NCBI GenBank assembly: GCA_041657385.1
Contig: JBBABZ010000004.1
Span: forward strand, 1,867-65,866
Length of the DNA stretch: 64,000 nucleotides
Reading direction: 5' to 3'
DNA from: Minisyncoccota bacterium
GTDB taxonomy: Bacteria; Patescibacteriota; Minisyncoccia; Minisyncoccales; JAQTVQ01
In this document: piece after piece, positions 1 to 64,000 of the stretch
How the letters are laid out: each line of letters starts with the position of its first letter
Numbering within the stretch: position 1 is the stretch's first letter
Program-made: the position numbers and the translations under genes
The notes under the pieces: generated by a model
What the model was told of the DNA's origin: nothing
The model's input: only the letters and a program-made list of their open reading frames with translations
Databases searched by the model: none

Positions 1-417
1 GAAATTGTCTTGAAAAAAATTAGCAGATTTTATGCAGGAGAAAGGAGTTGAGCCGGAGCAACAAGCTTTGTAAATAGAGGGACTAAACGTGCCGCAGTTG
101 CAATCGCCAGCCCTTAAGCCTTTTTCGCCAGGGATGCATTTATCTCCAGTGGAACAAAGGTCTCCATAGATATTGAAACAGCAAGCGTTATCTTTATTGC
201 ACCATTCTATCCTTATATATTGTTTCCAGGGATTACCTTCATTACAAGCAATTCCGTTTCCGCAACCCCCTGAATCGGTATTGCTGGGACCGTTATTGCA
301 AATTCCGACAGAACAGGCAGCTTTGGCAATTTCCGGAAAAATTTTTCCGGAAAAAACAAAAATAATTGGCAAAACAAGAATAAATAATAATAGTGTTATT
401 TTGGCTGGAATTTTCAT
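1..417 (-). CDS. Cys-rich secreted protein, C-terminus truncated by the window edge and absent from the ORF track
   Basis: ATG at 417-415 opens a frame that reaches position 1 exactly (139 codons). The product starts MKIPAKITLLLFILVLPIIFVFSG (signal-like) and then carries about 16 Cys (CSVGICNNG..CGNGIACNEG..CCFNIYGDLCSTGDKC..). The tracked + ORF 173-424 is its antisense. Confidence 0.55.
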   Translation of the reverse strand, partial: MKIPAKITLLLFILVLPIIFVFSGKIFPEIAKAACSVGICNNGPSNTDSGGCGNGIACNEGNPWKQYIRIEWCNKDNACCFNIYGDLCSTGDKCIPGEKGLRAGDCNCGTFSPSIYKACCSGSTPFSCIKSANFFQDNF

Positions 418-487
418 TTTTTAGTTTCCGCTTATTAAATATTTTTTAAATTAAAAGCTATCCCCTTTTTGGAGATAGCTTTTTATA

Positions 488-1258
488 CTACTTGATATAG
501 CTGAAATATTCTCTTAATTTCTCAATATTAACGGTTGGGCGGGAACTCTCAACAAAGTTTTTATTAAAAGAATCGATAAAGAGATTACAATTATCCCGCG
601 CAAAACTTAAATCGTTTATCTTTCCTATCAGCTCGCCTTTGTTTACTTTTGTTCCTGCGCCAACGATATTCTCATCGGTTTTGTTTAAAGAGTCTTTATA
701 AATAATCATTTTTTTCGGTCCATTTGTCGAGATCTCTTTTTTTAATGATGGCTCAAGGTCTGCATTAGTAAAGGACATTTCTAGCGCATTGCTTAGGTTA
801 GCTATCGGAAGAGCCATTACAATAATCATCTTTACTTCTTTGCCGTTTTCGTCAATATACATTACATCTTCCGCTACTCCATCAAAGGGAGCATATATTT
901 TTGCTCCTTCCGGCAAGTTAAAATCAACGCTAGAAAGTTTTCCTTTGAGTTCGGCGGCCGTTGAATCATCAGTTGGATAGTAAAATGGCTTTCCTTTGCT
1001 GCAGTATTCTTCATCTAGTACAACGCAAGAGCTTAGTCCCGGAGCAGTAGCGGAAACTACAGAAGATTCCGTAGAAGAATTAGCAGAGGTTGAGGATGTT
1101 GTTTCTCCGTTTCCAGCGTCAACAGAGGTAGCGGTCTGCGATTCAACAGGATTTTGTACGGCATCTTGCTTTTGTCTTGCAAAGAAGATCCCGGCAACCG
1201 TCAAAACGGCAATGATAACGATACTTAAGGTTATTATCAGCGTAGTTTTTTTGTTCAT
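488..1258 (-). CDS. Membrane-anchored secreted protein, paralog of 1358-2050, with a possible degenerate LytM/M23-like barrel
   Basis: It has an N-terminal TM helix and a Ser/Thr-rich linker. It shares C..LDEEYC..G.P.Y and LPEGAKIYAPFDG motifs with the neighbouring gene. No HxxxD/HxH catalytic motif was seen. Confidence 0.6.
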   Translation of the reverse strand: MNKKTTLIITLSIVIIAVLTVAGIFFARQKQDAVQNPVESQTATSVDAGNGETTSSTSANSSTESSVVSATAPGLSSCVVLDEEYCSKGKPFYYPTDDSTAAELKGKLSSVDFNLPEGAKIYAPFDGVAEDVMYIDENGKEVKMIIVMALPIANLSNALEMSFTNADLEPSLKKEISTNGPKKMIIYKDSLNKTDENIVGAGTKVNKGELIGKINDLSFARDNCNLFIDSFNKNFVESSRPTVNIEKLREYFSYIK

Positions 1259-1357
1259 AAAAAAAGTATATTTAAAGTTTTAAAATAACGTCGGCTTTCG
1301 GTTGCTTTTAACATTTTTGTTGTTTTTTGTAAATACCTCTGGCCGATATTATTTTTT

Positions 1358-2050
1358 TTATTTTGTGATATCATTTTTAAGATAAGGAAAAAACTGTTCT
1401 AAATATTCAATTTTTTGGCTTAAAATATTTTTATTAAGATCTAAAGCCGTAAAATCAATAACAATATCATAATTTCCATCCGGAGTAGTGATCTTTGATT
1501 TTCCTAAAGTTTCGGCTACTATTTGTTGTTTCTGGACAGGGTCGCTGACTAGTCTGTTCGGATTCTCTGGAAAATATGGCTTATCAGACTTGATCGTTTT
1601 TATATCCCCGAAAACGGAAAAGAAGTTGCGTTGCTGGTCTTTGCCTTCTCCTGAATTGCATGTTTCCGATATTTCAAATCCGTAATATAATCCGCTGGAC
1701 ATTTTTTGAGTGACTATATCGTTATCGATCGTTCCATCAAAGGGAGAATATATTTTCGTTCCTTTCGGTAAATTGAATCCCAAGCCGATAAAATCTTTTT
1801 GTTCATTATAGATTGGAGTTCCTCCATTGCAGTATTTTTCGTCTAAAATTAGGCAAGGAACTTTTTGATATCCTGCTCCTCCTGCCACCACTTTTATTGG
1901 CGTTTTTTCTTCGCTTGTTGTTGCCGGTGCCGTTTCTGCTCCTTCTTTAACAGTCTTTAGTTGGTTTAACTTCCAATATCCAAAACCTATGGCAGAAAGG
2001 ACAATGACAGAGGCTAAAATAGCAATAGAGATTTTTTTAACGCTGGACAT
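1358..2050 (-). CDS. Membrane-anchored secreted protein, paralog of 488-1258
   Basis: It has an N-terminal TM helix and the motifs CLILDEKYCNGGTPIY and LPKGTKIYSPFDGT, which parallel the upstream paralog. Confidence 0.6.
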   Translation of the reverse strand: MSSVKKISIAILASVIVLSAIGFGYWKLNQLKTVKEGAETAPATTSEEKTPIKVVAGGAGYQKVPCLILDEKYCNGGTPIYNEQKDFIGLGFNLPKGTKIYSPFDGTIDNDIVTQKMSSGLYYGFEISETCNSGEGKDQQRNFFSVFGDIKTIKSDKPYFPENPNRLVSDPVQKQQIVAETLGKSKITTPDGNYDIVIDFTALDLNKNILSQKIEYLEQFFPYLKNDITK

Positions 2051-2096
2051 ATAGATCAGCTGAAATTAATTTCTCCTGGCGAGAAACTTAAATTAT

Positions 2097-2462
2097 TTAT
2101 ACTAAGTGTTTTTTTATCTGCGCTACTATTTCTTTGGGGTTGTGGTTGGATTTGATCAGATATTCCCTGGCTCCCAGGGCGAGGGTTTCTTTTTTTGTGT
2201 CCGGATCATCGAAATTGGAAAAGACTATCACTGGGATGGAAGAGATTTCAGGATCTTCCATTTTCTTTTTTAAAAATTCAATTCCATTCTCGTTAGGCAG
2301 GAGAATATCCAGCAAGACCAAAGCGGGTTTTTCTTTTTTCATAACCTCCATTCCTACTTTTCCATCTCTTGCCATGACAATATCAAAACCCTCTTTCTCA
2401 AATTTGTCTTTATACATTTCCGCCAGTATCTGTTCGTCTTCAATAACTAGTATTTTAGGCAT
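2097..2462 (-). CDS. Stand-alone response-regulator receiver (CheY-like), no output domain
   Basis: The 121-aa product starts MPKILVIEDE and contains ALVLLDILLP (phospho-acceptor Asp context) and a conserved K near the C-terminus. Confidence 0.9.
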   Translation of the reverse strand: MPKILVIEDEQILAEMYKDKFEKEGFDIVMARDGKVGMEVMKKEKPALVLLDILLPNENGIEFLKKKMEDPEISSIPVIVFSNFDDPDTKKETLALGAREYLIKSNHNPKEIVAQIKKHLV

Positions 2463-2533
2463 ATTTAGTTGAATCTTTTTATTTATTATAACCCGCCATT
2501 ATTTATTGTAAATATTATAATATCCCCAGTCCG

Positions 2534-3532
2534 TTATTTGCCGCCCAGTTCTTTTATCTTCTCCTTCAATTCCGCCATTCTCACTTCTCGGCCGATGGTC
2601 AATCTATAAAACTTTTCAAGCTCTTCTTTATTAAGGCTTAGCTCTTCGGTATTTTTATTCACTTTTTGCTCTAGCATTTCTTTCATCTTCTCTTCTTTGC
2701 GGGCGTATTGGACCAGTATATAGCCGATAAAGCTAAAGAATATAAAAATTAAAGCCATCAATATTTTTAGGCCGGTATTCGGCATAAAGAAAGGGACAAC
2801 CAGCAGTATGGTTCCCATTATCCCTACAAGTATTTCCGTTAAGACCACTTTTATGCCGAAAAGGCTGGAACGGGCGATGCCTAAAGTCGTAAATATTAAT
2901 AAAATGATCACTGTGACGCTATCAAGGCTTGCGAAAGCTGTTATTCCGAACAGAGGCAAAATGAAGCTGGTAATAGCGGTGAACGTGCTCCATATGCCTC
3001 CTCCCAATAATATATAGAGTATTTGTTTTCTAAGATTGCCTTCCGCCTTGAGATATGATGAAGCAAGAATATAGATTATGGTTCCTGCGGCAAATAAATA
3101 ATATGCCGACATAAAAGGCATTGCCGGCCCCATCACCCCTTTAAAACTTCCGCCGGCGGAGATGTTTTCAGCATTTTTTATCAATAGATCTCCGGCAATT
3201 GAAACGAAGAGCAATATCGCGGCTGGAGCCAGATAGATGAATACTTTTAGCTTGGTCAGCTTTTTGTTGCAAAGAGCAAGAGACCAGAAAACTCCAAAAG
3301 CCGGGACAAATGCGCCTATCCCATAGGCAAGCTTTACCCATATCGCTTCCGGCTCTATCGCGGACATGAAATTAGTGAAATTCCATACAGCCGTTATTAT
3401 TCCGAATGCTCCAAATATCCTGTTAAGCTGTTTTTTTGGATCTTTGGAAAAAACCAATAAGCCTAAGAATAAGCTGAATATCGTAGAAATTAAAATAAGT
3501 ATTGCAAAAATGTTTAAACTTAATGCAGGCAT
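2534..3532 (-). CDS. 7TM+2TM sensor-like membrane protein with conserved C-terminal helix, no kinase core (paralog 1)
   Basis: The N-terminus is polytopic and hydrophobic. The protein ends EELEKFYRLTIGREVRMAELKEKIKELGGK-stop. Confidence 0.8.
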   Translation of the reverse strand: MPALSLNIFAILILISTIFSLFLGLLVFSKDPKKQLNRIFGAFGIITAVWNFTNFMSAIEPEAIWVKLAYGIGAFVPAFGVFWSLALCNKKLTKLKVFIYLAPAAILLFVSIAGDLLIKNAENISAGGSFKGVMGPAMPFMSAYYLFAAGTIIYILASSYLKAEGNLRKQILYILLGGGIWSTFTAITSFILPLFGITAFASLDSVTVIILLIFTTLGIARSSLFGIKVVLTEILVGIMGTILLVVPFFMPNTGLKILMALIFIFFSFIGYILVQYARKEEKMKEMLEQKVNKNTEELSLNKEELEKFYRLTIGREVRMAELKEKIKELGGK

Positions 3533-3550
3533 AAAATCAAAAATATAATA

Positions 3551-4576
3551 TTATTTTTTTATTTTATTCTCCATCTCTTTTATTTTGTCTTTCAGCTCGG
3601 CCATCCTCACTTCCCTGCCGATGGTAAGTTTATACCATCTTTCCAGTTCGGCCGCTCTTTCCTCGGCTGTTTTTTTGCTCTGTTCAAGTTCTTTAGTGCG
3701 GTCTTGGACCAGTCCTTCCAGAAGATTTTTTGCATTTATTTCTTTATATGTATATTTTATCAATAAATAACCGATGACGAGGAACAACAGGAAAAATCCG
3801 AAAGCCAGTGCAGCTAAAGTGTCTGTCGGCATAAGAAAAGGAAAAATAAAGAGGGCTGTTCCCATAACAGCGACCAGCATTTCGCTGATGATGACTTTGA
3901 TATTAAGAAATCCGTATTTTAATATCGCGAAAGCGAAGATGGATATGAATATTACAGTATAGAATGGGGCGAAGTTGGTCAGCGAAAAGTTTTTGAAGAA
4001 GATCGGAAGCAATAAGTTGGTTATGATGCTCAATATTAAAAAGGCGGCCATCCCCGAGATCAGCAGCCGGAGGGTTTTTTTGATCTCCTGCTCCGCAGTT
4101 TTTGAATATTTATATATCATATTCGTTATGGCCGTTATCAAACAGCCGGCTAAAAAAGCAACGTAAAAATATTTTCCCTGGCCGAAGGTTATCTCGGAAA
4201 AATTTTCTTTCAATGTAATTTTTTCTATTAAGAACGGGGTTAGGGAGATAACGGCTGCTGCGCCGAATAAAAGAAAAGATATTGAGAAATATTTTTTTCC
4301 CGGGATGCTATTTTCCGGAAAAACTTTTGAGAATATTAAAAATGACCATGTTGCAATGGCGCATCCGATAAAAATCAGCTTATTCCATAAAATGGCGGAT
4401 CGGTAATCTTGCACGGAGTTGGAAAGATAATTGGAAACTATCCAAATGGTGATCCCTAAAGACATTAAAACGAAATATTTACTGGAGCGGCGTTTAAAAC
4501 CGTGGATCAAAACTATCCCTACGAGTTCCAAATTAAGCAGTGCGGCAGTTAGAACTATTAAAAATTGAAGATCCAT
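3551..4576 (-). CDS. 7TM+2TM sensor-like membrane protein with conserved C-terminal helix (paralog 2)
   Basis: It contains FAILKYGFLNIKVIISE and the PFLMPTD loop. It ends AELERWYKLTIGREVRMAELKDKIKEMENKIKK-stop. Confidence 0.8.
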   Translation of the reverse strand: MDLQFLIVLTAALLNLELVGIVLIHGFKRRSSKYFVLMSLGITIWIVSNYLSNSVQDYRSAILWNKLIFIGCAIATWSFLIFSKVFPENSIPGKKYFSISFLLFGAAAVISLTPFLIEKITLKENFSEITFGQGKYFYVAFLAGCLITAITNMIYKYSKTAEQEIKKTLRLLISGMAAFLILSIITNLLLPIFFKNFSLTNFAPFYTVIFISIFAFAILKYGFLNIKVIISEMLVAVMGTALFIFPFLMPTDTLAALAFGFFLLFLVIGYLLIKYTYKEINAKNLLEGLVQDRTKELEQSKKTAEERAAELERWYKLTIGREVRMAELKDKIKEMENKIKK

Positions 4577-4594
4577 TTTTTTGTTTATTGCTTG

Positions 4595-4640
4595 TTATTT
4601 TCCATCTTTTTTATTTTTTAACTTCGTCATCTTCGCTTCC
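4595..4640 (-). pseudogene. Decayed 3'-end fragment of a sensor-family paralog
   Basis: The minus strand reads GAAGCGAAGATGACGAAGTTAAAAAATAAAAAAGATGGAAAATAA (EAKMTKLKNKKDGK-stop). It aligns by eye at about 80% nucleotide identity to the EVRMAELKDKIKEMENK-stop ends of the intact paralogs. It starts 8 nt after the lysK stop. Confidence 0.45.
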
Positions 4641-4647
4641 TTATAGA

Positions 4648-6279
4648 TTAAATATCCAGAAGTTTTAATACCTTTTTTCTGTCTGCCGCCCAAAGGAATG
4701 TTGATAAGCGGGGTCCCTGGTCTTTGCCGATCAAAAGGTTATAAACATCTTTAAAGAAAGATTTTTGCAAGGGCATATTGGCTTTGATATCAAGATCAGG
4801 ATTTTTAGGGATGCCGTAGACTATTTCTTCCAATTTTTCAATAGAAGAAGCATCTTGTTCAAGGTGTTTTTTTAATGCCTTGATATGTTCAACAGCTTCC
4901 GGCGCCATTTTTTCTAAATATTCCTTGTTGGCTTCTTCTCTTAAACTGATCATCTGGTCTAGATTGTATATTTCCAGCCAGTTGCGGGCTTTAACCAGCC
5001 TTGATTTTATTGAAAGCGGATCGTAATCGGTTTTTAGCTCGTTAAACAGGCTCGCTAATTTTTCCAGATCCCATTGTATTATTTGTCCTAAAGCAACCGC
5101 TTGCCGGAATGGTATTGGATTAATATATATATCGTTGTTTTCGTTTAGCGTCAGGTCAAGCGTTTGCTTGCGAACAGCATCAAGTTCTCCTTTTTTGTAA
5201 CTTTCGAATTCAGCGTCCAGCTCGCTGTATTGGCGATAGATCTCGCTGTCAAAAGCCAAATTGAAAACGCTGCCAGGGCTCTTGCTCAAATAAAGCCATT
5301 TCAACAATGACGGTTCGTAAATTTCCAAAAGCTGGCCGGGAGTTACCGCGTTGCCTTTTGAGCCGGACATTTTGCCATCCAGCCCCCTTAAGCCGACGAA
5401 TTGATAACCGGCAAAGACCGGCGGTTCGATATTGAATATTTTTTTGGCAATAACGCTTGAAACATCGTAGCTTCCGCCCGGCGAAGCGTGGTCAGCCCCG
5501 CCCGGCTCGAAAACAACGCTCTCTTCTCCCCAGCGCATCGGCCAATCGGTTTTCCAAGCCAGCTTGACGATATGGTCTTTGGTTATGTCTATTTCTTCGG
5601 TTTTTCCGCTTTCCAAACATTGGTAAGTTATTTTATTCTCTCCATCGTAATTTAATATTTTCACGCTGTCTTTTCCCGTCCAGCGCGAATATAAAGATAT
5701 CGGATAATATTCGTTTCTGAACTTTTCCTCATTTATCCCCTTTTCTTCTTTGGCTTTTCCGGACATAAATGACAGTAAGATTTCCGCAATTTCTTTGCGT
5801 TTTTGGAGGGCATGGATGATCAATTTATCGTAACGGCCGGATTTGTATTCATCGGTTTGATAGCGGTATTCCAGTTCGATACCAAGATCTTTCATGGACT
5901 GCTCGAACTTTTTTTGGAAGTATTCGGCGTATGACCCGCCCTTCCCTTCCGGTTCAGGCACCGCGGTCAGCGGCAAGCCTATATATTTAGAAAAAGAAGC
6001 ATTGATATCCAGCGGAACCTTTCTGAACCGGTCAAAATTATCCCAGGAAAAAATCAGCCGGACTTTTTTGCCCGCGGCCTGTAATTGCTTGGCAACGGCA
6101 AGAGATGTCATTACATCGCGGAAGTTGCCGAAATGGACAATGCCCGACGGGCTGATACCCGCGGCGCAGGTGTAAATTTTCTTATCGGGGAAAGCTTTTA
6201 ATACTTTATCGGCAAGGACTTGGCTCCAATGCTGGTTGGTTGATTCGTTTTGCATAGATTTTTTTACCATTAAAATCAT
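4648..6279 (-). CDS. lysK: Lysyl-tRNA synthetase, class I (archaeal type)
   Basis: It has the PSGIVHFGNFRD (HIGH-like) and KMSGSKGN (KMSKS) motifs, a length of 543 aa, and an ATGA start/stop overlap with the upstream gene at 6276-6279. Confidence 0.9.
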   Translation of the reverse strand: MILMVKKSMQNESTNQHWSQVLADKVLKAFPDKKIYTCAAGISPSGIVHFGNFRDVMTSLAVAKQLQAAGKKVRLIFSWDNFDRFRKVPLDINASFSKYIGLPLTAVPEPEGKGGSYAEYFQKKFEQSMKDLGIELEYRYQTDEYKSGRYDKLIIHALQKRKEIAEILLSFMSGKAKEEKGINEEKFRNEYYPISLYSRWTGKDSVKILNYDGENKITYQCLESGKTEEIDITKDHIVKLAWKTDWPMRWGEESVVFEPGGADHASPGGSYDVSSVIAKKIFNIEPPVFAGYQFVGLRGLDGKMSGSKGNAVTPGQLLEIYEPSLLKWLYLSKSPGSVFNLAFDSEIYRQYSELDAEFESYKKGELDAVRKQTLDLTLNENNDIYINPIPFRQAVALGQIIQWDLEKLASLFNELKTDYDPLSIKSRLVKARNWLEIYNLDQMISLREEANKEYLEKMAPEAVEHIKALKKHLEQDASSIEKLEEIVYGIPKNPDLDIKANMPLQKSFFKDVYNLLIGKDQGPRLSTFLWAADRKKVLKLLDI

Positions 6280-7322
6280 TTATTCTCTAACTCTTTTATT
6301 TTATCTTTGAGCTCGGCCATCCTCACTTCCCGGCCAATGGTCAGCTTATACCATCTTTCCAGCTCGGCGGCTCTTTCTTCGGCAACCTTTTTCGCTTCTT
6401 CAGCCACTTTTTCAGATTTTTCAAGCTCTCCGGTCCTTTCTTTGACCTTCTGCTCCAATGTTTCGCTGTTTTTTATTTCTTTCAAGCTAGCTTTTATTAA
6501 CAAATAACCGATCAAACAAAAGACTATAAAAACAGTGATTGCCAATATGCGGAGAATATTTGTCGACATCAAAAACGGAAGAAACAACAGCACGAAACCC
6601 ATGGCGCCTACCAATATTTCGGTCATGATTATTTTAATATCGAAAAGGCGGTAGCGGAGTATGGCGACGGCGGAAAAAACAATGAAAAAGCTGAAACAGA
6701 GCGGTCCATATTGAGGCACTTCGTAAGATCCCAGCTTGAACATAGGGTACATCAAATTGGTAAATACGGTTAAGATAAAAGACAAAAATATCCCGACCAA
6801 GAAGTAGGAAGCTTGCCGTTTTTTTATCGTTTCTTTTAACTCTTTGTATTTTAAAACGGAAAAGGTAATGGATGTGAGCAGGCCGAACAAAAGAACAATA
6901 GCAAAAACCGGGTACAAAGGACCATATGTTTTATTTATCATTACTCCGTTAGAATAGGAGACTTTATCTGCTACTAAATCTGTCAATACAGACATCAGCC
7001 CTATTATAACCATTGAGCTGATGAAAAAGATATTTATCCATTTGGGGAGGTATTTTTCTTCAGGGAATATCTGGACGAAATACATAAAATCAGCGGCCAA
7101 AAAACAAATCCCGAAAAATGACAATCCGAAGCCAAGGTTCCCTATATATGTGGAGATAGGTCTTGCGGTCATTAATACCCCCGTCATCCAAATAGCCGCA
7201 AACAAGCAGAAGAACAAGAAAGTCAAAGAAGTCCTGCTTTTTTTATTGCTAAAGTAAACAAAAATCCCTATAAACAAAGTGAGAACAATAAATACTAAAA
7301 TGAGAGGCGTTAGAATATCCAT
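6276..7322 (-). CDS. 7TM+2TM sensor-like membrane protein with conserved C-terminal helix (paralog 3, longest linker)
   Basis: It contains VAILRYRLFDIKIIMTE and the PFLMSTN loop. It ends AELERWYKLTIGREVRMAELKDKIKELENK-stop. Confidence 0.8.
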   Translation of the reverse strand: MDILTPLILVFIVLTLFIGIFVYFSNKKSRTSLTFLFFCLFAAIWMTGVLMTARPISTYIGNLGFGLSFFGICFLAADFMYFVQIFPEEKYLPKWINIFFISSMVIIGLMSVLTDLVADKVSYSNGVMINKTYGPLYPVFAIVLLFGLLTSITFSVLKYKELKETIKKRQASYFLVGIFLSFILTVFTNLMYPMFKLGSYEVPQYGPLCFSFFIVFSAVAILRYRLFDIKIIMTEILVGAMGFVLLFLPFLMSTNILRILAITVFIVFCLIGYLLIKASLKEIKNSETLEQKVKERTGELEKSEKVAEEAKKVAEERAAELERWYKLTIGREVRMAELKDKIKELENK

Positions 7323-7332
7323 AGTTATTTTA

Positions 7333-8901
7333 TTAGCCGTTACTTAATTTTGTTTTATTTTCCATTTCTTTTATCTTTTCTTTTAACTCGGCCATTCGCA
7401 CTTCCCTGCCAATGGTCAGCTTATACCATTTTTCCAGCTCTTCTTTTCCTTTTTGAATTTCTTGGTAGGAAAGAGCGTTGCTGAAAGCGACGGCTAGCTG
7501 TGTTGTCAGGGAAGACAGCAAGTTTATTTCCTGCGACGTATACGGTTCATCTGTCAGTTTGTCGCCCAAGGCAATGATCCCGATCAATTCTTTTTTAATA
7601 AAGAAAGGCAGAAACATTGATATTTTTGCATTATCCATATCGGATTTCAGATTAGACAGCTCGCTGATTTTTTCAGATTTTTTCTCTGCGATAATATAAG
7701 GAATTTCTTCGCTGATCAGGAGTTTTTTGGTTGATTGGAGATAATCAGCAAGGAAGTTGTTTTGCTTTCCGATCAATAAAACCAAATTTTCTTTATCGAA
7801 TCCTTCGGACGTTTCTATTTTGAAAAGATCAGAATAAGCATCGACAGCTCTTTGCTTTAAGATAACAGCAGACTTGTCCAGCTGAAGAGAATCTACAAGA
7901 GATTTGTTCACAAAATCAGCCAATTGGTTTAACTCGATTATGTGCGGCAGTTCTTTGATCAAATTCGAAAGGGATTTTTGAAGCGAATAAAAAGTATAGT
8001 AGAAATATCGGCCGGCCATTTTTTCATAAAATCGGAAAGCCGGGAGAAAAATAAATACGGTTGCCAGCGAGTTTACGATCGTTAAAAAAATTGCGGGAAG
8101 TTTAAAGAAAGCGTTATTCAAAAATTCAAGCGTTAAAACCAGGACGATCAAAGTAAGGCTGGTCAAGGTGTATATACCGATCCGCCCCAGAATTATTCTG
8201 GTATCCATGATCTTATATCTCAAAATGGCGTAAGCCGTCAGCCCTACCCAGACAAAAGAAAAAAGAGAGCTGATTTCTATGCCGAAATCAGTATTGATCC
8301 CATAATTTTCAAAATATTTCGACATTAAAGGCATGATCCCTCCGGCAATGAGCGAGGCGGTTGAATATATGCCCACGCCCAAGATAAAATATCTGGATTG
8401 AATTTTTTTCAAGCCGCTGCTTTTAAAATAATACCTTATAAGATTTATCAGCCCTATTGCCGCGCCGAAAATAACATATAATCTTCCTAGCGGTTCAAGA
8501 GGGCCATAGTCTCCCATGCCCACAGTGTTTTTTATATAAGCCGTACAGACAAATAAGGATGTTGTCAGCGCTAAGGCTACAAGCACAATACCGCTCGAGA
8601 TCAGAAGGAAAGATTTTATTTTTATATGTTCCAGCTGTTCCGTGAAGTGGTAAGTAAAGACAACAAAAAAAGGCAAGATAAGCAAGGATGTCCAAGTCAT
8701 TCTCATTAGAAACAAACTGGGATAGTTTGCAAAAATATACCAAAGACCGAAACTACCGGCATACAAGCATGAAATCAAGGCAATCCAGCCGCAATAGAAA
8801 GTAGCTGCTGTTTTCCCTCTAAACCATAGCAGAAAAGCCAACAAAAAATTGAGAAAAGCAGCCAAGAGAAATATGGATGATTTGACCAGGTAAATATCCA
8901 T
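7333..8901 (-). CDS. Sensor-family membrane protein with inserted GAF-like domain and the conserved C-terminal helix (paralog 4)
   Basis: The polytopic N-terminus contains AILRYKIMD. A roughly 190-aa cytoplasmic segment ends in the GAF-like signature FLPFFIKKELIGIIALGDK..TSQEINLLSSLTTQLAVAFSNALSYQE. The protein then ends EELEKWYKLTIGREVRMAELKEKIKEMENK. Confidence 0.75.
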   Translation of the reverse strand: MDIYLVKSSIFLLAAFLNFLLAFLLWFRGKTAATFYCGWIALISCLYAGSFGLWYIFANYPSLFLMRMTWTSLLILPFFVVFTYHFTEQLEHIKIKSFLLISSGIVLVALALTTSLFVCTAYIKNTVGMGDYGPLEPLGRLYVIFGAAIGLINLIRYYFKSSGLKKIQSRYFILGVGIYSTASLIAGGIMPLMSKYFENYGINTDFGIEISSLFSFVWVGLTAYAILRYKIMDTRIILGRIGIYTLTSLTLIVLVLTLEFLNNAFFKLPAIFLTIVNSLATVFIFLPAFRFYEKMAGRYFYYTFYSLQKSLSNLIKELPHIIELNQLADFVNKSLVDSLQLDKSAVILKQRAVDAYSDLFKIETSEGFDKENLVLLIGKQNNFLADYLQSTKKLLISEEIPYIIAEKKSEKISELSNLKSDMDNAKISMFLPFFIKKELIGIIALGDKLTDEPYTSQEINLLSSLTTQLAVAFSNALSYQEIQKGKEELEKWYKLTIGREVRMAELKEKIKEMENKTKLSNG

Positions 8902-8927
8902 TTTTTATCAAACCGTAAAAATTGAAA

Positions 8928-8987
8928 TTATTTTTTGCTTTTTATTTTCAACCCTTTTATTTTATCCTTTAGCTCGGCTATGCGCAA
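8928..8987 (-). pseudogene. Decayed 3'-end fragment of a sensor-family paralog, directly abutting the stop of paralog 5
   Basis: The minus strand reads LRIAELKDKIKGLKIKSKK-stop immediately after the ..RMAELKEKIKEMENKNRV-stop of gene 8988-10019. Confidence 0.5.
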
Positions 8988-16785: not shown

Positions 16786-17987
16786 ACAGGCTCGGGCTTT
16801 CCGTCGTTAACCTTGCACGACTTGCACAAATTATGTTTTTTTAAAAACGATTCCGTTTCTTCTCTTAACTCGCCTAAGATCATTTTTTGATCGTATTTTT
16901 CGATATCGTTCATTGGCTTGCTTCGATCCATAACGCACGAAAACAATATTCCCGAAGGGCTGACGGAAATTCTTTTTCTGGTGCCGCAACCATAGTATCT
17001 AGCCTCTGGGATTGATTTTTTAGTGCTAAGCAGCCCATTTCTCACATTTTCGTCTTTCAAATATTTTTTCAATTGATCGGCTAAATTTATTTTTTCTAAT
17101 TTATTAATGGCGGCTCCTCCTGTATTTATAGTGGGCCGGATATGTATTGTGGTATTGTAGCGTTTTGCTACGGCTATCATCTCTTCTATGCAGCTGATAT
17201 TCTCTTGGTTCAGAGTAGAAATTAAATATACTTTTATCCCTTTTTTTGAAATAAAATCCAGCCCGGAAACGACTTTATCGTATAAGCCCGGGCGTTGGCG
17301 AACGCGATTGTGGGTTTCTCCGATCCCGTCAATGCTTACAGCCAATCCTAAGCCTCTTTTTAGCACGGCAATCAATCCGTCATCAATATCTTTAAGATAT
17401 TCGCCGTTAGTTACGACGTAAAAATGAAGGCCTTGATCTTCTATGTAGGATAGTATTTTATCAAGATCTTTTCTTAATAACGGCTCCCCTCCGGTAACTT
17501 CAAACAATCCAATGCCGAGTTCTTTAAGTTTGCGGACCCGCCTGAAAATATCTTCAATGGGCGGCGTATAGCCGTCAAGGTCCGCTTTATGGTAGCACAT
17601 TATGCAATCGCAATTGCACGATGAGGTAACTTCTAAAAGAACCTGTGTTGGCAAACCGTTCTCTTCAACGAACATCTCACGGTATTTTTCATCCGTTTGG
17701 CGATCTTCCAGGATGACTTTGTTTTCTAATAATAATGATAACGTTTCCGTTGCCAGCCCTTTCGCGGGAAAAGATCTCTTTCTCAACAAATCGCTTAACT
17801 CGTTGTCAGCGCGAATAAACGTCGAATAAAGCATCGGCGGAGTGATTGTCGCACCGCCAGGTTCATAGCGGACTATTGCCTGCGGATTCAGATAATAAAT
17901 ACGATCGTCTTGGCATAATGTTTTTTTCGTTTTTTTCACCTTTGAGATGCAAGGTACGCCAAGATGATGCAAAAATATCGCTTCCAT
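16737..17987 (-). CDS. Radical SAM/SPASM enzyme with ~110-aa N-terminal RRE-like extension
   Basis: It has CNCDCIMC and C-terminal CGTRK..CVMD..CKSCKVNDGKPEPVCGGFCRF. The N-terminal segment YYLNPQAIVRYEPGG..LSDLLRKR..LSLLLENKVILED resembles PqqD. Confidence 0.85.
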   Translation of the reverse strand: MEAIFLHHLGVPCISKVKKTKKTLCQDDRIYYLNPQAIVRYEPGGATITPPMLYSTFIRADNELSDLLRKRSFPAKGLATETLSLLLENKVILEDRQTDEKYREMFVEENGLPTQVLLEVTSSCNCDCIMCYHKADLDGYTPPIEDIFRRVRKLKELGIGLFEVTGGEPLLRKDLDKILSYIEDQGLHFYVVTNGEYLKDIDDGLIAVLKRGLGLAVSIDGIGETHNRVRQRPGLYDKVVSGLDFISKKGIKVYLISTLNQENISCIEEMIAVAKRYNTTIHIRPTINTGGAAINKLEKINLADQLKKYLKDENVRNGLLSTKKSIPEARYYGCGTRKRISVSPSGILFSCVMDRSKPMNDIEKYDQKMILGELREETESFLKKHNLCKSCKVNDGKPEPVCGGFCRFSQSYLKGL

Positions 17988-17994
17988 AATTTTT

Positions 17995-18992
17995 TTAGTT
18001 TACGTTTTCAAAAATTTTATCCAGTTCAGTGCAGCAAGAAGGGCAAGCTATATCAATATCGGTCAGCATCCTTAAACCGTCCTCGCGTTCGATGATCCCA
18101 AAGCGCACTCTTTCGGCTAAATATTCAAGAATAATGGGAAATTTTTGGATGGAATCTTTTATGGAGATGTTCCTTTCCCCTCCAAGGGCGTTATAGAAAA
18201 ATACGCCAGGAATAAGGCAATCCGTATCATACCCTCCGCAATCGGGATTGGTCCATGGAATATTATTTTTTTCGATGAATTGGCGATTTTTTTCTTTGTT
18301 TGTATTAAAGGCATATCCTCCCCTGATAATAGTTATGCCGCTTGGTTTTTTCCAAGATAAAGAATATTTTCCATCCTCTCTTATCTTTGGCGTATCTCCG
18401 CCGGTGAAAAGTTCGGTGTATCCCCTCTCTTCCATAACATCGCTATACGTTGCGTCTATCATCGAATTGCAGATTTTTCCGCAAGGCAAAACATTAGCTT
18501 CTTTACATTTTTTATAAACAGCCATTGTCGCAGTCGGTTTTCCGGTTACGGCTAAAACTTTGGGATTATTTTGTTTTTTTTGAGAAATATCAACAAAGAA
18601 ATGGTTGTCAATTTTAAAATGATTGATGACTTTTTCAATATTTTGTCGGGTTGTATCCCCTTTTACGCCTGTTTTAATTGTGAATGATTCAAGCTTGATC
18701 CCTCTTTTTTGCATTCTTTTGACAATAAAGCAAGCACAACAGTGCTATCAAGGCCTCCTGAATAGGCAAAGATAACTTTGTTATGGCCTTTTAAATATTC
18801 ATCAAATTCTCGATCAAAATATTTTCTATCGGGGAAACGGAGAGGAGATAAAAAATCTGCGCAAATTTCGCATAACAAACGGCCGCCGCGTTCTACGAAT
18901 TGCAGGGTTTTTCCATTGGAAGGGTTTATCGCGCCTAGACCAAAAGGGTTGACGCAGTGATCGCAAAATTTTTTTATTTTTGACGTTGTCAT
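17995..18992 (-). pseudogene. PP-loop (adenine nucleotide alpha-hydrolase) ATPase with N-terminal zinc ribbon, split by a frameshift in an A6 run
   Basis: ORF 18663-18992 has CDHC..CEIC and the PP-loop motif FAYSGGLDSTV. The reading continues sensibly only in the frame of ORF 17995-18714 (..ECKK|RGIKLESFTIKTG..). The switch point is the homopolymer at 18705-18710. Confidence 0.65.
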
Positions 18993-19028
18993 ATTCCGAT
19001 TACGTCTAAAATTAATTCGAATGACTGA

Positions 19029-19183
19029 TATTTAACAAAAAACTCCGCCATAGCAGAGCTTTTAAGCAAGTTTTATAAAATTTAAAAATGTTTTTATCCC
19101 CGAATTTTTATTGGCTAATTTTATTGGGTTTAGCTCTGCCATGTTCCATCATCCTCTTATTTTTCGGGCTTTTTGTCAATTTT
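19029..19183. repeat. Right copy of the ~155-bp direct repeat, containing a fossil gene end (..KIDKKPEK-stop)
   Basis: It aligns with 12254-12409. Positions 19157-19183 on the minus strand read KIDKKPEK-stop, compared with EIDKKTEK-stop in paralog 7. Confidence 0.75.
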
Positions 19184-19274
19184 TATATCTTTAAGCCAAT
19201 TTTTGATCGGTTTATTGACCAGCATTTCTGGCTTCCCTTCAAACTCAATAAAAAAACCAAAAGGGAGTTCTTTC

Positions 19275-20024
19275 TTATTTTACGCCGACAACGTATATAC
19301 TGCCAAACCTTCTTTTAGGGTTGGCAATTTTTTTGTCAAAATTCCATTTTTTAATGCTTGAAAAACCGGCTTCCCTCAAAAGAAAATCAAGCTTTTCGTA
19401 ATCATATGTCCAAATATGAGGATTATACTTTTCGCTATCGTCTTGATCCCGGAAGTGATAATTCAATAGATCAATGTAAGTGTTTATATGGCCGAGGAAA
19501 TCTCTTTTCGAGTACCACTTATCAATAACATCTTTATAAAATTTAAGATTTTGTTGAAGATAGTTTTTAGCAATCAATTTTCCGTCAGGCACTCCGATTA
19601 TCATTTTACCTTTTGGTTCCAATATTCTGTGGCATTCTTTCAGGATTTTTTTTACAGATAAAGGATAATCGATATGCTCCAAGAAATGTTCGGAAAAAAT
19701 TAGCTCGGAGCATCCGTCTTCTATAGGCAGCCCTTTTCTAACGTCGCAGATAAGCTCGGCTGGAGGAAAGATATCAATATTCAAAAATCCTTTCAAGGCG
19801 TGCGCCCCTCCCCCAATTTGTATTTTTTTGAAGTTGTAACTGTTTTTTTCCTTCCCCCATTTTTTCCTTCCCCTTTCGTCATTTTCATATACCAAGATCT
19901 CTTTTGATAAATGAGCTATTTCTTTTTTTATGCCGCTCGGCAGATTTTTTTCTTTTGAGAAAGCTTTCAACAATTTTTTTGTCTCTGATATTTTTTTCAG
20001 TTTTTTATCAATATAGCCGTCCAT
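19275..20024 (-). CDS. SAM-dependent methyltransferase (Methyltransf_11-like)
   Basis: It contains IGGGAHALKGFLNIDI, FSEHFLEHIDYP and ECHRILEPKGKMIIGVPD. Confidence 0.75.
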   Translation of the reverse strand: MDGYIDKKLKKISETKKLLKAFSKEKNLPSGIKKEIAHLSKEILVYENDERGRKKWGKEKNSYNFKKIQIGGGAHALKGFLNIDIFPPAELICDVRKGLPIEDGCSELIFSEHFLEHIDYPLSVKKILKECHRILEPKGKMIIGVPDGKLIAKNYLQQNLKFYKDVIDKWYSKRDFLGHINTYIDLLNYHFRDQDDSEKYNPHIWTYDYEKLDFLLREAGFSSIKKWNFDKKIANPKRRFGSIYVVGVK

Positions 20025-21438
20025 AATTATTTTTTTGAGATATTATCTGATGATCTTTGTTTCTCATTGATGTAAATTTAAGGTCGACAAGTTTCGGGAC
20101 TATATTGATTTTCGTTCTTTCTTTCGGCTCCAGATAGGCGCATCCGTTTTTGTCATAGATGCGGCTTGTGAAAATTTCATAATCAAGATTAGTATAAGCC
20201 GGATTTATTCCAACTTCGCCTTTGGGCATTATTCCATTGAAAGGGATGACGATATCCATATGGTTCCAATAATTCCAAATTTGTAAAGCTTTATATTGGT
20301 CGAAATAAAAATAAAAATAGGGGTATCTTTTGAAGGTTCTTAGCTCGCGATGTATCAAATGGCCCAATAATGGCGCCATATATCCGGCAAGACAGTCAAA
20401 ATTACATTGGATTTTGTTCCAGTCCGTTAGGCAAGCTTTATTGTCAAACAGGCGTGCATTAGTTAGAAAACAGAGCCGCTTGATGACATAATCTATAAAA
20501 TTTCCTTTATCGAAATTTTTAAAGATGAGATTTTTGTCGAGATAATCGATCACTTCTTCGATCTTTGGATGGAATTGCCGGAGGCTGAAATTTTGCGCCA
20601 GTTGCGGAGAAAGATCAGGAACAATATTTTTATAAGACGGACTGAAAAATTCCCCCATTTTTTTATACAAAACAGAGCTTGCATTATCTTGGAAAAGCAT
20701 AATATATTCGGATATTATTTCAAAATAGAAATACCCCAATATTGGCAGATGATCAATCGCCGAATAAAGAGCTTTTAAAAATTTATTGCTGTCTATTTTC
20801 TGGCCATGGCAATACATTTTATTGCAAAAACCAAGGTAATCCATAGATCTGCTGATTCGCTGAGTACAAATTTTTTCAAGGGATTCCCTTTCCCGAAAAG
20901 ATAAGAGATACTCAAGCCGGCGATAAATATCAAAATGGATATTGCCGAGCCGTAAATAATCTATGCCGGATAGTTTGTTTTTCCCAATATTGGGGAGATT
21001 TATTTTTACTATAAGCACATTCAATAGATCGCTAGTCCCTGCGCCTAAAAGCCTGGGCATTTCTTTTTTAAGAATGTATTCTCCAAGATTGTGAAGGCGC
21101 ATTTTTCCGTTTTTTTCTTCGATGGGGACGCAATAAATTCCTCCGACCAGACAGCCGCCGCTGGGATACAAGTTATTTTGCTCTAAAATATTGTGTAAAT
21201 TCGGAGTGATATGGGCGAGATAAACGGTGTTTTTTCGCAAGCTTTTAAAAAAAGAGTTATCAGCCAGCAATTTTCCATTCGGGGTGTTATGTATCGCTTC
21301 GTTGCGCCAGATGTTTTCATCAGCGGCGATCTTATCATTGGGATCGATGGAATTGTTCGTAAATTTATCATAAAAGACATGAGCTTCTGCCCATTTCGAT
21401 AAATCATTTTTTAGTTTTTCCATATTTTCCATGATCAA
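20008..21438 (-). CDS. Hypothetical 476-aa protein, translationally coupled to both neighbours
   Basis: The ORF is long and uninterrupted. It overlaps the methyltransferase by 17 nt and the HD gene by 4 nt. No motif was recognised. Confidence 0.6.
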   Translation of the reverse strand: MIMENMEKLKNDLSKWAEAHVFYDKFTNNSIDPNDKIAADENIWRNEAIHNTPNGKLLADNSFFKSLRKNTVYLAHITPNLHNILEQNNLYPSGGCLVGGIYCVPIEEKNGKMRLHNLGEYILKKEMPRLLGAGTSDLLNVLIVKINLPNIGKNKLSGIDYLRLGNIHFDIYRRLEYLLSFRERESLEKICTQRISRSMDYLGFCNKMYCHGQKIDSNKFLKALYSAIDHLPILGYFYFEIISEYIMLFQDNASSVLYKKMGEFFSPSYKNIVPDLSPQLAQNFSLRQFHPKIEEVIDYLDKNLIFKNFDKGNFIDYVIKRLCFLTNARLFDNKACLTDWNKIQCNFDCLAGYMAPLLGHLIHRELRTFKRYPYFYFYFDQYKALQIWNYWNHMDIVIPFNGIMPKGEVGINPAYTNLDYEIFTSRIYDKNGCAYLEPKERTKINIVPKLVDLKFTSMRNKDHQIISQKNNYGRLY

Positions 21439-22166
21439 TTTAAGGGCTTTAAAGATTGAAAAATACTTTCAATATTATCTTTGCCATCAAGATATAAGCT
21501 CTCGCTTGATAGAACAAGATCATACGCTGTTTTTTTGATGCCGCACGAAGGGGCAATCGCTAGTCTTTTTTCATCAATCCACCATTTGATCTTCGGCAGA
21601 CGATAGCGGTCTAGGGCGTCGGCTGTTTTTAAGATATCTGTGATGTATCTGTGCTTGATATAAAAATTTTCTTTTTCCAGCAAATTGCAAGGAATCTCGT
21701 GTAATTTGACGGCGGTTGAAATTTCTTCAATATCTTTCCCCTCAAGCTTCAATTTAAATTGTTTTTCGACTGCTTTAATGTTTGATAAAAACCAACTTGA
21801 CGATCTCTCGCCATGGCCTGGATCTTCTTTATCTTCCAGCCGACGTATATCGTGCAGCATCGCCGAGATTATTATGTTGGTTTTTTGAGCGGCAGCCATT
21901 TTTTCGCATAACAGCGCGGCATATATCGCAACTCTTAGGATATGACGCAGGCCGTGGATCGTATCGATTTTCTTATAATTAAAAAACCAATCGCTGCAAG
22001 GCGTATATTTGATGAGCAGGGCAATATCGTTTTTTGATATTTTCGGGAAAGAGCCGTAAAAAGGATCGAAATTTGGCTTATTATCCTTTATCCAATCAAG
22101 GGTCTCCCGATCCATATATTGTTCGGCTGGCAACTTCCCAAGACGTGCTGATTCGATGAGGCTCAT
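21435..22166 (-). CDS. HD-domain phosphohydrolase
   Basis: It contains GLRHILRV..AMLHDIRRLEDKEDPGHGERS (an H..HD..D metal-binding pattern). Confidence 0.75.
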   Translation of the reverse strand: MSLIESARLGKLPAEQYMDRETLDWIKDNKPNFDPFYGSFPKISKNDIALLIKYTPCSDWFFNYKKIDTIHGLRHILRVAIYAALLCEKMAAAQKTNIIISAMLHDIRRLEDKEDPGHGERSSSWFLSNIKAVEKQFKLKLEGKDIEEISTAVKLHEIPCNLLEKENFYIKHRYITDILKTADALDRYRLPKIKWWIDEKRLAIAPSCGIKKTAYDLVLSSESLYLDGKDNIESIFQSLKPLN

Positions 22167-22169
22167 TTT

Positions 22170-22622
22170 TTATTTCCTAGAGGTTTTCCCTATTTGCGGA
22201 TAGAGTTCGCTAAGATTTATTTTTAAAATTCTTGATCTGTCCCAGGCGGCGCAGATAAAAGGGAGATCTTCCAATCCGAAGTCATTTATTGATTCAAAAA
22301 ACATTTCCAGGCAAACTCCGCAAGGAGTGCATATCAAATCGTCGCTCCATCCGCTTCTATTAAATTTCCCAACTAAAACGCAAATTTTTGGCGTTTGTTT
22401 TTTAAACCAGACCGAATCCATTGCCATACGTTCAGCACAAGTCGAACCAATAACCCTCGAGCGGACGTTAGTTGCGCCGACATGTATATTTCCGTTGGCG
22501 TCCAATATAGCGCAACCGACTTTATGTCCTTTGTCGGATATGGAATTTTCCGCTGATTTAAAAGCTTTTTCGACTAAAAACAAATCTTCTTTGTTTAAAC
22601 TTGAAAATTTGAGAAAATCCAT
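22170..22622 (-). CDS. cdd: Cytidine deaminase-like zinc enzyme
   Basis: It contains CAERMA and CTPCGVCLE (the CAE / PCxxC zinc-binding signature) in 150 aa. Confidence 0.8.
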   Translation of the reverse strand: MDFLKFSSLNKEDLFLVEKAFKSAENSISDKGHKVGCAILDANGNIHVGATNVRSRVIGSTCAERMAMDSVWFKKQTPKICVLVGKFNRSGWSDDLICTPCGVCLEMFFESINDFGLEDLPFICAAWDRSRILKINLSELYPQIGKTSRK

Positions 22623-22830
22623 AGTTTTAATAAATAAAAATCGATTAGCGGCGCCATGACCGTTTTCGAATATTAGCCTAAGATAAATAAAGTTTTGTTT
22701 ATCTTAGACATATATGTATGTTTTTGTCAATTTTTTTAGCGACCTTATCACCCCTGAACAAATACGTTTTATTTGTTTCTCTTGCCATGTTTTGATAGTA
22801 TGAATAAAAATTAAAGATAAAAATAGAAAT

Positions 22831-23451
22831 ATGAATTTAAAGAAAATCGTTAAAAACAGAGTCTATTTTGTCGGCGGAATTAATGGTGTTGGAAAATCAA
22901 CTCTTGTGAATGAATTTTTGAAAAACGAGAAAGGCTTTCTTGCGATTAAGGGGTCGCAGTATTTTATGGAATGGCTTGGACTCCGATCTGGCGATTATGA
23001 GTCCTTGCAAAACATGCCTCATGAAAAGAAAAATGAAGAATTGGGTAAAATGGTAGAGTATTTAATCTACGACTTGCCGGCCGATAACAAGCCCATTTTG
23101 ATGGATATTCATTATCTAAGGATAGTCAACGGAGAAATAAGCCGCGTTCTTAATGATTGGGTGTCATTATCGAGCGGTATGTTTTTTATTGCCGGCAATT
23201 CAAAGATTATTTTGGAAAGACAAAAAAAAGATCTTTTAGCGGCAGGGAGAGACAGAAAAATGTTTCCCTCTAATGTTCTTGAAAAAGACAAGGAAAGCTT
23301 GATAGAAAAATATCAAAAAGAAACATTGCAGGAGGTAAAAAGGGTTTCGGATAAATTTGGCATCCCCTATTTTGTAATTAATAATATCCAATTGGAAAAA
23401 GCATCAAACGAATTAAAAATTATTTTGAACAAACTTGAAGCTGGCGTTTGA
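22831..23451 (+). CDS. P-loop NTPase / nucleoside(-phosphate) kinase-like protein
   Basis: It has the Walker A motif GGINGVGKST near the N-terminus and is about 200 aa long. Confidence 0.6.
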   Translation: MNLKKIVKNRVYFVGGINGVGKSTLVNEFLKNEKGFLAIKGSQYFMEWLGLRSGDYESLQNMPHEKKNEELGKMVEYLIYDLPADNKPILMDIHYLRIVNGEISRVLNDWVSLSSGMFFIAGNSKIILERQKKDLLAAGRDRKMFPSNVLEKDKESLIEKYQKETLQEVKRVSDKFGIPYFVINNIQLEKASNELKIILNKLEAGV

Positions 23452-23512
23452 TCTTTTTATGCTATTGTATTAAGACGTATAAAAAAGTAAAATAATTCAT
23501 TAATATACCAAT

Positions 23513-24079
23513 ATGCTAGATCAAAAAAGGAACATAGAAATAGAATTTCGTTCTATCTTTGATGAAAATCGCTACAATGAGTTGCGCCGGTTTTTGGACG
23601 AAAAAGCGCAGCTGCTCGGAGAAGACGATAAGGATGTTTTTTTCTTCACTTTGTCGGACAGGTTGCTGAAAGTGGTAAATAATATTTCGAAAGATAATGC
23701 CAAGATAGTTCTAAAACTTAATAGAATAGGCAAAGGAAGCGATTTCGAAGAAATTGACCTATCTCTTTCTCGGGACCAAGTCGACCAAGCTGTAAATATT
23801 TTTACAAAGTTAGATATCGCTGATAATATTATGCATTCTTTCCAGAAGAGAACCAATTATATCTATCACGATGTTGAAATTGCTTTGAAACATAGCGACG
23901 TATGGGGATATCATCTTGAGCTTGAGATAGTCGTTGACGATGAATCTAAAAAACAGTCCGCTGAACAGAAAATTAAAGAAGTGGCGGAAGAGCTTAAGAT
24001 CCATTTAATGACGGATCAAGAGCTTGCTGATTTTACCAAAAACGCGACGGAAAAATACAAACAAAATACTTCTAAATAA
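23513..24079 (+). CDS. CYTH-domain protein (triphosphate tunnel metalloenzyme-like)
   Basis: It has an N-terminal IEIEFR motif (of EXEXK type) and alternating acidic/basic beta-strand motifs (LELEIVV). Confidence 0.55.
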   Translation: MLDQKRNIEIEFRSIFDENRYNELRRFLDEKAQLLGEDDKDVFFFTLSDRLLKVVNNISKDNAKIVLKLNRIGKGSDFEEIDLSLSRDQVDQAVNIFTKLDIADNIMHSFQKRTNYIYHDVEIALKHSDVWGYHLELEIVVDDESKKQSAEQKIKEVAEELKIHLMTDQELADFTKNATEKYKQNTSK

Positions 24080-24130
24080 AATTACATTTTTTATCTAATC
24101 TAAAACGGGCATCGATGATGCCCGTTTTTT

Positions 24131-24739
24131 TTAATTACTTCCGAAGAAGTAAAGAATTTCTCTTTCCGTGTTCTCTTCATTGTCAGAAGAATGAACAGCA
24201 TTATGCATACCATCCGTTCCAAATCTTTTCCTCAAAGAATTTTTTGGATTCTTATCGGGATAAGGATTTCCAGCTAGCGCGTGTAATATTTCGGCCGATG
24301 ATCCTTCTCTGCACAGTATTATCAACTCTGCTGGAGCTGAACTCATAAAAGAGATAAAATCCTTAAAGTAGTCCCTTTTTATGTGCGCCGGATACAAAAA
24401 ACATATGTCTTTTCTATCTAGCATTCTCTTCTCCCTTTTTATCGGGATGAATGCGTATTTTTTGATTTCCTTGACTATTTTTTCTGTGTAGCCGTTTAAT
24501 ACGGCATCCGGTTTTATAAGCAGAAAGCTTAAATTTTTTTCTGCCTCATCCTTTGGGACGATTTTCAGCCATGAAGGCAAATAAGCCTTTTCCGCAGAAA
24601 TTGGTCTGCATTTTTTTAGCGTTTTTATCGCCTTCTTCCCGATATAATATGCATTTTTTGACTTTATATTGCATATTATTCCCCTTCCTTTTTCTTCTAT
24701 TAAAAAACAAAACGGACTAATATGTAATATTTTATTCAT
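24131..24739 (-). CDS. Nucleoside diphosphate kinase-like protein with ~70-aa N-terminal extension
   Basis: It contains FLLIKPDAV, LRKRFG and NAVHSSDNEENTEREILYFF (NDK active-site His context). Confidence 0.65.
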   Translation of the reverse strand: MNKILHISPFCFLIEEKGRGIICNIKSKNAYYIGKKAIKTLKKCRPISAEKAYLPSWLKIVPKDEAEKNLSFLLIKPDAVLNGYTEKIVKEIKKYAFIPIKREKRMLDRKDICFLYPAHIKRDYFKDFISFMSSAPAELIILCREGSSAEILHALAGNPYPDKNPKNSLRKRFGTDGMHNAVHSSDNEENTEREILYFFGSN

Positions 24740-24801
24740 ATTTTTTAAATGAGCTGCATCTCGATTAATAAACCGGGATGTCTCGGTTATTGATCATGCC
24801 C

Positions 24802-24856
24802 AATATAATGATTTATAGGCAATTTGTCAAGGAAATCGGGTAATGTGCAAGGACAT
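24802..24856 (-). promoter_or_regulatory. Sigma70-type promoter (TTGACA-17-TATATT) with a conserved 18-nt upstream element
   Basis: On the minus strand the -35 is at 24830-24825 and the -10 at 24807-24802. ATGTCCTTGCACATTACC lies at 24856-24839, 8 nt upstream of the -35. The promoter points at gene 24131-24739. Confidence 0.6.
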
Positions 24857-25002
24857 ATTGCACCTTTTTTGCTAAGCTGAAGGACTAAAAACCAGGCTTA
24901 AGGCCTGGAATGAGTAATACTGACATTGCGGACTTAACGGACTCACTCCGAACGAAGCGTTGAGGGTGCAAAATGTCCGGACCTAAAACATGTTTCAACA
25001 AG

Positions 25003-25320
25003 TCAATCCTTTATCGGCTTATTGACCAGCTTTAAAATTTCGTCGAAATTGTCTTCGGGCAGGGATTTTACTTTGTATTTGTAGCCGCATTTCTGGCATT
25101 GGTAATAAATGATATATTCCCTGCCGCTTTTTCTGGGCTCGGCCGCTATCGGCTCCATTGCTCCCCCGCAAGTTGCCTGGCGGTCGCCGGGGTTGATATC
25201 AACATGTTTTGACCAAAGGCATTTATAACAATGGTCGTTGTATCCTTTGCCGATATTTTCGGTTCCGCATTTTTCGCAGATAAAATTTTCCACTCTTTTT
25301 TGAAATTTTTTAGTTTCCAT
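25003..25320 (-). CDS. RNHCP-like zinc-ribbon protein
   Basis: It contains CEKCG..NDHCYKCLWSKHVD..CGG..CQKCG. The pattern matches my recollection of the RNHCP domain. Confidence 0.5.
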   Translation of the reverse strand: METKKFQKRVENFICEKCGTENIGKGYNDHCYKCLWSKHVDINPGDRQATCGGAMEPIAAEPRKSGREYIIYYQCQKCGYKYKVKSLPEDNFDEILKLVNKPIKD

Positions 25321-25435
25321 TGATTTTTAAAATCTTTAATTTAAACGTTTATATTATAAGGCATTGTTGTTTTTTGATACAGTATTCGTTTTTTAACAAA
25401 TAAATAGGAGGCCTTGCAATAGGCCTCCTTCATAT

Positions 25436-25711
25436 TTAAATCCTTTTTTTTAGAATTATTACTTGTTCCTTATTTTCTGAAAGCCTTCCCAAATTGCATT
25501 CTTCCAACATTTTCAAATATCTTTTTATTTTTTTGAAATGTTTTTTAGGGACTCTGGATTTTATTTCTTCCAGACTTAGCTCTGTGTCTCCTTTCATTAA
25601 TATCTTTGCGTTCTCTTTGCTAAGAGAATAAGATTCTTTATCTTCCAAGTCGTATAATGTCGCTTTTCCGCCCCTGCCGCCAATCAAAAAATAGGTAGTA
25701 TTGGATTCCAT
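25436..25711 (-). CDS. Hypothetical 91-aa protein
   Basis: The ORF has its own promoter (25791-25819) and a downstream hairpin, AGGAGGCC-N7-AGGCCTCCT, at about 25406-25430. Confidence 0.5.
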   Translation of the reverse strand: MESNTTYFLIGGRGGKATLYDLEDKESYSLSKENAKILMKGDTELSLEEIKSRVPKKHFKKIKRYLKMLEECNLGRLSENKEQVIILKKRI

Positions 25712-25790
25712 AAAATTATATTTGATCTATAAAAGAGCTATCTTTGGCTGGTAAGCCGAGGATAGCTCGGTTTACCAATCAAGTTTATTT

Positions 25791-25845
25791 TATATACAAC
25801 ATTTAGTAGATATTGTCAATAAAAAACGGTAATGTGCAAGGACAT
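25791..25845 (-). promoter_or_regulatory. Sigma70-type promoter (TTGACA-17-TATATA) with the same 18-nt upstream element
   Basis: On the minus strand the -35 is at 25819-25814 and the -10 at 25796-25791. An identical ATGTCCTTGCACATTACC lies at 25845-25828, again 8 nt upstream of the -35. Confidence 0.6.
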
Positions 25846-25910
25846 TTGGCGGTTTCCGTTTGGATTTAAAAACCGCGGGATGATGATCCCGCGGCTGCTC
25901 TAAATTGTTT

Positions 25911-27890
25911 TTAGCTGGCTTGAGTTGAATTCAGATTAAAGACTTCCAGATGTATTTTTTTAGCTTCCTGGTCGGTGATTTCCTGGTAATTAACTCTTAT
26001 AGTGTATCTGATCCTATTTTCTATTTGATAAACATCGGTGATATTGATGCTCCAAAGATGGTCTTTGTTGATTTTCTTTTTGGCTTCTTCAAGATAATCG
26101 AAAATTGATTCTGCGGCGTTAAGTTCTATATTGGCGTCCAAAGGAATTAATTTTTGGTTCAATTCCACCGTGGAGATGCTATTAGACTTGGAAAGAATTT
26201 CAACTGTTTTTGTAATATTGATCTCGGAAAAATAAGTGTTTATGCCGTTCTCTTGCGGGACCATTTTATAGATAATGCCGATGGGCTCGCTGTTGGAAAA
26301 AATATTCCAGCAGGAATTAGAATTCGCGATGGCCGGTTTTAGAACAGCTTCGGAATATTTTATATCGTTGAGGCCGATCGATCTTAGTAAAGTTTCTATT
26401 TTATCTTTAAAATCGGCGAAAATATTTTTAGTTGAAATTGATAGTATTCCCGCTGATTCGTTTTCGATATATCCGCCGTTTTTTTCTCCAAAGACTTTGC
26501 CGATCTCAAAAACATCGATAAATTCCACATTTTTTTTAGAATATTCTTTTAGCTGGGTTAGCAGACCGGAAGCTATTGATTGCCTTAATTCCGGAAAAAG
26601 TTCGTTCATCGAATTTTGGGTAGCGGCAATGTTCCAATCAAGGTAATTGGTATCTTTATTTACGCCTACAGCTGTAAGCGGCCAAGACAAAATTTCGTCA
26701 AAAGATAAGGACGTCAAAATATCCCTAATTTTTTCCGCCAGGATTATATTTTTAGGCGTGATATTGGCAACCACTTCCAGCGTCGGAGGCTGGCTGCTTG
26801 GTATTCTATCGTAACCGTAGATCCTCGTTATTTCCTCGGCCAGGTCTTCCGGCATAGTTACATCCAGCCGATAAGTTGGAATCTTGACCAGGATATTTTT
26901 ACCGGATCTTTTGGCAGTAAAATTTAGATCTTTGAATATTTTTAAAACTTTTTGTTCCGGCATTTCAACGCCGGAAATATCGCTGGCCAGTTTGGTTTCA
27001 AATTTAATGACAGCGGGAAGATATTTTTTTGGATAATAATTGAATAATTTGCTGGAAACTTTTCCGCCGGCATATTGCAAGATCAAAGAGACCAGCAAAT
27101 CCATTGCGTATTCCGTGCCATTGGGATCTAATCCTTTCTCTAATCTATGCCCTGCCTCCGTAACAATATTTAAGCTGCGGGAATTTTTTCTAATGATCGT
27201 CCCGTCATAAACAGCAATTTCGGCGATAATAGAATTGGTATTCATTTCAATAGCAGCCGCTTTCCCTCCAACCAGTCCGGCCAAGGCGATGATCTTTCGG
27301 CTGTCTTTTATGATCAGTTCGTCTTTTTTCGATAAAGCTATCGAAGTTCCGAACAAAGTGGTGACAGAATCAAAATCATTGTTTAAGCTCCAGGATATTT
27401 GGCCTTCTGTTTTTTTGGAGTCTATCAAATGCGACGGGTAGCCGGTCAGCATCATCACATAGTTGGATAGGTCCACCAAAAGATTGACGCTGTTCAGATC
27501 ATAGAAAGAAAGATATTCTTTTAGCCAGACTGGCGATTCTTTATTGATTAGGCCATCCATCTTAACGGCCAAAACTTTTTTGATGAATTTTTTCGCTTCG
27601 ATTTTAATGTCTAGATCTTCTTTGCCGGGTTTTGCTGGTTTTATTTTCGGCGTAACAACTTTCAAACCGTAAAAGGCGGCCACTTCGCGGGCCAGCCCGA
27701 TAACTGAAAAACAATCCCCTCTATTTTGTCTTACTTCAAAACTGATCAGATGGTCTTTTTTGCCTTTATAAACAACTTCTTTGAGCGAATCCATCATAAA
27801 TCCGGTCAAGGTCATGGCCTCGCCTATTTGTTTTGCTCCGGATTTCAATCCGGGAATTAATTCTTTGAGCTGGCTATAGAGTACTTTCAT
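25911..27890 (-). CDS. pheT: Phenylalanyl-tRNA synthetase beta subunit (short form, 659 aa)
   Basis: It shows B3/4 and B5-like sequence and follows and overlaps pheS by 17 nt. Confidence 0.85.
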   Translation of the reverse strand: MKVLYSQLKELIPGLKSGAKQIGEAMTLTGFMMDSLKEVVYKGKKDHLISFEVRQNRGDCFSVIGLAREVAAFYGLKVVTPKIKPAKPGKEDLDIKIEAKKFIKKVLAVKMDGLINKESPVWLKEYLSFYDLNSVNLLVDLSNYVMMLTGYPSHLIDSKKTEGQISWSLNNDFDSVTTLFGTSIALSKKDELIIKDSRKIIALAGLVGGKAAAIEMNTNSIIAEIAVYDGTIIRKNSRSLNIVTEAGHRLEKGLDPNGTEYAMDLLVSLILQYAGGKVSSKLFNYYPKKYLPAVIKFETKLASDISGVEMPEQKVLKIFKDLNFTAKRSGKNILVKIPTYRLDVTMPEDLAEEITRIYGYDRIPSSQPPTLEVVANITPKNIILAEKIRDILTSLSFDEILSWPLTAVGVNKDTNYLDWNIAATQNSMNELFPELRQSIASGLLTQLKEYSKKNVEFIDVFEIGKVFGEKNGGYIENESAGILSISTKNIFADFKDKIETLLRSIGLNDIKYSEAVLKPAIANSNSCWNIFSNSEPIGIIYKMVPQENGINTYFSEINITKTVEILSKSNSISTVELNQKLIPLDANIELNAAESIFDYLEEAKKKINKDHLWSINITDVYQIENRIRYTIRVNYQEITDQEAKKIHLEVFNLNSTQAS

Positions 27891-28896
27891 TTTCGTAATA
27901 TTTATAACCCAAATTACCTCCTAATAAAGTTCTGATGTCGGTGATCTTGTATTTAGCCATTACCCAGCGGTCCAAACCGAGGCCGAAAGCGAATCCTTTC
28001 CATTTTTTAGTATCAAGGCCAGCCATTTTCATCACATTGGGATGGATTATCCCCGCTCCGCCCATTTCGATCCAGCCAACGCCTTTACAGATCGCACAGC
28101 CCTTTCCGCCGCAATTAAAGCATTGCATATCCGGACCGACGCCTGGTTCGACTTCGGGATAGTATTTGTTTCTGAATCTTATTTTCACTTCCGGGCCATA
28201 CATTTTTTTAAATAAATATTCTATTGTGCCAAAAAGATCTTTAAGTGATGCTTGTTCCATAACTACGATTCCCTGATATTGATGGAGAATGAAATGATTG
28301 CTCTTATTCAATTTTTCGTTTCGGTAGGATGTTCCTGGGCAGACGACCTTAAAAGGAGGTTTGTATGTTTCCAAAACATGAGCCTCTATGGATGAAGTTT
28401 GAGTTCTTAATAAAATATCGGGCTCTTTGATATAAATAGTGTCCTGCATATCGCGGGCAGGATGATCTCTTGGGACATTGAGCCTTTGAAAACAGTATTT
28501 TTCAGTTTCTATTTCCGGACCGTCCATTATGCTGTAGCCCATCTCTAAAAAGGCTTGGTTCAACATCCTGATGGTCTGGGTCATCGGATGCAAATGCCCT
28601 ATTTTGGCTTTTTGGTATTTTAATTTTTCGGATTGGTCTAGAAGTTTTTGGTTTCCTTCGGTTTGGCTTAGGGCTTTTTCTTTTTGCTCAAAAAGCTCGA
28701 TCGCTTTTTTGTGAGCGGCTTGGATAATTGGAGATTGGGTAGTCCTTTCGGCTTCGCTCATCGCGGCAATGCTTTTCAGCAGCATTTTAACTTCCCCTTC
28801 TTTTCCTAAATATTTCCTCCAAAGTTCTTGAAGATCCTTGGAAGAATTTATGGTTCCAAGTTCTTGGGACAGTTTTTCTATAATGTTATTATCCAT
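27874..28896 (-). CDS. pheS: Phenylalanyl-tRNA synthetase alpha subunit
   Basis: It has class II motifs (HPARDMQDT, RTQTSSIE, GFAFGLGLDR) in 340 aa. Confidence 0.92.
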   Translation of the reverse strand: MDNNIIEKLSQELGTINSSKDLQELWRKYLGKEGEVKMLLKSIAAMSEAERTTQSPIIQAAHKKAIELFEQKEKALSQTEGNQKLLDQSEKLKYQKAKIGHLHPMTQTIRMLNQAFLEMGYSIMDGPEIETEKYCFQRLNVPRDHPARDMQDTIYIKEPDILLRTQTSSIEAHVLETYKPPFKVVCPGTSYRNEKLNKSNHFILHQYQGIVVMEQASLKDLFGTIEYLFKKMYGPEVKIRFRNKYYPEVEPGVGPDMQCFNCGGKGCAICKGVGWIEMGGAGIIHPNVMKMAGLDTKKWKGFAFGLGLDRWVMAKYKITDIRTLLGGNLGYKYYENESTL

Positions 28897-29140
28897 ATTT
28901 TTCGATTAACAAGTATTTCCGTTTCTAACAAATAAAAATGGCAATTTGGATTATATAATAAATCAGCTTTTTTTCCAAGAAAATAGCCTAAATAAACTAC
29001 CCCGCAGCAAGCTGACGGGGTATTCCCTTCCTGCCTACCGGCAGGCAGGCGCTATCGCTACGGGAAAAGTTTGTTTAATCCTCCGTTCGCTATGCTCACT
29101 ACGGGCTGGTATTCATCCCCGCCCTTTTGGGACCAGATTA

Positions 29141-29172
29141 AATAAAAATCCTCCCGCTTTTGGCAGGAGGAT
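29141..29172 (-). terminator. Intrinsic terminator after the small membrane ORF
   Basis: The minus strand reads ATCCTCC-TGCCAAAAGCG-GGAGGAT followed by TTTTATT. Confidence 0.6.
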
Positions 29173-29186
29173 CTTAAAGACGATTT

Positions 29187-29318
29187 TTACTTTTGAACCG
29201 GATTCTCTTTCGGAGTTTCAACTTTGGCGGCTGTTTTCTTTTTGGCCATCATATAATAAGCGGCGAAGCCGAGAACGGCAACGGCCAGAACGATTAGCAT
29301 AGTTGTTGTTGTGTCCAT
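29187..29318 (-). CDS. Untracked 43-aa single-TM protein: MDTTTTMLIVLAVAVLGFAAYYMMAKKKTAAKVETPKENPVQK
   Basis: Translated by hand. It has a hydrophobic helix and a basic tail, and it is followed 15 nt later by a terminator hairpin. The tracked + ORF 28946-29302 is its antisense. Confidence 0.5.
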   Translation of the reverse strand: MDTTTTMLIVLAVAVLGFAAYYMMAKKKTAAKVETPKENPVQK

Positions 29319-29476
29319 AATATCGCAACGTAGATTTGCTTTAACTCTTTAAATTCAGAGTTAAGAGAAAAACCTATATTGTGGTTAAGACCCTGTGCAA
29401 AATGAATTTGCGCTGGGCCTAGAGTTATTTTTTAAATTACCTGCTTATTCTATATCTTTAAATTTTTTTAGGCAAA

Positions 29477-30811
29477 CTATTTTTTGTGAAAAACTTGGTA
29501 AATGTCTCCTGCTCCCATAGCCAGGATTATCTCTTTGCCTTTTAGGTTATTTTCAAGAAAAGACATAATTTCCGTTTTGGCCAAATAAGAAACTTTTTTG
29601 TTTTTGACCGCACCTGCTAATTTTTGAGCGCTGACTTTCTTTTTTGAAGCCTCGTCTTCCCTTCCTGCCACATCATAAATATCAGTGATAAATATTTTAT
29701 CCGCCCATTTTTTAGCCGAAGCTTCTTTCAGGACTTTTACGAAATCCTTAAAAAGCAGGTTGGTCCGCTGGTATTGGTGCGGCTGGAAAAAACACCAAAT
29801 TTCTTTTTTAGGGAATTTTTCCCGGGCTGCTTTCAAGGTAGCTTTAATTTCGTTCGGGTGGTGGCCGTAGTCGTCGATCAAAATGAATTTTTTATTATCA
29901 AAAATAATTTCCTGCTGGTCAAAGCGGCGCCAAGAGCCAAGATAGCTGGAAAGAGCTTGGAAAATTGTTTTATCGGGCAATTTTAACGTCCTGGCCACGG
30001 TTAATGCGGCCAAAGCATTGGAAATGTTGTGGTCTCCGGGGATCTTTAGGATCTTTTTCAACTTTTTGGCTTCGGGTTGCTTCAAGCTGTAATATATGAT
30101 TTTAAATCCCCAATTTTTTCTAGTTTTTAAAAGTTTTTGGATATTTTTATCGTCTTTATTCACAACCAAATAACCGTCTTGAGACAGGTGTCCGATAAAT
30201 TCCTTAAAAGCCTTAACATAATTTTTTAAGTTTTTGTAAAAATCCAAGTGGTCGGCTTCCATATTGGTCAAAACAATGATCTTTGGCCAGTAGTTCAAAA
30301 AAGAGGCAAAGTGTTCGCAAGCTTCAATGACAAAATATTGGCTTTTGCCGCCGCGGTAATTAGAGTTATCCAGTTCTTTCAGCTTGGTGCCGACAACAAT
30401 GGTCGGGTCAGCTTTGGCTTTAATCATGGCCAAGCCGATCATCGAGGTGGTTGTGCTTTTGCCATGCGTACCGCAAACAGCGATCGTATAATGGTCTTTG
30501 GTCAGCTCTCCCAGGGCTTGCGGGTAGGTTAGAATTTGGAATTTAGAATTTGGAATTTGGATCGTTCTTGCCGCTTGAAGTTCGGGGTTATCCTCCCGAA
30601 CAGCGGGGCTGTAGACTACTTTATTAACATCGGCGGGTACATTTTCTGCGCGGTGTTCGCCGAAGACAATCCTTGCTCCGGTTTTTTCCAACGCTTCAGT
30701 TATTCCCGAAGAGCTCAAATCAGAGCCGCTGACTTGCCAGCCGTTTTGCAAATAATGCTTGGCGATAGCGCTGACGCCAATGCCGCCGATGCCGATGAAA
30801 TGAATCTTCAT
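29477..30811 (-). CDS. murC: UDP-N-acetylmuramate--L-alanine ligase
   Basis: It starts MKIHFIGIGGIGVSAIA, contains GTHGKSTTT, and has the Mur ligase architecture. Confidence 0.9.
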   Translation of the reverse strand: MKIHFIGIGGIGVSAIAKHYLQNGWQVSGSDLSSSGITEALEKTGARIVFGEHRAENVPADVNKVVYSPAVREDNPELQAARTIQIPNSKFQILTYPQALGELTKDHYTIAVCGTHGKSTTTSMIGLAMIKAKADPTIVVGTKLKELDNSNYRGGKSQYFVIEACEHFASFLNYWPKIIVLTNMEADHLDFYKNLKNYVKAFKEFIGHLSQDGYLVVNKDDKNIQKLLKTRKNWGFKIIYYSLKQPEAKKLKKILKIPGDHNISNALAALTVARTLKLPDKTIFQALSSYLGSWRRFDQQEIIFDNKKFILIDDYGHHPNEIKATLKAAREKFPKKEIWCFFQPHQYQRTNLLFKDFVKVLKEASAKKWADKIFITDIYDVAGREDEASKKKVSAQKLAGAVKNKKVSYLAKTEIMSFLENNLKGKEIILAMGAGDIYQVFHKK

Positions 30812-30813
30812 TT

Positions 30814-31392
30814 TTATTCTCCTTCCTCTTTTAGTTCAAATGACCCTAGTATGTCATATTCCGCCCCCGACTTTTTCACATGGCTTTCCATCAGCTCAAT
30901 GGTTTTGGCTTCAAAATCAAAATTGATGTTTTCGTCTATTTGAGGAACTTCTTCCGGTTCCATTTGCCGCAACTCAAAATTATTCAGTCTGGCAAAAGTA
31001 ATGTGGGGGTTAAATCCCCTGTCTTCTATCTGGAAATGGACATTTTGATCGATCAGCTGCTGCTCAATTTCTTTTTTCAGGCTGGCCAAGGTTTCATTTT
31101 TTTCAATTGATATCCAAACCATCCGCGGCGGGATCTTTTTAGGCGGGCCGTAATAAATCTTTGCCAGTTTTAAATCCATTGGCGGATGTTTTTGCGCCGT
31201 ATTTTTAACTATTTCCAAGGCGGCTGGAATATCCTGTTCAACTACATTGCCCAAGAAAAGCAAGGTTATGTGCAGGTTATCTGGCTTGGTCCATTTTGCC
31301 GGAAGCTCCGGCCAGTTGTTTTGATAGTCCGCGAGCCTGTTTTTAATTCTTTCCGGCAAATTGACTGCGACGAATAATCTATGGGTGTTCAT
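30814..31392 (-). CDS. thpR: RNA 2',3'-cyclic phosphodiesterase (2H / LigT family)
   Basis: It has two HxT motifs, HITLLFLG and HITFARL. Confidence 0.85.
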   Translation of the reverse strand: MNTHRLFVAVNLPERIKNRLADYQNNWPELPAKWTKPDNLHITLLFLGNVVEQDIPAALEIVKNTAQKHPPMDLKLAKIYYGPPKKIPPRMVWISIEKNETLASLKKEIEQQLIDQNVHFQIEDRGFNPHITFARLNNFELRQMEPEEVPQIDENINFDFEAKTIELMESHVKKSGAEYDILGSFELKEEGE

Positions 31393-31535
31393 ATAAATTA
31401 AAGCTTATCACAAATTCCCAAAAGAAAAAGACTTGGCTCTAATTAAAAAATAAAAGTAAGCCGCATTATTGATATAATACGGTTTTTTCAATAAATAGTG
31501 GCTTTTAGCCGGTTTTTATGCTAGAATCATTTTAA

Positions 31536-32552
31536 ATGAAGGAAGTATTGCTCTATAAGAAGCTTGAAAGGGAAAATGTCCAGTGTTTAACCTGTGCGCA
31601 CGGTTGTTTCGTTTTGCCGGGCAAACGCGGCGTTTGCGGCATGAGGGAGAATATTAACGGCCAGTTTTTTGTTTTAAACTATGGTAAAGCCGTGGCTTGC
31701 AACATAGATCCTATCGAAAAAAAGCCCTTGTTCCATTTTTTGCCAGGCACCTCTTCCTTATCAATAGCAGCCGCAGGCTGCAATCTAACTTGTTTGAACT
31801 GCCAAAATTTTGACTTTTCGCAAGGCTGCAAAACATTAACTGAGATTCCCGGAAAAGAAATGCCGCCCGAAGAGATCGTAAAAATGGCTTTAAAAAATAA
31901 GGTTCCTTCCATCTCTTACACTTATACCGAGCCGACTATTTTTTTGGAATATGCTTTGGATACCATGAAGCTGGCTCGAAAAGCCGGACTAAAAAATGTT
32001 TGGGTTTCTAATGGTTTTATGAGCAAAGAATCGGCAGAGTTGGTTCTTCCTCTTTTAGACGCCAGCAACATAGACATTAAAGGTTTTACCGAAGAATTTT
32101 ACCGGCAAAATTGCGGAGCGCATCTGGAGCCGGTTTTGGAAACTTGTAAAATGATGAAAAAGGCGGGCGTTTGGCTGGAAATCACGACTTTGGCAATTCC
32201 CAAGAAAAGCGATTCGCCGGAAATGTTCAAAAAGATCGCTAAATTCATTAAAAGAGAATTGGGAGAAGAAACGCCTTGGCATATCAGCCAATTCAGCGGA
32301 GCCATTTCTTGGAAGCTTCAAAATCTGCCCGATACTCCTGCTAAAAATTTAAAGAGCGCTTATAAGATCGGAAAAGACGCCGGCCTGAAATATGTTTATA
32401 CCGGCAATATTCCCGGGCTTGATTCGGAAAATACTTTTTGCCCGAAATGCAATGAGCTTTGTATTCAGCGCGTCGGCTACAAGATCAGCGACCTTACTCA
32501 AAACGGAGAATGTCCGAAGTGCAAAACGAAATTGGATATTATCTATAAATAA
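31536..32552 (+). CDS. amrS: AmmeMemoRadiSam system radical SAM enzyme
   Basis: It contains CLTCAHGC..GKRGVCGMREN and the CNLTCLNCQN radical SAM motif. Confidence 0.8.
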   Translation: MKEVLLYKKLERENVQCLTCAHGCFVLPGKRGVCGMRENINGQFFVLNYGKAVACNIDPIEKKPLFHFLPGTSSLSIAAAGCNLTCLNCQNFDFSQGCKTLTEIPGKEMPPEEIVKMALKNKVPSISYTYTEPTIFLEYALDTMKLARKAGLKNVWVSNGFMSKESAELVLPLLDASNIDIKGFTEEFYRQNCGAHLEPVLETCKMMKKAGVWLEITTLAIPKKSDSPEMFKKIAKFIKRELGEETPWHISQFSGAISWKLQNLPDTPAKNLKSAYKIGKDAGLKYVYTGNIPGLDSENTFCPKCNELCIQRVGYKISDLTQNGECPKCKTKLDIIYK

Positions 32553-32630
32553 AAGTATGCATTTGCCTGCCGGCAGAACTTTAAAATACACGGGTTTCAC
32601 CCGTGTATTTTTTTGTAGACATATGCATTT

Positions 32631-33659
32631 TTATTTTCCTTGGATATTTTCGATGTTTTCGTAGCCTGTGATCCTCATTGCTTTGCGCACTTCGGCTATA
32701 GTGGCTTGGGCGGTTTTTTTAGCTCTTTCCGTGCCTTCGATCAAGGCGGATCTTATTTCTTCCGGGTGCGACAGATAATAAGCTCTTCTTTCTCTTATTG
32801 GATCAAGAAAATTATTTAGAGTTTTTGCCAAAAGTTCTTTTGTTTCTGAGTCGCCTACTTTGCCTTGCTGGTAAAGCTTTTTTAATTCTTCCAGTTTTTC
32901 CTTGTCTGAATAAAATGCGTCGAGATAAACAAAAACCACATTGCCTTCAATATGGCCGGGATCGGTCGCCTTGGCCCTGGTCGGATCTGTGTACATTTTT
33001 TTCACTTTTTTGGCTACGGTTTGTTCGTCGTCAGATAAATTGATGCAGTTGCCAAGGCTTTTGCTCATTTTTGCTTTGCCGTCTATCCCGATCATCCTGG
33101 GAATTCTTCCGACCAGCGCTTTCGGTTCTGGAAAGACCGGTCCGTAGATCCTGTTGAACTTTCGAGCGATCTCCCGAGTCAACTCAATATGCGGAACTTG
33201 GTCTTCTCCGACCGGAACCAGATTAGCTTTAGTCAGCAAAATGTCCGCGACCTGGCTGGCCGGATAATTATAAAATCCCAGGGAAATTTCTTTTAATCTT
33301 TCCATTTCCGATTTTAAGGTAGGGTTTCTTTCCAGCATACCGACAGGAATGATCATGCTCAAAAGCATAAATAATTCGGCGTATTCCGGAACATAGCTTT
33401 GGATGACAAAGGTTGATCTTTTCGGATCCAGACCGACAGACAGCCAGTCGAGGGTTACATCTATCACGGACTTTCTTATCCTGTCTACGTCTTCGGCATA
33501 ATCTCCCAAGGCTTGGTAATCAGCTATCAAAAAATAGCAGTCGTATGATTCCTGCAGCTTGAGCCAATTTTCCAAGGCTCCCACATAGTGGCCGAGATGC
33601 AAAGGTCCCGTCGGCCTCATACCCGTCAAAATCCTTTCTTTTTTGCTTTCTATTTCCAT
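32631..33659 (-). CDS. trpS: Tryptophanyl-tRNA synthetase
   Basis: It contains GMRPTGPLHLGHYVG (HIGH) and KMSKSLGN (KMSKS). Confidence 0.92.
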   Translation of the reverse strand: MEIESKKERILTGMRPTGPLHLGHYVGALENWLKLQESYDCYFLIADYQALGDYAEDVDRIRKSVIDVTLDWLSVGLDPKRSTFVIQSYVPEYAELFMLLSMIIPVGMLERNPTLKSEMERLKEISLGFYNYPASQVADILLTKANLVPVGEDQVPHIELTREIARKFNRIYGPVFPEPKALVGRIPRMIGIDGKAKMSKSLGNCINLSDDEQTVAKKVKKMYTDPTRAKATDPGHIEGNVVFVYLDAFYSDKEKLEELKKLYQQGKVGDSETKELLAKTLNNFLDPIRERRAYYLSHPEEIRSALIEGTERAKKTAQATIAEVRKAMRITGYENIENIQGK

Positions 33660-33765
33660 AATCTCAAAATTAAATTTCTAATTGGCGGCGATGCTAGATA
33701 TTTTACTATATTTTTTTCTTTAAATAAAGGTTGATTCGGCGTTATTTTCGGGCTACTATTGGAAT

Positions 33766-34422
33766 ATGATTTCTTTTGCTTGTTTTTCTCCCCATCCGCC
33801 GATATTGTTGCCTTCGGTCGGTTCCGAAGCAGACCGGGCCTTGCTGAAAAATACGATCGGTTCGCTGGACAGCCTTGGCAAGAAGCTTGAAGACAACGGC
33901 CCCGATTTGATCATTATTTCTTCGCCTCATGCCGATTGGGGATTTAATGTGCCTCTTCATTTTCTGGCTAAAAATTTCCAAGGCCAGGTTAAAACTTATC
34001 TTACCGGGCCAGAGTCTCCTAGATTTCATTTCGAAGAAGGCCGGCGTGTTTATACCGAGGCGCATCTTGAGTCCGATTTTAAAAAAGTGGCTTTGATCGC
34101 TTCGGGAGACATGTCCCATTGCTTAAAAGAAGACGGGCCTTACGGCTTTAATCCCGAGGGGCCGAAATTTGATAAGGATTTTCAGGAATTTTTAGTTAAA
34201 AAAGAATTAGATAAGATATTGCAGCTTAATGATACTTATCCTGATGCCGGCGAATGCGGCTTGCGGTCTTTTTCTTTTCTATTAGGAGTATTAGACGCCG
34301 CCAAAGCGGCCTATCAGCCGGGAATTTTATCATACGAAGGGCCATTCGGCGTTGGATATTTAGTTGCGGACTTTAAATTTGAAGATAATAAAATAGAAAG
34401 CAAAACAAATGAAAAAAGCTAG
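33766..34422 (+). CDS. LigB/MEMO-superfamily (class III extradiol dioxygenase-like) protein
   Basis: The N-terminus FACFSPHPPILLPSVG and the IASGDMSHCL motif fit this family. It lies within the AmmeMemoRadiSam neighbourhood. Confidence 0.5.
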   Translation: MISFACFSPHPPILLPSVGSEADRALLKNTIGSLDSLGKKLEDNGPDLIIISSPHADWGFNVPLHFLAKNFQGQVKTYLTGPESPRFHFEEGRRVYTEAHLESDFKKVALIASGDMSHCLKEDGPYGFNPEGPKFDKDFQEFLVKKELDKILQLNDTYPDAGECGLRSFSFLLGVLDAAKAAYQPGILSYEGPFGVGYLVADFKFEDNKIESKTNEKS

Positions 34423-35122
34423 CAATAGAGGGTTGAAAAAAGAAAAAGAGCTGAAGCTTTTATACGAAATTATCCAGACTATTAGTTATAACCTGGACCT
34501 TAAAGAAGTTCTAAGCCGTATTGTCAAAATCGTCAGCTCTGTTACAAAAGCTGATTCTTGTTTTTTATATTTGATCGACGGCGAAAATTTGATATTGCGA
34601 GCTTCTTTAAATCCTAAGCCGCTGGAAATAGGCAATATTAAAATGAAGGTTGGCGAAGGGATCACAGGCTGGGTGGCGGAAAAACAAAAAACCGTGGCGA
34701 TCGCCAAAGAGGCTTATCAAGATAAGCGTTTTAAATTTTTTAACAGCTTGCCTGAAGATAAGTTTGAAGGCATTCTTTCGGTGCCGATGATCTACCGCGA
34801 TAAAGTTTTGGGAGTGATAAACGTCCAGCATTCCAAGCCGCGCAAATATTCAGAAACCGAGATCGTTCTATTTGAGCTTATCGCCAAGGCAACCGGCGGC
34901 GCGATCGATAACGCCTCGCTTTTTTCGGAAAAAGAAGCTTTAAAAGAGGCGTTGGAGACCAGAAAACTTATTGAACGCGCCAAAGGAATTTTAATGAAAG
35001 ATCTCAATATTTCCGAAGAAGAAGCCCATAAGCTTTTGCATAAAAAAAGCATGGACAAAAGGCTGTCCTTGAAGGAAATATCAAATGCAATAATTATTTC
35101 CAGCGACATCAAGAAAGCGTAA
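34409..35122 (+). CDS. GAF-ANTAR RNA-binding antitermination regulator
   Basis: The GAF domain reads VTKADSCFLYLID..GEGITGWVAE..SVPMIYRDKVLGVINVQH. The C-terminal ANTAR domain reads LETRKLIERAKGILMKDLNISEEEAHKLLHKKSMDKRLSLKEISNAII. Confidence 0.85.
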   Translation: MKKASNRGLKKEKELKLLYEIIQTISYNLDLKEVLSRIVKIVSSVTKADSCFLYLIDGENLILRASLNPKPLEIGNIKMKVGEGITGWVAEKQKTVAIAKEAYQDKRFKFFNSLPEDKFEGILSVPMIYRDKVLGVINVQHSKPRKYSETEIVLFELIAKATGGAIDNASLFSEKEALKEALETRKLIERAKGILMKDLNISEEEAHKLLHKKSMDKRLSLKEISNAIIISSDIKKA

Positions 35123-35254
35123 AGCTAAAAGTGTAAAGCGTAAAGTAATAGTGCCTGCCTGCCGGTAGGCAGGTAAAGCTAAAAACAACGAACGAATATT
35201 TTAAGTTTTTCGCTGTTTTTTGCGTTTTTCGCTTTGCACTTTACGCTTTTACTC

Positions 35255-35282
35255 TTGACTCGGACATCCAAATTTATATAAT
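35255..35282 (+). promoter_or_regulatory. Near-consensus sigma70 promoter for glnA (TTGACT-16-TATAAT)
   Basis: TTGACT is at 35255-35260 and TATAAT at 35277-35282. Confidence 0.7.
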
Positions 35283-35295
35283 TACTATATCAATG

Positions 35296-35360
35296 TGGCG
35301 CAATGGCGCGCCAACCTAGACAATGATGTCTCCTAACCTTTCAGGTTTTAGGAGTTTTTT
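35296..35360 (+). promoter_or_regulatory. ANTAR-type dual-hexaloop leader overlapping an intrinsic terminator
   Basis: P1 is TGGCGC-AATGGC-GCGCCA (35296-35313). P2 is AGAC-AATGAT-GTCT (35318-35331). The terminator is CTCCTAACC..GGTT(TT)AGGAG+T6 (35330-35360). Both loops have A at position 1 and G at position 4. Confidence 0.7.
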
Positions 35361-35384
35361 AATTAAAAATAAATTTAACGATTT

Positions 35385-36806
35385 ATGGCTTACGAAGAAA
35401 TAATAGATACTTGTAAAAAACGGGATATAAAATTAGTTGATCTGAAATTTTGCGATCTGCCCGGGACTTGGCAGCATTTTACTTTGCCTTTGGATCAGCT
35501 TGATAAAAAAGCCTTTGAAGAAGGGATCGGTTTTGACGGTTCGAGCATCCGCGGTTTTAAAGAGATTCAGGAAAGCGACATGCTTTTGGTGCCGGATATA
35601 AACACTGTCACGACAGATCCTTTTTCAAAGTTTCCCTTGGCTAGCTTTATCTGCGATGTTTATGAACCGGGCGCAGTGAAAAAAGCGTTCGAGAACGATC
35701 CGCGATTCGTGGCCAAGAAGGCGGAAGAATTTTTAGTTGAAAGCGGTTTAGCCGATAAAGCTTACTTCGGTCCGGAAGCGGAATTTTTTATTTTTGATAA
35801 GGTTAATTTTGGCAGCGGCCCGAATTTTTCTTTTCACGAAATAAAATCAGCCGAGGCTAATTGGGATGCTAAAGAAGACAAAGATCTTCCCGGGAACGGC
35901 CATGGCTATAAGATAAGGAACAAAGAAGGCTACTTTCCCGTCCCGCCGACGGATCAGCTGGCCGACATAAGGAGAGAAATGGTTTTTGAAATGAAAAAGT
36001 TCGGAATAGAGGTGGAAAAAGAGCATCACGAAGTTTCTACCGGCGGCCAGGCGGAAATAGACATTAAATACGATACGCTGAAAAAAATTGCCGATAAAAC
36101 AATGGCTTTTAAATATGTGGTCAAGAATGTAGCTTTCCGCAACGGCAAGACCGCAACCTTTATGCCTAAGCCGATCTGGGGAGACAACGGCTCCGGCATG
36201 CATGTTCATGTTTCCCTTTGGAAAGAAGGAGTTCCCCTTTTCCACGATAAAGGAGGCTACTCGAACCTGAGCGAAATGGCAATTTATTTTATCGGCGGTT
36301 TGCTTAAACACGCTCCTGCCATATTGGCTTTTGCCGCACCGACAACTAATTCTTACAAGCGTCTTGTCCCTGGGTTCGAGGCGCCGGTGAACCTTGCCTA
36401 CTCCGGCAGAAACCGTTCGGCCGCCATTAGGATCCCCGCCTATTCCGACAGTCCCGCGGCCACAAGAATAGAATTTCGCCCGCCTGATCCGTCGGCTAAC
36501 CCATATTTGCTTTTCTCGGCCATGCTTCTGGCCGGTTTGGATGGGGTAAAAAACAAGATCAAGCCCATGGATCCGATAAACGAAAATATTTATAAAATGG
36601 ACAAGAGCAGGGATATCCCACAGGTTCCGGATTCGCTTGATAAAAGCTTGGCCGCTTTGGAAAAGGACAGCGATTTTTTGACTAAAGACGGAGTTTTCGC
36701 CAAAGAGCTGATCGCAACCTGGATCAATTATAAAAAAACTGCGGAATATGATTTTATCCGCACCAGGCCCAGCCCGGCGGAATTCGCACTTTACTACGAT
36801 GTTTAA
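35385..36806 (+). CDS. glnA: Glutamine synthetase type I
   Basis: The 473-aa product contains GFDGSSIRGF, NGSGMHVHVSLW and NSYKRLVPGFEAP. Confidence 0.92.
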   Translation: MAYEEIIDTCKKRDIKLVDLKFCDLPGTWQHFTLPLDQLDKKAFEEGIGFDGSSIRGFKEIQESDMLLVPDINTVTTDPFSKFPLASFICDVYEPGAVKKAFENDPRFVAKKAEEFLVESGLADKAYFGPEAEFFIFDKVNFGSGPNFSFHEIKSAEANWDAKEDKDLPGNGHGYKIRNKEGYFPVPPTDQLADIRREMVFEMKKFGIEVEKEHHEVSTGGQAEIDIKYDTLKKIADKTMAFKYVVKNVAFRNGKTATFMPKPIWGDNGSGMHVHVSLWKEGVPLFHDKGGYSNLSEMAIYFIGGLLKHAPAILAFAAPTTNSYKRLVPGFEAPVNLAYSGRNRSAAIRIPAYSDSPAATRIEFRPPDPSANPYLLFSAMLLAGLDGVKNKIKPMDPINENIYKMDKSRDIPQVPDSLDKSLAALEKDSDFLTKDGVFAKELIATWINYKKTAEYDFIRTRPSPAEFALYYDV

Positions 36807-36825
36807 AAGTGCGAAAATTTGATCA

Positions 36826-37341
36826 ATGCATCCGTTGGTTGAATTGGCCAGATCGGCTGTTGAAAATTATGCGGCAAACGGCACGGAAATCGCCGTGCCG
36901 TTTTATTTTCCAAAGGATCTGCTTGATAAAAAAGCTGGTGTTTTTGTGACCATTGAAAAAGACAAGGGATTGCGCGGCTGTATCGGGACTTATCTGTCCT
37001 GCCATAAAAATATTGCCGAAGAAACAATCCATAATGCTATTTTAGCTGCTGCGGAAGATTATCGTTTCGGACCGATCGAAAAAGACGAGCTTCCACGTTT
37101 GAGTTTTACTGTTTATATTTTAGGCGAGCCGGAGCTGGTTCGCGGCCAGAAAGAATTGGACCATAAAAAATACGGCGTTATCGTTAAAAGTTTAGATAAA
37201 AAAAGAGTCGGGCTTTTACTGCCCGATTTGAAGGGAGTCAATACGGTTTCCGATCAAATATCGATCGCTTGCGCCAAAGCCGAAATTGATCTTTCGGAGC
37301 AAATAATAATTTATAAATTTACCGTTGAAAAATATCAATGA
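36826..37341 (+). CDS. amrA: AMMECR1-domain protein (AmmeMemoRadiSam system protein A)
   Basis: It contains GVFVTIEKDKGLRGCIGT..DYRFGPI. Confidence 0.8.
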   Translation: MHPLVELARSAVENYAANGTEIAVPFYFPKDLLDKKAGVFVTIEKDKGLRGCIGTYLSCHKNIAEETIHNAILAAAEDYRFGPIEKDELPRLSFTVYILGEPELVRGQKELDHKKYGVIVKSLDKKRVGLLLPDLKGVNTVSDQISIACAKAEIDLSEQIIIYKFTVEKYQ

Positions 37342-38003
37342 AAATAGATTGCCACAATCACAGTTATTGGTCTTCTGACGGGCTTCATTCTCCCGAACAG
37401 CTGATAATATCAGCGCTTAAAAAAGGCTTGGACGGCATTGCCTTAACAGACCATGATACAACTAAAGGCTGGCCCGAAGCCATTGAGGCTGCAAAAAAAC
37501 ATAATGCTTTATTGATCCTAGGACAGGAGATCAAGACCGAAAAAGGCGATGTCTTAGGATTGTTTCTTTCCAGGGAAATAAAAAACCGGAATTTTTTGGA
37601 AACGATCAAAGAGATCAAAGACCAGGGAGGGATCGCAGTTGCGGCCCATCCTTTTCATTTCCCTGAACAATTCCGGGAAGATATTAGAGGATACGTAAAA
37701 TTTTTTGACGGCGTAGAAGTTTTTAACAGCCGCGGTCCGATTCCCCTATTCGACAAAAAAGCCCTTAACTTTGCTAAAGCCTATGATCTCGCTTTTTTCG
37801 GCGGCAGCGATGCCCATCTGCAACAAATGTCGGGCAATGCTTATACCGAAGCCGAAGCCAGCACTTTAGACGAATTTAAAAAAGCGATCTTGGATAAAAA
37901 AACCAAGGCTTTCGGCAAGAAATCAAACTGGGTCTATTTGATCGCTCCGACTTTAGCCAGAATCGCTTCTTCTATCTTCCCGAGTTGGAGAAAGAAAAAT
38001 TAA
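37338..38003 (+). CDS. PHP-domain metal-dependent phosphoesterase
   Basis: It contains an N-terminal CHNHSYWSSDG, then ALTDHDT and GGSDAH. Confidence 0.8.
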   Translation: MKIDCHNHSYWSSDGLHSPEQLIISALKKGLDGIALTDHDTTKGWPEAIEAAKKHNALLILGQEIKTEKGDVLGLFLSREIKNRNFLETIKEIKDQGGIAVAAHPFHFPEQFREDIRGYVKFFDGVEVFNSRGPIPLFDKKALNFAKAYDLAFFGGSDAHLQQMSGNAYTEAEASTLDEFKKAILDKKTKAFGKKSNWVYLIAPTLARIASSIFPSWRKKN

Positions 38004-38013
38004 TCATCCAAGT

Positions 38014-38066
38014 CCCTGTGGATAACTCACGAAAAACTGGTCGAGGCCGGGCCTCGACCAGTTTTT
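38014..38066 (+). repeat. Terminator-linked repeat element: CCCTGTGGATAACTCAC + A5 + perfect 11-bp GC-rich hairpin + T5
   Basis: TGTGGATAA is at 38017-38025 and the hairpin CTGGTCGAGGC-CGG-GCCTCGACCAG at 38037-38061. It sits between two convergent genes. Confidence 0.75.
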
Positions 38067-38088
38067 ATCGCGGAATATAAGGCTTTTT

Positions 38089-38679
38089 CTATTTTATTGC
38101 TGAACGGATTCTTTGGAGGGCGGTGAGGTTTGTTAGTATTGCCATAATGATTAGCATCCAGACCATTCCTTCGGCGCAGAATATTCCAATGGCCATAGCT
38201 AGCAAATAAAAGATGCTTCTTTCTCCGCGGGACATTAATCCCCCCTTTAATTCTTTCGCGGTCAATTCTTTTTCTTTGGCCGCGGATTTAGCATAAGTTG
38301 TCATCATCGATCCGAAAAGAATTAAAAATATCCAAATATAATTCGGAAAAAATAGTACTTGGGGCAAGAGTAGAAATAAAAATCCGAAAAGAAGGACTGC
38401 TTCCACATAGCGGTCAAAAACCGTATCCAGATAAGCCCCCTTTTTAGTGGCTAAATTTTTGCGGCGGGCTACGGCGCCATCGACAAAGTCCATAAAAGCG
38501 GCCAGCAGGAAAAAGATGATAGCCCAAGGCAAATCTTGTTTTGTTAAAAAATAGAAACAGATAAAAGCAAAAATAACAGAGCTGAAGCTGTATTGGTTTG
38601 GCGTGAAGGGCATTGGTGAAAAGAAATCAGCAACAACTTTTTCAAGCCCTAGGAATAGATCGCGATGAAGATCGAGCAT
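38089..38679 (-). CDS. CDP-alcohol phosphatidyltransferase (candidate inositol-phosphate-utilising lipid synthase)
   Basis: It has the signature DFVDGAVARRKNLATKKGAYLDTVFDRYVE (D..DG..AR...G...D...D), is polytopic, and is in an operon with the inositol-phosphate synthase. Confidence 0.8.
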   Translation of the reverse strand: MLDLHRDLFLGLEKVVADFFSPMPFTPNQYSFSSVIFAFICFYFLTKQDLPWAIIFFLLAAFMDFVDGAVARRKNLATKKGAYLDTVFDRYVEAVLLFGFLFLLLPQVLFFPNYIWIFLILFGSMMTTYAKSAAKEKELTAKELKGGLMSRGERSIFYLLAMAIGIFCAEGMVWMLIIMAILTNLTALQRIRSAIK

Positions 38680-38681
38680 GA

Positions 38682-39005
38682 TTAAATTTTTTTTAAAATT
38701 TCGTTGGTTCTTTTGACAAAAATTTTCATTTTTTCCAGCTCCTCCTTTCCCTTTTCCTCGGCAATGTAAGATTTTTTGCCTTGCCTTTTATCAGCCCTGA
38801 TATATTCCCCCTCCTTTAAATTTTTGATAACCCGGGCGGCCGTGAATTTGCTCGGCAGAAAACCGAATTTTTCAAAAATAAGGCGAGGCACATCTTGGTC
38901 GCAAATTTCCTCTTTTAAAGCCAGGGATAAAACATAAATCCAAAGATTATCCTCGGTAATGCTTTTTTCAAACCGTTCTATAGGAGTTCTGTTTATTGGT
39001 TTCAT
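38682..39005 (-). CDS. PadR-like winged-helix transcription regulator
   Basis: It contains DNLWIYVLSLAL..RVIKNLKEGEYI..GKKSYIAEEKGKEEL. Confidence 0.6.
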   Translation of the reverse strand: MKPINRTPIERFEKSITEDNLWIYVLSLALKEEICDQDVPRLIFEKFGFLPSKFTAARVIKNLKEGEYIRADKRQGKKSYIAEEKGKEELEKMKIFVKRTNEILKKI

Positions 39006-39154
39006 AATAATATATTTTACCTTATTTTTATAAATATATCTAACGAAAAAATCCAGTTGCTTCCAGGCAAGCCGCTAAAATTCCCTCCGAGGATTAAGCT
39101 GGATTTCACGGCGGGAAATCCAGCGACTCCCTTTTGCCGATAATCTCGTTTTAT

Positions 39155-40309
39155 TTAAAGTTCTCTTTTCCCTAGCAAAAATTCTTCTACCATCTCGCGC
39201 GACTTTTCGTCGGTAAATTGCTGGGGCGGATGCTTCATAAAATAAGACGAAGGAGAAAGCAGGGCTCCGCCCACTTTGCGGTCTAAAGCCAGCCTGGCCA
39301 TCCTGATAGCGTCTATAACGCAACCTGCCGAGTTAGGAGAGTCTTCAACCGATAATCTTAGCTCTAACTCAACCGGCACATTGCCGAATTTGCGTCCTTC
39401 AATTCTAATAAAGCAGATCTTATTATCTTTTAAAAATGGTATCCAATCGCTGGGCCCGATATGGAGATTGTCATAACTCAATCTTTTACTTAATTGCGAC
39501 TCCACGCTTTCGGTCTTGGATATTTTTTTAGATTTTAGCCTTTCGCGAGAAAGCATATTCAAAAAGTCGGTATTGCCGCCGAAATTAAGCTGGTAAGACC
39601 GGTCAATTGTTACGCCTCGCTGGCTGAACAAATGGCTCAAGGCGCGGTGGACGATGGTGGCTCCTATTTGGGACTTGATATCGTCGCCAATGCAGGGCAA
39701 CCTTTTTTCCTCAAATTTTTTGGACCATTCTTCGTTGGAAACAATAAAGACCGGCATGCAATTGATCAAAGCGCATCCTGCCTGCAAAGCGGCATTGGCG
39801 TAAAATTCAGTGGCTTTTTGGGAACCGACCGGCATATAGTTGACCAAAATTTCGGCGCCTGATCTTTTTAATTCTTCGGCAACATCAACTGTTTTTTCAG
39901 CGGACACGACGAAAGTTTTGTCCTCTGGATAATCTTTCATATGGCTGGCCACTCCATCCAGCAAATTTCCCATTTTGACTTTGACGCCGGTTTTGGGAAC
40001 ATCGCGGAAAAAAATTTTTGTGCAATTCGGCTCCTCAAAAATAGCTTCGGAAATATCTTTGCCGACTTTGCGCTTATCAATATCAAAAGCGGCCACGATC
40101 TTTATATCGGAAATTTTGTAAGGGCCGACAACATTGTGCATTAATCCTGGAACAAGTTCGTCGTCGCTGGCTACATTCTTATAATAATAAATACCCTGCA
40201 GCAAGCTTGAAAAGCAATTCCCCACTCCGGCTATGGCAACTTTTATGGCTTTACTTTGGCCAAGCCTTTCTTCCGGCTGGTTCTTAATTTTAGTGTTTTG
40301 TTTTGACAT
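39155..40309 (-). CDS. ino1: myo-Inositol-1-phosphate synthase (Ino1 type)
   Basis: IKVAIAGVGNCFSSLLQGIYYY matches the Ino1 N-terminal NAD-binding signature. The product is 384 aa. Confidence 0.8.
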   Translation of the reverse strand: MSKQNTKIKNQPEERLGQSKAIKVAIAGVGNCFSSLLQGIYYYKNVASDDELVPGLMHNVVGPYKISDIKIVAAFDIDKRKVGKDISEAIFEEPNCTKIFFRDVPKTGVKVKMGNLLDGVASHMKDYPEDKTFVVSAEKTVDVAEELKRSGAEILVNYMPVGSQKATEFYANAALQAGCALINCMPVFIVSNEEWSKKFEEKRLPCIGDDIKSQIGATIVHRALSHLFSQRGVTIDRSYQLNFGGNTDFLNMLSRERLKSKKISKTESVESQLSKRLSYDNLHIGPSDWIPFLKDNKICFIRIEGRKFGNVPVELELRLSVEDSPNSAGCVIDAIRMARLALDRKVGGALLSPSSYFMKHPPQQFTDEKSREMVEEFLLGKREL

Positions 40310-40401
40310 ATCTAAGAATTTCTTTTATTCTATGGTTAGAAGTTAATCTCTTCGTTTAGTTATACTAAAACTATTTTACCGCTGTAAAATAGACTGTCAA
40401 G

Positions 40402-40713
40402 ATGCTTCCCTTCGATCACCTCCAAAAAACCAATACCAAAGACAATTTATGGATCTATATTTTATTGCTTTTGCGTAAAAAGGATGTTTATGGCTGGGAA
40501 CTGCCGGAGATGATCGAAGCGGAATATGATTTTAAACCGGGAAAAATTACTCCCTATCGCGTCCTTTACCGTTTGGAAGCTGACGGCTTCGTGGAGAGTA
40601 AAACGGATCAAAGGCGCAGAGTCTACAAGATAACCCAAAAAGGAAACCAAGAGCTGGAAAAAGCCAAAAATTTTTATCAAAGCGTTTTAAATAAAATGAC
40701 CCAAAATGGTTAA
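40402..40713 (+). CDS. PadR family transcription regulator
   Basis: It contains DNLWIYILLLLRKKDVYGWEL..YRVLYRLEADGFVES..RRVYKITQKGNQEL. Confidence 0.7.
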   Translation: MLPFDHLQKTNTKDNLWIYILLLLRKKDVYGWELPEMIEAEYDFKPGKITPYRVLYRLEADGFVESKTDQRRRVYKITQKGNQELEKAKNFYQSVLNKMTQNG

Positions 40714-41401
40714 CCAGGAAATCGCTAAAGCTTTAACGGAAATAGCTTATTTGCTGGAAATAAAAGGAGAAGATGATTTCAGGATTAGAGCTTACCGCAA
40801 CGCAGCCAAGTTTTTGGAAAAACTAGATAAAGATGTTAAGCAGATATACAAAGAGGAAGGGCTGGCCGGTCTTAAAAAAATTCCGGGCGTGGGCAAAAGC
40901 ATAGCGGAAAAAATTGAGGAATATTTAAAGACAAAAAAAATGAAAACTTTGAAAAAACTGGATGATGAAACGGCCATTCGCCAGATTATTACCCATTATT
41001 TCGAGACCAAAGGAGTGGACCTGAAAGAGCTGAAAGAAAACGCCAGAAAACAAAAAATAGTCTATTCCCGCTTCACTAAACCGGCCAAACAATTGCTGGA
41101 ACTTTCCGGATCTGTTGTTAGGGCTAAGGAAGCGATCGACAAAGTGGCGGAATGGGCAAAATCCAGAAAATTAGACTATGCTATTGAAACAGTCTTTAAA
41201 AAATGGTTAGAATTAGACAGGCTTAAGCCCAAAGAGATCGTCAAGAAGCCGTTTTTCCAAGGCAGACCCATGATCTGGTCCCAAACCCGCAAGCGTTGGT
41301 ATGTGATAGACGACGGCGGAGAGTGGCTGGAATTCGCCGGAAAAGAAAGCGAAATGGAGTGGAGAATAGATGGAGAAAAGCCAGGGAAAAGCCAGGCCTA
41401 A
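40706..41401 (+). CDS. Helix-hairpin-helix protein with PolX-like N-terminal domain and an unknown C-terminal domain
   Basis: It contains NQEIAKALTEIAYLLEIKGEDDFRIRAYRNAA..IPGVGKSIAEKIEEYL. Confidence 0.5.
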   Translation: MVNQEIAKALTEIAYLLEIKGEDDFRIRAYRNAAKFLEKLDKDVKQIYKEEGLAGLKKIPGVGKSIAEKIEEYLKTKKMKTLKKLDDETAIRQIITHYFETKGVDLKELKENARKQKIVYSRFTKPAKQLLELSGSVVRAKEAIDKVAEWAKSRKLDYAIETVFKKWLELDRLKPKEIVKKPFFQGRPMIWSQTRKRWYVIDDGGEWLEFAGKESEMEWRIDGEKPGKSQA

Positions 41402-41556
41402 AAATAATTAGCGATATTAAAATAAATAACAGATAAAGTTCAAAGCTTAAAAGTCAAAGCTCAAAGCCACAACTTATAGCCTTAAAACTAAAATCTAGTT
41501 TTTTGGTTTTGATCTGTAGTTTTGACTTTTGCATTTTGAGTTTTGATTTAAACAAG

Positions 41557-42117
41557 ATGATCAATTATTTTGGATTAAAAAAAGGAATTCAATTCGTTAT
41601 GGACGATTTGCCATACGAAATTACCGAGTCGGCGCCGGTTGGCAAAGCCCAGGATGTTTTTGTCATTAAAGCCAAGATCAAAAATTTGATCACCGGTAAA
41701 ATTACCGATAAATCTTTCCATCAGGATGCCCGGTACGATGAAGCCGAATTGGAAAAAATAGAAGTAAAGTTTATTTACGCCAATCGCGGAAAATATATTT
41801 TTTGCGAAGCGGCTAATCCCGGCAATCGTTTTGAGCTGAACGAAGAACAATTAGGATCCGGCACTAAATTCATAAAAGCCAACCAGATCATCGAAGGCAT
41901 CAAGTTTGAAGATAAGGTTATAAATATCTCCTTGCCGATCAAGGTCCAGCTTAAGGTGGTAGAGTCTTCCCCTGGAGTTAAAGGCGATCGCGCCCAAGGA
42001 GGAAACAAAATGGCAGTTTTGGAAACCGGAGCTCAAATAAATGTCCCTTTGTTCGTTCAGGAGGGAGACATGGTAGAAGTAAATACGGAAACCGGAGAAT
42101 ACTCAAGGCGTGTATAG
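41557..42117 (+). CDS. efp: Elongation factor P
   Basis: The tracked ORF starts at 41503 inside a palindromic repeat. The internal MINYFGLKKG start at 41557 gives a typical length of about 186 aa. The C-terminus shows the OB-fold pattern (GDRAQGGNKMAVLETGAQINVPLFV). Confidence 0.85.
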   Translation: MINYFGLKKGIQFVMDDLPYEITESAPVGKAQDVFVIKAKIKNLITGKITDKSFHQDARYDEAELEKIEVKFIYANRGKYIFCEAANPGNRFELNEEQLGSGTKFIKANQIIEGIKFEDKVINISLPIKVQLKVVESSPGVKGDRAQGGNKMAVLETGAQINVPLFVQEGDMVEVNTETGEYSRRV

Positions 42118-42256
42118 CTCAAAACTCAAATCTCAAAAGTTAAAACCATAACGAAAAACCTTTTAAATTTTGGCTCTGCCGTCATTAATAAAAACAGCCT
42201 AAAGTTTTAGAGTTTTAGGCTGTGGTTTTAAGATTTGACTTTTAAACTTTGAGCTT

Positions 42257-42577
42257 TCACTTTAGAGCCTTGCTAATATCTTTGATCTCTTTATTTATGT
42301 AGCTTTCCGATGAGTCAAGAGCGGCTTTTAATTTTTTATAGTTTATATTTTCTTCAAGAGATAAAACATCTTTTTTCTCAAGCTTGTTTGCTTGGTCTTC
42401 TATTTCTTGGCGGAGAATTTTAAAGTTTTCCGCGAGGGTAAAGACAGCCTCTTCGGCTTCTTTTTTTATTTTGTTCTTTGTTATATTGATCTTGATCGTA
42501 TAATACAAAACGCTAAAAACCGTAACCGCGGTCAAGCAATAAAATAGAATAAAAGTTATCTGGTAGCGATATTCCAT
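42257..42577 (-). CDS. Membrane-anchored coiled-coil protein, hypothetical
   Basis: It has an N-terminal TM helix followed by charged heptad-like sequence. Confidence 0.45.
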   Translation of the reverse strand: MEYRYQITFILFYCLTAVTVFSVLYYTIKINITKNKIKKEAEEAVFTLAENFKILRQEIEDQANKLEKKDVLSLEENINYKKLKAALDSSESYINKEIKDISKALK

Positions 42578-42596
42578 GTCTACATTATATCAAAAA

Positions 42597-43595
42597 TTAT
42601 TCATCCTTTCCTGCCAGTTGTCCACAAGCGGCATCAATATCCTGGCCGAAACGGTATCGCTGGGTAACTTGAACTCCGCTATCCAGCAGGATCGTTTTGA
42701 ATTTTTCCGTCCTTTCCGGCGAAGAAGGCTCGAATCCAGGGACAGGATTAAGAGAAATAAGGTTGACGAAGTATAAAGGCCTGTTCACTATTTTAGCCAG
42801 CTCATTAGCGTCTTTATTAGAGTCGTTAACCCCGCTTATCATTACATACTCGAACATCACCCTTCTTTTTCTTGTTCTTACATATTCCGCGACCGCTTCA
42901 AGCACTTTGCCGATCGGATATTTTTTATTGATCGGCATCAAATCGGATCGCAGTTTTTGGTTTGGGGCATGTAAAGAAATAGCAAGGTTTATTTCCATTC
43001 TTTCCGTGGACAACTTCCTGATCCCTTCGATTATGCCAGAAGTGGATATGGAAAAATTCCTGGCTCCCAGCCCGAATCCGTCCGGATCGTTCAAAAATTT
43101 TATGGCGTTCAAGACATTATCGTAATTAAGAAACGGCTCCCCCATTCCCATAAAAACTATATTGGTCACTTTTTTTCCTGTTTTTTTTAAATATCGTCCG
43201 AATAGAAAAACTTGCTGGGCTATTTCAAAAGCGGTAAGATTGCGCTTAAAGCCGGCCTTGCCAGTGGCGCAAAAAGCGCAAGCCAAGGCACAGCCTGCTT
43301 GGGACGAGACGCAAACAGTATTGCGTCCGTCGTTATGTTCCATTAAAACAGTCTCTATTTTTACTCCATCTTTAAAATTTATCAGAGCTTTCACCGTTTT
43401 TTTGTCATCCGACTCGAAAAGTTTGGCGTCGATCGCCAGCGGAGATTCTTTGTTTAATTTTTCACGCAAAGCCAGCGGCAAAGTTGTCGCTTGAGACCAA
43501 TCATCAATAAGGTCCTGGTAGAGAGCCTCTTTAATTTGTTTTATCCGGTAAAGCGGCTCCCCTATTAATAGCTCGTTAATTTTTTCAAAATTCAT
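42597..43595 (-). CDS. rlmN: 23S rRNA/tRNA (adenine-C2)-methyltransferase, radical SAM
   Basis: It contains SSQAGCALACAFCATG and GMGEPFLNYDNV, and ends ..AACGQL. Confidence 0.9.
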   Translation of the reverse strand: MNFEKINELLIGEPLYRIKQIKEALYQDLIDDWSQATTLPLALREKLNKESPLAIDAKLFESDDKKTVKALINFKDGVKIETVLMEHNDGRNTVCVSSQAGCALACAFCATGKAGFKRNLTAFEIAQQVFLFGRYLKKTGKKVTNIVFMGMGEPFLNYDNVLNAIKFLNDPDGFGLGARNFSISTSGIIEGIRKLSTERMEINLAISLHAPNQKLRSDLMPINKKYPIGKVLEAVAEYVRTRKRRVMFEYVMISGVNDSNKDANELAKIVNRPLYFVNLISLNPVPGFEPSSPERTEKFKTILLDSGVQVTQRYRFGQDIDAACGQLAGKDE

Positions 43596-43640
43596 AATTT
43601 GCCGCTTTCATCCTATCAAAATTTACAGTTAATGCCAATT

Positions 43641-44648
43641 CTAATTTTTTTCCTCTAATCCTTTGATCTTCTCTTTCAGCTCGGCCATTCGCACCTCCCG
43701 GCCAATGGTCAGCTTGTAAAACTTTTCGAGTTCTTCGTTTCGTTCAGCGAGCTCCTTGGTACGTTCCGCCACTTTTTGTTCCAAGGTTTCTTTGGTTTTT
43801 AATTCGTTTCTGGCGTATTTGATCAAGAGGTATCCGTTTATGGAAAAGAAGAGTAAAAGGACGATAGAGGATATTCTTAAAAAATCGGTTGGCATAAGAA
43901 AAGGAAAAATCGCCAGGACTATGCCTGTTGCGAATACTGAAATTTCGGTCAGGATAAGCTTTAAGTCGAAAAGGTGGTAGCGTGTAATGGCTAGGGCTGT
44001 GAACAATAGCAAAAATAAGGTTCCAGGGGCATCCAGAAAAGAAAATTGGACTATCCCGAATAATGGCAGGACGGCGCTTACGGCCACGCCGACTACCGCG
44101 CTGATTATCCCTCCTGCTAAAACGTAGGCTATTTGTTTTTTAGCTGATCCATCCGCTTTTTTATAGGATGCCAAAAGGATGTAGATTAAACGCGCCATAA
44201 CAAACAGCAGAAAAGCTACGTAAAGCGGAAAAAACGGACCGGTCATAGGTTCTCTTGTCTCTGTTTCCGCGTTCGCGTATCCCATTAAGGAAACTGAATC
44301 TGCCAAGAAAAAATTGCCGAGGAATGGAGAAATTGAAAAAAATATTCCGGAAAGAAACATCAAACCGAAATCAATTTTTTTTATTTTTTTATTGCAAAAT
44401 TCAAGGGTCCAAAAAAAGAACAAAGTAAGAAAAGCCGGCGCAAGAGAATAAGCGACTTTTGCCCAAAAACTGTTTATTGTCCCCTCAAGGCTCCAAATAA
44501 AATTGATATAAATAAATAAGCTTATAAGAAAACTGAAAAGCGCAAAAATTTGGTTGAGTTTTTTGGATGGGTTGTTAAAAAAAACAAAAATTCCCAGTCC
44601 CAGACTAAGAATGGATGATGATAAAATAATGACCGATAAAATTTGCAT
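43641..44648 (-). CDS. 7TM+2TM sensor-like membrane protein with conserved C-terminal helix (paralog 8)
   Basis: It contains LAITRYHLFDLKLILTE and PFLMPTDFLRIS. It ends EELEKFYKLTIGREVRMAELKEKIKGLEEKN-stop. Confidence 0.8.
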   Translation of the reverse strand: MQILSVIILSSSILSLGLGIFVFFNNPSKKLNQIFALFSFLISLFIYINFIWSLEGTINSFWAKVAYSLAPAFLTLFFFWTLEFCNKKIKKIDFGLMFLSGIFFSISPFLGNFFLADSVSLMGYANAETETREPMTGPFFPLYVAFLLFVMARLIYILLASYKKADGSAKKQIAYVLAGGIISAVVGVAVSAVLPLFGIVQFSFLDAPGTLFLLLFTALAITRYHLFDLKLILTEISVFATGIVLAIFPFLMPTDFLRISSIVLLLFFSINGYLLIKYARNELKTKETLEQKVAERTKELAERNEELEKFYKLTIGREVRMAELKEKIKGLEEKN

Positions 44649-44667
44649 ATATTATTTTACAAAAAAA

Positions 44668-45687
44668 TTATTTAACCAATTTCCCTTTCCCCTCTATTTC
44701 TTTGATCTTTTCTTTCAACTCCGCCATCCGGACTTCTCGGCCGATGGTCAGCTTATACCATTTTTCCAGCTCCTCGTTTCGTTCTCCGAGCTCTTTAGTT
44801 CTTTCCGCCACTTTTTGTTCAAGCAATTCTTTTGTCTTTATTTCGCGGTGGACATATCGCAATAAGATACAAGCGACGCAGCAAAAAAGCAAAAATATAG
44901 AAACAGTGAACAGCCTTAAAAAGTCTGTTGGCATCAAGAACGGCAGGGTTCCGATAGAAACGACCATCACGCTTAACAATATTTCGGTCAAAATAGTTTT
45001 GACCTCAAAGATCCGATAACGGATTATGGAATAGGTCAGGGAAATAAAAGCTATGCCGGTTAAAGGGCTGCCGAACGGCGGGATAGGGATATTGTAAAAA
45101 GTCAGATAATTAGTGGACGCGCCGGCAAAGCCAAGCACTGCGGTCAGTAAAATATATTTTATTTGGACCTTTCTGGAATTATCAGCCGTTTTGTAGGATT
45201 GGAAAAGACTGTAGATCAAATAGCTTAAAAGCGCTCCGTATAAAACCATATAAAACGGATGCAGTGTTCCCGGTTCCGAATAATAAAGGAAATAAGGCTT
45301 TAATTTTACTGTTAAAACGAAGAAAGGCGTGAAAGCGAAAACGGCAAAAAATGCGGTAAAGAGCCAGCCCAAAGATAAAACTATTTTATTTTTTAATTGT
45401 TTTTCTATTCCCAAGAGGGCCAAAACCCAATGCAAATAGAGGATCGGAATGGCAATGACCGCGAAATTGAGCATTCTCGCCCAAAAAAGAGCTAGTTCTT
45501 TTTGTTCAATAAAAGTTTGGATCGCCCAGGATGTTGCCCAAATCGAAGTACTGATTGCCGTCAAAGCTGCCAAGCGGTTGACTTTGGCTTTCGGGTTGTT
45601 GAAAAAAATAAAAAAAGCGCATACGGCGGAAGTAACCGCGTTCAATATGTTTGATGCGAAAGAATAATATAACCAAAAATCATTCAT
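44668..45687 (-). CDS. 7TM+2TM sensor-like membrane protein with conserved C-terminal helix (paralog 9)
   Basis: It contains YSIIRYRIFEVKTILTE and PFLMPTDFLRLF. It ends EELEKWYKLTIGREVRMAELKEKIKEIEGKGKLVK-stop. Confidence 0.8.
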   Translation of the reverse strand: MNDFWLYYSFASNILNAVTSAVCAFFIFFNNPKAKVNRLAALTAISTSIWATSWAIQTFIEQKELALFWARMLNFAVIAIPILYLHWVLALLGIEKQLKNKIVLSLGWLFTAFFAVFAFTPFFVLTVKLKPYFLYYSEPGTLHPFYMVLYGALLSYLIYSLFQSYKTADNSRKVQIKYILLTAVLGFAGASTNYLTFYNIPIPPFGSPLTGIAFISLTYSIIRYRIFEVKTILTEILLSVMVVSIGTLPFLMPTDFLRLFTVSIFLLFCCVACILLRYVHREIKTKELLEQKVAERTKELGERNEELEKWYKLTIGREVRMAELKEKIKEIEGKGKLVK

Positions 45688-45789
45688 AACGCTTTATATC
45701 TTAACAGATTATGCCGTTGATGTTTATCACGGCTATCCACATTTCATTTTTAAACAAAAACCCTTTTGGAAGGGTCTTTATTCAAGGTC

Positions 45790-46857
45790 TTAAGCGCCGT
45801 GTTTTATTTCGATGACATCGCCGTCTTGGACAATATATTCTTTGCCTTCGGTGCGAATTTGGCCTTTTTCACGAGCCTTGGCAAATCCTCCATTATCGAT
45901 TAGTTCTTTCCAATTGATCGCATCCGCCCTGATAAAGGTTCTTTCAAAATCGCTATGGATGGCTCCGCCGGCTTGAGGAGCCCTTGCCCCTTTTTTAATA
46001 GTCCAGGCTCTTGTTTCGTCCGGTCCGGTGGTAAGAAAAGTGATCAAGCCCAAAGTTTCGTAACATTTTTTAATAAGAATATCCAGTTCTGTTTCCAGCG
46101 GAAGGGCCAGCTCTTTTCTTTCTTCAAGAGAAAATCCGGCGGCTTCGAATTCGGTCGCCATATCAACTATCAAAAATGGCCAGTTATGGCTTTTAAATTC
46201 TTCAATAATGCTTGGCGGCACTTCTTCATCTTTGCCGTTGAGCAGATAAAGCCTTGGCTTTAAAGTTAAAAGCTGATAACTTTTCATTTCCTTGAGTTCA
46301 TCTTCACTGAATTCTTGTTCAACTAATATTTTTCCTTCTTCCAGAAATTTTCTGGCTTTGTTTAACGCGTCAAATTCTTTGATCGCTTCTTTTTTTCCCG
46401 CTCGAACGTCCCCTTCCATTCCCTTCACTCTTTTTTCCACTATTTCCAGATCTTTTAAAATTAATTCCGTGTCTAAAATATCTTTGTCGCGGATCGGATC
46501 AATACTGTTTTGAGTATTTATAATTTTGTCGTTCAAAAAGACGCGCAGAACATAAAGAACTGCGTCGGTTTCGCGGATGTTGGTTAGAAATTTGTTGCCC
46601 AAACCTTCACCTTTGCTGGCTCCGGCCACCAGCCCGGCAATATCAAAAAATTCGATGGTTGTGTATATTTTTTTGGCTGATTTGGTCAGCTCGGCCAGTT
46701 TTTCTACGCGTTCGTCCGGCACGGCAACAACCCCGACATTCGGGTCAATGGTGCAGAAAGGGTAATTAGCCTTATCTACCTGTTTTTTTGTTATAGTTTC
46801 GAATAAAGTTGATTTGCCGACATTGGGCAAGCCAACGATTCCAATAGAAAGTGCCAT
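45790..46857 (-). CDS. ychF: Ribosome-binding ATPase YchF
   Basis: It contains GIVGLPNVGKSTLF and the C-terminal TGS-like GKEYIVQDGDVIEIK. Confidence 0.9.
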   Translation of the reverse strand: MALSIGIVGLPNVGKSTLFETITKKQVDKANYPFCTIDPNVGVVAVPDERVEKLAELTKSAKKIYTTIEFFDIAGLVAGASKGEGLGNKFLTNIRETDAVLYVLRVFLNDKIINTQNSIDPIRDKDILDTELILKDLEIVEKRVKGMEGDVRAGKKEAIKEFDALNKARKFLEEGKILVEQEFSEDELKEMKSYQLLTLKPRLYLLNGKDEEVPPSIIEEFKSHNWPFLIVDMATEFEAAGFSLEERKELALPLETELDILIKKCYETLGLITFLTTGPDETRAWTIKKGARAPQAGGAIHSDFERTFIRADAINWKELIDNGGFAKAREKGQIRTEGKEYIVQDGDVIEIKHGA

Positions 46858-47012
46858 AGATAAGGTATAGCCTTAAAAATCTTAGATGTAAATATAACTT
46901 GAAACTGGTCGAAGTTCGCTTTGCCCCTACCTATCGGCAGGCAGGCGCCGTAGTCCCGCCGAAACGGGACGAAGGAGGGGCTTCGACCAGTTTTGCTTTT
47001 TAAAGTTATAGT

Positions 47013-47843
47013 TTAAAATTTTTTAGTTATGGTTTTGACTTTTGAGTTTTCAGCTTTGAGTTGGTCTTTAAGGTCTATCGTTGTACCCGTTTTTTGGCCG
47101 TTTAACGCCTCTTCCAGGTGTTTAAAGTGAACGATCTGGATTGCTATCCCTTTTTTCGCCGTTTCAGCTAGTTCAAGGTATTTTTGTTTCATTCCGCCGG
47201 TAACATCGGTTGCTTGGCTGCCTGATAAATATTTTACAATTTCTTGAAAGTTTTTTTTGTTAATTTCTTTGATTAATTCCGCTTTTTTATTCTTTTTAGG
47301 GTCGTTTGTATAAATTCCTTCCACATCTCCCGCTTCGATGATCTTTTTGGCTCCGAGCTTCAAAGCCAGATAAGGCGCGATCTGGTCGCCCGATAAAATA
47401 GATGATCCTTGCACTTCGTCAAAAGCTGGAACGCCGTAGCAAACAGGAACCATTCCCAACTTAACTATGCCTTCCATGGTTTTGAATTCCATTTTAACCA
47501 GCCTTCCCTTTTTCATGATCGCATGGCTGGAAGCTTGGCAAGGAATGGCCGATATCCCCTCCTTTATTAAAGCGGCGCAGACCAAACAGTTGAGCTGGTT
47601 CTGCAACCTCTGGGTTTCGGCAAAAGCAAGCAACTGGGATTTGTTTTTTATCCCTTTATCAATTCCAGTTTTTTTAACAATCGGATGGCCGAAAGATCCG
47701 GCGCCGTGGATTAAAACATAAGGCAGCTTAAAATTTTTAAGCTGCCGGGCAACTATTTTTAAATTTTTGGAATTTATTTTCGGCGTCGTGCTTTTTTTGT
47801 CAGTAACGACCGACCCGCCTATCTTGATGATCGTCAATTGCAT
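47013..47843 (-). CDS. ipk: Isopentenyl phosphate kinase (amino-acid-kinase fold)
   Basis: It contains IIKIGGSVVTDK and LIHGAGSFGHP (the IPK His signature). The last ~20 codons run into a low-complexity intergenic-type repeat. Confidence 0.75.
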   Translation of the reverse strand: MQLTIIKIGGSVVTDKKSTTPKINSKNLKIVARQLKNFKLPYVLIHGAGSFGHPIVKKTGIDKGIKNKSQLLAFAETQRLQNQLNCLVCAALIKEGISAIPCQASSHAIMKKGRLVKMEFKTMEGIVKLGMVPVCYGVPAFDEVQGSSILSGDQIAPYLALKLGAKKIIEAGDVEGIYTNDPKKNKKAELIKEINKKNFQEIVKYLSGSQATDVTGGMKQKYLELAETAKKGIAIQIVHFKHLEEALNGQKTGTTIDLKDQLKAENSKVKTITKKF

Positions 47844-47915
47844 AGTTGATCTGTATTAAGTAAAAGCCTGATCCAACTCAGGCCCATTTACTTTACCAGA
47901 AAAAAGATTTGCAGT

Positions 47916-47969
47916 AAAAAACTGGTCGAAGCCCGGCTTCCGCAAGTTTTTAGTGAGTTATCCACAGGG
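47916..47969 (-). repeat. Terminator-linked repeat element with DnaA-box 9-mer, abutting the cysK stop
   Basis: The + strand reads AAAAACTGGTCGAAGCCCGGCTTCCGCAAGTTTTTAGTGAGTTATCCACAGGG, with TTATCCACA at 47958-47966. Confidence 0.75.
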
Positions 47970-48881
47970 TTATTCAAAAAGTTTGGTGCTTAGGTATTTT
48001 TCTCCTCGGTCCGGGAAAATAGTTACTATGTTCTTTGCTTCGCCTTGAGGGTCTACCTTTTCGGCTATTTTTAACGCGGCCAGCATTGCCGCGCCGCTAG
48101 ACATCCCGACAAAAATTCCCTCTTCTCTTACAATCCGGCGAGACATTGCAAAAGCTTCTTCTGTATCGATTTCAATAATTTGATCTAGCTGGGATTTATC
48201 ATAAATAGCTGGCACTATCGCATCTTTCATATTTTTTAGGCCTTGGATATAGTGTCCCCTGACCGGCTCCGCGCTGACGATCTTCACATCGGGTCCGCAC
48301 ATTTTCTTTAAAAAAGAACCTACGCCCATCAAAGTTCCGGAAGTGCCGATGGCGGCCACAAAATAATCAACCTGTCCGCTCATTTGCTGGCAGATCTCTT
48401 TGGCCGTTGTTTCGTAATGGGCGACTTTATTGTATTCATTGGAAAATTGGTCTGGCGTATAATATTTTTCCGAAAATTCTTTGACCAGCTCCCTTACTTT
48501 CATTATCGCGCCGTCAGTTCCTTTATCTCCGGGAGTCAAAGTTATTTTTGCCCCGAAAGCTCTGATCATTTTTTGCCTTTCAATAGAAACAGCCTCGCTC
48601 ATCACGACTTCAACCGAATAACCTTTAACTGCACCGATCATGGCCAAGGCAATACCTGTGTTTCCGCTTGTGGCTTCGATAATGGTTTTTCCTTTAACTA
48701 ATTTTCCCTCTCTTTCCGCTTGTTCCAGCATCCGCAAAGCGATTCTGTCCTTAATACTTCCTCCCGGATTTACTCCTTCGATCTTGGCAAAAATATTTGC
48801 CTTGGGATTTTGGTTTAATTTATTTATCTTCACTAAAGGCGTATTACCAATAGTCTCCAAAATGTTTTTAGCGTAATTCAT
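47970..48881 (-). CDS. cysK: Cysteine synthase (O-acetylserine sulfhydrylase family, PLP)
   Basis: It contains KIEGVNPGGSIKDR, TSGNTGIALA and GTSGTLMG. Confidence 0.9.
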   Translation of the reverse strand: MNYAKNILETIGNTPLVKINKLNQNPKANIFAKIEGVNPGGSIKDRIALRMLEQAEREGKLVKGKTIIEATSGNTGIALAMIGAVKGYSVEVVMSEAVSIERQKMIRAFGAKITLTPGDKGTDGAIMKVRELVKEFSEKYYTPDQFSNEYNKVAHYETTAKEICQQMSGQVDYFVAAIGTSGTLMGVGSFLKKMCGPDVKIVSAEPVRGHYIQGLKNMKDAIVPAIYDKSQLDQIIEIDTEEAFAMSRRIVREEGIFVGMSSGAAMLAALKIAEKVDPQGEAKNIVTIFPDRGEKYLSTKLFE

Positions 48882-48916
48882 AAAAATGTAATTAATTTAC
48901 GGACAGTTATTCTTGA

Positions 48917-49020
48917 TAAAATTGTCGAGGCCCGCTTCGCCCCTGCCTACCGGCAGGCAGGCGCCGTAGCTTTAGCGAAGGCGGGGCTTCTGCCAGTTTT
49001 TAGCGAGTTATCCACAGGGA
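48917..49020 (-). repeat. Terminator-linked repeat element with a nested GC-rich palindrome and DnaA-box 9-mer
   Basis: TTATCCACA is at 49008-49016. CCTGCCTACCGGCAGGCAGG at 48942-48961 is nested inside the outer hairpin arms (GTCGAGGCCCGCTTCGCC / GGCGGGGCTTCTGCCAG). Confidence 0.7.
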
Positions 49021-49044
49021 ATTTATTAATAATTATTCTCTTTA

Positions 49045-49080
49045 AATAAAAAACCTCTTTCGGTTTAGGGAAGAGGTTCT
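49045..49080 (-). terminator. Intrinsic terminator after the Cys-rich mini-ORF (candidate attenuator)
   Basis: The minus strand reads AACCTCTT-CCCTAAACCGA-AAGAGGTT followed by TTTTTTATTT. Confidence 0.65.
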
Positions 49081-49104
49081 TTTGTTGGAATTTATTTTAG
49101 GCCT

Positions 49105-49218
49105 TTATCTCGTTGTTTCGAGTCTACAACATACCGGTCCAAACAAATTAACCTCTTTCTTACAAGAAGAAGAACAACAAACGCAACAAGAAGAAATTTG
49201 GTTAATTTGTTTATTCAT
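49105..49218 (-). CDS. Untracked 37-aa Cys-rich ORF, candidate cysK leader peptide: MNKQINQISSCCVCCSSSCKKEVNLFGPVCCRLETTR
   Basis: Translated by hand: ATG at 49218-49216 and TAA at 49107-49105. It has 7 Cys and 5 Ser codons. On the minus strand a TTGACG-17-TATTTT promoter lies at 49254-49226, directly upstream. A terminator lies 25 nt downstream, and cysK follows on the same strand. Confidence 0.55.
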   Translation of the reverse strand: MNKQINQISSCCVCCSSSCKKEVNLFGPVCCRLETTR

Positions 49219-49300
49219 TAATATAAAAATACCAAACCCTAACCCCGCCGTCAAGTTAAAATTTACAAGAAAAATAAAGAACCCCCCTATTTTATTAGTA

Positions 49301-49352
49301 AAAAACTAGCCGAAGCCCGGCTTCCGCAAGTTTTTAATGATTTATCCACAGT
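49301..49352 (-). repeat. Terminator-linked repeat element with DnaA-box 9-mer
   Basis: The + strand reads AAAAACTAGCCGAAGCCCGGCTTCCGCAAGTTTTTAATGATTTATCCACAG, with TTATCCACA at 49342-49350. Confidence 0.7.
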
Positions 49353-49451
49353 TCATAGATAATAAATATGCACAGGTGACACCTGTGCATCTCTAGCTCT
49401 GGTATTCTCCAGAAAGGGTTAGACCCTTTCTGGAGAATCATCTGCCAAGGG

Positions 49452-49919
49452 TTAGTTGGCGGCTGGGGGTTGGCCGTTCGGAGCTTGTTCTCCTGCAGCC
49501 GCAGTAGGCATTATTTGGATGGACTTGGCGGTGATATTGCCGCTGGCATCGGCTGTTCCCGTAACGGTAACTTGGTTTCCCACAACCAAATCGCTAAGGG
49601 ATCCGGAAGCTTGTTTTAATGTTTCAGTGGCGCTGGAAGTAAAAATTATTTTTGAGCTTCCGTCACGCGATTTTACAGTGATGCTTTGGTCGTCTTTAGC
49701 AGTGATCTCTCCGGCTACCATTCCTCCGCTTCCGTTCGCTCTGGTTCCACTTTTCGTACCTGTTGCGTTATTTATTGCTCCTTGCTGGAAACTGCCATTT
49801 CCTCTATTGGCAAATTTAGAAGCTACTTGGCTTTGGCTGTATTTCATACCCCCATAAAAAGAGCCTCCTCCCACGGCTAAAATAATTACTAAAAATATGG
49901 CGATAGTTTTTGCGTTCAT
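49452..49919 (-). CDS. Membrane-anchored secreted protein with beta-rich domain, related to 53975-54472
   Basis: It has an N-terminal TM helix, a Gly/Asn-rich linker, and then ITAKDDQSITVKSRDGSSKIIF..LVVGNQVTVTGT..ITAKSIQI. Confidence 0.55.
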   Translation of the reverse strand: MNAKTIAIFLVIILAVGGGSFYGGMKYSQSQVASKFANRGNGSFQQGAINNATGTKSGTRANGSGGMVAGEITAKDDQSITVKSRDGSSKIIFTSSATETLKQASGSLSDLVVGNQVTVTGTADASGNITAKSIQIMPTAAAGEQAPNGQPPAAN

Positions 49920-50086
49920 AGAAAATTTTGATGAATTATTATTAATTATTTAACAGGGTAAATTTTGCTTTTTTGATTTATTTGCGTAGATCTAATCTTT
50001 GCGTTTTTGAAAGGGTTAGACACTTGTGCGCAAGGGACTAATCCTTTCGTTTTTTGTTTTACACTTTGCGCTTTTCGCTTTGCACT

Positions 50087-51310
50087 TTATTCATACCGTA
50101 ATGCCTCTATCGGGTTTAACGCGGCGGCTCTTTGGGCGGGATAATATCCGAAAATTATACCGATCAAAGCTGAAACTCCGAAAGCCATTGCTACTGAAGA
50201 CATAGAAACTTCGGTGGCGATATTTCCAAATTGCTTAACTCCCAAGGCAATCAGCCATCCAACCGTAATGCCTATCAACCCTCCTAAAAAAGTTAGCATG
50301 ATCGCTTCCGCTAAAAATTGCAGGGAAATTTCTTTTCTCTTTGCGCCAATAGCCTTGCGCAAACCTATCTCGCGCGTGCGTTCCGTTACATTGGTAAGCA
50401 TCATGTTCATGATCCCGATGCCTCCGACCACAAGAGAAATTCCAGCTATCGCTCCCAGCAGCAAAGTAAGAGTGCTGGCGATTGATGAAGCGCTGGCTAC
50501 GATGTCGGCTTGATTCATAACGGAAAAATCAGCCGATGCCGAATCCGCTATATTATGCCTTTCAAGCAACAGCTCGGTTATTTGCGTTTGCAGTTCAGCC
50601 ATTGATTCTTCATCAACAGCTTGGACATTGATTGTGCTCACATATTCATTGCCGGTAAAATATCTTTGAGCGGCGGCCAAAGGGATATAGACCATATCAT
50701 CTTGGTTGTTGAAACCCGATCCTCCCTTAGTAACGGTTGTGCCTATTACTTTAAATTCAATGCCTTTGATCTTGATCGTCTGCCCGACCGGCTGAGTAGT
50801 GCTTCCAAAAAGATCGCTGACGGTTGTAGGGCCAAGCACAGCCACTTTCGCTCCGCTTTTGGCTTGCTGATCGGTAAAGAATGTTCCTTGGTCTACGGAA
50901 ACGCTTTTGACCTCGGTATAATCGGCGGTTGTGCCGACCACTTGCGTGTTGGTGTTGGTTCCTTTGGCGGTTATCTGATACCTCCCCGATGTCACCGGAG
51001 CCACTGCTTTTGCCAAAGATATTTTATCTTTTATTGCATTACTGTCATCAACCGTAAGAGTCTGCGCCGATCCGCGGCCGGAGCTTACGGAAGAGCCGGC
51101 GGTCCTTTGCGCGCCCGGCATAACCATTACCAAATTTGAACCCAAAGATTCAATGCTGGATTTGATCGACGCCTGGGTTCCTTGGCCGATGGCGATCATG
51201 GCAATGACCGATCCGATGCCAATGACAATTCCAAGGATCGTTAAGCCCGATCTCGCTTTATTCGAAACAAGCGCCAAATATGTTTCTTCGATTAAATCTG
51301 CTGTTTTCAT
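50087..51310 (-). CDS. ABC transporter permease, MacB/FtsX family
   Basis: It has an N-terminal TM helix, a large periplasmic domain, and a C-terminal FtsX-like 3-TM bundle (REIGLRKAIGAKRKEI). Confidence 0.85.
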   Translation of the reverse strand: MKTADLIEETYLALVSNKARSGLTILGIVIGIGSVIAMIAIGQGTQASIKSSIESLGSNLVMVMPGAQRTAGSSVSSGRGSAQTLTVDDSNAIKDKISLAKAVAPVTSGRYQITAKGTNTNTQVVGTTADYTEVKSVSVDQGTFFTDQQAKSGAKVAVLGPTTVSDLFGSTTQPVGQTIKIKGIEFKVIGTTVTKGGSGFNNQDDMVYIPLAAAQRYFTGNEYVSTINVQAVDEESMAELQTQITELLLERHNIADSASADFSVMNQADIVASASSIASTLTLLLGAIAGISLVVGGIGIMNMMLTNVTERTREIGLRKAIGAKRKEISLQFLAEAIMLTFLGGLIGITVGWLIALGVKQFGNIATEVSMSSVAMAFGVSALIGIIFGYYPAQRAAALNPIEALRYE

Positions 51311-51328
51311 AGTTTATAAAGTTTTTTG

Positions 51329-52048
51329 CTAGTCATTATAATTGATACTGCCGGCCAATATTTTCCGCGGATTTTTCTTATCCTCCACTATCTCTCCGTC
51401 GCGGACAAAAATTATGCGGTCGGCATGCTCGGCAACATCATGTTCGTGCGTGATCAAAATAATAGTATGGTGTTTTTTTTCGTTAAGCTCCTGAAAAGTG
51501 GAAAGAACGATCTCTCCGGTTTTGGTGTCCAAATTTCCGGTTGGCTCATCGGCTAAAATAATGGCCGGATCGTTGACCAAAGCCCTGGCGATGGCCACGC
51601 GCTGCATTTGTCCTCCGGAAAGCTGGCTGGAGCGATGGTCGTAGTATTTTTCATCCAATCCGGAATTTTTTAAAGCGGTTTTTGCCCTGGCTTCTCTTTC
51701 AGATCTCGGCATCCCCGCGTAAACAAGCGGCAGCATTACATTCCTCAAAGCCGTTGCGCGGGACAATAAATTGAAAGACTGGAAAACGAATCCGATCTTA
51801 TTTTTTCTTATATCCGCCAGTTCATCCTCGGAAAGCGCTGACATGTTTTTGCCGTCCAAAAAATATTCGCCGCTGGTAGCCTTATCCAAAGCTCCAAGGA
51901 TATGCATTAAAGTGGACTTGCCCGATCCCGAAGGGCCGATGATGGCTACAAATTCTCCGGCTTCAATATGTAAAGACACCCCTTTAAGAACAATTGTTTC
52001 ATTGTCGCCGCTTTTGTAGATTTTCTTAATATTTTTACAGTCAATCAT
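51329..52048 (-). CDS. ABC transporter ATP-binding protein (MacB/LolD type)
   Basis: It has Walker [10 protein letters not shown], the signature LSGGQMQR, and Walker B IILADEPT. Confidence 0.9.
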
Positions 52049-52090
52049 AATAAATTTATAATTTTATTTGCGCACGCCGATAAAATAATT

Positions 52091-53935
52091 TTACATTCCC
52101 GGAGGAGGCATATCTCCGCCGCCGCTTGAGGAATTGGTTTTAGTGCTGGAAGAGCTTTTTGCGCTGTTGTTGTTTCTGCCGAAAGAGAATAACCCTTGGC
52201 CTTGCGAAGCGGCCTTAACTGTTTGGACGACTGTTTTTATGACAACCAAGTCGCCCTCTTCGAGCCCGCTTGTTACTTCAACGCTTGTATCGTCGGATAA
52301 TCCGATTTCAACGGTTTGTTGGGTTGGAGCTGAAACGGAAATCACTCCTTCGCTGTTGGTTGCATTTTGGCCGGACAAAGAACTTACGCTTAGGGTCTCG
52401 ACATAATACGCTCCTTCAGTGCCTTTTATCGCCGCGCTTGGAACCAGCAAAATATCCTGTTTGACATCCGTAATGATCGAAGCCGAAACGCTCATACCCG
52501 GCTTGATCTGGTCATCGGAATCAAAAACTATTTTTACGTTATAAGAAACCACTCCCTGCGAAACGGTTCCGATAGTATCTATTTCCGAAACCTCGCCGGC
52601 AATGGTCAATCCGTCGATCGCGTCAAAAGTGAGAGTTGTTTTTTGTCCGACTTTTACTTTGGAAGCGTCCACTTCATTAAGCGATACTCCGGCAACCCGG
52701 CTTTTGGTGATGATGGTCGCAATCGTTCCGTAAGAAGAAATAGAAGCGATGGAATCTCCCTGGTTGACATTCATGGCCGCAATAACTCCGTCAAACGGCG
52801 CTCTGATAGAATAATCGTTTAATTTATCTTTGGCATCGGCAAGAGCTTGTTCTCTTTGGCTGATAGAAATTTGCTGGGAGCGCAGATCAAGCTCGTCCGG
52901 TCCGGCTTTCAGGTCCGCCAATGAAGCGGTTTTTTCAACTATGCTGTTGCTGGCATTGGTAAGGGCCAGCTCGTAAGTTTGGATAGAATTTTTCGCCGAA
53001 ATGATGTTGGTTGAATAGGTCTTAACGGTTGTCGAATCGGAATTAAGGCTGGTCAAATTTGGGTCGTTGATCGTTTTTCCTTGAGTGGAAGGGATAACAT
53101 CATAAGTGTGGGAGATCAAGTCCGAAGCGTTTTTTATCGTTTCGGTTACATCGCTTACGGTAACAGCAGTTTCGCTGACCAAGGCCTTTATGGCCTCATT
53201 GTCAGAAGATCCGTTTACGCTTAGATAATCATTGAAGTTTTTTTCGTATTCTCCAGCCGCTTTTTGGTAGACAGCGGAAACTCTGCTGCCGTATTGAGCC
53301 ATATTAGAGTCATAACTGTTTCCGGCGTTAACGTAGTAATCTATGTTATTTTGCTGGATGGTTGTTCCTATGATCAGATCATGAAGCCTGATCATAACAT
53401 TTGGAAAAGTGGTAAAAATTGTTTGAACAGCGGCCAGTCCGTCCTGATAAGATTTTTTGAGATTATCTTGGGCCTGTTGTTCTGTTTGCCGGGCTAGAAT
53501 AAGGCTGTTTTCCGCTTGGAAAATAGCCAAATCAGTTGCCGGTTTTTGCAATTTTTCCAGCGCGAGATTTGCCGATTCCAAGCTTATCTCCGCGTCTCTT
53601 ACTGATTTTTGGGCAGCAGCGGAATCCAGCTGGGCTATAAGCTGGTTTTTTTTCACTTCGTCTCCGACTTTCGCGTTGACCGAAAGCACATCGCCGGAAA
53701 CAGTGGCTTTTATATCCACTTGTTTGGAAGCGGAAACTTGTCCGCTGCCGGAAACAGCTGTTATCAGCTGTCCTTTTTCAGCCGCGGCCAAAACATATCT
53801 GGTTTGGGAAGTACTTCCTCCCAGAGAGCTGAAAACAAAATATCCTCCCGCGATCAAAACAACAACAATGATCGCAGAAATAAATTTGTGTTTGATTATC
53901 TTTCCTAAAATATTTTTCATCATAATTTTGGCCAA
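52091..53935 (-). CDS. HlyD/MacA-type periplasmic adaptor (membrane fusion protein), extended 614-aa form
   Basis: It has an N-terminal TM helix, a lipoyl-like motif (GDVLSVNAKVGDEVKKNQLIAQLD), a long coiled coil, a beta-barrel, and a Ser/Gly-rich tail. Confidence 0.75.
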   Translation of the reverse strand: MAKIMMKNILGKIIKHKFISAIIVVVLIAGGYFVFSSLGGSTSQTRYVLAAAEKGQLITAVSGSGQVSASKQVDIKATVSGDVLSVNAKVGDEVKKNQLIAQLDSAAAQKSVRDAEISLESANLALEKLQKPATDLAIFQAENSLILARQTEQQAQDNLKKSYQDGLAAVQTIFTTFPNVMIRLHDLIIGTTIQQNNIDYYVNAGNSYDSNMAQYGSRVSAVYQKAAGEYEKNFNDYLSVNGSSDNEAIKALVSETAVTVSDVTETIKNASDLISHTYDVIPSTQGKTINDPNLTSLNSDSTTVKTYSTNIISAKNSIQTYELALTNASNSIVEKTASLADLKAGPDELDLRSQQISISQREQALADAKDKLNDYSIRAPFDGVIAAMNVNQGDSIASISSYGTIATIITKSRVAGVSLNEVDASKVKVGQKTTLTFDAIDGLTIAGEVSEIDTIGTVSQGVVSYNVKIVFDSDDQIKPGMSVSASIITDVKQDILLVPSAAIKGTEGAYYVETLSVSSLSGQNATNSEGVISVSAPTQQTVEIGLSDDTSVEVTSGLEEGDLVVIKTVVQTVKAASQGQGLFSFGRNNNSAKSSSSTKTNSSSGGGDMPPPGM

Positions 53936-53974
53936 AACTAAATCAGCCTGGATTTAAGAATTATCTTTTTTATA

Positions 53975-54472
53975 TTAATAAGGCATAATCCTCGGCCCTG
54001 CTTTTGGATCCTTTTGGGGAGCCGGAGGCATAACTCTGATCAGTCTTGCTTGCATCTGGCCGGTGCCATTCGGTTCTCCGATGATCACGATAAGGTCATT
54101 CGTTTTCAGATCGGATATTTTTAAGGTGTCTTTAAGCCGTTTTATGGTTGTGGTGCCGTCTTCTATTATTATGGATTTTTCAACATCGTCTTTTCCTTTA
54201 ACAACAATACTTGATCCTTCTACTTTGATGATCTGCCCAAAGACGCCATTCGCTTCCATAAAATCCTTGCCTTCAAATTCGTTCAAAAATCCTTCTTTGG
54301 GCCCGGCAAAATTGAGGTGGTAATTCTCGCTCCAATTGCCGGAAAATTCGGCTTTCCTGGAACCGACCATCATCCCCGCTTTAAAAATAAGCAAAAAGGC
54401 TAAAAAGATGGCCATGCCGATAATTATTCCCTGAAAAAGTTTTGATTGGAAAAATTTAGTTATTTGTTGCAT
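53975..54472 (-). CDS. Membrane-anchored secreted protein, paralogous domain to 49452-49919
   Basis: It has a TM helix followed by GQIIKVEGSSIVVKGKDD..LKTNDLIVIIGEPNGTGQMQARLIRV. Confidence 0.5.
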   Translation of the reverse strand: MQQITKFFQSKLFQGIIIGMAIFLAFLLIFKAGMMVGSRKAEFSGNWSENYHLNFAGPKEGFLNEFEGKDFMEANGVFGQIIKVEGSSIVVKGKDDVEKSIIIEDGTTTIKRLKDTLKISDLKTNDLIVIIGEPNGTGQMQARLIRVMPPAPQKDPKAGPRIMPY

Positions 54473-54890
54473 ATTTTTTATTTGTCATTAGATCGAGGCT
54501 AGCAATATCCCTGATATCTTTGGTTAAAAATCTTATTGATCCTAAAAAAACTAAAACAGCGGCGAAAACAGCAACAAGACCCATTACCGGAAGCGTTTCC
54601 AATAATGACAAAGCGAAGTTTTGCCAATACATCGAAACGACCGCGAAATCGGAAAAAAGAAGCGAAGAAAAAGTGAAAAAACTAGTTGCGGCCAGTTCGG
54701 TTTTCAACATTTGGAAAGCCGGAAAAACAGCGGCCAGCGATGCTAATGCTCCAACGGAAAAAATAACTATTCTTTGCTTGATCCTCCCCAGCCTTTGCTC
54801 CCTATGGATGCGGCTCATTATTTTACCAAAAAGCTCCTTTGGCGGCTCGGGAGAATTATCTATAAAATTTTTGTTATGCTGTTGGACCAT
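54456..54890 (-). CDS. Putative anti-sigma factor (membrane protein downstream of the ECF sigma)
   Basis: It has a short cytoplasmic N-terminus followed by several TM helices. Its position immediately 3' of the sigma gene supports the call. Confidence 0.5.
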   Translation of the reverse strand: MVQQHNKNFIDNSPEPPKELFGKIMSRIHREQRLGRIKQRIVIFSVGALASLAAVFPAFQMLKTELAATSFFTFSSLLFSDFAVVSMYWQNFALSLLETLPVMGLVAVFAAVLVFLGSIRFLTKDIRDIASLDLMTNKKYATNN

Positions 54891-54992
54891 ATTTTGTTAA
54901 TTTCTATGATATTTATACGAGAAAAGGTTATATTTTGGTGCGTTTTTGGAAATAAACTAAAAGAAACCCGCGGTTATGGCGTCGCGGGTATA

Positions 54993-55556
54993 TTAATTGG
55001 CTGCAATAATTTTTTTAGCCGCAATAACAGCCCGTCTGTAGCGGCTTTTGACGGTATTGATCGGCTCGTCCAAAAAGTCGGCGATCTCTTGAAAGGTCAA
55101 ATCTTTATCGTGCCGCAAAGAAATTATTTTTTGATAATTTGAAGAAAGCTGGCTGATGGCCGAAGAAACAAAGCCGGCTGTTTCTTTCTTCTCCGCCTCT
55201 TGAGCTGGAGAAAGCGACTGGCTGGCCAAATTGTCGGCAATAAAATTATAGCCGTTTTCGTCTTCAAAATTGGAAAATGGTATGGTCTTTCTTTTTTTGA
55301 AAAAATCTATAGCGGTATTTTTCGCGATGGTGAAAATCCAGGTTTTAAAACTTTTCTCCTGATCGAATTTTTTAATGCTCCTCCACGCTTTCACAAAAGT
55401 TTCTTGAGCAATGTCGTCCGCGTCAGCGGCGTTTCCAGTATAACGGAAAACAAAGCCGTAAACAGGTTTAAGATATTTCTTGATCAAAAATTCCAGCGCT
55501 TTTTCGTTTCCTTTCAAATATTGCTCAATGAGATCCAAGTCGCTTGATTCAGGCAT
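54993..55556 (-). CDS. ECF-type RNA polymerase sigma factor
   Basis: Region 2 reads DADDIAQETFVKAW and region 4 reads SLRHDKDLTFQEIADFLDEPINTVKSRYRRA. Confidence 0.88.
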   Translation of the reverse strand: MPESSDLDLIEQYLKGNEKALEFLIKKYLKPVYGFVFRYTGNAADADDIAQETFVKAWRSIKKFDQEKSFKTWIFTIAKNTAIDFFKKRKTIPFSNFEDENGYNFIADNLASQSLSPAQEAEKKETAGFVSSAISQLSSNYQKIISLRHDKDLTFQEIADFLDEPINTVKSRYRRAVIAAKKIIAAN

Positions 55557-55733
55557 AAAAAATTGCTTTTAATATAGATCATTATACCAAAAAGTCCAAT
55601 CAAAAAACAGCCAAATTATCAACCTCAATTATTAAGAGTTGCCAGAGGTCTAACCTCTGGCAGATGACTCCCCTTGGTTTCTGTTGCTAGAAGTTTTTAT
55701 CAGAGGTTAGACCCCTGATAAAAACTCAAAAAG

Positions 55734-57194
55734 TTAGGATTGTTTCTTTGGGGATTTTCTTTGGTCGAACATCCAGAGAGCGATGTTGCCGACAAGGAAT
55801 ATCAGCGCCAGCCACCAAGGCAGACAGATATACAATTTGGCGTAAGCCAAGATGGCTACGATGATTGGAATTAGACTGATAATAGAAAAAATAATGCTTT
55901 TGTTCCGTTTGCTGTTCCAATAATCCAATCCTTTCAATATCGGATAAGCGGCGAAGAGCAAAAACAGCCACCAAGGGGAATTGGGCCAGCAGGCGCCGAT
56001 GCTTAAGCTGTCCCAAATGGAAGCCAAGCTAGCCATTAAATTGAAATTTGTTGTTTGGCCATCAACTTGTGTCTCTCCTATCTGCTGTTCCGGCTGGCCT
56101 TGGCCGTTTTGACCGGTTTGGTTTCCTTGGCTGTCCTGGCTGGATTCTTCGCTGTTTCCAATTTCGGTTGAGGTTCCGCTCACTTGCGGGGTAAAAGAAT
56201 TGGCGGCAATCAAGCCGGATCCTTGGCCGTTATTATTTGCTTCACCTTCTCCGCCAGCCGGAGTTTTTTGTCCGTTATCCGGAAGAACAGCCGCTAACGT
56301 AAAAGTATGATCCTGGGTAACGGCAAGAGAGCCGTGCGATACGCAGCGAAAGTGATAAGTTCCTGGAGATAAATTAGGTATCGTCACAGAATGGGAAGTT
56401 CCTCTCACATTTGTTTCCGGGTTCGGATACGAAGAAGCATAACCGTAATTAGGTTTGCTAAGGTCAAGAGTTGCGGGTTCTCCGTCTTTGGAATAAATCA
56501 CCCAGCTTGTGGCAGAATAACTCGTAGTCCAGGAAATGGTCACGCTTCCTCCTTCGACGCCATTAACCACGGTTACCGTTCCGTCCGGAATGGTCAAACC
56601 CAAAGGAGCCGATCCGCCGCCTCCGTTGCCGGGAGTAATAGCTCCCCCTTCCTCTCCCTGAAAACCGACCAAAAGATCAAAAGTTGTCGTTGCTTCCTGT
56701 CCCCTTGTTTCCGTAGAGGGAAACAAGACTGCGTATTCGTATTCTTTGTAATTGCCAGCCGGAATAGTTGAGAGATAAGTTTCTCCGTCTCTATAAAAAT
56801 CGTAAAGCGTTTTAGCTCCTGTGGAGCTTAACCCGCCGTACAAATCGCTTCCGCCGTTCTCTCTGATAACTATTGAAAGGTATCTGGAAAGGTCCCCTGC
56901 CGGTATGTTGTCTTTATTGGGAAACCCTGGATAACTTAAAGTCTCGGTTGCTATTTTTTTGTCCTTACCGCTATTGTTGATAACCTTTACTAAACTGCTG
57001 GTGCTTGCTCCTGGATAAAAGTTATCGACATTGAACAGAGGTCTGGAATCAAATGCCACGAAATCACTGCCATCCCAAGTTTTCACGGTCAAACCATCGG
57101 AAGCCAGAGCAAAAGGCGTGCAGAAAAATCCGGCTCCAAAAAATACTGCCAAGACTACCAAATTTATTTTAAGAATATTAGAAATGCTTTTCAT
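55734..57194 (-). CDS. Secreted 486-aa protein with Ig/FN3-like domain and C-terminal multi-TM anchor
   Basis: It has a signal sequence, GSVTISWTTSYSATSWVIYSKDG..GTYHFRCVSHG, a Gly/Gln-rich linker, and hydrophobic C-terminal helices. Confidence 0.6.
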   Translation of the reverse strand: MKSISNILKINLVVLAVFFGAGFFCTPFALASDGLTVKTWDGSDFVAFDSRPLFNVDNFYPGASTSSLVKVINNSGKDKKIATETLSYPGFPNKDNIPAGDLSRYLSIVIRENGGSDLYGGLSSTGAKTLYDFYRDGETYLSTIPAGNYKEYEYAVLFPSTETRGQEATTTFDLLVGFQGEEGGAITPGNGGGGSAPLGLTIPDGTVTVVNGVEGGSVTISWTTSYSATSWVIYSKDGEPATLDLSKPNYGYASSYPNPETNVRGTSHSVTIPNLSPGTYHFRCVSHGSLAVTQDHTFTLAAVLPDNGQKTPAGGEGEANNNGQGSGLIAANSFTPQVSGTSTEIGNSEESSQDSQGNQTGQNGQGQPEQQIGETQVDGQTTNFNLMASLASIWDSLSIGACWPNSPWWLFLLFAAYPILKGLDYWNSKRNKSIIFSIISLIPIIVAILAYAKLYICLPWWLALIFLVGNIALWMFDQRKSPKKQS

Positions 57195-57207
57195 AAAGGT
57201 TGACGGA

Positions 57208-58122
57208 TTAAATTATAGTCAGCTCGCCCTCTCCATCGCCGCCGCCGGTATTGCTATCATTATTATTGTCGCCATCTTGAGTAGTATCGTCTTGGCCGCC
57301 AATATCTCCGTCCTCAATATTTTCTCCATCCTGGCTTGGTTCAATAACAGGGTCTTCTATTATGGCTGGATCTTCTATGACCAAATCTTGGTCTTCGGGT
57401 TCTCCTTGTTGCTCTTCTTCCGGCTGTTCATCAGCTGCTGGTCCGGAAGTAACTTCAATTTCAGGGATACTATCAATCAAAGTATTGGAAATTTCTTCAG
57501 TGTCCGAGAATCCCGAAGACGGATTCGGTAAATTTTCCTGCCAGCCGTTGAAAACAAATTTAAAAACGCATTTTTGATCCGTTATTACAGGACTGCTGGC
57601 CGGATAGCTTATTTCGTAATGGAGCCATTGTTCGAATCCGTCGTTAATAATAAAATCTCCATTTGTTCCGTTTATAGGGCCCGCCAAAGAAGTCAGTAAA
57701 CCATCGTATTCAAGGCTGTTTGATCCGTAATAATTATAGTATATTTTCAGTTGCAATATATCACAAAAGTCACTTCCTTCTATGGATTCATAACCGATGT
57801 TATATCTCAAAGGCAGACTATCAACAGTTTTTCCTACATAAATGTCTCTAGTTACCGAGTCTCCGGGGCCCATATCACCGACGACTTCGGAAGGAATAAA
57901 ATTGTTTTGGTCAGACCTTACGGTCAAATCCAGTGTTCCGGCGGAAAGGGTCGAACCGTTAATTTCCACTTTGTCCGTATAATAAGCAAAAGTATTTCCA
58001 ATAGCGGATAAGCCGGTTAAGTTCAAGGCGACGCAAACAAGGACAGCCGAAACCTTAAAGAGAGCTTTTTTGAAAAGCTTTTTATTCGGATGTCTTTTTG
58101 ATGTTCTTCTTTTTTTAGACAT
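57208..58122 (-). CDS. TasA/camelysin-like SipW-dependent secreted protein with an acidic C-terminal tail
   Basis: It has a signal anchor followed by GNTFAYYTDKVEINGSTLSAGTLDL, and a C-terminal D/E/G-rich tail. Confidence 0.7.
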   Translation of the reverse strand: MSKKRRTSKRHPNKKLFKKALFKVSAVLVCVALNLTGLSAIGNTFAYYTDKVEINGSTLSAGTLDLTVRSDQNNFIPSEVVGDMGPGDSVTRDIYVGKTVDSLPLRYNIGYESIEGSDFCDILQLKIYYNYYGSNSLEYDGLLTSLAGPINGTNGDFIINDGFEQWLHYEISYPASSPVITDQKCVFKFVFNGWQENLPNPSSGFSDTEEISNTLIDSIPEIEVTSGPAADEQPEEEQQGEPEDQDLVIEDPAIIEDPVIEPSQDGENIEDGDIGGQDDTTQDGDNNNDSNTGGGDGEGELTII

Positions 58123-58672
58123 TGTCCTTTTTTCCTTTTCCTATCTCTTTATACTGTTCATCTTTTTTAACCTCTCCATAAATTTTTCTTGCTTCTTCCC
58201 AAATAATCAACACTGCCGGAATAATAATCACTAATGCGAAACCTATAGGCTGTCTTACAAAATTTAATATGTAACCCAGATACGGAATAGAAAAGAAAAC
58301 CCTACCCTTAACTTCGCTCTGTGCTACTTCCTTGCTATCCTCGGTATTATTAGCATCACCCTTGGTGATGTAAATCATCTGACCGCCGACAATCTTTATA
58401 TCTTTAACGCGGTGAGTTGTAGGTGTTTTGGTTTTACTGATTTCGCCGAAAGTAATCACATCGCCAATCTTATAATTGCTTGCTGGAGCAACGACTACTA
58501 CGCTTCCCGTATGAATTGCTGGCTCCATTGAACCTGATAGTACGGATAACACTCTGTAATTGCCAGAAATCGGTAACATTGTCCCAACCAATAGAACCGC
58601 CATAAATGTTAGAATCGAAATCCCAACGATAGAAATCCAATTTTTAACTTTTTTTAATGTTATCATTTTCAT
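58115..58672 (-). CDS. sipW: Signal peptidase I, SipW (archaeal/ER) type
   Basis: It has the VLSGSMEPAIHTGSVV catalytic Ser motif and THRV..KGDAN. It has TM helices at the N- and C-termini. Confidence 0.85.
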   Translation of the reverse strand: MKMITLKKVKNWISIVGISILTFMAVLLVGTMLPISGNYRVLSVLSGSMEPAIHTGSVVVVAPASNYKIGDVITFGEISKTKTPTTHRVKDIKIVGGQMIYITKGDANNTEDSKEVAQSEVKGRVFFSIPYLGYILNFVRQPIGFALVIIIPAVLIIWEEARKIYGEVKKDEQYKEIGKGKKDNV

Positions 58673-58792
58673 TCTGGATAATTAAAATCCTTTATAGGCT
58701 ATCTCATTACTAAAATGAGGTAGCCTAAAAAAATTCAACTAATCAATTTTCTAATCTTTCGCCTATTTAACAAGAAAAGAAATATTTAATTA

Positions 58793-59416
58793 TTAAATTT
58801 TTTGATCAAGACCAAAAATAGTATTGATTGTTACGCTGTCATTCATGATAACATTTCCAACGCTAGCAGGAATTGAATATTGAATCTTAACGCTGGCAGT
58901 TTTGTCTGTGCCTAATATGTCACCAAGCACTAGCTGGTTTGGATTAGCATTAAATTCAGCGAGAGTGTAGTCGTATAAAACAGACCCGAAGACACCATTG
59001 TTTTCTGGGCTATACGAAATTTTTATTCTAATGTTTTGAGGAAGCTCACCAGTCGTATCGCTGGCACTGTCTCCGGCAGCCACTTCGGGAGCGAGAGCTG
59101 TATTCTCTGCGTTAGAAGTTACCACCAATCTGATGGAAGCTACACCGTTAACACTACCCTGTTTTTGGATATCGACGATTTGTTCGTCTGTAAATCCTGG
59201 TGCTAAATTGGTTAATTGGACTGGAGAAACAAAACCATCAGACCATACTTGTGCGCCGCCAGAAGGATTACTATCCACTTTAAGATCTAATGTTCCAGCT
59301 GTAATAGTGCTACCTGATGCAACTGTTGTGTCGGTAAAATAAGCGACTGTTCCCGCGGTGGCAACTGCGCCAACCACGAGCATTGTGGCTAAACTAACTA
59401 AAATTTTTGCATTCAT
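58793..59416 (-). CDS. TasA/camelysin-like SipW-dependent secreted protein
   Basis: It contains the signal sequence VGAVATAGTVAYFTDTTVASGSTITAGTLDL, typical of the family. Confidence 0.75.
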   Translation of the reverse strand: MNAKILVSLATMLVVGAVATAGTVAYFTDTTVASGSTITAGTLDLKVDSNPSGGAQVWSDGFVSPVQLTNLAPGFTDEQIVDIQKQGSVNGVASIRLVVTSNAENTALAPEVAAGDSASDTTGELPQNIRIKISYSPENNGVFGSVLYDYTLAEFNANPNQLVLGDILGTDKTASVKIQYSIPASVGNVIMNDSVTINTIFGLDQKI

Positions 59417-59567
59417 AAGTGTTTTTAAAAATTAAAATTGTACTGATTATTTTTCTCTGCGTTTTTAATTGCCCCTGCAGGGATCAGGCAAGCCGACCAG
59501 TGGCGTTAATTTTTATAAGTCCACGCTTCGCTTTTTTATCAAAAAATTTTCAATAAAAAAGCGAAGC

Positions 59568-59666
59568 CTAAGCTCCGCGTCCAAAATTTAAAATTGTCTT
59601 ATGTAAAATCCAAGCCGCTGTGCAGTTCCAATATCCAATTATCTGATGGTGATTGCATCCAAACAT
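59568..59666 (-). CDS. Untracked 32-aa ORF: MFGCNHHQIIGYWNCTAAWILHKTILNFGRGA
   Basis: Translated by hand. On the minus strand a TTGACA-16-TAAAAT promoter lies at 59756-59729. A 14-bp-stem hairpin (GCTTCGCTTTTTTA / TAAAAAAGCGAAGC) at about 59525-59567 follows the stop. Confidence 0.4.
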   Translation of the reverse strand: MFGCNHHQIIGYWNCTAAWILHKTILNFGRGA

Positions 59667-59847
59667 AGTGCGTTTTCCTACTTACAATAATCCTTATCTT
59701 GATAATCCTGCCCTTCTTGGTACTTTTGATTTTACCCTGCCGCAAACCCCTGTCAAGTTTTTCCTTTACCAGAAACCAATCCCCAAACTCGTCAAACTTC
59801 CTTCAAAAACCATACCTATCCGAAAGGTATAGTTTCCCAAATCAAGA

Positions 59848-59894
59848 ATGGTCAAGGCCCGGCCTTGACCATCTTTTGGTGAGTTATCCACAGC
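59848..59894 (-). repeat. Terminator-linked repeat element with DnaA-box 9-mer
   Basis: The + strand reads ATGGTCAAGGCCCGGCCTTGACCATCTTTTGGTGAGTTATCCACAGCC, with TTATCCACA at 59884-59892. Confidence 0.75.
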
Positions 59895-59937
59895 CTAAAA
59901 GAAAAAACTTCCGGGATTCCGGAAGTTTTTTGATGCT

Positions 59938-60042
59938 TTATTGCGATCTGGGCACCGCTGTCAGTGCCGGTATTATCAAAAAAAAGATAATATTTTCCAA
60001 AACAAAAAGGAAAATCAACGCTATTAGTAAGCCCTTGCTCAT
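59938..60042 (-). CDS. Untracked 34-aa hydrophobic ORF: MSKGLLIALIFLFVLENIIFFLIIPALTAVPRSQ
   Basis: Translated by hand. On the minus strand a TTGACA-17-TATTAT promoter lies at 60179-60151, followed by a ~100-nt structured leader. The terminator CTTCCGG-N4-CCGGAAG+T6 lies at 59902-59931. Confidence 0.5.
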   Translation of the reverse strand: MSKGLLIALIFLFVLENIIFFLIIPALTAVPRSQ

Positions 60043-60226
60043 TTATTTTATTTTTAAGGTGCGAATTGCTGGTCTGCCAATCTGCCGACCAGCAAGAACC
60101 GCTCCTTAAAGGTTAAGATTCTTGCCAGTTGACGCTGGCGATACCTAAAGATAATAGTAATTTTTGCCGAATTTGTCAAAATTTAGTGAAAAACTACACC
60201 TGTTCGACAGGTGTATTAAAAATTTA

Positions 60227-60270
60227 CCAGAAGCCCGGCTTCTGCCAGTTTTTTGTGAGCTATCCACAAC
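60227..60270 (-). repeat. Terminator-linked repeat element with near-consensus DnaA-box 9-mer
   Basis: The + strand reads CCAGAAGCCCGGCTTCTGCCAGTTTTTTGTGAGCTATCCACAAC, with CTATCCACA at 60260-60268. Confidence 0.7.
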
Positions 60271-60327
60271 TCAAAGCATATTTTCACAAACAAAAACTTC
60301 CGGGTTTCGGAAGTTTTTTGATGTTTT

Positions 60328-60468
60328 TCATTCGCTATTTTGAATTTGCGGGAGCTGGGTGCTTCCAGCTTCTCGATGTTTTTCCCTTGTAATGCCGAAT
60401 ATGGTAAAAACAACGGCAAAGATCAGCATTGCCGATACAAAGACAAAGAAAATTGAAACAGCTTTCAT
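60328..60468 (-). CDS. Untracked 46-aa single-TM ORF: MKAVSIFFVFVSAMLIFAVVFTIFGITREKHREAGSTQLPQIQNSE
   Basis: Translated by hand. On the minus strand a TTGACA-17-TAATAT promoter lies at 60605-60577. Its leader is homologous to that of 59938-60042. The terminator CTTCCG-N5-CGGAAG+T6 lies at 60292-60319. Confidence 0.5.
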   Translation of the reverse strand: MKAVSIFFVFVSAMLIFAVVFTIFGITREKHREAGSTQLPQIQNSE

Positions 60469-60677
60469 ATTTAATTTTTTAAAGGTGCCTTGCCTGCTTA
60501 GCATCAGCTTTGCAGGACAGTGGTTCCCTAAAAAAGGTTACATATCCTGCCCAGCCGATGCTGGCGATGTCTAAAAATATTAATGATTTTTACAAAGCCT
60601 GTCAACTAAAAAAACTACACCTTTCGGATAGGTATAGTTCAAAGCGTAATCCTTAAAGGATCATCCGAAAATATGCA

Positions 60678-61607
60678 TCATTTTATCGCCTTCATCAGCG
60701 GAGGCAAAATATCTTTTTTGCGCGACATTGCTTTTTCGAGATAAACGGAACCGCCAACAACTTTTTTGCCAAACGCTTTTTCCATAGACTCAATATCTCC
60801 GGCAATCAAAACTTCCGAACCTTCATTTATAATATCCGTAATCATTAAAGCCATAAAAGAAAAACTTTCTTTTTGCGCAATTTCAGCCATTTTTTCCAAA
60901 AGCTCGGCTTTCTTCTCTTTGGCCTCCCCTAATTCCACTACTTCTATTTGTCCAATCCCGAATTTTTTTCCGCTGGCCTCAAAAGCCTTGAAATCGGAAT
61001 AAATTATTTTTTCAGCGGTTAGTCCTTTCAGGCTCGCCTTTTGTTTCTTTATTTCTATGCCGAATTTTTTCAAATTTTTGATCTTGGCTTTTGGGCCAAG
61101 CTTTTTGGCAATTTCAATATCTGTTTTGGTGGTGGTGGCTGATTTAAAAACCACGGTGTCCGACAAAATGGCTGAAACCAAAAGACCGGCCAATTGAGGA
61201 GTGATCTTAAATTTCTTATCAGCCAGCATTTTTTTGGCAACCAAGGTCGCGGTTGAACCAACCGGCTCGGCATGGACAATAATAGGCTCGGAGCAGATAA
61301 ACCCTATTTTATGGTGGTCTAAAATTTCAATAATTTTAGCTTCTTCAATACCATCAGGACTTTGGCTTTTTTCGTTGTGGTCAACTAAGACCAGCTTCTG
61401 GCCGGCAACCGACTCCAGTTTAGCCGGAGATTTTATTTTGAAATAGTCCAGCACAAACTGGGTTTCCGGGTTGATCTCGCCGAAAACAGCCGGAACAGCA
61501 TTAATCCTGCACGTTTTTTTCAAATAAGCGGAGTAAGCAATTGCCGAACAAACCGTATCGGTATCGGGCGACTTATGGCCAATGACATAAACTGTTTCTT
61601 TTTCCAT
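60678..61607 (-). CDS. ppaC: Manganese-dependent inorganic pyrophosphatase (family II, DHH)
   Basis: It contains VIGHKSPDTDTVCSAIAYS and ILDHHKIG in 309 aa. Confidence 0.88.
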   Translation of the reverse strand: MEKETVYVIGHKSPDTDTVCSAIAYSAYLKKTCRINAVPAVFGEINPETQFVLDYFKIKSPAKLESVAGQKLVLVDHNEKSQSPDGIEEAKIIEILDHHKIGFICSEPIIVHAEPVGSTATLVAKKMLADKKFKITPQLAGLLVSAILSDTVVFKSATTTKTDIEIAKKLGPKAKIKNLKKFGIEIKKQKASLKGLTAEKIIYSDFKAFEASGKKFGIGQIEVVELGEAKEKKAELLEKMAEIAQKESFSFMALMITDIINEGSEVLIAGDIESMEKAFGKKVVGGSVYLEKAMSRKKDILPPLMKAIK

Positions 61608-61678
61608 ACTTTATTTTTATTACTTAAATTTATTTATCGATTTTTAGATATCTTATAAAAATACGGCTAGATTGGCAA

Positions 61679-64000
61679 TCACGCCCGATGTTTAGCGCTA
61701 GCAAGCGCCATTTTTGCTGCTGGGTTTTTCCAAACATAGCGAAAATAAGCCAGCTTTACTATTTCGCTGGTTGCGAAATAACAAGAGACCAAAAGCAGAA
61801 CGATTAACAGCTGTCCGACGGCTGGCGCTGCGAAGTGGAAAAATCCCTGGCCGAGAAAAGTAAAGGGCAGAGAAAAAATTATCAAAGCGTCTAAGATAGT
61901 AAATAGGATAAGGGACAGCCCAGGCCTTTTTGCCTTTAGGAAAAAATGGCGCGTGCGGATTATGAAAATTAAAACAATTTCAGTAAGAATACTCTCTATA
62001 AACCAAAGGGTTTGGATAGTACTGGGCGCGGCTTTATAAAAAATGGCGAAGAAAATAAAATCGAATACCGTGCTGACCAAAGCCAAAGCCACGATAAACG
62101 GAATAGAATGGCTTAACTGATAATATTTCGGTTTTTTAAGCTCTTCCGGGTCAACATTGTCGCTAGCTATCGAGATCAGCGGAAAATCGGACAAAAGGTT
62201 TCCAAGTAAAATTTGGATAGGCAGCATCGGCAAAAAATACTGCTTCAACAAAACCGGTATTAAAAGAGAGATGACGGCAATCGAATAAAAATTGCCAAAA
62301 TTGCTGGCCAGAGCGCACTTTATATATTTGTTTATATTTGAAAAGATGTTGCGTCCGTTTTTGATGCCGTTGATAATGGCCCGCAAATCTTTTTCCAAAA
62401 GCACGACATCGGCCGCCTCGCGAGGAACATCGGCCGCTTCTTTTACCACGATCCCGACATTGGCTATTTTAAGGGCAGGAGTATCATTGATGCCTTCCCC
62501 CAAAAATCCAACCTCAAACTTTTTTTGCAGGCTTTTGATTATATTTAATTTTGTCTGCGGAGAAACCCTGGCAAAAACAGAAAATTTTTCGCAGGCTTCG
62601 GCAAAATCGCTTTCAGGCATTGCTTCCAATTCTTTCCCGAGAATAACCTCATTTAAATTTTTGATAAGGCTGACTTGCTGGGCTACCGCGGCGGCCACTT
62701 CTTTGCTGTCGCCCGTTAAAACTTTTATTTTTACGCCCATTTTCCTGGCCAGACTGATCGCCTCTTTAGCAGTATCTTTAAGAGGATCGATAAATGAAAA
62801 AAATCCCAAAAAGGTTAAGCCCTTTTCGTCGCTTTCCAAGTATCTATTCTTATTCTTGCTTATTTTCTTAAAAGCGACCGCCAAACTGCGTTTTCCTTGC
62901 TTTCCATCCTTTAATAATTCTTCTTCTGCCGCCTTCCTGGTTAATCCTTCTTCAAACTTAGAGCATAGGCTTAAAATGATCTCCGGGGCTCCTTTGACTA
63001 TTAAAAATTTATCCCCTTTTTCGTCTTCTATTAATGAGCTGGCGCGCATACGGACACTGTCGAAAGATATATTAAAGACCTCTTTGAACATTCCCATTTG
63101 CCGCTTTAACGAATTGGTCATTTTTTTCAGTTGGGCTTTGTCGAAAGGATTGGCCAAAGATTCTATGTCTTCCTTCATTGCCGATGAGGCTAAAAGAGAG
63201 AATAGCAGGCATTTGTCTTTATTGGCAGAAAAAATCCTTTCAAGGCGAAGCTTGTTCTCGGTCAGGGTCCCTGTTTTATCAGTGCAAAGGATCTCAATAT
63301 CGCCTAGATCTTCAATGGCCGACAGCCTTTTTACCACTATTTTTTCTTTAGCCATCTTTACCGCTCCTCTGGAAAGGGCAAAAGTAACAACCAAAGGCAA
63401 AGCCTCGGGAAGAATACTTACGATCAAAGCGATGGAAAAGACCAAAAATTCCGAAAAATTAGTCCGTCCGGAATTGATAAAAAGATCGGCCAAAAAAACC
63501 AAAAGAATGGTCGAAACGACTATTCTTAAAATAATATTAGAAAAATGGAATAAGTTTTTTTCGTAAGCGCTTTCCCTGGAAGAGGTGGAAACCAATTTGG
63601 TGATCTCGCCGAAAACCGTATCTTTTCCAGTCGCCACCACTGCCCCTTTAGCTTTTCCGGAAATAACCGAAGTTCCGGCGAACGCAATATTTTTTGCTTC
63701 AAATATTTCTTTCGCTCCATTGGCGATAGTTTCCCTGTTTTTTTGGAGAGGAACCGATTCTCCGCTTAAAACCGATTCATCTATTAAGAAATTTTCTTCT
63801 TTAATAATCCGGACATCGGCCGGAACGATGTCTCCCGACTCCAGCATCAGGATATCGCCGGGAACAAGAAATTTTTTATCTATATCCAGCTCAACTCCTT
63901 TTCTTAAAACCCTGGCTTTGGCGGAAAAATATTTCTTCAAAAGGGAAACAGCGCGATGCGCACGGCTTTCTTGTAAAAATCCCAGGGAAACATTGATAAA
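61679..64000 (-). CDS. P-type cation-transporting ATPase (Mg/Ca type), N-terminus beyond the window
   Basis: It contains LCTDKTGTLTENK, GEGINDTPALK and TGES-region context. The frame stays open upstream of the tracked TTG start through position 64000 (..FINVSLGFLQESRAHRAVSLLKKYF). Confidence 0.9.
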   Translation of the reverse strand, partial: FINVSLGFLQESRAHRAVSLLKKYFSAKARVLRKGVELDIDKKFLVPGDILMLESGDIVPADVRIIKEENFLIDESVLSGESVPLQKNRETIANGAKEIFEAKNIAFAGTSVISGKAKGAVVATGKDTVFGEITKLVSTSSRESAYEKNLFHFSNIILRIVVSTILLVFLADLFINSGRTNFSEFLVFSIALIVSILPEALPLVVTFALSRGAVKMAKEKIVVKRLSAIEDLGDIEILCTDKTGTLTENKLRLERIFSANKDKCLLFSLLASSAMKEDIESLANPFDKAQLKKMTNSLKRQMGMFKEVFNISFDSVRMRASSLIEDEKGDKFLIVKGAPEIILSLCSKFEEGLTRKAAEEELLKDGKQGKRSLAVAFKKISKNKNRYLESDEKGLTFLGFFSFIDPLKDTAKEAISLARKMGVKIKVLTGDSKEVAAAVAQQVSLIKNLNEVILGKELEAMPESDFAEACEKFSVFARVSPQTKLNIIKSLQKKFEVGFLGEGINDTPALKIANVGIVVKEAADVPREAADVVLLEKDLRAIINGIKNGRNIFSNINKYIKCALASNFGNFYSIAVISLLIPVLLKQYFLPMLPIQILLGNLLSDFPLISIASDNVDPEELKKPKYYQLSHSIPFIVALALVSTVFDFIFFAIFYKAAPSTIQTLWFIESILTEIVLIFIIRTRHFFLKAKRPGLSLILFTILDALIIFSLPFTFLGQGFFHFAAPAVGQLLIVLLLVSCYFATSEIVKLAYFRYVWKNPAAKMALASAKHRA

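Follow-up and report, generated by a model that had tools for sequence, protein, structure and literature searches.

The question raised by this locus is how a glutamine synthetase gene, glnA, is controlled in a member of the CPR/Patescibacteria, bacteria about whose metabolic regulation, to our knowledge, almost nothing is known. The DNA belongs to a Candidatus Paceibacterota (Patescibacteria/CPR) MAG, in agreement with the CPR-like host proposed in a first-pass annotation, and the whole 64-kb stretch that was analyzed is referred to here as the window. A sensor, an RNA target, a promoter, a terminator and the predicted regulated gene all lie inside 2.4 kb of it (Table 1). Judged from the sequence, the locus is probably a switch in which a one-component regulator controls glutamine synthetase by ligand-gated transcription antitermination. 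A literature search on ANTAR in Patescibacteria/CPR found no relevant paper.

Table 1. Features of the regulator-glnA region, in window coordinates
Feature	Position	Strand	Description
GAF-ANTAR regulator gene	34409–35122	+	237-aa one-component regulator; Pfam
Sigma-70-type promoter of the glnA leader	35255–35282	+	TTGACT 35255–35260, 16-nt spacer, TATAAT 35277–35282
P1 hairpin	35296–35313	+	6-bp stem UGGCGC/GCGCCA, hexaloop AAUGGC (A1, G4)
P1-P2 linker ACCT	35314–35317	+	4 nt; read from sequence
P2 antiterminator hairpin	35318–35331	+	4-bp stem AGAC/GUCU, hexaloop AAUGAU (A1, G4)
Intrinsic terminator	35330–35360	+	bulged 10-bp stem 35330–35354, CTCCTAACC(T)...GGTT(TT)AGGAG, then U6 (T6 in the DNA) 35355–35360
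glnA, type I glutamine synthetase	35385–36806	+	473 aa; predicted regulated gene; Pfam and TIGR00653

The GAF-ANTAR regulator

[quoted passage not shown] At NCBI, an entry with 100% identity to the regulator carries the name 'GAF and ANTAR domain-containing protein [Candidatus Paceibacterota bacterium]', and the gene is the sole ANTAR-coding sequence within the window. The AF2 model of the regulator (pLDDT 77) has a GAF fold, a long helix (residues 149–199) that joins the GAF sensor to the ANTAR domain, and helices at 203–217 and 221–236. The long helix runs into a three-helix bundle, as expected of an ANTAR domain, with block pLDDT values of 62–92 in this part. Pfam gives no Response_reg match in the regulator, the N-terminus of which is the GAF domain, and on these grounds the REC-ANTAR two-component type (EutV, GnfR, NitR-like) was ruled out.

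The ANTAR domain aligns with those of EutV (6wsh), Rv1626 (1s8n) and NasR (4akk), the last with an E value of 4e-8. Hexaloop contacts in EutV involve 11 residues, Arg-142, Lys-143, Lys-147, Lys-149, Glu-160, Tyr-164, Arg-168, Met-172, Asn-173, Arg-175, and Arg-177 (PMC8934654), which correspond to Arg-185, Lys-186, Arg-190, Lys-192, Glu-203, His-207, His-211, Met-215, Asp-216, Arg-218, and Ser-220 of the regulator. Seven of these contacts are retained (Arg-185, Lys-186, Lys-192, Glu-203, Met-215, and Arg-218, plus the conservative exchange of Lys-147 for Arg-190). The essential Met is among them, and of the three α7–α8 loop residues that were mutated together in EutV (Asn-173/Arg-175/Arg-177; PMC8934654), two are kept or conservatively substituted. 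Tyr-164, which stacks on G4 in EutV, is replaced by His-207 in the regulator and is Tyr or Phe in most relatives. By its domain composition the gene product is a bona fide GAF-ANTAR protein, which is probably dimeric.

The leader of glnA

The identity of the downstream gene as glnA was confirmed by Gln-synt_N and Gln-synt_C matches (436 bits, Pfam) and by a score above the equivalog cut-off of TIGR00653 for type I glutamine synthetase (637 against 429 bits). In a promoter scan, the near-consensus promoter reported for its leader came out as the top promoter-like site between 33500 and 37500; it agrees with the consensus at 11 of 12 positions, and 13 nt separate the end of its −10 hexamer from P1. 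In 17 of 20 related leaders, a promoter with at least 9 of 12 positions ends 5–13 nt ahead of P1. Shine-Dalgarno sequences are barely used in this genome (8 of 56 ORFs, against a background of 14%).

P1 starts 173 nt after the end of the regulator gene. Direct reading of the sequence places P1, the 4-nt spacer, P2 and the terminator exactly where the first-pass annotation had them, and the 2-nt overlap that it noted between the 3′ arm of P2 (35328–35331) and the 5′ arm of the terminator consists of C35330 and U35331. Both loops are hexaloops whose first base is A and whose fourth is G, again as annotated. With two adjacent A1/G4 hexaloop hairpins and a P2 3′ arm that overlaps an intrinsic terminator, the leader bears, at the level of its primary and predicted secondary structure, the published ANTAR target signature. 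RNAfold predicts P1 and the terminator for the full leader (−21.5 kcal/mol, z = −2.9), the terminator being present in the minimum free energy and centroid structures alike, and P1 and P2 for the leader cut before the terminator (−14.5 kcal/mol), so that P2 is formed in the predicted folds only when the terminator is absent. The 2-nt bulge of the leader terminator caused a simple terminator scan to overlook it, whereas RNAfold recovered it. Terminator ends based on T-runs fall short in the window and in related locus L003 (internal UUUU), and the window terminator was taken from RNAfold.

The position of the hairpins also bears on the level at which an ANTAR protein would act. In actinobacteria, ANTAR RNAs overlapping ribosome-binding sites or start codons have been reported (PMC8164766; bioRxiv 10.1101/660928), and control of translation or mRNA stability has been proposed for many actinobacterial ANTAR targets. 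The protein could likewise bind the glnA leader and act mainly at these levels rather than on termination. Here, however, P2 shares sequence with a GC-rich, U-tailed hairpin rather than with the start region, the glnA ATG (35385) lies 24 nt past the U-tract, the terminator is kept in every related leader, and Shine-Dalgarno sequences find little use. Action on translation or stability is thus very unlikely, and control of termination is the preferred reading.

Conservation and covariation of the leader

The same leader is present directly 5′ of glnA in 15 related loci (L001–L009, L020, L022, L024, L026, L027, and L029), and the overlapping P2/terminator arrangement is kept in all 15. The overlap comprises the full GUCU arm in L005, L006, L008, L009, L022, L024, L026, L027, and L029, compared with only 2 nt in the window, and in most of the more distant relatives the whole GUCU arm is likewise common to P2 and the terminator. 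The leader remains with glnA where another gene intervenes, a 730-aa gene on the opposite strand in L005, and is offset from the regulator gene by 2312–2960 nt in L005, L006, L007, and L020.

Covariation was counted in 36 related leaders on a linker-less alignment of P1 (6 bp) and P2 (4 bp). Whole-leader MAFFT alignments misplaced the outer two P1 pairs because linker lengths vary, and the covariance models were therefore restricted to the inner 4 + 4 pairs. Compensatory changes occur at five of the six P1 pairs, with a P1 covariation score of 0.63 compared with 0.17 after shuffling and 0.10–0.16 with partners slid. Pairing was 95%, against 73% in shuffles and 29–50% with slid partners, percentages inflated by the preselection of hairpins for stems of at least 4 bp. 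In P1, the closing C-G pair is invariant. G4 is invariant in both loops, and by a hand count of alignment rows A1 is found in 32 of 36 P1 loops and 28 of 36 P2 loops. The P2 core GAC......GUC is nearly invariant, and because P2 hardly varies it gives almost no covariation evidence.

Covariance model R2, from which the window and its closest relatives L001–L003 were left out, finds the window leader at 38.6 bits (E about 2e-7) as its single hit in 64 kb, the runner-up scoring 10.6 bits (E 0.87). Other covariance-model matches in the window reach at most 13 bits, and no further ANTAR targets were found there. In a hairpin scan of both strands, the leader is also the sole site in the 64 kb that combines paired A..G.. 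hexaloop hairpins, stems of 6 and 4 bp, and a terminator. Folding, a covariance model and a search of relatives had been put forward in the first-pass annotation as checks on the leader, and the outcome of each supports it. Among 99 regulator-anchored loci the covariance models gave 35 hits, all downstream of the regulator and on the same strand. Distant GAF-ANTAR loci (38–47% identity; many soil contigs as well as L016–L019) are mostly without a detectable leader within the flank, and may have other targets or divergent motifs.

Rfam gives no match at the gathering threshold in the whole window, and at E values up to 10 the region 35100–35420 gives spurious miRNA, snoRNA, and lncRNA matches only. 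A glutamine riboswitch (glnA RNA) or another Rfam cis-regulator was ruled out on this basis. The hairpins could still be incidental, representing the terminator of the upstream gene next to the glnA promoter, or could form a protein-independent riboswitch or attenuator, since there is no Rfam family for ANTAR target RNA to confirm the element and the P2 stem is short. However, the terminator sits 3′ of the promoter rather than 5′ of it, the leader stays with glnA where the regulator is apart, P1 covaries while the A1 and G4 loop positions are fixed, and in at least 35 loci the motif recurs close to a GAF-ANTAR gene, without exception on the same strand. Together with the Rfam results, these observations make an incidental or protein-independent origin hardly credible, and they favor the ANTAR target as the reading of the leader.

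The leaders of more distant GAF-ANTAR loci precede genes for Amt transporters, a glutamine-dependent NAD synthetase and a Peripla_BP_5 periplasmic binding protein, and every target of the family that could be identified is a nitrogen-assimilation gene. No amt or glnB was found in the 64-kb window by tblastn.

The GAF domain and its possible ligand

GAF domains as a class bind diverse ligands. For the GAF domain of the regulator, phmmer places 3e0y and two PtsP GAF domains, 3ci6 (E 5e-20) and 3trc (E 6e-14), at the top of the PDB sequence matches, with 26–30% identity to the PtsP domains. The N-termini of the NCBIfam PtsP and NifA models match the regulator; the PtsP model (PRK11061) is matched at positions 3–158 (E 1.4e-19), a partial match that is, as expected, below the whole-protein cut-off. 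PtsP GAF structures also occupy ranks 1–3 in Foldseek, with TM values of 0.83–0.85 for 3ci6 and 3trc. In sequence and modeled fold, the domain is closest to the GAF domain of PtsP/EI-Ntr. Because the EI-Ntr GAF domain is reported to bind glutamine, reporting nitrogen status (PMC4848567), this resemblance makes glutamine or 2-oxoglutarate a plausible signal for the regulator by analogy.

The same antitermination by regulator and leader could respond to another cue (for example a cyclic nucleotide, c-di-GMP, the redox state, or a different metabolite), or the GAF domain could be a dimerization module only, with the signal arriving via a partner protein. The diversity of GAF ligands is in line with this, as are the cAMP-bound Lcd1 (5w10) and cGMP phosphodiesterases among the sequence and fold matches. 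The ANTAR protein NasT of Pseudomonas putida is reported to be modulated by c-di-GMP (PMC10783516), and GAF-ANTAR, although among the commonest ANTAR architectures, has no characterized member in the literature (PMC3369931, PMC7496416). Against this, the nearest GAF domains by sequence and structure are specifically of the PtsP type, and the restriction of identifiable family targets to nitrogen assimilation makes a nitrogen-status metabolite the most economical signal. We consider a different cue or a purely dimerizing GAF domain unlikely, and prefer a nitrogen-status metabolite.

Proposed mechanism

Transcription would start from the strong promoter, a few nucleotides upstream of P1. By default the nascent leader is predicted to fold into P1 and the terminator, and RNA polymerase would halt before glnA. 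Once active, the GAF-ANTAR protein, probably as a dimer, would bind both A..G.. hexaloops through its ANTAR domains and stabilize P2, which would sequester C35330 and U35331 and allow the polymerase to read through into glnA. With these two nucleotides held by P2, the two base-most terminator pairs, next to the U-tract, could not form; because the overlap in the window is only 2 nt, mutual exclusion would hinge on blocking these two pairs. Nitrogen status is the most likely input of the GAF domain, which is of the PtsP/EI-Ntr and NifA type, and low glutamine or high 2-oxoglutarate may switch the protein on, such that glutamine synthetase would be made under nitrogen limitation.

A broader proposal, which we put forward tentatively and think somewhat more apt to fail than to hold, is direct binding of glutamine and/or 2-oxoglutarate by the PtsP-like GAF domain, which would make the 237-aa protein a self-contained, PII- and NtrBC-independent nitrogen-status sensor that sets glutamine synthetase levels in genome-reduced Patescibacteria. 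GAF-ANTAR proteins and 'AC-hexaloop-GU' leaders would then form a widespread, hitherto undescribed nitrogen regulon (glnA, amt, nadE, and a urea/amide binding protein) in several uncultivated phyla.

The locus adds a clean, conserved case to a known type of nitrogen switch rather than defining a new one. It offers a compact test case for the uncharacterized GAF-ANTAR class, natural variants by the dozen provide a ready-made mutational series, and the PtsP-type GAF domain gives a concrete ligand hypothesis (glutamine or 2-oxoglutarate) that can be tested in vitro without culture. If this hypothesis is confirmed, it would add a third signal-input logic for ANTAR antitermination, beside phosphorylation and NIT/LOV domains, and a minimal nitrogen-sensing part for synthetic biology.

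Comparison with known systems

The paradigm for ANTAR proteins is the Enterococcus faecalis pair EutV/EutW, together with the eut leaders (Ramesh et al. 2012, PMC3369931; Walshe et al. 2022, PMC8934654). The regulator shares the ANTAR output domain and, counting one conservative exchange, seven of the 11 RNA-contact residues, though not the G4-stacking Tyr, and the leaders share two A1/G4 hexaloop hairpins with P2 overlapping an intrinsic terminator. In contrast to EutV, which has a phosphorylated receiver domain and a partner kinase and controls ethanolamine utilization genes, the regulator has a fused GAF domain, is of the one-component type and is predicted to control glnA. The GAF-ANTAR leaders also fix the loop-closing pairs (AC...GU), with P2 almost invariant as GAC/GUC.

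Predicted ANTAR leaders 5′ of glutamine synthetase genes have been catalogued in Firmicutes and others, for example in Alkaliphilus (Amet_3386/3385) and Caldicellulosiruptor (Ramesh 2012 Table S2, PMC3369931), and a further source names Clostridium NitR as an antiterminator of glnA (PMC4676874). There, as here, an ANTAR target with an overlapping terminator lies directly 5′ of the glutamine synthetase gene and the ANTAR regulator gene adjoins. The regulators in those systems are, where annotated, receiver-domain ANTAR proteins, whereas the present one has a PtsP-like GAF domain, is encoded 5′ of glnA outside the attenuated transcript and belongs to a Patescibacteria MAG. GnfR of Geobacter sulfurreducens, a REC-ANTAR protein that acts on the terminator-containing leaders of nifH, glnK, and amtB (PMC2995071), is similarly an ANTAR antiterminator of nitrogen-gene leaders but is a two-component response regulator of a nitrogen-fixation regulon.

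The one-component form is found in NasR (NIT-ANTAR) of Klebsiella oxytoca, in which a ligand-binding domain gates binding to the two-hexaloop leader of a nitrogen-assimilation operon (PMC7496416, PMC12591593). In NasR, however, the NIT domain binds nitrate or nitrite and the target is nasF, in place of the GAF domain and glnA of this locus. The PtsP/EI-Ntr GAF domain, the closest solved GAF domain, controls a PEP-dependent phosphotransferase, whereas the output attached to its distant counterpart in this locus is an ANTAR RNA-binding domain.

The glnA leader and its folding

On direct reading of 34200-35700, the promoter, the two hexaloop hairpins (P1 and P2) and the terminator of the glnA leader all lie at the coordinates assigned by the first-pass annotation. 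With 11 of 12 consensus positions matched, the promoter ranks first among the sigma-70-like sites of a 4-kb scan. For the full leader the predicted fold consists of P1 and the terminator (-21.5 kcal/mol, z = -2.9, with 1 of 200 shuffles equally good), and for the RNA cut before the terminator it consists of P1 and P2 (-14.5 kcal/mol); in these models the two folds are the mutually exclusive states required of an ANTAR switch. P2 and the terminator overlap by two nucleotides only, C35330 and U35331, which form the two terminator pairs closest to the U-tract. The closest relatives (L001 4891-4981, L002 4866-4952 and L003 about 4825-4925) carry three hairpins before the terminator, compared with two in the window, and all three are hexalooped in L002 (AAUGGC, AAAGCA and AUUGAU). 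The middle hairpin appears to have been lost, or never gained, in the window leader.

Features of the regulator-glnA region in window coordinates
Feature	Position	Strand	Reading
AmmeMemoRadiSam neighbours of the regulator-glnA pair	31536-32552, 33766-34422, 36826-37341		
Regulator ORF	34409-35122		GAF-ANTAR protein, 237 aa
Overlap of regulator ATG with stop end of LigB-like ORF	34409-34422		14 nt
His207 of the regulator	35027-35029		
Spacer hairpin	35113-35250		regulator stop (35122) to glnA -35 box
GC hairpin within the spacer	35154-35173		
glnA promoter	35255-35260, 35277-35282	+	TTGACT, 16 nt, TATAAT; direct reading
P1	35296-35313	+	UGGCGC-AAUGGC-GCGCCA; direct reading
Linker P1-P2		+	ACCU; direct reading
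P2	35318-35331	+	AGAC-AAUGAU-GUCU; direct reading
Terminator	35330-35354, then U6 35355-35360	+	bulged hairpin CUCCUAACC(U)...GGUU(UU)AGGAG
glnA start codon	35385	+	ATG; direct reading
glnA ORF	35385-36806		

A script search of both strands of the 64-kb window for two adjacent A..G.. hexaloop hairpins returned 19 candidates, with stems of 6 bp and 4 bp plus a terminator found only at 35296-35331. Because the Rfam search yielded no family for the dual-hexaloop ANTAR target motif, covariance models were built from related leaders. A leave-out model, trained on these leaders minus the window and its three nearest relatives, recovered 35296-35333 at 38.6 bits (E about 2e-7), with no other site in the 64 kb above 10.6 bits.

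Conservation and covariation of the leader

The first-pass annotation had proposed looking for the same leader 5' of glnA in relatives and for covariation within its hairpins; the leader was found there, and covariation was seen in P1. Loci retrieved by regulator homologues comprised 19 genome loci and 80 metagenome loci, and glnA was located by tblastn in L001-L009, L020, L022, L024, L026, L027, L029 and L055. Except in L055, each of these loci has the same arrangement within the 100-250 nt 5' of glnA, giving 15 related loci with the conserved order of promoter, P1 hexaloop hairpin, (A/G)GAC-hexaloop-GUC(U) hairpin and overlapping U-tailed terminator. The leader tracks glnA and not the regulator: in L005, L006, L007 and L020 it lies 2.3-3.0 kb from the regulator, yet immediately 5' of glnA, and in L005 a 730-aa opposite-strand gene separates the regulator from the leader and glnA. 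All 35 covariance-model matches (E up to 1; 619 kb of loci) are downstream of the regulator and on the same strand, and the leader is present at every locus having a regulator at least 50% identical and enough flank, the exception being L010 with 530 nt of flank only. In 17 of 20 leaders, P1 lies 5-13 nt after the end of a promoter that matches 9 or more of 12 positions, so that the leader forms the 5' end of a separate transcript. No leader was detectable in the 3.3-kb downstream flank of the Omnitrophota / Planctomycetia loci L016, L017 and L018. These three loci encode two tandem GAF-ANTAR paralogues (e.g. L016 4064-4534 and 4604-5227).

P1 varies in sequence while remaining paired (UGGCGC/GCGCCA, CGGUUC/GAACUG, CCAAAC/GUUUGG, AAGCAC/GUGCUU, UCUUGC/GCAAGA and CUUUGC/GCAAAG). 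In a linker-less alignment of P1 (6 bp) and P2 (4 bp) from 36 leaders, compensatory double changes occur at 5 of the 6 P1 pairs, and 95% of cells are paired, compared with 73% after shuffling and 29-50% with partners slid, the paired percentage being inflated by preselection of hairpins for at least 4 pairs. P2 carries little covariation information because it is almost invariant. The G at position 4 (G4) of both loops and the loop-closing C-G pair are invariant in this alignment, and by row count the A at position 1 (A1) occurs in 32 of 36 P1 loops and 28 of 36 P2 loops.

More distant leader-bearing loci, whose GAF-ANTAR regulators are 44-61% identical, carry other genes 3' of the leader. These encode Amt ammonium transporters (L021, L023 and L096), glutamine-dependent NAD synthetases with CN_hydrolase and NAD_synthase domains by Pfam (L064 and L071), proteins that are NAD-synthetase-like by sequence inspection (L082, L087, L090 and L094), a Peripla_BP_5 binding protein (L086) and unannotated secreted or porin-like proteins (L068, L071 and L082). 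L071, L082 and L099 have a tandem pair of attenuators. In the Staskawiczbacteria loci L013 (4755-5108) and L014 (4757-5116), the promoter, leader and terminator lie 3' of the regulator gene and are followed, instead of glnA, by a small Cys-rich ORF (75-82 aa) with no Pfam match. The nitrogen theme of these leaders matches that of ANTAR targets generally (Ramesh et al. 2012, PMC3369931).

The regulator and glnA proteins

The GAF-ANTAR fusion, glnA identity and CPR-like host proposed in the first-pass annotation were all upheld. Pfam assigns the regulator a GAF_2 domain at residues 29-167 (67 bits) and an ANTAR domain at residues 176-229 (75 bits versus a cut-off of 27), and it assigns Gln-synt_N plus Gln-synt_C (436 bits) to the glnA product, which also scores 637 bits, above the cut-off of the type I GS equivalog TIGR00653. 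A database protein identical to the regulator carries the name 'GAF and ANTAR domain-containing protein [Candidatus Paceibacterota bacterium]', and the CPR assignment is therefore right. The window contains no second ANTAR gene. In an AF2 model (pLDDT 77) the regulator comprises a GAF fold, one long helix (149-199) and two further helices, a predicted arrangement that is the known ANTAR layout.

The ANTAR domain can be aligned with EutV, Rv1626 and NasR, and the hexaloop-contact residues of EutV (Walshe et al. 2022, PMC8934654) were mapped onto it. By alignment, R142, K143, K147 and K149 of EutV correspond to R185, K186, R190 and K192; E160, Y164, R168 and M172 to E203, H207, H211 and M215; and N173, R175 and R177 to D216, R218 and S220. 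Judged from this alignment, the regulator appears to retain the essential Met, together with most of the residues that coordinate G4. His207 replaces Tyr164, the residue of EutV that stacks on loop G4; P0006 and P0014, the nearest relatives, likewise have His at this position, and the remaining 15 aligned homologues have Tyr or Phe.

Genomic surroundings

The overlap of the regulator ATG with the upstream LigB-like ORF suggests that the regulator is co-transcribed or translationally coupled with that ORF, rather than expressed from its own promoter. The neighbouring genes include a radical SAM enzyme (TIGR04337, 337 bits versus a cut-off of 220) and protein A (AMMECR1; TIGR04335, 110.6 bits versus a cut-off of 99), and the LigB-family ORF, to which no NCBIfam model matched, sits between them. 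Neither amt nor glnB is present in the 64-kb window. The spacer between regulator and glnA folds as a single long hairpin with imperfect pairing (-53.7 kcal/mol, z = -5.9, with 0 of 200 shuffles equally good), in which short GTAAAGC(G)TAAA repeats and the corresponding complements surround a GC hairpin; no U-run lies 3' of the long hairpin. It could serve the regulator gene as a terminator or insulator, or could represent a small palindromic repeat; in relatives this spacer contains low-complexity repeats of other kinds. The window has a GC content of 39.7%, and Shine-Dalgarno sequences appear scarce in the genome, with an SD-like 4-mer at -20..-4 in 8 of 56 long ORFs of the window versus a 14% background and none in this interval of glnA.

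Candidate signal and proposed mechanism

Among PDB sequences the GAF domain best matches 3e0y, a Geobacter protein of unknown function, and the PtsP (EI-Ntr) GAF domains 3ci6 and 3trc, the latter two also ranking top in Foldseek (TM 0.83-0.85). In NCBIfam it matches the PtsP and NifA models at their N-terminal ends. The GAF domain of NifA binds 2-oxoglutarate, and in E. coli EI-Ntr the effect of 2-oxoglutarate is opposite to that of glutamine. Binding of glutamine to EI-Ntr's GAF domain suppresses autophosphorylation (PMC4848567). By analogy, at 26-30% identity, the regulator would sense a nitrogen signal through its GAF domain, probably low glutamine or high 2-oxoglutarate.

By default, transcription would stop at the U-tract (35355-35360). 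In the active state, a dimeric GAF-ANTAR protein would bind the P1 and P2 loops and hold P2, which would block the base of the terminator and allow the polymerase to read into glnA.

Relation to known systems

The dual-hexaloop antiterminator was first defined for EutV, NasR and AmiR. The one-component ANTAR forms characterized by 2020 were NasR and PAL only (PMC7496416), and for GAF-ANTAR proteins 'no specific examples ... have been characterized' (PMC3369931). In the searchable literature we found no description of a characterized GAF-ANTAR protein, of the PtsP-like nature of the regulator's GAF domain, or of an ANTAR system in Patescibacteria. ANTAR leaders have been predicted bioinformatically 5' of many nitrogen genes, including 'synthase enzymes for glutamate, glutamine' (PMC3369931). 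Antitermination of glnA by ANTAR proteins is a known kind of system, since Table S2 of that study names glutamine synthetase 25 times (e.g. Alkaliphilus Amet_3386 with the ANTAR gene Amet_3385), the accompanying commentary makes the same statement on ANTAR leaders and glutamine synthetase, and PMC4676874 refers to NitR of clostridia as an antiterminator of glnA. In some Firmicute glnA-ANTAR pairs the placement of the regulator differs, whereas here it lies upstream of, and outside, the attenuated transcript and is therefore not autoregulated by the glnA-leader terminator.

Follow-up and report, generated by a model that had tools for sequence, protein, structure and literature searches.

What is the function of the short, cysteine-rich ORF that lies upstream of a cysteine synthase gene in this DNA, and does it belong to that gene at all? 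The window, by which we mean the whole 64-kb stretch of DNA analyzed, is a Ca. Paceibacterota contig, present in ENA ERZ27247350 and SRA SRR18595299. An original prediction held that the ORF is the leader peptide of a ribosome-mediated attenuator responding to cysteine. That reading is supported by the recurrence of the arrangement in relatives, by its strand-specific enrichment, and by a co-varying antiterminator. From these sequence comparisons we put the probability at roughly 0.8 that the leader controls cysK by ribosome-mediated (leader-peptide) transcription attenuation, with charged tRNA-Cys as the sensed signal. Because the same design recurs in many relatives, a classical ribosome-stalling switch is very likely.

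The leader and the gene that it would regulate comprise the following features.

49254-49226, minus strand: sigma-70-type promoter TTGACG-17-(TGg)TATTTT, identified by promoter scan with 9/12 matches and a TG extension.
49218-49105, minus strand: leader ORF of 37 codons plus stop, translating to MNKQINQISSCCVCCSSSCKKEVNLFGPVCCRLETTR.
49188-49174, 49164-49162, and 49131-49126, minus strand: leader ORF Cys codons 11, 12, 14, and 15; 19; and 30-31, respectively.
48881-47970, minus strand: the regulated gene, a cysK/cysM-type cysteine synthase (NCBIfam TIGR01136, cysKM; 376.5 bits against a cut-off of 344).

Translation and codon counting bore out the predicted 37-codon minus-strand ORF, with 7 Cys and 5 Ser codons. 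In the long ORFs of the window 1.09% of codons encode Cys; at that background, the binomial probability of 7 or more Cys among 37 codons is 1.4e-7. No other intergenic ORF of the 64 kb has a Cys run; the five further Cys-run ORFs lie inside or antisense to larger ORFs. The promoter that had been proposed, TTGACG-17-TATTTT, was recovered by the promoter scan, which added the TG extension. The ATG follows 7 nt after the end of the −10 hexamer; given this spacing, transcription is predicted to begin on the AUG at 49218 or a few nucleotides away from it, which would make the mRNA leaderless or almost leaderless. The leader peptide was searched in a TTG-extended form of 49 aa, which had no homologue among 5.8 billion proteins; comparison with Pfam returned no family, and a keratin match below threshold is meaningless.

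The downstream gene had been taken for cysK, starting at 48881 on the same strand as the leader, and its product passes the NCBIfam cysKM cut-off. The further claim that no convincing promoter separates the two agrees with a scan of the interval between 49045 and 48882, in which there were no minus-strand promoter-like sites of at least 9/12. Weak AT-rich promoter matches can always be found by eye. The distance from terminator to cysK in the window is 162 nt, and because this interval, with its repeat hairpin, intervenes, a weak cysK promoter downstream of the terminator is conceivable. No Shine-Dalgarno sequence was found ahead of cysK in the window, and no radical-SAM or other maturation genes adjoin the leader.

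The pairing segments and hairpins of the transcript are listed below.

49212-49200, minus strand: R1, AAACAAAUUAACC, anti-antiterminator strand, in perfect 13-bp pairing with 49153-49141.
49162-49141, minus strand: R2, UAAGAAAGAGGUUAAUUUGUUU, partner of either R1 or R3 and holding the in-ORF AAGAGGUU copy at 49157-49150.
49140-49100, minus strand: local spacer hairpin, holding Cys codons 30-31 and the stop codon; specific to the window.
49086-49066, minus strand: R3, AACAAAAGAACCUCUUCCCUA, holding the terminator 5′ arm AACCUCUU at 49078-49071.
49059-49044, minus strand: R4, AAGAGGUU as the terminator 3′ arm (49059-49052), followed by UUUUAUUU.
49017-48917, minus strand: copy of a dispersed intergenic repeat, with CTGTGGATAA (49017-49008), an outer hairpin, and a nested GC-rich hairpin (48961-48942).

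The octamer AAGAGGTT, said to serve both as the terminator 3′ arm and within the ORF, was located on the minus strand at 49157-49150 and 49059-49052, with its complement at 49078-49071. As only ∼2.6 copies are expected per 64 kb, three within 110 nt are not a chance pattern. The antiterminator built on this octamer stands as a pairing, but its extent had been understated: 49162-49142 pairs with 49086-49066 over 21 nt with 81% complementarity. We also found a helix that was absent from the original prediction, in which R1 pairs perfectly over 13 bp with the part of R2 at 49153-49141 and the Cys run sits in the enclosed loop. R1:R2 has an energy of −16.1 kcal/mol, which 0.05% of shuffles equal or better, and is present in both the MFE and the centroid structure. 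R1–R4 thereby give three mutually exclusive helices, namely 1:2, 2:3 (the antiterminator), and 3:4 (the terminator), which are similar in strength (−16.1, −16.9, and −14.2 kcal/mol). With R1:R2 included, the predicted layout is the classical one for a leader-peptide attenuator.

The terminator hairpin itself (49078-49052) is modest, with 8 bp including 3 G-C, an 11-nt loop, and an interrupted U-tract. Because of its 11-nt loop, a strict terminator scan listed the hairpin on the other strand only. An intrinsic terminator at 49080-49045 ending in U6 had been described; the hairpin is there, but two of those U residues belong to the stem, and what follows the 3′ arm is 4 U, an A, and then UUU. 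The second long hairpin (49020-48917) is likewise present, but it is not a leader-specific element, being a copy of two nested dispersed repeats. L004, the closest relative, does not have it, and there 25 nt separate the terminator from cysK. We considered the second hairpin as a component of the switch and ruled it out on its dispersed nature and its absence from L004. The repeat copy at 49017-48917 has no U-tract on the minus strand and is therefore probably read through; repeat copies without a U-tract occur at the equivalent position in L088-90.

How a ribosome on the leader ORF would choose among these helices can be set out for the two states of cysteine supply, assuming that the ORF is translated. 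With cysteine plentiful, the ribosome would pass the Cys codons and then cross R2, behind it R1 (49212-49200) would pair with R2 (49153-49141), and R3 would be left free for R4. The terminator (49078-49052 plus U-tract) would then form, and transcription would stop upstream of cysK (OFF). With cysteine scarce and Cys-tRNA low, the ribosome would stall with its A site on Cys codons 11-15, between R1 and R2, leaving R2 just past its leading edge. R2 would capture R3 once the latter was made, the terminator would not form, and RNA polymerase would continue through the U-tract-less repeat into cysK (ON). Stalling at the second Cys pair (codons 30-31) would have the opposite sign. The ORF of L004 ends at the equivalent of window codon 29.

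Folding models were used to examine these states. The full-length free leader RNA folds as 1:2 plus terminator, with a terminator probability of 0.89, and the fold z-score of the window leader is −2.5, a modest value. In the full-length equilibrium model a ribosome stalled at C11-C15 scarcely lowers the terminator probability (0.81–0.89), and for the window this type of model, in which the ribosome footprint is masked, fails to tell the ON state from the OFF state. A second model considered transcripts ending just before R4, again with the ribosome footprint masked. Here a stall at C11-C14 gives P = 0.94–0.98 for pairing of the terminator 5′ arm, and a ribosome over R2 gives P = 0.25–0.30. This second model proved the more informative, but in it, too, the OFF branch stays kinetic.

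The position of the stop codon far past the upstream octamer had been flagged as a difficulty for the exact register of the ribosome, and the difficulty is real. The stop codon lies 15–45 nt beyond R2 in the window, L004, L084, L088, and L101; for the window, R2 stays unmasked when the ribosome is at the stop codon, so that the antiterminator is not blocked thermodynamically (P = 0.94). A ribosome that has reached the stop codon covers R2 in L008, L094, L091, and L007, where pairing of the terminator 5′ arm has P = 0.19–0.31. Because R2 is left free in the window, the OFF state there depends on a kinetic argument, namely that R1:R2 would form first. We infer that the 13-bp R1:R2 helix could in this way get round the distant stop codon.

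Relatives were gathered by a protein search with cysK and by nine exact-protein contig look-ups. As a check, the original prediction had proposed looking upstream of cysK in relatives for further Cys-rich mini-ORFs with a duplicated arm; the order promoter, Cys-run mini-ORF, terminator, cysK was found in 13 distinct Patescibacteria-type loci, whose leaders are widely divergent in sequence. Among 78 genome loci, Cys-run ORFs upstream of cysK occur in 11 in the sense orientation and in none in antisense, as against 0.65 on average and at most 4 in shuffled sequences. All five of the further relatives that were fetched carry one as well (5/5). Every one of the 13 loci has a promoter of the type seen in the window, matching at 9–12 of 12 positions, and a terminator consisting of hairpin and U-tract. 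The −10 element lies 6–9 nt from the ATG in 8/13, and the terminator ends 15–26 nt from the cysK start codon in 6/13. The leader ORFs contain 3–7 Cys codons. cysK is constant across the loci while the upstream neighbors differ, and in L098 and L021 it is followed by cysS. The CPR loci L005, L006, L010, and L012 have no Cys run.

In an alignment of eight leaders made with MAFFT, R2 aligns well, and R1 and R3 align poorly because spacer lengths differ and the pairing register shifts. Owing to this poor alignment, per-locus comparisons of duplexes with shuffles and permutation tests of matched against mismatched pairs were used. The antiterminator pairing is individually significant in 12/13 loci (at most 3% of shuffles as good). 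Pairing of R2 with the terminator 5′ arm has a mean energy of −14.8 kcal/mol for matched loci and −9.6 kcal/mol for mismatched ones. The matched energy was equaled in 0/20000 permutations, and in at most 7/40320 for the subset of divergent loci. Covariation, named at the outset as a way to judge the alternative pairing, is thus on its side. A compensatory change is seen between AAGAGGUU/AACCUCUU in the window and AGGAGGUU/AACCUCCU in L088. R1:R2 is significant in the window, L088, L091, L008, L094, and L096; the same duplex test gave no significance in L004, L084, and L101. In 12/13 loci the antiterminator strand starts 19–30 nt past the first CC codon; the exception is L091, where the site lies 65 nt past the first CC codon and ∼9 nt past the last Cys codon.

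These observations bear on what else the mini-ORF might be. It could be a small gene in its own right, with cysK transcribed separately, and could encode a RiPP precursor or a Cys-rich peptide that may bind metal or act in redox chemistry. Its own strong promoter and terminator and the 162-nt gap to cysK in the window would suit such a gene, and a gene for a Cys-rich DUF2769 protein adjoins the leader in L088-90, so that small Cys-rich proteins do exist in such neighborhoods. However, the peptide has neither a homologue in the 5.8-billion-protein search nor a Pfam family, the peptides of the various loci range from 14 to 44 aa and share the Cys run only, and maturation genes of the radical-SAM or other kinds are not adjacent. 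The AARGRGGYT motif of R2 is translated in some loci and lies past the stop codon in others, and it co-varies with the terminator arm; its conservation as RNA, inside or after the ORF, therefore speaks against a functional peptide. The mini-ORF is also always found with cysK despite changing upstream neighbors, and in six loci the terminator is only 15–26 nt from that gene. We regard an independent gene as very improbable, and the metal-binding peptide that had been offered as the alternative to attenuation is not supported, in view of a Cys run as the only shared feature, variable length, and a motif kept past the stop codon.

The two other candidates retain a regulatory role for the leader and change its mechanism. 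Somewhat less improbable than a separate gene, though still unlikely, is translational attenuation responding to Cys as in mycobacteria: stalling would unmask the cysK ribosome-binding site, and termination would play no role. The closest experimentally proven system works in this way (bioRxiv 10.1101/834739), and the predicted leaderless start is as in mycobacteria. Nevertheless, all 13 loci have the hairpin and U-tract, whose 5′ arm is precisely what the competing pairing hits; cysK has no Shine-Dalgarno sequence to hide; and the leader structures of the window are 160 nt from the cysK start, with an inserted repeat between. Least probable of all, in our view, is that the region acts as an RNA that senses a ligand or works without protein, such as a riboswitch, a T-box-like element, or an sRNA, with the ORF being incidental. 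Alternative terminator and antiterminator folds mark riboswitches too, and the modest fold z-score is compatible with this view. Yet no Rfam gathering threshold was reached anywhere in the 64-kb window, and a permissive scan of 48700-49450 gave chance-level matches only, the best sub-threshold one being itself a leader-peptide attenuator (Phe_leader, RF01859; 21.1 bits against 55, E = 0.65). No conserved aptamer-like core is visible in the leader alignment. What the divergent leaders share is solely an ATG frame with an in-frame Cys run before the antiterminator strand, at a roughly fixed distance from it. Transcription attenuation through a translated leader, with cysteine as the predicted signal, is the reading we retain.

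The arrangement may reach beyond bacteria. Short ORFs with CCC or CCCC occur upstream of cysK in L021 (cysK-cysS), L029, L031, and L062, which are labeled as DPANN or other archaea. The cysK genes concerned are closely related (65–70% identical), and the short ORFs begin ∼21–27 nt past a TATA-like box. Pfam families among the neighboring genes pointed decisively to neither domain for these contigs. It is possible, but on balance doubtful, that a poly-Cys short ORF and cysK together make up a regulatory cassette of ultra-small prokaryotes, either ancient or spread horizontally. If that were so, the CPR bacterium of the window would have tight transcription-translation coupling and regulated cysteine synthesis. 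Were the contigs truly archaeal and the ORFs active in cis, they would represent amino-acid-sensing leader-peptide control in Archaea, of which we know of no demonstration; they are in any case a concrete place to seek attenuation there.

Patescibacteria are uncultured, genome-reduced, and mostly regarded as host-dependent, and to the best of our knowledge next to nothing is known of their gene regulation. If the attenuator reading is true, they retain tight transcription-translation coupling, employ leaderless mRNAs as sensors, and actively adjust cysteine synthesis to how much charged tRNA-Cys is available. To our knowledge, cysteine is not among the amino acids of the textbook terminator-type leader peptides; the cysK leaders of Patescibacteria would add it. 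They would also show the mycobacterial poly-Cys ORFs and the cysS motif of alphaproteobacteria to be parts of a broader theme that seems to be convergent. In practical terms, a Cys-run ORF could provide a simple annotation rule for cysteine-regulated genes in metagenomes, and the divergent cysK leaders offer a ready covariation set for the mechanism.

The classical transcription attenuators are the trpL, hisL, pheL, thrL, leuL, and ilv leaders of amino-acid operons. The leader described here resembles them in having a short ORF rich in the cognate codons and an intrinsic terminator before a biosynthetic gene, and in its segments 1–4, whose exclusive 1:2, 2:3, and 3:4 helices would be chosen between by ribosome position. 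It differs in that cysteine would be the amino acid sensed, the host belongs to the Patescibacteria (CPR), and a leaderless mRNA is predicted. The regulatory codons sit in the loop between segments 1 and 2 and not inside segment 1, and in the window subtype the ORF extends through segment 2. By neither sequence nor structure is the window leader a member of any Rfam leader family.

Cys-responsive attenuators are already known from mycobacteria, where they are translational, and from upstream of cysS in Rhodobacterales. Cys-codon leader peptides have also been described upstream of cys and cbs operons in Actinobacteria (Seliverstov et al. 2005, PMC1262725). Those leaders are likewise short Cys-run ORFs upstream of cysteine genes; no terminator hairpins were found with them, and Rho-dependent termination was suggested (PMC1262725). 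The uORFC-8-2 motif, a predicted ribosome-mediated attenuator upstream of cysS in Rhodobacterales (Brewer et al. 2021, PMC8632094), shares with our leader tandem Cys codons in a uORF and a terminator stem with a U run. By its description, however, it occurs only upstream of cysS in alphaproteobacteria and has two Cys codons at about positions 14-15 inside the first stem (PMC8632094), whereas here the target is cysK, sometimes cysK-cysS, the Cys codons number 3–7 and in the window lie in the R1-R2 loop, and sequence and phylum differ.

The polycysteine leaderless short ORFs of mycobacteria, termed the Cys ribulon (Canestrari et al. 2020, bioRxiv 10.1101/834739), likewise have a poly-Cys ORF upstream of cysteine-metabolism genes, at an apparently leaderless 5′ end such as is predicted for our leader, and ribosome pausing on Cys codons as the sensor is what we propose for our leader. 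The Cys ribulon is defined by at least two consecutive Cys codons upstream of a cysteine-related gene, and the window leader has these. In the locus studied in detail, control is translational, by hiding the downstream Shine-Dalgarno sequence, without an intrinsic terminator (bioRxiv 10.1101/834739). In contrast, the leaders described here come from a different phylum, lack sequence similarity to the mycobacterial ones, and have as their predicted output a conserved terminator/antiterminator pair.

The minus-strand ORF upstream of cysK translates as originally reported, giving MNKQINQISSCCVCCSSSCKKEVNLFGPVCCRLETTR, in which 7 residues are Cys and 5 are Ser. Against a background of 1.09% Cys codons in the long ORFs of the window, the binomial tail probability of at least 7 Cys among 37 codons is 1.4e-7, and no other intergenic Cys-run ORF was found in the whole 64 kb. 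The ORF's own promoter was recovered by a consensus scan, together with a TG extension. Because the -10 hexamer ends 7 nt short of the leader ATG, the leader mRNA is predicted, from the usual -10-to-start distance, to be leaderless or nearly so. The downstream gene passes the NCBIfam cysKM cut-off, and a promoter scan of the minus strand from the terminator to cysK returned zero sites of at least 9/12.

Features of the leader and cysK
49254-49226, minus strand, promoter TTGACG-17-TATTTT
49218-49105, minus strand, leader ORF
49212-49200, minus strand, segment R1, AAACAAAUUAACC, with perfect 13-bp pairing to the 3' half of R2 (49153-49141)
49162-49142, minus strand, segment R2, 21 nt, 81% complementary to R3
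49086-49066, minus strand, segment R3, including the terminator 5' arm, the partner of R4
49059-49052, minus strand, segment R4, the terminator 3' arm, pairing with the 5' arm in R3
48881-47970, minus strand, cysK

Six of the seven leader Cys codons are TGT (49188-49126); TGC is favored by 145 to 54 in the window's long ORFs, an uncurated set. In the window the Cys run is bordered by SS and SSS (49194-49162), and in 9 of 18 leaders a Ser codon lies immediately 5' of it. The carbon of cysteine comes from serine; the adjacent Ser codons may reflect chance, nucleotide bias (TCTTGTTGT) or dual sensing.

A repeat search combined with folds yielded a four-segment layout in which 1:2 pairing forms an anti-antiterminator, 2:3 an antiterminator and 3:4 the terminator. 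The octamer AAGAGGTT is present twice on the minus strand (49157-49150 and 49059-49052), with its complement at 49078-49071. The terminator hairpin is present, with an 11-nt loop, but its U-tract was overstated: two of the six U residues counted originally are stem bases, so the tract following the 3' arm is the shorter UUUUAUUU. The three duplexes have similar energies, at -16.1 (1:2), -16.9 (2:3) and -14.2 (3:4) kcal/mol. A duplex of the R1:R2 type and of equal strength arose in only 0.05% of shuffles, and the loop of R1:R2 holds Cys codons 11-19. In the fold of the free full-length RNA, the terminator (probability 0.89) is combined with 1:2 pairing and a spacer hairpin.

The window belongs to a Ca. 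Paceibacterota (Patescibacteria) genome, and assemblies from both ENA and Logan contain the same contig. CysK is 91% identical at the nearest genome locus. We scanned the 400 nt 5' of cysK at 78 genome loci for ATG ORFs of 6-70 residues containing CC and at least 3 Cys in a stretch of 6 residues. Eleven loci had a match in the sense direction and none in the antisense direction, against 0.65 on average and at most 4 in 200 shuffles. Contigs were retrieved for nine more close relatives by CysK, and the eight that cover the upstream region all have a Cys-run ORF. In all, the mini-ORF recurs at 13 distinct bacterial loci (the window and the cysK loci L004, L084, L088, L091, L094, L096, L098, L101, L007, L008, L009 and L014), each with a promoter scoring 9-12/12, a Cys-run ORF of 14-44 residues, a hairpin with a U-tract and then cysK. 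The -10 hexamer lies 6-9 nt from the ATG at 8 of the 13, and the terminator ends 15-26 nt before cysK at 6. At L098, cysK is followed by cysS. The genes upstream of the leader vary (DUF5666, DUF2769, malic enzyme, UMPH-1 and hypotheticals); therefore, the element travels with cysK. The DUF2769 protein, of 74 residues with 10 Cys, is encoded directly 5' of the Cys leader in three close relatives, at L088:189-413, L089:604-828 and L090:534-758. At four CPR loci cysK is preceded by a short ORF of another kind, with a strong promoter ahead of it and a terminator after it: a conserved ORF of 60-70 residues without Cys in L005 and L006 (about 2100-2500), and a 32-residue ORF with one Cys and a Gly/Ser-rich stretch in L010 and L012 (about 2310-2500). 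These may represent other kinds of leader control, and the Cys leader is therefore common rather than universal.

At each of the 13 loci, the stretch from the first CC codon to the terminator was searched for its strongest pairing with the terminator 5' arm, and the result was compared with shuffles. At 12 of them no more than 3% of shuffles did as well. The antiterminator site begins 19-30 nt past the first CC codon at 12 of 13 loci, just past the leading edge of a ribosome whose A site holds that codon. The exception is L091, where the site follows a later Cys cluster. The alternative pairing co-varies, the post-Cys segment pairing with its own arm at a mean of -14.8 kcal/mol and with the arms of other loci at -9.6 kcal/mol. 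The matched mean was reached by 0 of 20000 permutations, and by 7 of 40320 within eight mutually divergent loci. Compensatory changes relative to the window include AAGAGGUU/AACCUCUU to AGGAGGUU/AACCUCCU in L088, UUUGUU/AACAAA to UUUGCU/AGCAAA in L004, and GGUU/AACC to GGCU/GGCC in L091. At the nucleotide level, the AARGRGGYT motif of R2 is kept both in leaders that translate it (window, L004, L084, L088, L091 and L096) and in those that carry it 3' of the stop codon (L008 and L094). R1:R2 pairing was significant in the window, L088, L091, L008, L094 and L096, and not significant in L004, L084 and more distant leaders.

This recurrence and co-variation support the ribosome-mediated attenuation originally suggested, and we consider it probable (roughly 0.8) from comparative sequence analysis that the window leader is a classical attenuator sensing Cys-tRNA. 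Ribosome positions were modeled on transcripts ending just before R4, the ribosome being represented by a 28-nt mask around the A site. With the ribosome stalled at Cys codons 11-14, the terminator 5' arm was sequestered with a probability of 0.94-0.98; with the ribosome over R2 this fell to 0.25-0.30. A full-length RNA equilibrium model did not discriminate between the Cys-scarce and Cys-plentiful states in the window. With the ribosome at the stop codon, R2 is masked in the relatives L008, L094, L091 and L007 (5' arm sequestered at 0.19-0.31), and in the model these loci show simple textbook logic. The original doubt about register was well placed for the window subtype, in which the ORF continues through R2: the stop codon lies 45 nt past R2, and a ribosome there leaves R2 unmasked (0.94). 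Termination in this subtype would instead depend on R1:R2 re-forming behind the ribosome ahead of R3 transcription. A second Cys pair, at codons 30-31, occurs in the window only, and a stall there would work in the opposite sign.

A free-standing gene for a Cys-rich peptide is unlikely, given that no homologues or Pfam family were found, the Cys run is the sole conserved part of the peptides, R2 is kept as RNA and the element is strictly linked to cysK. A riboswitch or sRNA is unlikely too: the in-frame Cys run is the only feature universal to the leaders, and no Rfam family matches. Translational attenuation of the mycobacterial type is also improbable, since the conserved competing pairing is directed at one arm of the terminator, and no Shine-Dalgarno sequence that could be sequestered was recognizable before cysK at 48882-48900 (minus strand, ...TAAATTAATTACATTTTT); L004 likewise has none. 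Taken with leader ORFs that are apparently leaderless, this lack points to unusual translation-initiation signals in the lineage.

The second long hairpin (49017-48917) exists as described, but it is one copy of intergenic repeats dispersed through the window and lies outside the switch. It was rejected as a switch component, being absent from the closest relative, L004, where 25 nt separate the terminator end from the cysK ATG. Given this absence and the copies elsewhere, the repeat is an insertion into the leader-cysK spacer. In the outer repeat, CTGTGGATAA(CTCAC) is followed by an A-tract, then a GC hairpin and then a T-tract. The window has five copies; the 9-mer TGTGGATAA, a perfect DnaA box, is found 5 times where 0.38 would be expected.

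Outer repeat and nested hairpin copies
38016-38080, plus strand, outer repeat, clean T-tract end
47967-47913, minus strand, outer repeat, clean T-tract end
49017-48963, minus strand, outer repeat, leader-cysK spacer, no U-tract on this strand
49351-49297, minus strand, outer repeat, clean T-tract end
59893-59840, minus strand, outer repeat, no clean T-tract end
29030-29049, 35154-35173, 46926-46945 and 48942-48961, GC-rich palindromic hairpin CCTGCCTGCCGGTAGGCAGG (four copies, 0 expected)

The hairpin copies at 48942 and 46926 sit within the hairpin of the outer repeat. The outer copies at 38016, 47967 and 49351 look like bidirectional terminators, and the repeat may be a REP- or MITE-like element or a protein-binding site. 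In L088-90, copies flank the leader on both sides, those at the position equivalent to the spacer copy again without a U-tract. Two more hairpins (49438-49404 and 49395-49363, minus strand) lie between a DUF5666-like gene (49919-49452) and the repeat before the leader promoter, one with perfect 16-nt arms and a 3-nt loop and the other with 16-nt arms of 88% complementarity and a 1-nt loop. Counting the repeat's own hairpin, three successive stem-loops follow that gene.

On four contigs labeled archaeal, a related cysK is preceded by short ORFs with CCC or CCCC.

Short ORFs on archaeal-labeled contigs
L021:2337-2405, short ORF, followed by cysK then cysS
L029:2370-2438, short ORF
L031:2277-2321, short ORF
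L062:2167-2220 and 2306-2386, short ORFs

The labels of these MAG contigs are Woesearchaeota, Aenigmatarchaeota, "uncultured archaeon" and Methanosarcinales. Their Cys runs (CCC, CCCC or CSCC) end no more than 3 residues from the stop codon, and the ORFs begin about 21-27 nt 3' of a TATA-like box. If the labels are correct, these ORFs may exert leader-peptide control in archaea.

Full-text literature searches, of incomplete coverage, returned no report of a Cys leader in Patescibacteria or of cysK with a terminator-type Cys leader. Cys-responsive ribosome sensing has been proven by experiment in mycobacteria, where leaderless poly-Cys short ORFs sequester the ribosome-binding site (bioRxiv 10.1101/834739). 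A Cys-responsive leader without terminators has been predicted in Actinobacteria (PMC1262725), and a terminator-type Cys uORF 5' of cysS in Rhodobacterales (PMC8632094). The top Rfam match over the leader (49202-49044, minus strand), to the full-length Phe_leader model, is below threshold (21.1 bits versus 55, E = 0.65); the leader is not a member of that family, although its topology resembles this known leader-peptide attenuator. Nor is it a sequence member of trpL, hisL or the mycobacterial short ORFs, yet it shares with the last the amino acid and an apparent leaderless start, and its proposed working mode is that of trpL and hisL.

Follow-up and report, generated by a model that had tools for sequence, protein, structure and literature searches.

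The 1.26-kb gap between ppaC and the TasA-like gene (positions 59417-60677 of the window, that is, of the whole 64,000-nt stretch of DNA that was analysed) probably contains two decayed gene cassettes for small membrane-anchored proteins, together with a leader ORF and terminator that serve the TasA-like gene, in the genome of an uncultured member of Paceibacterota. The gap is thus composed of two unrelated kinds of unit rather than four equal modules, with modules a and b at 60645-59836 and modules c and d at 59756-59417. The parts of both kinds of unit are on the minus strand, except for two bidirectional terminators. The regulatory anatomy found here belongs to known kinds. For comparison, we used two related Paceibacterota genomes, L059 (ppaC 91% identical) and L063 (ppaC 77-80% identical), so that the analysis covers three genomes in all.

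The initial annotation had described the gap as four tandem modules, each with promoter, leader, mini-ORF and terminator. The individual features are indeed where they had been placed, and the homology of a and b is confirmed by nhmmer, but module c has only the upstream hairpin in common with them, and the promoter scan gives module d no promoter of its own. The same scan recovers promoters a, b and c with matches of 10/12, 11/12 and 11/12, and the mini-ORFs of 46, 34 and 32 aa as well as the terminators at 60319-60292 and 59931-59902 are present as claimed. Overall, the gap has 11 promoter-like sites versus 5.2 +/- 2.5 in shuffled sequences, and 11 terminator-like sites versus 2.4 +/- 1.3. 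The separator hairpins reported earlier also form a family, hairpin T, with three copies (60640-60612, 60215-60195 and 59835-59810) against a chance expectation of 0. The four ORFs called on the opposite strand in the public record L001 cross promoters and terminators and are spurious, as had been suggested for the ORF track. When these four ORFs and the three peptides were concatenated for a protein search, no match was returned, with self-matches missing too, so this search carries little weight. Three contigs with an identical ppaC are also identical over the whole gap; since they show no variation, they are uninformative on selection.

Module c was presented initially as one of the four tandem modules, and our comparison makes it not a further copy of the a/b type but a separate conserved leader ORF and terminator preceding the TasA-like gene. 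Promoter c (59729-59756; TTGACA-16-TAAAAT, 11/12) is followed by the 32-codon ORF c (59568-59666; MFGCNHHQIIGYWNCTAAWILHKTILNFGRGA), whose UAG stop codon (59570-59568) is located inside the loop of terminator T1 (59552-59578; GCGGAGC-UUAG-GCUUCGC and then U6). T1 has a 7-bp stem and folds alone with -12 kcal/mol. It is overlapped by a long hairpin of about 21 bp (59525-59567), the 5' arm of which consists of the 3' arm of T1 and its U-run, and therefore the two structures are mutually exclusive. A 14-bp stem had been proposed for this hairpin behind ORF c; its arms measure 21 nt (59567-59525). The 3' part of the c/d leader (59450-59524) is conserved, with small hairpins GUGG..CCAC and UUGCC..GGCAA, and leads to the TasA / Peptidase_M73-like gene (58793-59416), the first gene of the fibre operon.

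Module c is conserved in L063 upstream of its Peptidase_M73 gene. The promoter hexamers are identical at the homologous place (8099-8126), and the counterpart of ORF c (MFGCNHYQTTQSWNVVAAGNWRETILNFLSRA) has equal length, frame, start and stop, with conserved N- and C-terminal blocks. In L063, T1 reads GCAGAGC/GCUUUGC, which amounts to one compensatory change from G-C to A-U, and in the long hairpin, which is also kept, the altered position of the T1 arm forms a G.U pair. The 150-nt block at 59600-59450 is 82% identical between the two genomes, compared with an identity of 77% between the ppaC genes and 55% between the TasA-like ones. Codon differences in ORF c are distributed as 9/10/10 over the three positions, with 5 synonymous and 15 non-synonymous codons; because there is no codon-position bias, translation of ORF c is only weakly indicated. 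A sigma-70 consensus scan of the minus strand from promoter c to the start of the TasA-like gene detected no further promoter-like site in either the window or L063, so c and d probably form a single attenuator-controlled transcription unit, in which the predicted route of transcription into the TasA-like gene is from promoter c through T1.

It is unlikely, in our assessment, that module c is instead an independent gene for a small Cys/His/Trp protein of 32 aa terminated by T1, with the TasA-like gene served by an unrecognised promoter further downstream. Such a gene would account for the complete set of promoter, ORF and terminator, for the conserved peptide blocks at both ends, and for the approximately 260 nt of unrelated sequence that separate the element from the gene in L063, and the promoter scan was limited to sigma-70-type sites. 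However, neither genome has a promoter-like site between T1 and the gene, the codon-position bias of a coding sequence is absent, and the greatest conservation is found in the RNA downstream of the ORF, not in the ORF. For the attenuator reading, a ribosome that tracks RNA polymerase closely to the end of ORF c would block T1, and transcription would continue into the TasA-like gene; if the ribosome lagged or stalled, T1 would form and terminate. After read-through, the 21-bp hairpin would take the place of T1. Because it lies downstream of T1, this hairpin cannot serve as a classical anti-terminator before the termination decision.

Modules a and b have a different ancestry. An nhmmer profile built from both matched L059 at four promoter-leader sites and three terminator/box sites, and L063 at three leader sites. 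Every match is located before or behind a called gene of 143-198 aa. These genes are arranged as cassettes in tandem downstream of ppaC. Each cassette runs from a terminator hairpin and a sigma-70-type promoter through a structured 5' UTR (about 100 nt) and the ORF to an intrinsic terminator and a DnaA-box/terminator element. In the encoded proteins (143-198 aa), a low-complexity linker joins an N-terminal membrane anchor to a C-terminal domain of about 85 aa. Across the tandem paralogues of the window, L059 and L063, the 5' region is conserved and the mature part is divergent. On this comparative evidence, cassettes a and b belong to a family of self-contained gene cassettes that is specific to the lineage. 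Searches of the cassette proteins against Pfam, NCBIfam and PDB sequences gave no match above threshold; the best one was the NlpE N-terminal domain, for a single member, with 21.7 bits versus a cut-off of 22.

Cassette a opens with the first copy of hairpin T (60612-60640; GAACTATACCTATCCGAAAGGTGTAGTTT and then a T-run), which is likely the terminator of the ppaC-like gene and marks the beginning of the array; hairpins of the same type flank the L059 array at 4998-5026 and 8370-8398. Promoter a (60577-60605; TTGACA-17-TAATAT, 10/12) aligns with the cassette promoters of L059 and L063. It is followed by leader a (60469-60570), a divergent type-1 5' UTR with GCACCUUUAAAAAAUUAAAU at its end before the AUG, and by ORF a (60328-60468; 46 aa, MKAVSIFFVFVSAMLIFAVVFTIFGITREKHREAGSTQLPQIQNSE), an N-terminal membrane-anchor stub of a cassette protein. 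The bidirectional hairpin of terminator a (60292-60319; AAAAAACTTCCG...CGGAAGTTTTT) is homologous to the terminators behind L059 c5 and L063 c2/c3. The cassette ends in a DnaA-box/terminator element (60228-60268; TGTGGATAGCTCAC and then hairpin CAGAAGCCGGGCTTCTG), one of six copies in the window.

Cassette b repeats this plan with the second copy of hairpin T (60195-60215; TACACCTGTCGAACAGGTGTA and then a T-run), promoter b (60151-60179; TTGACA-17-TATTAT, 11/12) and leader b (60043-60144), a type-1 5' UTR supported by its fold z-score and a covariance model. ORF b (59938-60042; 34 aa, MSKGLLIALIFLFVLENIIFFLIIPALTAVPRSQ) is what remains, after decay, of a counterpart to the 154-aa gene L059 c5. 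It is followed by terminator b (59902-59931), a perfect 13-bp bidirectional hairpin, by a second DnaA-box/terminator element (59847-59892; TGTGGATAACTCAC and then a 12-bp hairpin), and by the third copy of hairpin T (59810-59835) from the hairpin-family search.

The two short peptides align only to the N-terminal anchors of the 143-198-aa proteins. In ORF a, the residues ITREK are in frame with ITPEK of L059 c5, and about 330 nt are missing before the terminator. In the DNA alignment with L059 c5, the flanks are conserved, and ORF b has lost 31 nt at one place and about 330 nt at another and shifts frame after LIIPA. These alignments show that both ORFs have lost the linker and the domain by internal deletion, and that their promoters, leaders and terminators are intact. 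Between cassette b and L059 c5, identity is 77.5% for promoter plus leader, 81% for terminator plus box and 55% for the first 25 codons, with the third codon positions of ppaC (66.5% identical) as a reference for these figures. The first 25 codons of the stubs are 51-55% identical, which is under the third-position identity of ppaC, and the peptide sequence is the least conserved portion of the cassette unit. A further stub of 58 aa is found in L059 (c2).

The initial annotation offered two readings of the modules. The first, toxin-like peptides or accessory peptides of the fibre locus, is not sustained, as the homologues are proteins of 143-198 aa of which the peptides match only the anchors, and b is frameshifted. 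The modules do not accompany other TasA/SipW loci either: the TasA-homologue loci L015-L021 carry none of them, and a conserved tie between the modules and the fibre locus was rejected on this ground.

Selection could nevertheless have kept the short forms as functional small membrane proteins, or because their transcripts act as decoys and titrate a leader-binding factor. The promoters match at 10-11/12 positions, the leaders, start regions and terminators are intact, both frames are open up to the terminator, L059 has its own 58-aa stub, and leader b is conserved above neutral sites. We consider this quite improbable, however, in view of the frameshift and several deletions in copy b relative to its counterpart and of the low identity of the first 25 codons (51-55%, lower than ppaC third positions); the near-identical strains offer no variation for testing selection. 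The reading of both frames as gene remnants is the one that we carry into the annotation, where the two real mini-ORFs are neither toxin nor accessory-subunit genes.

The second reading, a family of structured cis-regulatory RNAs, has gained support from the leaders. We found nine leader copies in the three genomes, each directly upstream of a cassette start codon. Both leaders of the window begin with ATCGCCAGC (2 matches versus 0.02 expected). The reported second helix was verified base by base in leader a (GGCAGGA/UCCUGC, 60551-45/60517-12) and in leader b (GCAAGAA/UUCUUGC, 60125-19/60098-92). The complete set of helices in leader a includes P1 (CCAGC/GCUGG), P2 (60550-60543/60519-60512) and P3 (60516-60512/60497-60493), and that in leader b includes P1 (GCCAG/CUGGC), P2 (60125-60118/60099-60092) and P3 (60095-60087/60074-60066). 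Fold z-scores of the nine leaders range from -3.0 to -5.3, with -3.9 for leader a and -4.5 for leader b.

A covariance model was constructed from four leaders. Leader a was left out of this model, R1, as MAFFT had misplaced its P2 and P3, and was regained by the search. R1 recovered all nine leaders in the three genomes and no other site in the window, with 26.3 bits (E = 0.0019) for leader a and 96.4 bits for leader b. In the alignment used for pair counts, which is fitted to the model and contains one probable noise row (L016, E = 0.53), 8 of the 11 P2 pairs have changes on both sides and pairing is kept in 96% of P2 cells. Over the whole structure this figure is 93%, and it falls to 30-56% when partner columns are slid; none of 500 shuffles equalled the observed covariation score. 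RNAalifold predicted P2 for type-1 and type-2 leaders alike and P3 for the latter, and each of the five type-1 leaders has a P3 stem of different sequence. From the aligned base changes, P2 and P3 are seen to be maintained by compensatory changes, and the conserved RNA structure of the leader is real.

Within a genome, the 5' regions have been homogenised in part (in L059, c2 matches c5 exactly through P2, and c1 nearly matches c4), and thus the nine leaders are not nine independent observations. It could be argued from this that the similarity reflects only recent duplication or gene conversion of cassette 5' ends, with an RNA structure devoid of function; the identity of L059 c2 and c5 begins at the upstream hairpin and runs through P2, that of c1 and c4 is nearly complete, and only three genomes were available. 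We regard this as very unlikely, since P2 and P3 vary in sequence between genomes and subtypes with their pairing retained, each of the five type-1 leaders has its own P3 stem sequence, and all nine leaders fold much better than their shuffles.

The leader similarity was also followed beyond the three genomes. Rfam 15 gave 0 matches over the whole window at gathering thresholds, and none that was meaningful over the gap at permissive E-values; the best sub-threshold matches, located in modules a and b, were to the Phe leader and the His leader (25-26 bits versus cut-offs of 49-55), and these were driven by the terminators. Matches to the leader pattern ATCGCCAG-N-CTGG-N-TAACCTTT (11 in genome contigs, 17 in metagenome contigs and, for a shorter pattern, 20 in viral contigs) were rejected as chance, as they came from unrelated taxa and none was backed by the nhmmer profile.

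After P1-P3, the leaders continue into an A/U-rich translation-initiation region, GCACCUU(U)AAAAA-N-AUG. The host genome does not use Shine-Dalgarno sites, and for this reason the A/U-rich start regions of a and b resemble those of real genes. In leader b, the P2-loop sequence UUUAAGG is able to pair alternatively with CCUUAAA immediately 5' of the AUG. An alternative pairing of this kind, which covers the start, is the minimum free energy fold of leader b, L059 c5, L063 c3 and L063 c1, and also of L059 c2 in a shorter construct; it is not the best fold for leader a and three type-2 leaders. The pairing involves invariant A/U-rich sequence and shows no covariation. In a mechanism of this type, P2 would compete with the pairing of its loop (UUUAAGGA.CGG) with the stretch immediately before the start codon (CCG.ACCUUAAA), and the leader would set translation of the cassette gene and/or the stability of its mRNA.

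The remaining explanation, that modules a and b are loci of the type I toxin-antitoxin kind, with a hydrophobic toxic peptide, an inhibitory 5' UTR and control by an antisense or small RNA, draws on the single-helix hydrophobic peptides of 34 and 46 aa, the structured leaders of about 100 nt with an alternative fold that hides the start region, the tandem copies with bidirectional terminators and a SocA/Panacea toxin-antitoxin module in the same variable region of L059, but is extremely improbable given that the homologues are 143-198-aa proteins with an extracytoplasmic domain and the peptides are their truncated anchors, that the plus strand has only two promoter-like sites, both weak (9/12) and differently placed in a and b, and that the peptide is the least conserved part of the unit.

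Two other origins for the gap were discarded. A replication origin was rejected on the grounds that GC skew has no sign change, the flanking genes are co-oriented and the perfect DnaA boxes are all in dispersed 3'-end elements. A phage or plasmid origin was dismissed after blastn gave no match.

To our knowledge, hardly anything is known about regulation in uncultured Patescibacteria. The gap provides two regulatory candidates. The first is a leader motif (about 95 nt) whose helices covary and which precedes the genes of a variable membrane-anchored protein family; the second is a leader ORF with terminator upstream of the TasA/SipW fibre operon. We would attach a low probability to the far-reaching proposal that the leader is a previously undescribed bistable RNA (responsive to a ligand, a protein or temperature) that controls diversifying Paceibacterota-specific surface proteins, with truncated cassettes retained in the circuit and the TasA operon under a new translation-coupled attenuator. 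The site downstream of ppaC differs among all relatives examined, and it is useful for studying gain and loss of surface-protein genes in episymbiont-like bacteria.

Several known systems resemble parts of this region. The 5' stem-loops of ompA and aprE and the RNA thermometers are structured 5' UTRs that determine how stable an mRNA is or how well it is translated. Like these, the cassette leader has P1 within a few bases of the predicted RNA start and an A/U-rich pairing that can cover the initiation region; unlike them, it matches no Rfam family and occurs in an organism without Shine-Dalgarno sites to sequester. Modules a and b share with type I toxin mRNAs (hok, tisB, ldr, zorO, fst) short hydrophobic peptides, structured 5' UTRs that can hide the start, and tandem repeats, but differ in that the peptides are truncated anchors and that no conserved antisense promoter was found.

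The leader ORF of the E. coli pyrBI attenuator reaches into the terminator, whose hairpin cannot form while a ribosome is closely coupled. Module c has a comparable short ORF before an operon, with its end overlapping an intrinsic terminator (the stop codon being in the T1 loop), and, as for leader-peptide attenuators, the scan gives the downstream gene no second promoter. In contrast to leader-peptide attenuators, module c has neither an upstream anti-terminator helix nor a run of regulatory codons, and its competing 21-bp hairpin is downstream of T1.

The vlp, vsp and vsa systems of Mycoplasma are tandem genes for variable surface (lipo)proteins with conserved 5' regions. The cassettes are similar to them in being side-by-side paralogues in a small-genome bacterium, each with its own promoter and conserved 5' non-coding region, in combining an N-terminal membrane-targeting segment with a highly divergent mature part, and in forming an array that varies among close relatives. 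They differ in that, on reading the sequence, no homopolymer tract is seen in the promoter spacers, where no run exceeds A5, and no invertible segment is seen either. Moreover, the anchor sequence of the cassettes is not conserved, each cassette has its own terminators, and the conserved 5' UTR folds into an RNA structure whose helices covary.

The gap under study (59417-60677, read on the minus strand) belongs to a Candidatus Paceibacterota MAG. It is bordered by a ppaC-like gene for a DHH/DHHA2 manganese pyrophosphatase at 60678-61607 and by a TasA/Peptidase_M73-like gene at 58793-59416, both on the minus strand; after the latter come a gene for a SipW-like peptidase and a second TasA-like gene. 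A public gene call (L001) has four opposite-strand ORFs here, 54-87 aa long, which cross promoters and terminators, in agreement with the earlier suspicion that such ORFs are spurious. The elements listed in the initial annotation are all present where it placed them, including three promoter-like sites (modules a, b and c) matching 10-11 of 12 consensus positions, three ORFs, two bidirectional terminators (a and b), three copies of the hairpin ACACCT-N-AGGTGT with a T-run (none expected by chance), the common leader start ATCGCCAGC (two matches against 0.02 expected), and two leader helix sequences confirmed base by base against the DNA. Promoter-like sites in the gap are about twice, and terminator-like sites more than four times, as frequent as in shuffled sequence. 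Three near-identical contigs had no variation across the region. A phage or plasmid origin of the region found no support.

Modules a and b are a tandem duplication that has since diverged, repeating every ~426 nt. The proposal of four equal modules did not hold, as module c has only the upstream hairpin in common with a and b, and the promoter scan found none belonging to module d. The initial annotation had also raised, as a check, whether similar mini-ORFs accompany TasA/SipW loci elsewhere; since the examined loci of TasA homologues (37-63% identity) contain neither the modules nor a ppaC neighbour, the modules are not a conserved part of these loci. Full-text literature on TasA/SipW in the candidate phyla radiation yielded, among the matches listed, only work on Bacillus TasA.

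The counterparts of modules a and b were found by following ppaC, whose protein has a graded series of relatives. The gene content downstream of ppaC is different in every relative examined, and this site is a hot spot for gene turnover. In L059 and L063, two loci of related Paceibacterota with ppaC identities of 91% and 80%, the modA/modB profile detected four promoter-leader sites plus three terminator/DnaA-box sites, and three leader sites, respectively. Most leader sites have a called gene directly 3', encoding proteins of 198, 169 and 154 aa in L059 and 174, 156 and 143 aa in L063, while one more L059 leader precedes a 58-aa stub. The proteins of these cassettes share a hydrophobic N-terminal anchor, a low-complexity linker rich in Gln, Pro, Ser and Glu, and a C-terminal domain of ~85 aa with the pattern DG.Y...G.W...D..L...W; searches against Pfam, NCBIfam and PDB sequences gave nothing at threshold. 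L063 has the layout closest to the window (ppaC, three full cassettes, module c, TasA-like operon), and its third cassette occupies the position of module b. Ahead of its five cassettes, L059 carries an HTH/SocA_Panacea gene and a 111-aa partner (3875-4976) that look like a toxin-antitoxin pair; other relatives have a radical SAM gene, a large gene, or unrelated genes at the same site.

Peptides a and b align only to the N-terminal anchors of the cassette proteins. In DNA alignments, module b corresponds to L059 cassette 5 (c5), which carries the 154-aa gene. The promoter and leader of the two are 77.5% identical, and the terminator and DnaA-box element 81%, but the first 25 codons are just 55% identical, against 66.5% for third codon positions of ppaC in the same two genomes; therefore b is under constraint in its flanks but not in its ORF. 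Relative to c5, ORF b has a 31-nt deletion, a frame change after LIIPA, and a ~330-nt deletion that places a stop codon beside the terminator. In module a the ancestral reading frame is preserved as far as ITREK (ITPEK in L059 c5, FSPEK in L063 c3), after which ~330 nt are missing, the same stretch as in b. Judging from these alignments, mini-ORFs a and b are N-terminal stubs of decayed cassette genes, which argues against the earlier reading of small membrane peptides with a toxin-like or fibre-subunit role. Type I toxin-antitoxin loci, as a specific form of the toxin reading, fail because the homologues are not small peptides and a conserved antisense promoter was not found. Some residual function of the stubs is possible, given that their promoters, leaders, start regions and terminators are all intact and that a third stub is present in L059. 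The latter (5994-6170) is an anchor-only ORF of 58 aa (MEEKYIIGFLCLLCLAIILFWILYLYRLYSS...) in a truncated cassette, with a complete type-1 leader 5' and its own terminator 3'. An in-frame ATG 36 nt upstream of ORF a (60504-60469, minus strand) would give a 58-aa product; it lies within the leader between P2 and the 3' strand of P3, lacks a counterpart in the other leaders, and is probably not the start. Regions upstream of nearly all long ORFs in the window, ORFs a and b included, are A/U-rich, and a Shine-Dalgarno motif is absent upstream of nearly all long ORFs; this genome makes no use of Shine-Dalgarno sites.

The leaders of these cassettes form a structured RNA family, as the initial annotation had proposed as one of two readings, with compensatory changes in helices P2 and P3. 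We compared nine leaders from three genomes, with 5' ends homogenised within a genome (for example, L059 c2 and c5 are identical through P2), and distinguished type 1 (window a and b, L059 c2 and c5, L063 c3) and type 2 (L059 c1 and c4, L063 c1 and c2). Fold z-scores against shuffles ranged from -3.0 to -5.3. RNAalifold predicted the central helix P2 in both subtypes and the next hairpin, P3, in type 2, both with compensatory changes; P3 is also found in all five type-1 leaders, with a different stem each time (CCUGC/GCAGG, UUGCUGGUC/GACCAGCAA, UGCCGA/UCGGCA, UGCU/AGCA and UUGCCG/CGGCAA). A covariance model built from four type-1 leaders found the complete set of nine, and nothing else across the 64 kb of the window. 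In an alignment fitted to the model, which covers three genomes only and includes one probable noise row, 93% of cells pair (30-56% in slid controls) and both sides have changed in 8 of 11 P2 pairs. The observed covariation score was reached by none of 500 shuffles. These compensatory changes contradict gene conversion alone as the source of leader similarity. Within L059, cassette 5' regions (5844-5960 and 7575-7690; 5087-5238 and 6902-7054) are identical or nearly so from the upstream hairpin and promoter through P2, with ORFs unrelated in sequence, which points to gene conversion or to 5' ends duplicated recently. Every leader finishes in GCACCUU(U)AAAAA, a few bases 5' of the AUG, a motif that is not general among the window's genes. 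Rfam gave no family at threshold, tRNA included, in the whole 64 kb, and leader pattern scans of genome, metagenome and viral collections returned chance matches only.

Predicted folds suggest that the leader may be a two-state switch, in which the initiation region is exposed or hidden; candidate triggers would be a protein, a ligand, temperature or co-transcriptional kinetics. The type-1 helices share bases: 2-3 nt belong both to the 5' strand of P2 and to the 3' strand of P1, and 3-5 nt both to the 3' strand of P2 and to the 5' strand of P3. In the minimum-free-energy folds of window leader b, L059 c5, L063 c3 and L063 c1, the P2 loop (UUUAAGGA.CGG) pairs with CCG.ACCUUAAA just 5' of the start codon, displacing P2 and enclosing P3, and a shorter L059 c2 construct folds likewise. 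This pairing would hide the initiation region. Forcing P2 in these leaders costs 3-8 kcal/mol; in window leader a and three type-2 leaders, P2 is already the best fold. We can only infer the loop pairing, because the sequence involved is invariant and A/U-rich, with zero covariation.

The DnaA-box element that closes the cassettes is dispersed more widely. It consists of TGTGGATAACTCAC, with the perfect DnaA box TTATCCACA inside, followed by AAAAACTGG, a G+C-rich hairpin and a T-run, with an extra inserted hairpin in some copies. The window has six matches against 0.25 expected (38017-38030 on the plus strand; 47953-47966, 49003-49016, 49337-49350, 59879-59892 and 60255-60268 on the minus strand), and copies occur near 3670, 6800 and 8245 in L059 and near 7340 and 8040 in L063. 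Each of the window's five perfect DnaA boxes belongs to a copy of this element, and four of the six copies sit a few bases 3' of a gene in its orientation. The element may serve as a terminator that carries a protein-binding box, or it may titrate DnaA. A replication origin in the region was excluded. The copies at 49003 and 49337 fall within a second long intergenic gap (48882-49451), where they flank a small self-contained module (49045-49260, minus strand) with a promoter-like TTGACG, a Cys-rich ORF of 37 codons (ATG at 49218, stop at 49105, minus strand; 7 Cys, MNKQINQISSCCVCCSSSCKKEVNLFGPVCCRLETTR), and a terminator hairpin AACCTCTT..AAGAGGTT with T6.

Module c is conserved at the same place in L063, directly upstream of its Peptidase_M73 gene, with its promoter hexamers, start context, terminator, long hairpin and downstream small hairpins. 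ORF c has 32 codons in both genomes, in the same frame, and the 150-nt block from its end onward is 82% identical, compared with 77% for ppaC and 55% for the TasA-like genes. The terminator T1 (GCGGAGC-UUAG-GCUUCGC plus U6, -12 kcal/mol folded alone) holds the UAG stop of ORF c in its loop. Its L063 stem, GCAGAGC/GCUUUGC, has a compensatory G-C to A-U change, and the base change results in a G.U pair in the long hairpin, a pattern that fits RNA, and not a DNA palindrome, as the target of selection. The 3' arm and U-run of T1 are also the 5' arm of a 21-bp hairpin, so the two are mutually exclusive. In both genomes, scanning from promoter c to the start codon of the TasA-like gene gave no further promoter-like site on the minus strand. 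We read modules c and d as a putative pyrBI-type, translation-coupled attenuator: a ribosome near the end of ORF c, close behind the polymerase, would block T1 from forming, and transcription would end at T1 where no ribosome is closely coupled. Three features weaken the attenuator reading, namely that codon differences in ORF c between the two genomes (9/10/10 by position; 5 synonymous and 15 non-synonymous codons) lack a third-position bias, that the competing 21-bp hairpin lies downstream of T1, and that 260 nt of unrelated sequence precede the gene in L063. Module c may instead be an independent small gene.

Overall, the initial annotation observed the region accurately and erred in its four-module framing and its peptide interpretation. 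The regulatory and evolutionary anatomy is of familiar kinds: paralogous cassettes in decay, a 5' UTR whose structure is conserved, and a leader ORF with a terminator. The lineage has been little studied, and two of the RNA elements are absent from Rfam.
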